From positions 1 to 36,031 of the forward strand of contig JASJQH010000061.1 in NCBI GenBank assembly GCA_040143965.1: 36,031 bases of DNA, in the 5' to 3' direction. The position numbers were made by a program, and so were the translations under genes. The notes beneath the pieces were generated by a model. It saw nothing but the letters and a program-made list of their open reading frames with translations. It was not told where the DNA came from and ran no database searches. Every line of letters starts with the position of its first letter. The stretch's first letter is position 1. The stretch is from Basidiobolus ranarum (lineage: Eukaryota). Shown one piece after another: positions 1 through 36,031 of this stretch.

Positions 1-174
1 AGAGCCGGAGATATGTTCTGTGCCATGAGTAATTTCGTCGGCAAGGACTAAAGTATAGGGATTGGCTCGTTTAAGAATATTTCTAAGGTCGGACATTTCG
101 GCGACAAAAGAGGATTGGCCTTTGAGAATATTATCTTCGCTAAGGATGCGAGTCATGAGAGATTTGTAGGGAGC
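1..174 (-). CDS. MutS-family ATPase (domain V) internal fragment, MutS7-like; truncated by the window edge (C-terminal side) and by the copia junction (N-terminal side)
   Basis: Manual translation of the reverse complement of 174..1 gives the stop-free peptide APYKSLMTRILSEDNILKGQSSFVAEMSDLRNILKRANPYTLVLADEITHGTEHISGS. It contains the MutS N-2 motif (GQSSFxxEM), Walker B (LVLADE) and the following GT motif in canonical order and spacing. Confidence 0.85.
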
Positions 175-175
175 A

Positions 176-733
176 TCATAGCAGTTAAGTGGATTTTCAG
201 ATATTTGAAAGGTACTGTGGATCTGTACTTAAAATACACATGCTCTGGATCAAACTTTGATCTGATAGGATATTCAGATGCAAATTGGGTAAGCAATATT
301 GAAGACAGGAGATGTACATCAGGATACTATTTCTTTGCTGCAATGGAGCTATATCTTGGGACTCAAAGAAACAATCTACCTTATCACTTTCAACAACAGA
401 AGCAGAATACATGGCTACCTGTGAGGCAACAAAAGAAGCAATATAGTTAAGAAAACTATTAACAGATCTAGGTTATTCACAAAATTCACCAGCTACAATA
501 TTTCAAGATAATCAAAGTTGTATCAAATTAGCTAAAAGTCCACATTTCATAATAGAAGCAAACATATAGATATTAAGCATCACTTCATAAGAGAGACTAT
601 AGAGAATAAGTTTATTGACTTAACTTATTGTTCTACAGAAGACATGATTGCTGATATATTAACCAAACCATTAGATAGACAGGAATTTGATAAATTTAGA
701 CCTTCCTTAGGATTAGTTTATATAGCTATTTAG
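176..733 (+). mobile_element. Degenerate Ty1/copia LTR retrotransposon: end of RT plus RNase H (pseudogenised)
   Basis: AVKWIFRYLKGT...GYSDANW...RRCTSGY; after a frameshift near 348, [25 protein letters not shown]...EAI*LRKLL...IFQDNQSCIKLAK; after a second frameshift near 543, FHNRSKHIDIKHHFIRE...TEDMIADILTKPL; stop at 731-733. These are hallmark copia RNase H motifs with one in-frame stop and two frameshifts. Confidence 0.95.
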
Positions 734-735
734 TT

Positions 736-744
736 GAGGGAGAG
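736..744 (+). mobile_element. Polypurine tract (PPT) of the copia element
   Basis: GAGGGAGAG lies just after the pol stop and directly abuts the LTR start. Confidence 0.8.
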
Positions 745-1092
745 TCTTGAAATGGGGCTTGCCTAAACACCTGTATAGTCATATGTAGCTTAGTACTTAG
801 CTATCTTATATTTCACCAAGATATCATCCACTATTTGCAATTGGAATTTACTTAGAATATTTTTACCAACTTGGAAGTTCTCAGATACATAGATTTTTCA
901 AACTTGTGCTAGAAGCCCCAAACTTTGCACACATGATACTGGGACCTTCCTTAGCACATTCTACACATTAGTTTGCTTATATCTTGACAAAACTATAAAT
1001 GTCAACTTTCTACTCAATATTTCAATAAGTGAAAACCACCAATTTCTCTAATTCTCCAAACCACCTCCAACAGGCTCCCAAATACTTTAACA
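745..1092 (+). mobile_element. 3' LTR of the copia element (~348 bp)
   Basis: Starts right after the PPT with TCTTGAAA (mutated TGTTGAAA) and ends TTTAACA, forming the imperfect TGTT..AACA terminal inverted repeat. Internal TATAAA near 994. The first 32 nt match 36000-36031 at 26/32. Confidence 0.8.
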
Positions 1093-2033
1093 AGTATATA
1101 GTCCTATAAAACTTCACCCCAATTCACGCTTTAATCTAAACAACTTGAGCAATAATTAGCTTCTGGCAAAGCTGTGTATTGGAACTATATCTTTGGAGCT
1201 TGTATTTGAGAACACATGTGATTTTAACTGAATCAGCTGGTACCGAGATACTGAAAGCAGCAATGATTATCTTAATGTAAATAACCCCAATACGATATAT
1301 ATAGCCACTTCAGCTGTTAGAATTGTGGCATATGAGACCAAATTGTTGAAGTAAAATGCAAAGGATTTCGGTCAAACCTTCAAGCATTTGACACGAGTAA
1401 GACTCCATGTGGAAAAATTGAACCCGGAGAGTTGGAGCAAAAATTCAACTAGGCAGATGTTGATGAAGCAAAGGAACAACCAATTTCATTCTTGCATAAG
1501 AATTTTGAGTCAAGAAACATGATACTTGTAGGAAACCACATCACCCACTTGCATGATTCTGAATTTGTGAGTACATTCCCTTCAAAAACGAATGGTGCCC
1601 AGGACTCACTTGGTTATTTACCGAGTTCATTTGGGGAGCCAAAACAGCTCAAAAACCTAACCGAGAGACAAGCTTACTTATTATTTATCAAGTCGGAACG
1701 TAACGGAATTCCGATAAACAATGATTTTTGATCACAATCAACATATGACACTATTGATTTTATCTGTCTACGATGTTTAACAGTAGAGTAGGTGTTACAG
1801 AAGCTATTCAGTGTAATAGACTTCACTTGCTCAACATTCCACGTTCTACAGGTTGAGTGAAGTAAAAGTTAAAGAGAATCTATTTTGATTAAAAGAAAGC
1901 ACTTCATGTGGCAGTGAGATATTTCATGGTGAATAGCATTATTACAAATACTTTTGCATGTGAAATAACGGGGGATAGGATCATAAGGGAGACAGGATCA
2001 TAACGGTCGTGCTAATAAGGTATTATACGTTAT

Positions 2034-2199
2034 TGTAAGAAATATACACTTCAGTTGTTAATTGATTTAGTGGCTAGTTATTAATTGATTCAGTCAAGGG
2101 TGTTAATCGATTGAGATGGTTATTAATTGATTGTCATAAGATGGTATTTATTGCTATAGATGAAGCAAGATAACTCTACTCAAGACAATTATGGTTACA
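2034..2199. mobile_element. Possible short solo LTR
   Basis: TGTAA...TTACA termini; flanks GTTAT / GTCAC match at 3/5 and differ by two C>T changes (possible decayed TSD); internal repeated TTAATTGATT units. Confidence 0.3.
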
Positions 2200-3034
2200 G
2201 TCACTTATTTGAAATCATCTTTTTCTGACATAAAAGTCGATTTTAATGATGATTTAGCGTATCATAGATTGCGTATTATGAATAGTGGGAAAATTGACTG
2301 AAATAATGTCAAGCTAGAGACCACAGGCTTGGGCGTTAGTATAACCCTATTTTGTTGGGATACGAAGTATCACAGCGGCAGAGGCCAAGATCTGGTTTTG
2401 CATAGTCTAAGAGAGTATGAGAGTCAAAGAGCTCTAGTAAAAATACAAGTTTGTGGTGTAGTGCTGAGCTCATAATTTACTCGTTTGTATAATATGATAG
2501 AGCAGGCATTGAAAGGGTAACTGGCTATTCTTTGTACTTTATTATATTTCACTGCAGTTTCAGTATGTGAAGCTTTTCCTTCAAGAATTTTATAGTCTGC
2601 AGATCTTTATTCCAGAGCAACTTAAGAGTTTGTTATTCAGTGTTAATTGTATTACATAGCACTATTGTTAACGATGTTGTAACAATTTTCTTGCATGACA
2701 AGCTAAATCTGCATTACTGTATTTATTAATGATTTTGATTGAGATCTCGAAATTGGGAATTGGATAATTAATTAGATACCGAACTAGCTTGTGTTGACTT
2801 TCTCTCTATTATGTGTTATTTACTACATTAGTCGACAAAACAGACAATGTCGACTGCCGTTTTTATCGACCATTGTATTCCTTGTTATCAATAGGTGCAT
2901 AGATAGCAATCCATGAGAACAACTGTTAATAAGGCTTTTAAATGTATCAAGTTGAGTATTCTAAAGAAAAGTGTCTAGACTGTCTCCGATAACCAAATAC
3001 AACTCGGAATGTTCTACTAATCACTTGGATTTTA

Positions 3035-3061
3035 GCATTACAGGCATTACAGGCATTACAG
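3035..3061. repeat. 9-bp tandem repeat (GCATTACAG)x3
   Basis: Three perfect copies read directly from the sequence. Confidence 0.9.
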
Positions 3062-3522
3062 GAAACTCAATCATACACTGAAGACGTGATGCGTAGAAGT
3101 GAATTTCAGTTACAGAATGTGAACTCCAAAATTTTCCAATTTCCCATAAATGGAATAGCGTCCCCTGGACATGCATTCATTGTATTAATAATAACAAACT
3201 GGTATATATAGTACGGATTTTGTTGTATATCTCTCATTAGTAACGTTAGATTCGTGATTTTAAATATTTGATTCGCTCTCATGAATTAAGCAATACATAT
3301 ATATATATACAAACCTTAATTTACCATCACATTGGGAAATGAATTTATACTGAACTAATCTATACCTTCACCCTCACTCTCTCACGTTTAACATAGCCAA
3401 GGTTTCAACAACTCCCAGCAGGTTCAATGACCTGCTTTCCATCGAAGAGTTAAGAAATTTCTTGGGATATGCCACTTGTTACACAATTCAAGACGCTAAC
3501 GGATAATTTTCTACTTGGAAGG

Positions 3523-3530
3523 TATATAAA
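3523..3530 (+). promoter_or_regulatory. TATA box of the DAO-family gene
   Basis: TATATAAA about 90 bp upstream of the ATG at 3617. Confidence 0.55.
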
Positions 3531-3616
3531 TGAAACTACAGACCAATATCCAACATATTATCTGGCATTTTACTTCCACACTCGCCGACACTTGATAAGA
3601 GCTTAAGGTGCAAAAA

Positions 3617-4855
3617 ATGGATTCCGGAGACCTTTACAAGAAAGTAAAAATTACTCGTGCAGATGGTACCAAGCCTCATGTTCTTATTATCGGAGGAGGT
3701 GTTTCAGGTCTCACTACCGCTTGGACTTTGCGTAATTCTGGATGCAAAGTCACTGTTCTAGCCAAGCAATATGCTCAACGTGGAGCTCATGGGAAAGAGA
3801 TTGTCTCCGAGATTGCCGGTGCGCTATGGGAATGGCCACCTGCCGTTTGTGGCTCCCATGGAAAGGATACCGATACCCAGTTGAAAAATTTGCAACGTTG
3901 GTGTCAAATCTCCTATCTACAATTCAAAGATATTGCTGATAAATTCGGTGCAGATGATACCGGTATTCGTAAACGTATGTCGTGTTTCCTGTTTGATCGC
4001 AAATTAACCACTGGGGGCTTGAAAAAGAAGAATGAGATTGAAATAGTATGTGACGGATTTAATGACGATGTTCAAGCTCTGATCAAGAAATACAATATCA
4101 ATACAAATCTTGCGAAGAATGGTTACAACATCGTCGAGGGTTACGAGCATTTGTCATACGTCGTTGATCCTGGAAACTATCTTCACTGGTTAAAACGATT
4201 AGTTGAGGATAAAGACGTTACTCTCCTTCAAGGTGTCATTGAAGACACTCTTTATGAAGAAGCTCCTGATCTATTGAAGCGATTCAAAGCTGATATCATC
4301 GTCAACTGTACTGGTATGGCTTCAAGAGAGCTATGTAGCGATGAAAAAATGAAGCCCCTCCGTGGTATCCTGATTCATGCTAAGAATGATGGAAAGCGGT
4401 TCAAGAAAATTGAAAGCTGTATCTCCATCTCTCAACGTGATGCTGATGCCAATGCCACTGCTGAAGAAAAAAGAAAAGCCGATGAAGGAAGATTCGAGTT
4501 CATTGTACCTAGAAATGACGATATCCTTATTCTCGGCGGTTATGCCCAAATGGGAGAAGAAACATTAGAATGGAATGAAAAAGAGCATCAATACCTGGAG
4601 AGAATGAAAGCTGGATGTGTCAATCTCTATCCAGATTTAGCGAAAGCTGAATTCACTGATTACTACTATCGCGTTGGAATTCGCCCATTCCGTGATGAAC
4701 CCCGTGTAGGTCAAGATGATAAAAACCCCAAGATTTTCCACAATTATGGTCACGGAGGCTCAGGTTACACCCTTTCGTATGGTTGTGCATTAGACATTCG
4801 TAAAAGCGTTAAAGAGTACTTTGAAAATGAAATTAGACCTCGCAGTAACTTGTGA
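3617..4855 (+). CDS. FAD-dependent oxidoreductase, D-amino-acid oxidase (DAO) family; intronless, 412 aa
   Basis: Rossmann motif VLIIGGGVSG; SEIAGALWEWPPAVCG; DIIVNCTG; PLRG; VGIRPFR; and the C-terminal DAO signature HNYGHGGSGYTLSYGCA. First ATG at 3617. Ends in -SNL (PTS1-like). Confidence 0.9.
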   Translation: MDSGDLYKKVKITRADGTKPHVLIIGGGVSGLTTAWTLRNSGCKVTVLAKQYAQRGAHGKEIVSEIAGALWEWPPAVCGSHGKDTDTQLKNLQRWCQISYLQFKDIADKFGADDTGIRKRMSCFLFDRKLTTGGLKKKNEIEIVCDGFNDDVQALIKKYNINTNLAKNGYNIVEGYEHLSYVVDPGNYLHWLKRLVEDKDVTLLQGVIEDTLYEEAPDLLKRFKADIIVNCTGMASRELCSDEKMKPLRGILIHAKNDGKRFKKIESCISISQRDADANATAEEKRKADEGRFEFIVPRNDDILILGGYAQMGEETLEWNEKEHQYLERMKAGCVNLYPDLAKAEFTDYYYRVGIRPFRDEPRVGQDDKNPKIFHNYGHGGSGYTLSYGCALDIRKSVKEYFENEIRPRSNL

Positions 4856-5636
4856 GTGTCGCCGATTCGTAATATTCTTAACCACTCAATATTCTTTCTT
4901 GTTGTATCGAACCAGAAATCATGATGTAAAATGCGAACTCTAGATAATTTTTTCAATACAATATATACAGCGCCACCCAGCCCTTTTCTCTGAAATAAAC
5001 TAATTAAGCGCAACCAATGTGTAATATTCATCAAAGTGACTCTAACCCTAAATAATCCTTGTAAAGCATTTCATCCAACCAAGCAACTAAAATTAATATC
5101 TGATCTACTTATTAGGTTAGTGTGGTTAGGATTGTTCAACCATCAATCGCAATTCATCGTAAAACTATCTGGGTACATCTGAAACAGTTATAGATCAAGC
5201 CTATAACATTGTAAAGTAACAGTTTGTAGTATAGTTTGCAGTATTATTAAATGTCAGATCTTAGTTAATATTCATAAATTTCCTGCATATATTTGTCAAT
5301 TAACGATCATTCCACTACAATGTTAGGTTCAAAGGTCCTCTGATTGGTGTCTAAGTAGAGTTCAAATATCACTACCAACGCTCCATTTTAGATTTACGCC
5401 TTTTATTCCTGCCGGTGATGAAAATAACCAACTAGCAGTATAGTCTCATGATGGGAATACTGAGCCAACAAGGACGCTATACTTACTCATGTGCCACTGT
5501 TCTGTGGCTTTACTACTATAAAAAGTACATCATTATTCCTGGTTCAGCTGTTAATGATTAATTTATTCATCTTGTTGATTTTGATCAAACAGATTAACCG
5601 TAATTTCATGTTTGGTTTCACAAAAGAGAATCACAA

Positions 5637-6683
5637 TCATTTGGACTGATTGATATTTAATTTTGCCAATAACGCTTCAACTTGTGGTGCTTTGACTTCC
5701 GCCTCAGTAATACTGTTGAAAGTGAAATAAGGTTTCTCACCAAGGACTGTAACTCGTTCACCATGTCGAGCATATGGATAGTAATCTCCAGTAGCGTTGT
5801 GCTGAGTACTACGATTATCCCAAATAGCTACCGAGTTTGGAGTCCAACGCCAACGTACTTGTGCTTCGTGCGAGCGTTGTAAATGTTCGAACAAAAAGCT
5901 AAGAACTAGGTCTGACTCTATCGGATGCAGCTCCTTAATGGCTTTCGTAAATACTGAGTTCACAAATAGCCCTTTTTGATTTGTCAACGGATTAGTGCGC
6001 ACTAGTGGATGTTCAGTATTAATTGGAATATCTCTTGAAAGCGGCTGTCCAGAGGCCTCGGAGAGCTTGAGGAATAATTCTCCACTGTGAATACCTGTGA
6101 GTCCGTCCAAAAACTGTTGGAATTCGGGGCTTAACTTATCGTAAAGGGCATACGAGTTAGACCACAACGTGTCTCCTCCGGTTACTGGTACTTCTTTCAA
6201 TTGGAGAATGGAGAATGATGCTGGTTGTTCTTCGAATGAAATATCAGTATGCCAGGTGCCCTTTCTATATACCTCCCCTAGAGTTTGTTTGGAAGTCGTA
6301 ACTGCAGATGGAATTACAATTTCTGGATAAGAATTTGGAGTAGGAACGAATGGGTGAATATGAAGCTCGCCAAGTCGTCGGCCAAATGCCACCTGGCCAT
6401 CACGATCCAACTCTTGATCTCGGAAGAATACAACACCGCGTTCAGCAATCAAAGCTAAGAGATCCTCAAGTTGAGCATCAGTCAGCTTTGCCAATTGTAG
6501 GCCTTCGAGTTCGGTCCCGATAGATGGAGTCAAATCCGTACGTCTGGTAGCTGCATCTAGTAGATTTTTACGTTCCGGGTGAGCATTGAAGCCTTGAATG
6601 TACTTAGGATTACGATAATTATTGAGGGCCTTGGCTGCGCTATTATCCTTAGCAGAGATTATTTCTTGGCTTGTAATGGTCAT
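5637..6683 (-). CDS. Fe(II)/2-oxoglutarate-dependent sulfonate/taurine dioxygenase, TauD/TfdA family (JLP1-like), paralog A; intronless
   Basis: LTPSIGTE, ERGVVFFRDQ, WHTDISFE (HxD iron ligands), GGDTLW, EHPLVRTNP, AIWDNRSTQH (distal His), and the terminal ERVT Arg. Confidence 0.93.
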   Translation of the reverse strand: MTITSQEIISAKDNSAAKALNNYRNPKYIQGFNAHPERKNLLDAATRRTDLTPSIGTELEGLQLAKLTDAQLEDLLALIAERGVVFFRDQELDRDGQVAFGRRLGELHIHPFVPTPNSYPEIVIPSAVTTSKQTLGEVYRKGTWHTDISFEEQPASFSILQLKEVPVTGGDTLWSNSYALYDKLSPEFQQFLDGLTGIHSGELFLKLSEASGQPLSRDIPINTEHPLVRTNPLTNQKGLFVNSVFTKAIKELHPIESDLVLSFLFEHLQRSHEAQVRWRWTPNSVAIWDNRSTQHNATGDYYPYARHGERVTVLGEKPYFTFNSITEAEVKAPQVEALLAKLNINQSK

Positions 6684-7621
6684 ACTTCAGTGAAATGCTG
6701 ATGGGAGGAAGTAATGACGATTTCTATCTACCCTAGCTCTATATATACTCCGCCAGTGTCGCAATGATTTACAATGAGTTCACAATTTTCCGTAGCGGTT
6801 GCATCATTTTTTAATCCAGGTCAAAGCTCGATCCTACCAACGTTTGTGATCCCTTTCTGCTTTGGAGATATCTAAAGCATTAAGATTGCTCATACTACTA
6901 GGATACATTACATTAACCTTATATCTTGCTACAGTTAATACATATGGGCTTTCATAAAAGTTATTGCTTTTAGATCTGATTAAAAACTGAACTCGAACTT
7001 TCACATAGATTTGGCTTGAAAACTAGATTATGATCTAACTTGATTAGTTGATCGAATTTCAATCTTTTACGGGATGATAAGTTAACAGGATGTGAGTTTA
7101 TACTCCTATTACAATATTTAACAAATGCATTTGATTATGTTATTAATAGAGCTATCTTCACAAACGTGATTTTTATCTTTAATGATATTTCTTATCGGAG
7201 TAATTATTAGCCTTCAATATCATGCGAAAGACATCCAATCTAGAATACAAATGGACTTGAAGGGATCTCCTAATTCCTTTCAATCATCACCTAATCTAAT
7301 ATTGTCAAACTATATCATGATATCCTGTTGATATAAAGTCAAGCCATTAGAGTCAAGCTCATGGATCACAAACTCCAGACTCATATCTAACCCCAATAGC
7401 ACCTTTAGTAAACTGATTTTACCGTGACAAACCAGTTACATCAATCTGGATTGGATAGAATTTTGTGTAATGTAGACGATGATGTGACAGTTGAGTGCAA
7501 TTGTGGAAATACCTCGAATAATGGCGACACTCCCCGTATTATTCCACAGCCGAGTATATATACTAGCATATGTTAAGTGTATTATTATCACTCAAGTTTT
7601 AATACCATCTCTTTAAGCAAT

Positions 7622-8671
7622 ATGACCGTCACCAGCCAAGAGAACACTGCTTCTAACAATAATATCTCCAATAATTCTTTTAACGAGTATCGCAACCCCA
7701 AATATATTCAAGGGTTCAATGCTCACCCTGAATACAAGAACTTACTGGAGGTGGCAACCAAGCGTACAGACCTGACTCCTTCCATTGGAACTGAGATTGA
7801 AGGTTTACAGTTGGCGCAACTGACAGATGCTCAACTTGAGGATCTCTTAGCTCTGGCTGCTGTACGTGGTGTTGTATTCTTTCGTGAACAGAATTTCAGT
7901 CAGGAAGATGAAGTAGCTTTTGGCCGACGATTAGGTGAGCTCCACATTCATCCATTCATTCCAGCTCCCGACTCTTATCCTGAGATTGTGATTCCATCTG
8001 GAGCTGGAAAATCTTCTGCATACGTAGATAGTCTCTATCGCAAAGGTTCTTGGCACACTGATATCTCATTTGAAGAGCGTCCAGCATCATTCTCTATTCT
8101 TCAGCTGAAACAAGTTCCAAAAACAGGAGGGGATACTTTGTGGTCCAATTCGTACGCTCTCTATGACAAACTAAGCCCGGAATTCAAAGTTTTTCTCGAA
8201 AAACTCACAGCAGTTCACAGTGGGGATATTTTCATCAAGTCTGCTGAACTTTCTGGCAAGCCGCTGACAAGAGAGGTTCCAACCCATACCGAACACCCAC
8301 TAGTTCGCACAAATCCATTAACAAATCAGAAAGGGTTATTTGTCAATGCTGTTTTCACTAAAGCGATCAAAGAACTCACCCCAGTAGAGTCGGATATTAT
8401 TCTTGATCTTCTCTTCGCTCATCTTCAACGCACACACGAAGCACAAGTGCGATGGACTTGGACTGCTAATTCGGTTGCAATTTGGGATAATCGCAGTACT
8501 CAACATAATGCCACCTTTGACTACTATCCATACCTCAGATATGGTGAGCGTGTGACAGTGGTAGGCGAGAGACCCTATTTTGATCCCAATAGTACCACAG
8601 AAGCCGAAGTCAAAGCACCTCAAATTGAAGCTTTGTTAGAAAAACTCAAGTTGAGTCAGCTTGCACTCTAA
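7622..8671 (+). CDS. TauD/TfdA-family sulfonate dioxygenase (JLP1-like), paralog B; intronless
   Basis: Same motifs as paralog A with long identical blocks (YRNPKYIQGFNAHPE, GGDTLWSNSYALYDKLSPEF, TEHPLVRTNPLTNQKGLFVN). ATG at 7622 (MTVTSQE) aligns with the paralog A start (MTITSQE). Confidence 0.93.
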   Translation: MTVTSQENTASNNNISNNSFNEYRNPKYIQGFNAHPEYKNLLEVATKRTDLTPSIGTEIEGLQLAQLTDAQLEDLLALAAVRGVVFFREQNFSQEDEVAFGRRLGELHIHPFIPAPDSYPEIVIPSGAGKSSAYVDSLYRKGSWHTDISFEERPASFSILQLKQVPKTGGDTLWSNSYALYDKLSPEFKVFLEKLTAVHSGDIFIKSAELSGKPLTREVPTHTEHPLVRTNPLTNQKGLFVNAVFTKAIKELTPVESDIILDLLFAHLQRTHEAQVRWTWTANSVAIWDNRSTQHNATFDYYPYLRYGERVTVVGERPYFDPNSTTEAEVKAPQIEALLEKLKLSQLAL

Positions 8672-9924
8672 TTTGCATATTTTTTATCTAAGCCGTAACT
8701 CTACACTCCAATACAGTTGAAACTACAACAAACCTAAAATGGTTTCTCTTACAGCTCCAAGCGATGTACACAAAGTTACCTTAATCATAGTCATAAATTA
8801 TATTTAATAAGTAAAGTCTACTGAACCTTTTGGTTTAATGTGTGCCTCAGTGAAATTTATTTCCTTGCCCACTACTCAGTGTATCTTAATAGATCTATTG
8901 TATTTTGTCTTGTTTTCACTCCTATGTCTAGTCATCTAGTATCCCTAGAACACCAAACCTAGCTGCCTATTAACCATCTCACTACTATAGCATAGCAAAA
9001 TCTTTCCTACTCTCAAGACCTTTATTAGTCCAGATCTGCTCTGCTAATATCACTACTTTGACCGTTTCTGTGACTTTTCTCTTCAGCGCATTACCTAGAT
9101 ACATAAACCTTGCTACGATTTCTCAGTTTGTTATACAGAGGCAGGCTGATTCTATATATCAAATAATATGAAATTACTGCTTGTATGTCAAATCCTAGAT
9201 TTTATTGATATATTTGTCGTAAATGCGCTTATATCTCTGGTCTTTTCTCCATTGAGTCAATTTTCTCACCAAGCATTCATTTTTTGTATATCTGATCATG
9301 CAACACTTGAAGTTTTGCTGTTATTCAGTACAACGGCCTTAGTTATCATTCCTATATATCCTAATGTAGTTGTGATCCTTAGAATGAATATTTGAGTTGC
9401 TCTTAGTGAATTGAATTGAATTGTGGCAATGGCGCTCTGCTAGTAACATAGATATAGTCAAGCCATTGGCATCATATCATAGGCTTTGACTTGCATTTCC
9501 ACTTGCTGAATATGTTTCAATTTGGGCACAAGGTAGAATGAGATAAATCTATATTTACAGATAACATAATATCACTGCCAAAAAGCCCTAATGTTCTTTA
9601 AACTGATGATGGACAGAATGACTGTAGATAACTATTTAACTATGTGTTGGTTTCAATGACAGACAAGAAAAGGATATTAACATCATCATATCCGAAACTA
9701 CTCACCGAAGATATACTAAACGACTGTAACCAAATACTAACGCAAGTAACTAACAGCCTTGATTGATAATAAGGCATCTAATCCAACAAAATGTATCTCC
9801 TTCCAGTACCCATTCTTATTCCATTTGACACAAAAAGTACAACAGTTTAGTCCGACCATAAAAATTTATTCGAGGTTCTTTCTAGGGATGTGGTTTACAA
9901 CTAGGGAATCATCAAGGATGACGT

Positions 9925-10474
9925 TTAGTTCTTCTTGAGGACAGCAATTTGCTTACCAACAATGTTACGACGTTGCTTTCTCAACTTCATAAGCTTGAAA
10001 CGATCGAAATCGGTCAAAGCGGCACGCTTTTGACGAGCATCGAGCTTTTGGGCCCAGGTGGTCTTGTTCCAGGTGGCAACGATTTCTTGCTTCTCAATGG
10101 CCTTTTGGAGAGCACCGGAACCGACAGAACGAGGAAGACTCTTGACAACCAAAGGAGTCAAGGTAAGACGACGGTAAGCATAGGCTTGACGGGAGACACC
10201 GGTGGTGGGGCCATCGACAATAGCCTAAAGTACAACTTAATTAATCAAAAGTTCCATTACCAAGATGTGGTTCACTAATACGTACTCTGTTGTGATCCAA
10301 GATCTCAACGATGACGGCGAGCTTGCCAGCTTCAGGACCGTGGTTGAGTAAGACAACTCTGCCAACTTCGACAATACGTTTGAAAGAATCTTGCTACAAT
10401 CCGAAACAATAATTAGTGTCAAGGAGCAATTGAATTGACTCAAATAAACATATAAAATGTACACATACAGTCAT
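9925..10474 (-). CDS. RPL14: 60S ribosomal protein L14 (eL14); exons 10474-10469, 10393-10286, 10224-9925
   Basis: Spliced product [16 protein letters not shown]...[20 protein letters not shown]...[13 protein letters not shown]; both introns are GT-AG and preserve the frame. Confidence 0.96.
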
Positions 10475-10881
10475 TTGAATTGACTTTACTTCACTCTCAC
10501 TCAACAAGGTCGAGGTTATGTAACTTGGAAATGATCCAAAGAGGAAAGAGGAAGCTTCATTTACGAACTTGCTTCAATTTTTGTTCAACTAGATCCGCCT
10601 AATTTCTCCTATCCCGGACCTTTTTTTTTATCCTGGGTCAAATTTTCTTTTTTTCACCATTCCCTTTGATTTGTTTATACTAGAGACTCGCATTATCAGT
10701 GGCAATTATATTTGCATACAACTTTGAGTATCAAACTGAAAGATTTATGATCGATGATAAGATGATGTTTATAACAATAAAGGTTTAATCAAGAACTGTA
10801 CAATGAATGGTTTTCTTTTTATAGCGATGGCTACCTAAATGCTTAAATATAGGATTCAAAGTGTGTGCCAGTATGCCTACA

Positions 10882-11982
10882 TTAAAACTCTGAATGTGTA
10901 GAAGGCACAAGATCAATGGAATGATAACAAGGAAATACGAATTCCTCATCAATAAGCTTGCGAAGTTGTTCCACAATGAACCGTTCAATTTGACCGACAT
11001 TCTTTAGAACTAAATAGGGTGTACTTTGGTTATTATGAGGAGATAAGGATTGTAACTGTGTATATGTATCTACCTTGCTTTTGATTGTCACCAATCTCTG
11101 ATTCAATGTGAATATCCCCAAGTAAGCTATAGCATTGAAATGAAGCGTTCATCTTTGTAAATATAATGTGTGCTAAACATAAGATAAAACATTACAAACC
11201 TCTCTTTGGGATTTTTGGGTTCGAGAAAGCAGAAATTAACTCTATCACGAAGATGAGCAATTGCGGCGACGGCTAGACAAAGCGTACTCAATAAAATGGT
11301 CAAATCATTGGACTAATACAAACAAAATACCAGAAAAAGAAAACCCAGTCACAGTCAGTCGCACTGGTAAAGACATGAATGCAATAGAGGGGTAATTTAG
11401 CCTCAACTCTGTGGAAATTGTCAAACGCATATCGCCACTATATGAAACTCCGAAATGAATTTGTACATCTGAATCTTGCTTTACTGGTGCATGATTTCGA
11501 GAACTGTGTGACGAATCCATAGGCGAGGTTCTAGTTGAAGGTTCAGTGTGGCGAAGGTTCTCACTATGTATACTTTGAGGTTCGAAATACCCATCATCAC
11601 TGAAAACACTAGGGGGCTGTGATACAAAAAAACTGTCTGGATGGAGTTTGGGTTGGGTAATCCTTTGAGAAGAAGTGAAACTTAAGTGGGATGCAGTATC
11701 ACCGCCCATGCTGCTGCCTTCGCAAAAAGAGTCATTTTCGCTTAGTCCATCCGTACAGTTGTATTCATCCTCTTCGTCATCAGTCCAGTAGAATTCGGGA
11801 AAGGGGTCAGTGATATCGACAATTTCGACAACAGGTGGGATAGAGCCGAAGTTAAATTCGAGTACCTCAATCTCCCCCAAAAAGGAAGGACGTTTAATTT
11901 GTTGAAAACGACTATTGAGTTTATCTCGAATACTTGAAGCGATTTCACTGTCGAGCTTTTCCCAGAATATTTCAAATGACAT
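10882..11982 (-). CDS. MDM12: ERMES subunit Mdm12 (SMP domain); exons 11982-11331, 11272-11200, 11126-11074, 11009-10882
   Basis: MSFEIFWEKLD...RPSFLGEIEV..FNFGSIPPVVEIVDITDPFPEFY; LNYPSIAFMSLPVRLTVTG; IHIESEIGD; VLKNVGQIERFIVEQLRKLIDEEFVFP. Three GT-AG introns are frame-consistent. Confidence 0.92.
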
Positions 11983-12303
11983 CAAGTCTACTATGTATGT
12001 ATTCGAGTATTTATGTTCAATATGAAAAGCAGTCAAAGTTCAACAAGGAAGTAAAATTTTATTCATGTCTTCAGTAGTATTGAGTCATAGAGATTTAGCA
12101 TATCTTAGTAGTTAACTTAATCTTGAACTTTGAACAAAAAAATTGAGATCTCAAAATTTTTCAAATCGAAATAAAAAATTGGCCAACCAGCAACAAAGGT
12201 CAAGTAAAAGAATCAAATCAAATTTGGCATCATACATAAGGTTTTATTTCAGATATTTGTTTCTCTCTTTCTCATCCGTTGGCGAATATTCTATATTTCC
12301 ACA

Positions 12304-13201
12304 ATGGTATGTTACTTGAAAGCTCTCATCTAAAATGAAATCTTTAGATGGATGGCAAATATGTATTTGGATTCAACTTCATCAACTTATTCTATTCTTC
12401 CCTATGTAGGCTCGCGGACCTAGAAAACATTTGAAGCGTCTCAATGCTCCCAAGCATTGGATGTTGGACAAACTTACCGGCACCTACGCTCCTAGACCTT
12501 CTGCCGGTCCTCACAAGCTTAGAGAATGTCTTCCTTTGGTCATCTTCTTGAGAAACAGATTGAAGTATGCTCTTACCAAGAAGGAAGTTCAAAGCATTCT
12601 TATGCAACGTCTTGTTAAGGTTGATGGTAAGGTTCGTACCGACACCACCTATCCTTCTGGATTCATGGATGTTATCTCCATTGAACAAACCGGTGAACAT
12701 TTCCGTCTCGTTTACGATACCAAGGGTCGTTTCACCGTCCACAGAATTAGCGCCGAAGAAGCCAACTACAAGTTGTGCAAGGTTAAGAAGGTCCAAATTG
12801 GCGCCAAGGGTATTCCTTTCGTCATCACTCATGATGGACGTACTCTCCGTTACCCCGATCCCCTCGTCAAGGCTAACGATACCGTTAAGCTTGACCTTGA
12901 GACCGGTAAGATGACTGAATTCATCAAGTTCGATGTTGGTAACGTTGCCATGATCACCGGTGGACGCAATATGGGTCGTGTTGGTATCATCACTCACCGT
13001 GAGAAGCATCATGGTGGTTTCGATATCGTTCACGTTAAGGACGTTTTGGACCGTCAATTCGCTACTCGTATGTCCAACGTTTTCGTTATTGGTGAAGGTA
13101 ACAAGCCTTGGGTTAGCTTGCCTAAAAATAAGGGTGTTAAGCTTACTATTACTGAAGAGCGTGACCGCAGAAGAGAGAAGCAATTGGCCGGTTCTGCTTA
13201 A
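12304..13201 (+). CDS. RPS4: 40S ribosomal protein S4 (eS4); exons 12304-12306 (ATG only), 12410-13201
   Basis: [23 protein letters not shown]...[11 protein letters not shown]...; intron GTATGT..TAG at 12307-12409. Confidence 0.97.
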
Positions 13202-13648
13202 GCAGTATTTGCTCTTGTTTCCCATTTTCAATAATACGTTTTGATAATTCGGTTTCTCTCCGTGCAATAAAACCCTAGTTCACTCAATACTTGACAATAA
13301 ATTTTCCATAGTGTATGTATATCTCAAAGATACCTGTCTATCCAATGATTTATATAAGCCGTAGTATACCCAAGGCCAATTGAGATTTCATAAATAGCAT
13401 ATGAATGGGCCTCTTGTTTGGCCCATAGCTCACGGTGAAGAAGTGCCTAAAACTGTTAGCAATGGGATGATCCGGGTGAATGGATTGTACTAAAGTATGA
13501 TCTCAGCCAGATAGAATACGTATTGATCTACGTATTTCAGAACATATACTACTTTACGAAAGCACACAATAAAACATTTTCTAATATCATTCAAAGCTGT
13601 GAGGCTCTTTATTAGATGAATTGAAAATATAGCAAACAAAAGAGCTGT

Positions 13649-14174
13649 TTACAAACGACGACCACGACGACCACCCTTTCTACGGGTACTATCAGTAGGG
13701 ATGGGGGTAACATCTTCAATACGACCAATTCTCATACCAGCTCTGGCCAAAGCACGGAGAGCAGATTGAGCACCAGGACCGGGGGTCTTGGGGCCGTTAC
13801 CACCAGTAGCACGAATCTTAATGTGGAGGGCAGTGATACCGAGTTCCTTGCAACGAACAGCGACATCTTGAGCGGCCAACATAGCAGCATAAGGAGAGGA
13901 TTCATCACGATCGGCCTTAACCTTCATACCACCAGTAACACGAACCATAGTTTCGCGACCAGTCAAATCAGTTACGTGAACGAAAGTATCGTTGAAAGAG
14001 GCGAAGATGTGGGCAACACCGAAGACAAGTTCACCCTCACGGACTTGAGGACCGAGGGAAACGGTTTCTTGAACCTTGGTAACTTTTCCGGCTTTCTTAG
14101 ACTAAAGGAAGGAATTTTATTGTCAAAATCTAGCACATATTAGAATCAAAAGTTGTATATAACATACGTACCAT
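13649..14174 (-). CDS. RPS14: 40S ribosomal protein S14 (uS11); exons 14174-14172 (ATG only), 14101-13649
   Basis: M|SKKAGKV...[54 protein letters not shown]...[13 protein letters not shown]. Confidence 0.97.
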
Positions 14175-14617
14175 GCTGAAGGATGGACGGATGTGTGGTC
14201 AAGCCTGAAGGTGGATTCGACCAAAAACGCAAGAGGAAGTAAAATGAAATGAAATCCTGTGCAGTTAAGCAATCGAGTCGACCGGATCTGAGACAGGGGA
14301 CTGAATAAAAATTTTCAAGTTTTTTTTTGAAAAGTACAATAGCAAAATGTTACAAGTCAATGATTTATTGATAACCCTACTGATCTCTGAGTAATATTGC
14401 GTATAAAGAGTTCATAATTAAACCAAAAATTCGAAAATAAACCATCCAAGTGTTGATCGAATAAGAAAATAAGAAAATTTTATTTGATCCTCGAGGTGAT
14501 TGGCTCTAGGGCCAGGGGTGGACAAAAGATAGTGGAGGAAGTCGAATAAATATGTTAGTGAGCATTTAGAGACGCTCTTTCTCGTTACCGCTTAAGTCGT
14601 AGTACGGTCTATCCATA

Positions 14618-14881
14618 ATGGTTGGTATTTCATCCATCTTTCGTTACCGCACACAATCATATATTAACTTAAAGTCATAGGAAAAACAAGCCCCTGTCAA
14701 GCACGCTAAGGTCATCAAGGTTCTCGGCCGTACCGGCTCTCGTGGTGGTGTCACTCAAGTCCGTGTTGAATTCATGGATGATACCTCTCGTTCTATTATT
14801 CGTAACGTCAAGGGTCCCGTCCGCGAAAACGATATTTTGGTTCTTATGGAATCTGAACGTGAAGCTAGACGTCTTCGTTAA
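14618..14881 (+). CDS. RPS28: 40S ribosomal protein S28 (eS28); exons 14618-14620 (ATG only), 14681-14881
   Basis: Absent from the ORF track. Manual translation gives [67 protein letters not shown]. Confidence 0.96.
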
Positions 14882-15551
14882 GAAGGTTTTGCTTATCGAA
14901 GTGAACATTTCGGGCTAACTATACCCGTACACTAAATACATTGTCAATAAAAGTTGTGGCCGCCTATTAGCGCAGCCTTTCTTCTATTCATATATCAACT
15001 ATCCCTTACCCAAAGATTAACATTGTTTAGCTGACAACTGCAGGATTTAGCTAGATGCTGCTATTGATGGAAGCATGCAACAGTTGCACTCAGAATGCAA
15101 GCATTTGATGTCGTCAAATATGTAGGAGATCAAACGCATTTCAAACGGGGTGTGGAGAAGATCTCGTTCTTATTAACATTGATGTTGTTGAACAATTGTA
15201 GTGCTAGGAAATTTGATATTCATAAATATGGCATTTAATCAATCACTGAGATGATGCTGCGTCGCTTCTTTGCTTATACTCATGGTTCTTGTGACTTCAG
15301 CCTCATGATAGAGTGTAAGTACCAGTCACCCAATCAAGGATATTGGATGATCATTTTAAGAATAGTCTTATTTGATCGGCCATAAATTCACAGTCATACT
15401 TAAGCTAATCTAATGATACATGAATGTCGGAATTTGAAGAAACAAGATGCTATGCTACTAAGCTCTTGTTTAACAACAATACTAGTATATTTTTAACCTT
15501 TTACCTGTACAGGTTTTGTTTCTTACTTGTTTTTGGTATTTGTCTTCCATA

Positions 15552-17374
15552 ATGAATTTGAGTCGACCTTCTCCTTCTTCTTCTCCTACCGATGCACCTA
15601 ATCTACTCTATGCTGGCTTCAACCAAGACTATGGTTGTTTTGCAGTTGGCCTAAAAAGTGGATTTCGCATATATAATTGTGACCCCTTGAAGGAGAAAAT
15701 GAGAAAGGGTATATATATAAAGGTTTCCAACTTTCAACGAAGTACATGAGATTAACTACGTTTCTCTTAGAATTCGACGATGGTGGGTTGGGAATCGTCG
15801 AGATGCTTTTCCGTTGCAACTATTTGGCACTTGTTGGTGGCGGAAAGAACCCAAAGTATTCACCCAACAAGGTCATAATTTGGGATGATTTAAAAGGAAA
15901 AGGGATCATTGAATTGGAATTTCGAAGCGAGGTGAAAAATGTTAAACTTCGTAGAGACAGGTATCAAAGATTACTCTCATAGTTAATTAAGCTTGTCAAT
16001 TGAACAGTTCTTGCTTACATTTAGGATTGTTATAGTTTTGGAAAACAAAGTATTTGTATACACATTTAGTGCTTCGCCACAAAAGCTTCAGGTATATGAA
16101 ACAACTGACAATGAAAAAGGTTGAATTAATTTCCCTTTACCTTATTTGTTGGTAACTATTCTCACCATTTTTCAGGCTTAGTTGCATTATCTCCTGGCCA
16201 AAGTTCCTCCATTCTTGCTTTTCCGGGACGTCAACCAGGTCATGTGCAAATCATTGATTTGAATACTCTAGTTCCAACTACTGTTTCAACCACGCTATCA
16301 ACCTCTCCGACTGGGCAATCTTTTCCAGGAACAATTCTTGGACTTTCTACTAATCACAGACACTCCATGTCCTCACAGCATTCACCATTAAATCAATCTA
16401 GCAGTCAGCCCATTAAATTTGGATCTCCAAAGATCGGGAGACATCCCAGCGCTGCCTCACACACGGCTACGACAACCAGTACTTTAACCTCCAATGTAAG
16501 CATTATCGCTGCGCATACCACGATATTAAGTAGTCTGGCAATTAGTTTCGATGGGTCGAAAATAGCCACAGCCAGTATAAAGGTACTTGGTTAATTTTAA
16601 CAATGATGGTACATGTAGCGCATGCTTACATATCCATAGGGAACTCTGATTCGAGTTTTTGATTCTTCATCAGGGAAACTGCTGAACGAGTTGAGAAGAG
16701 GGTTTGATCGAGCGGAAATATATAGGTATGTTAGTATCAAGTATAGTTGAACTGCTTTATCTGACTTTTTCTTCACAGTATTGCTTTTAGCCATGATGGT
16801 GCTCGATTATGCGTATCTTCAGACAAAGGAACTGTACACATCTTCAATCTCGAATTCGACTATGATTCTATGGAAAGGACTGGGAGCAATATATCCCCTT
16901 ATTACGGAGTGTTAAATATTAGGTAATTAGTGAAGATTGCAAGCTCGTTTCTATGAAGCTGACTTTTCATTATAGAGATCAAATAGCCCATTCTGCTTCA
17001 ACAGGAAACCGACTCTCAAGGTAGACAATTCATAAATTGTATAGTCTAGTTTCTATAATTTAACCATGGTATTATTAGCTTTTCATTCATGAAGGATTTA
17101 CTTCCTAAATACTTCTCATCTGAATGGAGCTTTGCCCATTTTCATGTTGCTACAGAAGGACGATGCATTTGTGGATTCGGCTCCGAAAAAAATACAGTTA
17201 TCGGTAAACAAAATCAACATTTCATAGGTCCAAACATTGTATACTAACTTACTAGTTGCAATAGCTATCTGCGCTGATGGAAGTTGCTACAAATTCTCCT
17301 TTGATCTTCGTAAAGGCGGGGAATGTATACGAGAGTCATATATCAAATTCCTCAAGAAAATTGAAGACGATTGA
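15552..17374 (+). CDS. HSV2: PROPPIN WD40 phosphoinositide-binding protein, Hsv2/WIPI3-WIPI4 type; multi-exon (about 9 exons)
   Basis: [85 protein letters not shown] (LRRG lipid motif of the Hsv2/WIPI3-4 subgroup); [22 protein letters not shown]. Confidence 0.85.
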
Positions 17375-17847
17375 TAGTGAAATCCACATCAAATCCTCCA
17401 ACGAACGTAAATCCAGCCATCTTTACTTCCTTTCCTCCTATGTATTTTACATTTATATATCTCTAATACAGGATTGTTTCTATAAATCTTTCCCACTTCG
17501 AACAATCACTCACTCATTTTGTATCTGATCGAAACTAGGCACAGATATGTATTTTTCTTCCACATTATGTACTATCGAATCGACATGTCAATTCTACCAC
17601 TCAATAAACAAACACCGACACTTTCCTCTAAATATTACTTACATACATTTCTCGTTGTGAAGTTGATCATTTAAAAGGTCAGTTGTAGAATATTGATATT
17701 TTATACAAGCATCATTAGTTTTTGGAATAGATTTAAGAATTTCAATTATAAATAGGGTTATGTATTTATCAATTTTTAACCATTGGGCTGGATTCATGAC
17801 TGATTTCCATCTCTGAGGTTCGCTTACTTGTTTTCGTAACAAACAAT

Positions 17848-18757
17848 ATGCCTCCAAAGAACTCAGAAACCGTGCGTATCTTCTTGAACATAGTTATTGG
17901 TGATCAAGAAGAGCATGCTCTGTTAGTTGGAAACTATGAGAGAACACTAGAGTTCGTTAATACTGACGGCAGAGCTTATGGTTTACCCGAAATCAAGTCG
18001 TTAGATGAATTAGACGAAGAACAAAAAGAAATGACTAAAGAGTTGTATGAAAGTAATCCTACCTTCTCTTCCAAAGTAATCAAATTCTCTACCTTTATGG
18101 CGTTTTCAAGACAAATTTACGTGTGCTCACAAACAAACATTCACTTATAGGGGCCTATTCAGCTCTCCAAACCAAAAGATCTACCAGGTGGTCGTCTCGT
18201 TCTGGAACTATTTAACAAAGATTGCCCAAAAACTAGTGAAAACTTTAGATGCTTATGTACTGGTGAACGTGGTATATCTAAATCAACCAAAAAGCCCTTA
18301 CATTATGAAGGGTCCAAATTCTTTCGAATTGTTCCAGATTTCATAGTACAAGGTGGAGATTTTACACGAGGTTTGTATCATTTAAACTATTGTTGTCTCG
18401 ATATTCAATTCTCTAATTTTCATTGAATAATTCATGAACTGAATAGGTGACGGTTCTGGTGGTGATTCTATCTATAACTCAAAATTCTCTGATGAACCCG
18501 CTGGGTTGAAAAAGAAGTTCGACAAGAAGGGACTCTTGGGTATGGCTAATTCTGGTAAGAACTCCAACACGTCCCAGTTCTTTCTGACGTTGACCGATGA
18601 TGCCAAGAAATTAGCAAAGATGAATGGTAAACACGTACTCTTTGGTCAGGTAGTGGAGGGGTTGGAAGTCCTTGATGCAATCAACAGTGTTGAATCCAAA
18701 TCGGATGCACCCACCACTGATATCATGATTGTTTCTTGCGGAGAAGTATCTGTTTAG
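17848..18757 (+). CDS. Cyclophilin-type peptidyl-prolyl isomerase with a large N-terminal loop insertion; exons 17848-18075, 18151-18370, 18447-18757
   Basis: [89 protein letters not shown]. Confidence 0.93.
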
Positions 18758-19020
18758 ACTATGGGATCTTGCTGCGTATGATTTATGTTCGTGTCGCTCC
18801 TAATTCACCAAGTCATTCTACAGCTTGTATATGTTTGGATAGCACGTTACTTGTAGTCAATAATAATAAGCCAAAAGTCCCCAATTTTTGAACTATTTTT
18901 ATTTTCTTATTTTATACAAGTGGCACTAAAATCACCGTCAGTACAGCGAGTTCAATTAAAAAGAAAGGTACTAAGATAAAGAAGTATGCTGTGGCGAAAC
19001 GAAGTGTATAATGGTAAGAT

Positions 19021-21211
19021 TTAGAATTTGAAGTCTTTGAGCTTTTTAGAACTATCTTTTTTGGAGTCGGTGGTCTTTTGACGTTTCTTAGCTTGCTTGT
19101 TAGCATGCTCAGCAACCATATCACTAAAGTCTTCACGCGAGTTCTCAGGAAGAGCGGCAGTCTAGAGTTGTTGTAACAGAGTTAGTTATAAATCTAGACA
19201 AAAGTCAATTTAGAATCATACCTTTTCTTCATATTTGGCTCTTAATACGTCCTGATCATTGATTTCCGAAGGATCTATAGCAACATCAATACCAGCACCA
19301 GTCTTACGCTGTTATCGGAAATGAAAATTGTTAACTATGTAGTCTCATATATTAAATATATACAATCAAATACCTTGGATCTGCCTGATGAACCACTGGC
19401 TCCAGAGGACATATCATATACATGCTGTGATCCCATAAATCCTGAGACAGCAGTATCTTTTTGCTGAATAACATGGTACAACTGCTTAGGCTGGTCATCT
19501 TCTAATTCTCTTTCAACATTCTTACGCAACTCGATGTATGCCGGGGTCTCGAGTCCCGTTTGAACACTAGAGAGTCCGCTTGGAGTTTCAAGACCCTCTC
19601 TTAGATCGACAGATTCAGTTTCCGCCTCATCTTCCTTCATCTCTTCGTCGTCATCTTCCTCCTCTTCTTCCTCTTCCTCTTCGTCGTCAGAATCTAGCTC
19701 TCCCCATGGTGTTTTCTCTACGGGTTCAATAATATCAAAGGGTACATCGATAGTGGTCGTAGTACCAAATACATCACCATACAGAGGACGATTGAATTCA
19801 TCTACAGGTGGCTTACCCCAGCCACCAGGGTGGTATCCCCATTGCGCCCCTTCAGGTATAGGCGCATTGAGACCTGGAATCTTTAGATTAGGGTAACTGG
19901 GTGGTGGGCCATAACGTTGCATGTTAATTAGCCATGGGGGAGGGGCCAATGGTGGGATATTCAGTGCTGCTTTAAGCTCTTCGGACAATTGCCCTGGTTT
20001 CTTCTCTTTAAGTTTAGTTTCAAACTCTTTACCCTCGTAGTACCTGTTTATATTATTCCATTGTTAGCAAGTAATACTACTAAAGATGCGATGTATACAA
20101 TTTTAACATACAATTCACCGTGTGTTGTTAACCTAGGCTTCGTTTGGAAGCGGAAGAACGCGTCGTGTAGCTTCTGATAATCAATATCCAGCTTTCCCAT
20201 TTTAGGCTGGACACGTTCACGAGTTTTGGACTTCAGTTTAGCAGCATCTTCCTTCTCTTTGACTGCAGATCTCATCTCCATGATACCAGTATCCTTGATG
20301 AATTCTAGATCAGAATATATATTAGTTACAATAAACACGACAATATAAACTCTGATGTACAAAAAAATATAGACCTGGAAGTTCAAATGGTGGCTTCTCA
20401 ATACCACGCTTGCCTTGAAGGTACTTGCGCTTTTGAGACCAGTGCTTTGGAACTGTGACGGAGTTTCGATAAGCCTTAAGATATACTAACAATTTTGGAT
20501 CAGCTGCAGTAACATCTACCCACTGAATTCAATGATTAGCATTAACAAGAAAAACAATAGTTGTGAAGTTTTTAAATAAATAATTACCTCTACAACTTCA
20601 GGCTTTTTGACTAGCTGTTTTAATTCTGCTACACTTAGACGATTGATTTTGCGAAGTTTCTTTTTCGATAGTTTCGATTTGTCTTTTTCCACATCAGAAT
20701 CGGAATCTTCTTCTTCCTCTGAATCATTGTCCCCTTTGTTTTTTTCTTGTATCTTTTCACCGTCAAGATCATCAGCATCCTAAAAACACATGGTTAGTAA
20801 ATCGGCAGAGATCGAAGTCAAAGAGATGGATTGTAAGCTTACGTTAGCATCGCCTTCATCATTAGTTAATCCCTGAAAATGGGAAAAGATCTCTGCGAAT
20901 TCTTTAAAGTTTGGGTCATCGATCTCAATTTTTTGTGGTACATACTCGATAATTACATCGTCTTGTGTCTAATAATAAAGCAGAAAATTAGTATTCAACA
21001 AAAGGAATAATATTCCACTTTAGTTTTCTTTTACATTTTCCGCGAGGTTATTTTCGTGTTTCTTATCGTCTACTTGAACTCTTTTCTTCTTCTTATTTCT
21101 CTTACGTTTGGGTATTTTATTATTCTTCTTATCTACTATTGGTTTTTTCTCTGTTAAGTAAGAAGAATCTCCATTTGTCACGGCGGTTTCTACTGGCGTT
21201 TCAACTGTCAT
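19021..21211 (-). CDS. SF3B2: Splicing factor 3B subunit 2 (SAP145/Cus1); multi-exon
   Basis: LSVAELKQLVKKPEVVE|WVDVTAADPKLLVYLKAYRNSVTVPKHWSQKRKYLQGKRGIEKPPFELP; ERVQPKMGKLDIDYQKLHDAFF; PPPWLINMQRYGPPPSYPNLKIPGLNAPIP; C-terminal EDFSDMVAEHA...KDFKF*. Confidence 0.95.
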
Positions 21212-21659
21212 GGTGGGAAGCGTGAGTTTGGAGTATATAAACCAAGAAAACTTCCTTCCTTCACTTAGCAAGTTGTGAGTGTGTTACAAACCAAAAGGAT
21301 TAGACGGAAATTTGATCAAAAAAAATACTTAGGCAGGGCCTAAAGAAGGGTCCATTTCCAATTTTTTGAATAAAATTTAGATATACAAATGATACAGTTT
21401 ATGCATAAATATTTAACCTTTTTATCAACAAAAACCGTAATAATTATCTCTTTTTAATCAAGTTTTACATTTCTTTAGTCAATTACGGAATTTTCACAAT
21501 TTCATGCTTAAATATGTGTACAAATTGATTGTGCAGTGACTATTTATGCTCATGATTTATTGAGTACGCAATAATCATCATTTCTTGGTTATTTTGAATC
21601 AATCATCAACAGTAGTTCCATCCTGATAATACCACAGTAACTTGGCTCGTTTTCAAGCG

Positions 21660-24305
21660 ATGAAGGTTGCTGAAACAATACCGACTAAAGCGAATGGAGA
21701 GGGAATTAGTACACCCTCCACTCCTCCATATTCCGAGATTTCAGCGAAGAAATACAAACAAATTACCTTGAAGCAGAAAGCGTTGAAGATTTTAGAAAAA
21801 CACGTCGCAAAACTTAGGTTAATAGAGTTCTAATTTCCCATTTTAAAATCACAATCTGTCCTCCTATTATTGTTGGCATTCTCACCTTTCTGTTTGTTTA
21901 TGTTGGCACCAGTCTTGTGTTGTTTATAGTTGGCTTGGGTTGGTTATTGGTGTTACCTCACGATACGTATAGTCATAGAACCTATATTTCAGAAAATGCT
22001 TTGTTACCAGGACAGGTAAATGATGGTAAACAAACTTCTATTTTATATGTGCCATTTTGTTGAATGTTTGTATTTATATAGACCAAAAACTTCTTCGGAG
22101 ATCACGAAGCAAACGTAGCAAGATACTATTCTCAAGTTTTGGATTCACTTAAAACCAATTCTATTGAAGAGTATGCACTTATAAAAATTACCTTATCAGT
22201 GGTTCCCACTAAAATTTCTACTAAACTAGAAAAACTGCATTCGTTGAGAGAGAGTTGAGAAGTTTTGGATATATAACAGCGACTCAGAAATTTGAAATTC
22301 CTTTATCGTATAATAAGGTTAGACTCTTTTATATGCTCTCAGAACTATCTTAGTTTATTAACGTAATAGTTCAGTTGATTAATGGGACTAATACCTTTGG
22401 GATCCTCAAAGCCCCTCGTAGTGACAATACAGAAGCAATGGTACTAACCGCTTCTTGGGAATCCCGTGAGGAAGGCCAAGGTACAACCGATATTGATAGA
22501 CATTCATATTTTTAACACATTATAACGTTCGAATCATCCACAGACAACACTAATGGCGTCTCCATGCTCTTGACATTGGCACAATTCCTCAAAAGTAAGA
22601 GTTGTATATCAAAAATACTCATAGAAAACTTGACTAAAACATTTCTTAAGAATTCACTTTCTGGTCTAAAGACATAGTGGTGGTGATTGCGGATAAGAAC
22701 ACCGCTGGTATCCAAGCCTGGTTGGATGCATACCATGGAGTTCCTAAGCATGGTATATACGAAGCCACCACGTTCATTATGATGAATTTACAATTGATGT
22801 AACCTGATCCCACATATATAGATAATGAGCAAATTTTTGTTCGTTCCGGTGCTATACAGGGTGCTTTGAACCTAGATTTCCCGGGCACTGAAAGTTACAG
22901 TTCATTGGGAATTTTCTTCGGTAGATATTATTTCTAAAGTTGCCATTGAATTATAAATTAATATCTTTCTCGTCTTTCAGAGGGTCTCAATGGACAACTT
23001 CCCAACTTGGATTTAATCAACACAGTAGTTGAATTATGTCGATATGAAGGAATCTCAGCTACACTTCACCAACCCACTTCAGATTGGGATGTCAACAGCG
23101 ACTATTTCAAATCCCTCAACACCATGCTTACCACTATGAAGTACCAATCTACATGTCATCCCTCCGGAGTTCATGGATTATTTCACCGGTCAGTGGGTTC
23201 TTCAGTATCCTGAACATTCCATCCTATGTTAATGTTGAATTATTAGATATAAAATTGATGCCATTACTCTTCATGGTATCAGTGGACCCGGAAGGTACTA
23301 TTTCCAATATCACAAGATTGGAACGTAAGTATTTTTCTAGTCAAGTCATTCATATCACCCATCACACATCACCCATCACTAATCATGACTTTCGAGAACA
23401 GACTGGTTGAATCAACGCTGAGAAGCATCAATAATCTACTGGAGCATTTCCATCAATCGTTTTTCTTTTATTTGCTTCCAAACGCAACACACTATGTCTC
23501 TATCGCCCTATATATCCCACCGGTTATTTGCATCGCTGTTGGCCTCTTGTTGATTTCGTTGAAGCTTTGGTTCTCATTTGATGCTAGTGTTGATGAGCTT
23601 GAGTTAGTGGATGATGTAAACCACGAAGGAAAGCCCGTCAAATCCATCGAAACAACCTTAGCCTATACCCAAAATACAACACCTCTTCAAACGCCAATTC
23701 TAGTTATTGCCCTCTCATGTATAGGATGTATCATTCTATTCTCCTTTAATCTGCTGATTGTGAACCCAGTTGCTGAAGAATTCGTAATTATAATTTACTA
23801 TCATCGATGATGTATTTCGAAGTGACTTCTAATACCTTAACTTTAGTCATTACCTATTAACGGAGTATTCGCTTTATCGTTCCCGCTCTTTATCGCATCC
23901 GTAGTGCGAGCACCCATCGATTCTACAAATCAGAATTTGCAGGTGTTACGATGCTTTGCGTTAGCTTGGGTAGCAGTCACTTTGGTGGGGCTTTCTGCGC
24001 TGAATTATAGCCTCTCTATGTTCATGGGTATTCTTGTCTTTCTCCCTTATGCACTGATTCAACCATGCAACCACATCCTTGTTCGAACCATTCAATTCAT
24101 CTCTGTTACTGCCATTTCTCCACCGGCGTTACTGCTAATCTGTAGTCTGGTGTACCAAAAGGATGTGTTTGAGTTATACAACCTTTTAAGATATGACTTG
24201 ACTGTATTAGGTAGCTGGTTTTTACCACTTGTTTACCTCGTTTATTGGCCCATCAATGTTACATATTCTGTACTTGCTTGTGTTAAAAGTGGGCCAAGTG
24301 CATAA
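21660..24305 (+). CDS. GAA1: GPI transamidase component Gaa1; multi-exon
   Basis: N-terminal TM followed by RTYISENALLPGQ; KAPRSDNTEAMVL; FWSKDIVVV; GLNGQLPNLDLINT; VESTLRSINNLLEHFHQSFFFYLL; multiple C-terminal TM segments. Introns are GT-AG. The start codon is less certain. Confidence 0.9.
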
Positions 24306-24393
24306 CTTCTTGGCCTAACCTAACACTTGATTCTGAGTGAGTTTACTTCATTGACACTATTTCAGTTTATTTCTTATGTTTAGATAATAAATA

Positions 24394-24473
24394 TTCAATT
24401 CGTTGCAATTGATGTCCATTATACATTCTTCATTTCAATTCGTTGCAATTGATGTCCATTATATATTCTTCAT
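24394..24473. repeat. 40-bp tandem duplication (2 copies, 1 mismatch)
   Basis: TTCAATTCGTTGCAATTGATGTCCATTATA(C/T)ATTCTTCAT at 24394-24433 and 24434-24473. Confidence 0.95.
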
Positions 24474-24773
24474 TACATTACAAGGGTGAGAAGGTTTGCA
24501 TTTATAAATATTGTGTGCAAAAGGGAGATTTTAGATATAACATTATGAGAGATGTGACATTAATCTAACTCTAACGAATGCCATTTAGAATGCCAAATGG
24601 ATTTGTATGACAGGTGATTTTTATTGTAGTTTTTACAGAGGAAGGATTTATTTTCGGTAAACATGACGTACAAATCAAATAGGAAAAGAGTTAAAAATAT
24701 ATGAAAAGAAGGGAATGAGTGAGAATTATTATATGTGTTGGATAGAATTCTTCCTTCTTTTTCTTACATCGAT

Positions 24774-26526
24774 TTAAGCAGTTTCCATAGGTTGAGATGA
24801 ACTAGGTCCAAAATATCTCAAGCTTCTATCCATACCACCACTAACCAAGAATTGTGCGAAATCACCAAAACGTAAATCATTCACTTCTCCGGTATTATCG
24901 GTAAGAACAGAAAGTTCATTCCATTCTTTGACTTTGAATACTCTCACATCTGTTCCACCAACTGCGAGATATTGTCCACTGTAATCAAAGTTAACCACAT
25001 TGATCTTGTTGTTTTGTGGAACTTCAAGTGTCTTGAAGTTGACTAATTTACGAAGATCCCATAATTTAACCAAGTTATCTTCGGAAGCGGTAGCAAGGTA
25101 ATAACTGTGATGAAAATCAATCATATGGTTAGCAACTACAACCTAGTGTATTAAATGTATTCTCCCGTTTACTTACCCATTCTCTGAGAATGAAAGTGAT
25201 GTGACACGTCCGGTATGACCAGAGAAAGTGGCAACATTGGTTTGAGATTTGACATCCCAAATGCGAACGGCCGAGTCGTTTGTACCAGTACCAAGAATCA
25301 ATCCATCAGGATGGAACTGAGCACAACTGAAGCCAGTTTGAACATCAGCACTACCAACTTTAGAAAGAGTTCTTCCAGTACCCAAATCATGGAAAGCCCA
25401 TGTGGAATCCTGTGATGAACTCACGAGGTATTCTTTAGAAGGATGTAAAGTGATGGAGGTCACTTCAGAATCATGAGCATCGATAGTATTCACACATGTA
25501 TATCCAGAATCATCAGGTCTCCACATCTTGACTGTTTTGTCAGCACTGGATGTCAACACAGCACCAGACTCAGTACCCTGGAATAAAACGTCAGTGATAC
25601 GTTTGGTATGTCCCTTTAACTCAGCAACGGTTTTATCTTCATCTTGCTTATATATTTGAGCAATCTTATCATGACCACCGGTTAACACCAATTTGTTAGT
25701 AGAGTCAAGATCAATGCATGTGATACCAGGGGTAGTTGAAGAGTGAAGTGCAGGTACAACTGCTGTTTGTGCATAAGATTTGATATCATCCACGCTAGCA
25801 AGCTCAGCAGGGGCCTTTCTCTTCTTACGTGTTTTGGAAAGGGCTTGACTAGTTTGAGCCATTTTTTCAATAACAGCGCTGGTTAATCCCTCTTCTTGAG
25901 TGTCTACACTCATGTTACCATTATCAGGAACTTCGGCAGCTGGTGCTTGAGAATCCATGTGAGCACGAAGATTTACCAAAGCCTCTCTAGCGGCATCTCT
26001 TTCTTTTGTAACTCTAGCGATAACTCTACAAGCAGCATCTTGTTGATATAATGCATGACTAAGTTCTTGTCGAACCTGTTGATATTGCTGTTTTAAAGTA
26101 TAGGTTTCTAGCATAAGACTATCCCATTCATTTTGAAAAACTGCCAACATGGATGGAATAGAAGTCATGGTAGGAGTACGTGGTTTCACAATCTTGGGAA
26201 CTAGAAATTTTTCCAATTAATCATCTACGCGTCACCAACTAAAAATAAAATGAACTATTTACCAGATTTCACTTCAATAAGATCTTGTTCACTAAGTTCT
26301 TCACCGGTGATGGGACATTTGTTGTCATTTTCAGCAAGATACTTGGTGATCAAACGTTTTTCAAATACATGGCCAGATTTGCTGGATATAACTGGAACCT
26401 CTGGGGCCTCGCCGGAAACTATTTACAGAAAAACATAGACAATCGCGTTAGATCTGTTATAGTATGGTGTTGAAAACACGTGAAAAGCAACGTATTCTAA
26501 AGAAATGACTTACTAGCACAGAACAT
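24774..26526 (-). CDS. PRP19: Pre-mRNA processing factor 19 (U-box, coiled coil, WD40); exons 26526-26514, 26418-26263, 26200-25177, 25104-24774
   Basis: [32 protein letters not shown]...KCPITGEELSEQDL (U-box); TSIPSMLAVFQNEWDSLMLETY..RQELSHALYQQDAACRVIAR; WD40 repeats; FSENGYYLAT across the last intron. Confidence 0.96.
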
Positions 26527-27780
26527 GGTGATCTATTACAAGGTTATCAAGTTGTGTACAGTGGAATAAAAGCGATATACGTGTATTGTAAAATTGTTGA
26601 ATCATGGACACTTCCGAGTTACGAAATAAATTTTTCTTTTTTTCACTCTGATTAAGGTGAATGAAGCTAGGTTAATTTTATGAAGTTGGATATTTCAGTT
26701 ACAAAGCCGCTGAAGTAAATAAAAGTATTAAAAGTTGATTAGACACTAAACCTATGTACTGATGAAATGGACATGGAATACAAATATCACTTAGGATTCA
26801 AACTTCAGATTCTAACTTCAGCCTAATACGTAATGACGTTAATGTGGTGACTGTGTCGGTATAGGTATCGGTAGTTGGCCCATCACCACTGCATAAATCA
26901 TCCAACATGAGCTAGTGAATTGGGGTCGAATCAGAGGTTGGGAAAGAAACAGGGAAGCATACAACTTTACTTACATGTATCGAGAAGCGATCATGTAATA
27001 ATCTACCACTTATATGGAGTTAAATTAGGCTCATAGAGACACCGAAGTTGTATCATTCGATATTGAATAGGCCAAGGATGTGATTTTCTTGTGATTTTCC
27101 TGCATATGATCAATTATTCAATGTGCAAATCAAATCCTCTTTACAATCTATGCCAGGATAGATGGGATACGTAGGCTGAATGGAGACATATCTAGTAACC
27201 GAAAGTGAACTATTTGTTGAAACCACTTGACATATACATATCTTTAATCTATTATGGGCCTTCTGAAACCAGATAAGATGGTATTTGGGGTTTAAAGACA
27301 AGTGATCGATTCAAATTCCCAACAATTTTCGTTGTCAAAGTGATCATAAACCTTATTAGTGAAGTCGAACATGTTCCTCTACAGAGAAACTGTGACAGTC
27401 CGTGATAAAAGGCATCGATAGAGCTACTGCAAGCACATGTATGTGAATGATATAAATCAGAAAGTAGGAGCAGAATGATCGATCCAAGGGTAAGGAATTA
27501 ATAGCTTTACATCGCTAATGTAAACATTCCATTGATTTTCAATGCATAAGCAGTGAGGTCTCGAATAATGAAAACATTCAGGGTCACCTAACTGTAACTA
27601 TTATACTAGCTTTATGACACTAAACTCAAAACACCTGAATATTTTGAGTGAACAGAACATAGCAAATCTTATAAAGCAGATACTCTTTCCGTATCGAACG
27701 CTGATCTTCCTCTCTATTGTCTGTATCATTACTCCAGTGTCTTCTAGATAGAGAACTAACCCTTCCGAAATAAAACCAAA

Positions 27781-28401
27781 ATGACGCTGGTTCAAAATAC
27801 TACCAAAGTCTATCAAAGCACTTCACCTGCGATGAAAAATCGTATGGGGCTGGCAGTACCCCCTACTATCTCCTGGTCCAATGTCGTGAACACAACTGAG
27901 GCGTCTGGATTTATACGTACGTCAGAAAACGAGGCAATACCAAAGGCTTATATTCTTGAACACCTTCGTCAAATGGGTTCGGTACTTTTCAATAACGCTT
28001 ACTCTACAGATATCAGGTTGGAAATTCAAGATAAGAAAGGGAATAATGCGGGATTTTGGGTCCATGATTTTTATTTTTCTCAAGAGAGTGCACTATTATT
28101 TCGACTATTGAATACTTCTCGACCTCGTAGACCTTCGTCCCCTTTGGCTGAACTTCATGGCTGGCTGGACAAAGGGAAATTTGAAAAAGATGAAAAGTCA
28201 AATAAGCTTCATGTACATCTACAAGTTCCTTGTGGAGTATCATTTGGTGCAATTTTGGAATGGTTATATGTCCATGATGATGAGAAATGGCTGACAAGTC
28301 TAAATGAGGATAACTTTGATGGGACTCTAGCTAATGTTGCATATCTACGTTTAAACCAAGATGCCTACTACGTTTTGGCTCGTTATTATGAAAACTTGTA
28401 A
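27781..28401 (+). CDS. Hypothetical protein with a BTB/POZ-like domain; intronless, 206 aa
   Basis: Clean ATG-to-stop ORF. The pattern TDIRLEI...FWVH..YFSQESALLFRLL...VP..VSFGAILEWLY...TLANVAYLRL resembles the BTB consensus (DxxL..FxxHxxxLxxxSxxF...FxxxLxxLY). Confidence 0.6.
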   Translation: MTLVQNTTKVYQSTSPAMKNRMGLAVPPTISWSNVVNTTEASGFIRTSENEAIPKAYILEHLRQMGSVLFNNAYSTDIRLEIQDKKGNNAGFWVHDFYFSQESALLFRLLNTSRPRRPSSPLAELHGWLDKGKFEKDEKSNKLHVHLQVPCGVSFGAILEWLYVHDDEKWLTSLNEDNFDGTLANVAYLRLNQDAYYVLARYYENL

Positions 28402-29554
28402 AGTCAAAACCACTTCTCCACCTTCCTAGTTGAATTATTATCAATCTCTATGGCTCCTATCGTTCTAAAAATCATTGGCCAGTCCAAGCAAAGTGTTATC
28501 AGTCTTGAAACTAACTATCATATTTCATGCAGCATATAACACACAAACTAGATAAATTTTTGAGCCACCTGAGCACACAGTGACTTGGACCCACTTTATT
28601 TGGATATATGAAATAGTCAACATAGTTACATATTATGTTACCAGCATTGCCAAATCTACGGTTAGAAAACTTCCAAGCTGTACAGATAGTTTGCTTTGGA
28701 AAATGCATGCAGCATTATTTAATATTGCTGTACTATCTAGCACCTGTAAATAAACACTTCAAAATTCTACTATCATTGCCTATATAATGCACATATGGAT
28801 ATGGCTTTAGGGTTACCTTTGCTTTAGGACTCATAATATCTAAATAATACAAATCATGTGTTCTGGTTAGAATTGAAAGTAGTATATCAATTAGTGTAAA
28901 CTAGAAAAGTTAACCCAATAAATAAAACTCGTGACTATCAATCAATAGTAAATCAACTTGAAGATTGTCCAACAAGCATATTTGTATGTCTGTATCCGTA
29001 TGGCATACAGATGAGCATACAAATAGTCTAGATTTGCTAGAAATACCGGAAATACTGGAATCTACCCACCCGAAGCTTCTCCCCCCTCCCATTGGAAGTG
29101 AATAATCTGACTCATCAGCATGTGTATTGTAATTAGTGGATTTGCATCTGCCAAGAATTCGTACAATTCACGAACCAAGTTATGAATGGTGCCAATAAGT
29201 GTACCAATGCGAGGATGGATGATGTGGAGAGTGATGTGGAATACAGTTGGGGCACTATTTAGATAATCACATTCATATCCGCATCTGCATCTGCATCCGC
29301 ATCGGTATCCACAAAACACATAAGTTCACCTACGCTTCTGATCAACGTTTACCAGTGTCCCTGAGAAGGATTTCCTGAAACTGACTTAATTAGTAAGTGA
29401 AATCTGACCTCTATACTGGATACAACTTAATCACACAATCACACCAATTAAATCTATGATTATCCACACATAGACAGTCCATCACATGCTGGAAACTTAT
29501 TAGTTCTCATGGAAGTTGCCGCCTTCAGATGATTGTATTGATTCTAGATTGGTT

Positions 29555-29586
29555 CACTAATCTGCTCAACCACTAATCTGCTCAAC
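29555..29586. repeat. 16-bp tandem repeat (CACTAATCTGCTCAAC)x2
   Basis: Two perfect copies read directly from the sequence. Confidence 0.9.
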
Positions 29587-31485
29587 CGTAGCCTAACCAT
29601 TCGGTGCAGTCTGTATTATTTAGGTTATCAATGTATTCATCTATGAGATCTGCAACGATGCTTCGAACGAGCTAAATATATCTTGGAAAGTGATGGGGAT
29701 GAGGCCATTGGAGGTCGAAATCTGTCTTATTGTATCCCAATCTTACTTGTAATTACATAAACTGTGTGCTACCATCGAATTTCTCCTCTGAGGAGCGAAT
29801 CGGATGGAAGTATTGTCTGTGAAAATGGATATGATGTGGTGGTTGTGGTTATGGTGGTTGTGATTATGGTAGTGCTAAGCATGTTCATATTACTCACTCC
29901 CGAAAACATCGGTAAGCAATGAAGAACGGGGAATACTTCTGTTTTGAGTAGAAATCAAGACAGGCTCTAGAACTCTGGTAATTTTCCTCTTGCTGATTGG
30001 CCATATATACACTCAAGTTGTTTATAACATTAAGCTAGGAGCCACATGGTTCCACGCAGTCTGAGGTTGGGGATAAATAATAATTTACCCAAAAGGAAAG
30101 CGGTGAAATATATTATGGGAAAATAGAACTACCCAGATTCCTGATATGTTTCCTGATCGATACCCGAGTCATCGCTTTTCTTATATGGGACAATCTAATC
30201 TCCAATACACTCCAACACCCTCGCATTTCTGGCATTTCCAGTTGCTCTTATTCTGACCTTCCTAGTTGCTTTCTTCGTATCAGTGGATACTTGGTTTAAG
30301 GTGGGTCCTGAAAGGGCGAATCACCTCTGGGCCTTTCTATTGGAAACTGATTTAGCCCAAGTTTAGTTAATCAAAGAATACAACCAATGTACAATGAAGG
30401 TGCATGCGGTAATGTATCACATATGCGCTGACATACATGCACTCTAAGATCATATAGGACCAATCACTGGCTGATACTCATCGTTATGAAGTCGGTCGTG
30501 CACTTGTTGTAAAATATGACCTAAAGCGGACAACTATGGAAGAATAGGTTGTGAGAAGGTCAGGATTTAGCCAAGATGCAACCCTCCGGTAGGGCTAGGG
30601 TTAGGTACATCACTGCCATTCTAATATTTACATGACACACAACACACAATAATCTTGATGTTGAACGTACAATGAGACCGATCCGGAAATAGGCTCCTGC
30701 AGAATTCATGCGCCCTATCTCAGGGACCTATTATGGTACAGTCATGATCTTTCGGGCGTCTATCCATGTCCTCCGAGGTGCTTGGCACACAATAATCCGA
30801 ATGCTTATTTCTCAGTGTTGGCGACTGCTTGTTACAACAATGAAGTTCCAATTTAGCCTTTCTCCAATACGCTCTATCCGATTCAGATTGTCTGGTAAAC
30901 CGAATGCCATTTCCAGCAGTGATAAATATGTTCTATAATGGCCGCATATGGAATCATAAAAGTCAGGAGACGAGACTTGAGAATACAACGATCTTTCCAA
31001 ATGCAGCTATCAGAACGAATGGGGAGAGCATTCTCTTGCACAGAACGGGAGATCACACCATCTCTCTGAGTCGGACCAACAATCTGGCATCGGATTCCAT
31101 TGGACTTGCCATTGCCACTTCCATAATGGATGCTGTGATTTCTGCACAGATGAGCCCTAACCCTAACAGCTTATCACCTCTACGTGGATCTAGTTTTGCT
31201 CAGAGTAACACGATGACCATTTGCTCCATTTGCTCCCCAATACCGGAATGGGATTCAAGTCACTGAGTTGACATCACTCTAAAATCACTGCTCAGCCCCC
31301 GACCGGTTATTAGATTTGAATGGATGTTTATAGCGAATTCCATTTTAGTTTCTTTTGATCTATTCTGAGTAATACAATCGGTAATATGTGGTAGGTTGCG
31401 ATATCCTGTCATGTCCAAGTTCAACTTGATTGGGCCTGGTTCCCTATATATCGTTAATCTGTGATCTTTGAGGCACCCATCGCAG

Positions 31486-31492
31486 TATATAA
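31486..31492 (+). promoter_or_regulatory. TATA box of the cyclin gene
   Basis: TATATAA about 70 bp upstream of the ATG at 31558. Confidence 0.5.
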
Positions 31493-31557
31493 GCCCTCTG
31501 GAGCTGCTCGACCTCTTCATTATCGGAAACATTCTCAGCTATATACTGTAAGAAAAT

Positions 31558-32148
31558 ATGGATTTATACTATAACAACCCTGTTGACCGATTCAACGACC
31601 TCTGTCAAGGCAGTACTTTGTCACAACACTTTCTTTCATTATCAAGTGACATCTCTCCCGTCAACTTTGTCACCGAGATGGTAGAACATTTGTGGCATTG
31701 TCGCCCAACCCTTTTTCCATCTCCCACACAATTGATGTTCACTGTCTTCTGCAAAAATATCATCACTCGCATGTCAGTACTTCCAACTACGTTATTTTTA
31801 GCGTTGAAGTATATCCATCGCATTAGACAATCATCTCCCAACTTGAGCCCATCTGAGGGCTCTGAATACCAAGTGTTCATTGCCTCACTGATTCTTGCCC
31901 ATAAATTCCTCGAGGATGATACTTACACAAATCAAGCATGGTCTGACATCTCCAAAATTCCCGTAGAACAAATCAACAAAATGGAGAAGCAATTCTTGAA
32001 GGGAATCAACTACAATCTCAATGTTTCTCAAGAGGAATTTATCCAATGGGTTACTTATCTTGAGGGATATCTCTCATATCGATCCACTGTTCAAATGTTG
32101 ACAACTCCACAGCCTACTACAACATTCGCTTGTAACGGCATGATGTGA
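31558..32148 (+). CDS. Pho85-type cyclin (Pcl/Clg1-like cyclin box); intronless, 196 aa
   Basis: FCKNIITR..V.PTTLFLALKYIHRIR...GSEYQVFIASLILAHKFLEDDTYTNQAWSDISKIPVEQINKMEKQFLKGINYNL is a Pcl/Clg1-family cyclin box. Confidence 0.9.
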   Translation: MDLYYNNPVDRFNDLCQGSTLSQHFLSLSSDISPVNFVTEMVEHLWHCRPTLFPSPTQLMFTVFCKNIITRMSVLPTTLFLALKYIHRIRQSSPNLSPSEGSEYQVFIASLILAHKFLEDDTYTNQAWSDISKIPVEQINKMEKQFLKGINYNLNVSQEEFIQWVTYLEGYLSYRSTVQMLTTPQPTTTFACNGMM

Positions 32149-33859
32149 AGCATCCTTTAACCTCAACATCCCTCGCATGCACAGTCAATACATGTAGAAC
32201 ATATGTGTGCCCTTATTACCCTCCGATTTACATAATTCACCATCAACTTGTATTTTTGAAACTCGCCTCCTCGAATTTAGACCTTTTATCGAACCCTTAA
32301 TCTGAATTGATTTCACTCTGCTTCTTTCACACGATTACTTGTACATTTTGTTTCAGTGTCAAATCTGAATAATACCACATTAGAGCATACTTTAAATGTA
32401 TAAATTATTAATGTTCTGATGTTACTCTAAAATAAATCGTTCTAAGATCACAATTGTTTTGGATAAATGCAAGAAATATGTACAAGTGAAATATCATGAC
32501 ATGTATATTTAGTTAGACTCGCAGTATCTTGATCTTTTTGGTGACCACCTAGTTGAGGATCAGAGTAATTTAGATGATTCTACAATCAATATCTTCAATC
32601 TCAACAAAATTCCATCTATTCTTGGTAATAAATCATTTTCTCCACATTTGGAAATATATCGTGTCACACCCGAATTGAGTTGGTTGTTTATTCCCAGAAT
32701 ACATTTACCTCAACATACGATATTTATAAGCTGTCTTTATCCGATTGAGTCGGATCCTTTTGGATTGCCTTTTGTGGGCTGATATTGGATTCTACATGGT
32801 GATTGTGATATTGTATCGCACAAATGTTCAAGCGAGTATCTTGGTCAACGCCGAGTAAAGCATATCCCCTAGACTGTGGTTGGACTCGCCATTGATTTCT
32901 GACTCAAGTTATTTCTAGAATACCAACTCCTCTTCTTGGAATGATGGATTCATTTATTCAAATAGTTCCCATGCTTTCCAATCGATGAATAGAGACATTT
33001 AAACCACCCCCAAATTGAGATGGTTCATTTTGCTTGCATAGATTTAATATGACTGCAAGAAGATTGTGTAAATCGCCTCAAAAATCACCACTTCACATGA
33101 TTGCGGATTCCATTCCAATTTCACTGCAATCTCTCGCCCACCTGGCATGGGCTGAGTTTCGAAATGTTCCAGAGTTGGACCGTTTCGGAAGTATCATGGT
33201 ACAGTGGGTAAAGGTGATATCATCTACATTTTAGGCTGATAAATCTTTGTCAATGTACGCCCTTGAATACACATGGTCTCGCAACATTCCCAATTTCTTC
33301 TTTCATAGCCAGCCCGATCCTTATGAAGTAAACAATGGGGTTTGTTTCGTTCGACCAATCATCGCGGGGATACTCGAAATATGCGATGGAATCCAATATT
33401 TCTTGATTTGGACTAACGATGGAACGGTGTCATCTAATGTGTGGGCAAATGATCTACGGGGTAACCTCTGGTAACCAGAATTGATATCTTGTAGCTGAAC
33501 CGGTTAAATCATAGTTTCTCATATCCGTTGTATATCCATATATGGAATTAACCAGATCACTAGCTAGTTGCGGTCAGAGCTGAATGCAAGTTGAATGTAG
33601 ACTAAAAATCTCCGATCTTGAGATATGATCCGACCTATTTATTTATACAATATACATATATACACAACAAGCATTTGGTTAATCTATTCTTGGAGCACAA
33701 CGATGGTTATTTTTGTTGTGACGTATATGGGCTAGAATAAGTAACCATTAGTGGTATCAATGCCCCTTCGATGTATTACATACATACACCAAGTGCAGCT
33801 GGATACTTGATTAAATTAATTCTATTGCTGTGTAATTTGCATGCGAATTTAGCCACATA

Positions 33860-34581
33860 TTACCGGATTATAGCATGGTTTCTAGCTTGTAGTGGTCGCG
33901 GTTCATCATGATTTATCTCACTATAGGCCGGTGGCTCTCGTTGTCTCGTTGCACTAATAATACTATCGCTACTCTTGTAGGTTGGACATGTTTCCAATGT
34001 CAGTGAGATCGCCAGATTAGTAGGCAAAATGAAACTGGGTGCAGTGCCTGGCTCAGTATGATTGAGGATAAATTTCACTCTAGGATCGGATTTCCAGCAA
34101 AGCTTAATTATCGGTAGTAATTCGCCGAGAGATTTACCAGATTCGGTCACCAATATACGTGTATTGCTATAGTATTCAGGGGAACCAGGTATAGGTGAAG
34201 CATAATCTTCATTCTTGGTCGGACGTATCAAACATCTCGAAGGAGAATAGGCAAACTGATACAATGTGGTGAACTCGAACGTAATCCCGCGTCTAGTGCT
34301 TGCCTCATTGACACCACCTGTAAGTTCGATCCGGAGCTCCTGATGCTCGCCCATCCAATTTAATATACTCTTACGTAGGCCTGTAAATCCAAATTTGTTA
34401 TGATTGGAGGATAAGCCAATCTTTGTTAAATGCGGAGGAGTGATGATCTTGCTGAAGTATCCGTGTGATTGACCAGTGAGATCTAAGGTATAGGTGAATC
34501 ATGAATATGGATGTTGTCTCTCTCTGCTAACAATCTATGAATCTTACCAGACTTTCCTTCCAAATAGCCATATCGCATCAT
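33860..34581 (-). CDS. Hypothetical protein (~218 aa) with a C-terminal PPxY motif; exons 34581-34548, 34482-33860
   Basis: ATG exon, then a GTAAGA...TAG intron (34547-34483) that splices in frame into a 623-nt open exon (MMRYGYLEGKSD|LTGQSHGYFSK...EPPAYSEI...). No family recognised. Confidence 0.6.
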
Positions 34582-35999
34582 GTCAAGTGTGTTTATGTCT
34601 CGCAACATTTACACGATGAAGTATATTTAAACAAAAGCCCAGTATGACCAACCGTTTGTTCCCCCATGTGGTGAATATTTAGTCCTTTCATGGCTATACA
34701 CACACACATATGCTGATGTTTTGTGTTTAAAGTGGGTTCTAGCTTTATGCTAGATTCGCTTTCCATATGCAATATTGATATGGAGATATTGAAAATTAAC
34801 AAGCTTCTCAATGTAGGTGGTACAAGTAATGTGATGACTGATGTGAATTTGTAATGATCTGACCATCGGTTTACTTTACTCTGACCAATATATAGTTAAC
34901 CTCCTAATTCGATGTTCTTATGTGTTCTGATGCACCCCAACATCTGCATTTCCAAGTTCATGTGCTGATGTATGTATGGTTCGATAATACCTTGAAATGT
35001 GAAACCCTATATAAGCATTTTGCAATCACATTGTTGCTTTTGTGTGTCGAGATGGTGATTTTAGAAACAAGCATGAGGCTGTAATCATGCCTTTTTAGTG
35101 AAGCCAGGATGGACTCCCCTCAACCGTGCAAGCTAAGCCATTCATATATATATATATTTTTTGATTTCAAGCATGACACGATCTTGAGATAATCATGCTC
35201 CAGGGTTAGTGGACCAACTCTCGTCATCATTCAACCAGAGTTGACTTATATGGACTGAGCATAAAGTATCAACTCGTGTTACAGTATTAACTGCAGAGCT
35301 TTGAAGATTACATAAACTAGTTTTAGGTCAGGTATGGAAATGTTAGTTCTATGAAAATATGATGGGATCAATATCTTGTTTCTGGCATTATGATATTAAT
35401 ATGTAATATCCAATGATCCCCAATGATCCCTCCTTTGTTAGTCCAACTATTTGTAATTGTATGAATATAAAGTGAGCAATAATCTTCAAGTCAATTATTA
35501 CTCCAATAGCGCAGTTGTGCGCCTCATATACAATATATTCATGGATTGAAATTTAAAATATCCACAATCAATTGAGCGCAATGCATTGATCCAATAAGGT
35601 CGAATTAATTCATTGTCAAAAGTATTCATATGCAATGTAATGTGTCACACTGTTCATGTTCTTTTCAATTCTTTAGATATTAATCTCAGTCCAAGTGAAA
35701 TACTCCTCATAATTAAAAAATATGCAGTTGTCATTCTCCTGCTTCCTCGCTACTACCCAACTCTTGAATTGAAATTCGTTTGCAAAGCATCATTGTATTA
35801 TGCTCATAGTAATCTAGTTTGATGTGCATTCCATGAATTAGAGTCAGAGGGATAATCTCGAGTGTACAAAATAATCATTAAACATATGTAAAGGAGTATA
35901 TACATAGTGCATAGAGCTCTGAGTGCACAAGAATATTTAAATACAAGATTCTATTGGTACAAGTTCACATATTCATGAGAGAATTTTTCTTCTTGCAAC

Positions 36000-36031
36000 T
36001 GTTGAAATTAGCATTGCCTAAACACCTATAT
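36000..36031 (+). mobile_element. Start of a second LTR of the same copia family (truncated by the window end)
   Basis: TGTTGAAATTAGCATTGCCTAAACACCTATAT matches 745-776 at 26/32, including the 14-mer TTGCCTAAACACCT, and has the canonical TG start. Confidence 0.8.

Follow-up and report, generated by a model that had tools for sequence, protein, structure and literature searches.

The locus examined here raises the question of how a piece of a mismatch-repair gene resembling those of giant viruses came to lie at the edge of a contig of fungal genes, and whether it belongs to a working gene. The window is the whole 36,031-base contig of Basidiobolus ranarum, and the MutS7-type piece sits at its physical end, where it meets the remnant of a retrotransposon. 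The features at this end of the window are as follows.

1..171, minus strand: truncated fragment of a MutS7-type domain V, 57 stop-free codons equivalent to residues 660–716 of the Basidiobolus meristosporus protein P0003
172..177, no strand: breakpoint; MutS7 homology (minus) stops at base 171 and copia homology (plus) begins at 172–181
178..733, plus strand: degenerate 3' end of a copia-type (Ty1/copia) pol, its last ~190 codons, recognized by tblastn, phmmer, and Pfam scans of the matches

The minus-strand translation of bases 180 to 1 consists of YDA followed by a MutS peptide, contains no stops, and remains open through base 1. The first-pass annotation, which was made from the letters of the sequence alone, had reported a stop-free peptide on this strand at the start of the contig, and the translation matches it exactly after YDA. 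The extent of 1–180 given there was correct only in part: MutS homology was found for bases 1–171, the last of which completes a proline codon, but not for 172–180, which encode YDA and belong to the junction or to the copia piece. When P0003 was aligned to the window by tblastn, the alignment covered 174..1 (96.6% over 58 aa), with a mismatch at 172–174. Base shuffles of the 171 nt were often free of stops as well (1248/20000), so that the open frame alone is weak evidence, and it is the similarity that carries the case. Pfam MutS_V matched residues 5–59 of the window peptide (E 1e-11, 45.6 bits against a cut-off of 30.2; profile positions 41–95 of 188), and both the Walker B motif (LVLADE) and the ITHGTE variant lie inside 171..1 on the minus strand. 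The top PDB match was E. coli MutS residues 649–702 (E 1.2e-08), in which lvlmDEIgrGTs aligns opposite lvlaDEIthGTe of the window. These results identify the piece as the Walker B region of a MutS ATPase domain V, as the first-pass annotation had proposed, and the contrast that it had drawn between DEITHGTE and the canonical DEIGRGTS is real. The NCBIfam MutS models gave E-values of 2.1e-11 (the best model, bacterial MutS1) and 4e-10; their scores are far under the whole-protein cut-offs (480 bits for the MutS1 model), as would be expected of a piece.

The closest relatives of the fragment were found within the same fungal genus. In a word-seeded search among longer proteins, 99 of 125 candidates matched at E ≤ 0.001, the three best being proteins of B. 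meristosporus CBS 931.73 (97, 97, and 87% identity); the remaining matches were metagenome proteins, mostly 880–990 aa in length and mostly 58–84% identical over the fragment. The Pfam layout of the 99 matches was typically MutS_I together with MutS_III and also MutS_V, with HNH added in 24 of them. By BLASTP, 56 of the 57 residues were identical to those of the B. meristosporus models P0002 and P0003, and the sole difference from P0003 was a replacement of D by N (codon AAT); N also stands at this position in P0004 and P0114, two decayed models. The fragment and the B. meristosporus models likewise have their Walker B region in the same variant, ADEITHGTE. Identity to the fragment was graded, from 86–98% in all five Basidiobolus models through 46–78% in the IMG/VR relatives (80 rows) and 53% in a Campylobacterota MutS7 to 29–42% in bacterial MutS1 (31 rows), and the highest non-Basidiobolus identity was 84% over 57 aa.

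B. meristosporus has no fewer than five gene models of the family, which lie on contigs of 30–261 kb; independent copies in another species of the genus, on contigs as long as 261 kb, argue for genuine residence in the fungal genome. In strain CBS 931.73, they are P0003 (ORX78500.1, 921 aa) and the paralogues ORX83518.1, ORY07083.1, ORX94660.1, and ORX78103.1. The five models have lengths of 921, 1060, 255, 265, and 115 aa, and their existing annotation reads only hypothetical, P-loop NTPase, or “mutS family domain-containing”. P0003 has three Pfam domains above the cut-off, MutS_I (1.5e-10), MutS_III (3.1e-14), and MutS_V (7.7e-39), together with a marginal MutS_IV match nested in domain III (23.3 bits against a 22-bit cut-off) and a full-length match to HNH (PF01844) at residues 844–900 that is below the cut-off (16.1 vs 21.4 bits). 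When P0003 was aligned with 33 relatives (35–52% identity), the residues invariant in all 34 proteins were those of the Phe-x-Glu motif of domain I (F34, E36), Walker A (G630, K631), Walker B (D704, E705), and an HNH finger with four Cys (C844, C847, C891, C894) and H-H-N-H-H (H862, H863, N886, H895, H899). Phe-x-Glu is the mismatch-contacting motif of MutS. The layout of domains I, III, and V followed by a C-terminal HNH corresponds to the definition of MutS7 by Ogata et al. 2011, as cited in PMC3166940.

The family was then placed among viral and bacterial proteins. A search with full-length P0003 scored 7,999 candidates, 497 of which had E ≤ 1e-20; the best 120 of these 497 included a Campylobacterota MAG protein and a Patescibacteria protein (474 and 473 bits, ~36 and 35% identity) and no protein from another named fungus. 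In IMG/VR, the alignment query gave 186 pattern matches, of which 133 encode relatives; 80 of the relatives were retained, and 27 of these 80 have “GVMAG” in the contig name; the viral labels are those of IMG/VR, and hallmark genes were checked only for the loci L009 and L010 and the bin of L014. At L009, the closest locus (49% best-segment identity), a D5-like primase, an XPG nuclease, a family-B polymerase, and an Rpb1 fragment lie beside the MutS gene. L010 has Rpb1 and a MutS protein that passes the HNH cut-off (28.2 bits), and the L014 giant-virus bin (625,640 bases) had four NCLDV capsid matches over the cut-off, while the same model gave none in 14 control genomes (0/14). A scan of IMG/VR with P0003 as a single protein yielded one weak locus, L001 (HNH tail, 31%). 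No Basidiobolus protein appeared among the best 120 of the 255 matches to the family-B polymerase beside the L009 MutS7, and the MutS7 copies are thus not tied to a particular endogenous virus. Meanwhile, a scan of 185,579 prokaryote species genomes found 31 relatives in 468 pattern matches, all of them MutS1-like with 24–29% identity; it retrieved no Campylobacterota MutS7, and because it consisted of two peptide patterns, it is not evidence of absence.

Phylogenetic trees were constructed with FastTree (137 rows) and IQ-TREE (59 rows; LG+G4, quick/short search, SH-aLRT only), both rooted on bacterial MutS1 and leaving out eukaryotic MSH1–6, MutS2–6, MutS8, octocoral mtMutS, and named isolate viruses. 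Because the metagenome rows had been chosen for being best hits, the neighborhood of Basidiobolus in the trees is biased. The 57-aa fragment was dropped because it fills <10% of the kept columns, so that its placement rests on its near-identity to P0003. In the FastTree tree, the five Basidiobolus rows formed one clade (support 100) inside a 38-row clade with L009 and L010 (100), and all 29 bacterial MutS1 rows lay across a branch of length 1.02. In the IQ-TREE tree, the Basidiobolus clade (100) was inside a 20-row clade with L009 and L010 (100), which was itself inside a 45-row clade containing all 21 viral rows (95); the sister of this 45-row clade was a 6-row clade with the named Campylobacterota and Patescibacteria proteins (100). 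The stem of the Basidiobolus clade had a length of 0.47–0.48 in the two trees, well apart from every environmental viral sequence. The Basidiobolus copies nest inside the giant-virus MutS7 radiation, and this nesting, in trees rooted on MutS1 only, points to a transfer from virus to fungus.

Placement with the MutS7 proteins of giant viruses and Epsilonproteobacteria, apart from MutS1 and MSH, was found for the Basidiobolus paralogues in the trees and for the fragment by graded identity, and the separation from MSH was given by the PDB scores described below. The protein and HMM searches and the MutS phylogeny that the first-pass annotation had proposed were thus carried out, and they placed the Basidiobolus paralogues with viral MutS7 and not with MutS1. 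The assignment of the fragment in that annotation to a MutS7-like protein of giant-virus type, and not to MSH1–6 or MutS1/2, is supported at the sequence level by its near-identity to a Basidiobolus protein with the I-III-V-HNH layout and by the position of the Basidiobolus clade among the IMG/VR MutS7 proteins, apart from the Campylobacterota-type MutS7 clade and from MutS1.

In the window copy itself, the P-loop and domains I and III are missing because the homology breaks off at base 171 against the copia remnant. Neither P0003 nor P0113 detected a further MutS7 piece (P-loop or domains I/III) by tblastn in bases 1–3600 of the window. Whatever follows the Walker B motif, including any C-terminal HNH domain, would lie beyond the left end of the contig. 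A stump without the P-loop and the DNA-binding domains cannot give a working MutS. On the other side of the breakpoint, five copia-type polyproteins aligned to the plus strand by tblastn from 172–181 to 730, the alignment starting at 172, 178, or 181 depending on the relative used. The pol remnant is split over three frames (178–336, 327–548, and 545–730), has an in-frame TAG at 444–446 where four of the five aligned relatives have W, and ends with the natural stop of pol at 731–733. The piece 542–730 matched 22,477 representatives at E ≤ 0.001 (phmmer, representative library), and in the six long matches that were scanned, RVT_2 was present in 6/6, rve (integrase core) in 4/6, and copia-type gag in 3/6. 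In copia-type proteins of 992–1495 aa, the part to which the window aligns is the last ~190 residues, a C-terminal region of pol that is presumably the RNase H part. The copia pieces searched directly in Pfam, PDB, and the ESM Atlas gave no useful match.

The remnant therefore has C-terminal pol homology to copia-type polyproteins, but it is not a complete copia element: the homology begins only at 172–181, the window contains no LTR repeat, and the only repeats detected in it were one 40-nt tandem pair and an inverted pair of TauD genes. When the sequence between the MutS7 and copia homologies was read directly, there was no spacer, LTR, or splice signal. Two truncated sequences that meet without a spacer and in opposite orientation are not the product of a canonical retrotransposon insertion; the junction most likely arose by deletion or illegitimate recombination in repeat-rich DNA, and a mis-join is less likely. 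We infer both this way of joining and the nuclear integration at exactly this place. Neither the truncation on the N-terminal side by the copia pol remnant nor the existence of a multi-copy, partly decayed family had been recorded in the first-pass annotation.

Decay of the family was examined by comparing four B. meristosporus models with P0003 and counting the substitutions that fit only G>A/C>T changes or only the reverse; the counts were derived from the protein sequences of the paralogues, not from their DNA.

P0113 vs P0003: 48/60 substitutions fit only G>A/C>T, 3 only the reverse
P0004 vs P0003: 11/12 fit only G>A/C>T, 0 only the reverse
P0114 vs P0003: 19/34 fit only G>A/C>T, 2 only the reverse
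P0002 vs P0003: 2/7 fit only G>A/C>T, 1 only the reverse

The changes relative to P0003 were mostly E>K, D>N, and R>C. Several B. meristosporus copies thus appear, as judged from these protein comparisons, to have decayed by G:C-to-A:T changes. The D>N difference of the window fragment is a change of the same kind as those in the decayed paralogues.

The large ORFs in the rest of the window are ordinary eukaryotic genes, namely, an FAD oxidoreductase (DAO), the two TauD dioxygenases of the inverted pair, MMM1, ribosomal S4e and S11, a PSP-domain protein, Prp19, and a cyclin, the first host gene lying 3.4 kb from the MutS7 stump. There were 21 ORFs of ≥120 aa in the window, and the family scan of the 10 largest found eight of host type and two without a family. 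In the assembly, the fragment and core fungal genes are on one contig, which agrees with the location beside core fungal genes given in the first-pass annotation. The same annotation had suggested looking for NCLDV hallmark genes. This check, when run within the window, came back empty: among the 10 scanned ORFs there were no viral or hallmark genes, and neither capsid, PolB, A32, nor VLTF3 was found linked to the fragment on the same DNA, the left flank of which is off the contig. The suggestion in that annotation that the fragment may be the tip of an endogenous giant-virus element found no support among the ORFs scanned.

Several other explanations were weighed against these data. If 171 bases from a co-sequenced giant virus or another organism had been mis-joined to the end of a fungal contig, as an assembly chimera or contaminant, one would expect what is seen in part, that is, a fragment at the very end of the contig, against a copia repeat and with a non-canonical junction, and a different GC content (43% in bases 1–171, 32% in bases 172–733, and 38% over the whole contig). 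However, the sequence identical at 56/57 residues comes from an independent assembly of another Basidiobolus species, in which the five models lie on contigs of tens to hundreds of kilobases and some are decayed; the Basidiobolus copies form a clade of their own on a long stem; and the best identity outside the genus is only 84% over 57 aa. A chimera is accordingly improbable. Even less can be said for an ordinary fungal MSH gene (MSH1–6) or a mitochondrial gene of the MutS1 type whose Walker B region is divergent. The fragment is indeed part of MutS domain V, and its best NCBIfam model is that of bacterial MutS1, but its PDB bit scores were only 25–38 for the canonical proteins (E. coli MutS 37.9 and human MSH3 32.5, MSH6 28.8, and MSH2 25.3, with Taq MutS in the same range), against 110 for the Basidiobolus MutS7-type protein and 75–92 for most environmental relatives in the word-seeded protein search. 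Furthermore, P0003, the full-length proxy of the fragment, has an HNH tail, and MSH and MutS1 proteins have no such tail according to PMC3166940. We regard this explanation as extremely unlikely.

The source of the family and the state of the fragment can be questioned in the same manner. MutS7 is known in Epsilonproteobacteria (PMC3166940), the uptake of bacterial genes by Basidiobolus has been reported (PMC7466969), and bacterial proteins are among the significant matches to P0003, all of which would suit an origin of the gene family from a bacterium with a Campylobacterota or CPR-type MutS7 and not from a virus. Such an origin is nonetheless very unlikely, since in the 59-row tree the bacterial MutS7 clade is sister to, not inside, the clade of viral and Basidiobolus proteins, the fragment shares up to 78% identity with IMG/VR loci vs 53% with the Campylobacterota protein, and the prokaryote genomes, within the reach of the two peptide patterns, gave only MutS1-like genes. 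About equally unlikely is the idea that the fragment is an exon of a live, spliced MutS7 gene or of a chimeric transcript, with the other exons off the contig and the gene functional in the host. Its 57 stop-free codons differ by one residue (D to N) from the intact P0003, and this 921-aa model of B. meristosporus is full length, with every catalytic residue preserved. However, P0003 and the viral proteins related to it run unbroken across the point where the window diverges, no AG acceptor was seen beside base 172 on the minus strand, beyond the fragment lies the remnant of a copia pol that runs the other way and has two frameshifts and a stop, and the 3.6 kb searched with P0003 and P0113 contained neither the P-loop nor domains I/III.

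We therefore prefer, as quite probable, the reading that the fragment is a dead, truncated paralogue of a giant-virus-derived MutS7-type gene that was multiplied and decayed in the Basidiobolus nuclear genome and that is here fused to a copia tail. According to this scenario, a giant virus (Nucleocytoviricota) carrying MutS7 would have left DNA in the Basidiobolus lineage, and the MutS7 gene would then have been copied several times within the fungal nuclear genome. Most copies would have decayed by transition mutations and rearrangement, and the window copy may have been joined head-on to a degenerate copia pol tail by deletion or illegitimate recombination. The assembler was probably unable to resolve a sequence present in multiple copies, which would explain why the contig stops 171 bases into the repeat. 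The parent type, represented by P0003 and its viral relatives, would, by analogy with the octocoral mtMutS, use domain I to bind mismatches, domain V to cycle ATP, and its own HNH to nick DNA. In other words, an intact P0003-type protein would be a self-contained mismatch sensor and nicking enzyme.

A more speculative extension, which we consider rather doubtful, is that the 921-aa MutS7-HNH protein of B. meristosporus has been kept as a working host gene, while surplus copies, that of the window among them, have been inactivated by a strongly directional G:C-to-A:T process that targets repeats, as well as by rearrangements associated with retrotransposons. If this is true, a zoopagomycete would have a mutational defence aimed at repeats, in a part of the fungi other than those for which repeat-induced point mutation is usually described, and the retained gene would be a fungal parallel to the octocoral mitochondrial mtMutS. 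No mention of Basidiobolus was found in the searched passages of PMC12543289, which deals with repeat-induced point mutation across fungi. The window fragment itself is inert, and its value is as a pointer to the MutS7 family and to the decay of insertions beside retrotransposons.

The MutS7 family and endogenous giant-virus DNA in fungi were already known, and the fragment belongs to a viral-type MutS7 family resident in Basidiobolus. MutS7 has been treated as a gene of nucleocytoviruses, Epsilonproteobacteria, and octocoral mitochondria (10.1101/2024.07.17.603841, PMC8438181, and PMC3166940), and no published report of MutS7 in Basidiobolus, or in any fungus, was found in the literature searched. 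A multi-copy family in a fungal genus, with one copy apparently intact, would add a further eukaryotic acquisition. For endogenous viral DNA, the closest precedent is that of Gong et al. 2020, who described giant-virus-derived DNA (“fundsalphaviruses”) in B. meristosporus and B. heterosporus; these elements contain premature stops and frameshifts, and some have retrotransposon sequences nearby (PMC7017919). That paper lists 87 sequences. The elements, assigned to a Pithovirus-like lineage, were found by a family-B DNA polymerase probe only, whereas the marker here is MutS7, and neither “MutS” nor “mismatch” appears in the main text of that paper. MutS7 would thus add a marker unlike the polymerase used so far for endogenous giant-virus DNA in fungi, and it points to past contact of Basidiobolus with viruses that have a MutS7 similar to those in environmental giant-virus bins.

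Compared with the known MutS7 systems, Basidiobolus P0003 has the same I-III-V-HNH layout as the MutS7 of giant viruses (Mimiviridae and relatives). The viral gene resides in a virion genome, whereas the window copy is a truncated fragment in a fungal genome, and the viral rows compared here are metagenomic contigs and bins. Within Basidiobolus, P0003 is full length with all of the invariant residues, whereas the window copy keeps only residues 660–716 before the copia junction. The octocoral mtMutS, which is thought to be derived from a giant virus (PMC3166940 and PMC8438181) and has been proposed to be a self-contained mismatch sensor and nicking enzyme (PMC3166940), is a eukaryotic counterpart. 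Both proteins are resident in eukaryotes and have the same four-domain layout, and the weak domain IV inside domain III of P0003 (23.3 bits) has an equivalent reported in two octocorals (PMC8438181). The octocoral gene is single, conserved, expressed, and mitochondrial, whereas the Basidiobolus family, compared with it here by layout, with no octocoral rows in the trees, is multi-copy, lies by nuclear-type genes, and is partly decayed.

When the Basidiobolus meristosporus MutS7 paralogues P0113, P0114, and P0004 were compared with the full-length 921-aa protein P0003 (ORX78500.1) at the protein level, the substitutions showed a strong one-way bias. In the protein-level scoring, 48 of the 60 substitutions separating P0113 from P0003 were compatible solely with G>A or C>T and three solely with the reverse; for P0004, the corresponding fraction was 11/12. 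The main substitution types were E>K, D>N, and R>C. The following codon of the window fragment, which differs from P0003 by a D>N change, fits this pattern.

About 55–57, minus strand: codon for N in the MutS7-type fragment.

As scored from protein sequences only, the bias among the paralogues resembles what deamination directed at repeats would leave in a zoopagomycete, whether RIP-like or by attack on methyl-C or TpC. The full-length Basidiobolus MutS7 models also contain low-complexity tandem peptide repeats, at approximately residues 145–175 of P0003 and 400–500 of P0113. For example, TNKKLTSD units are common to both proteins, and P0113 has a long stretch rich in SSS/PPN; such repeats could be genuine insertions or could stem from errors in the gene models.

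Two genes of the window were assigned to 90% identity clusters together with other proteins.

3617–4852, plus strand: FAD oxidoreductase gene, member of a 90% identity cluster.
7622–8668, plus strand: TauD gene, member of a 90% identity cluster.

The FAD oxidoreductase shared its cluster with seven further B. ranarum proteins encoded on separate contigs, and the TauD protein shared its cluster with three further proteins; therefore, the region is present in many near-identical copies in the assembly. The multiplicity stems from high ploidy, from haplotypes left uncollapsed, or from a segmental duplication that is recent. Within the window, two TauD/TfdA dioxygenase genes (5646–6684 and 7621–8659) form an inverted duplication in head-to-head arrangement, with arms of 624 and 383 nt that are 73% complementary. 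The sole direct repeat of at least 40 nt in the whole window lies at 24394–24473, where a 40-nt unit occurs as a tandem pair (perfect to 98%).

Among the MutS7 relatives, three environmental proteins of about 1405–1415 aa (P0147, P0163, and P0167) have a MutS gene interrupted by domains of intein type, according to precomputed assignments (PF05203/PF05204). This is consistent with a published remark that inteins are encoded in some nucleocytovirus MutS genes (10.1101/2024.07.17.603841).
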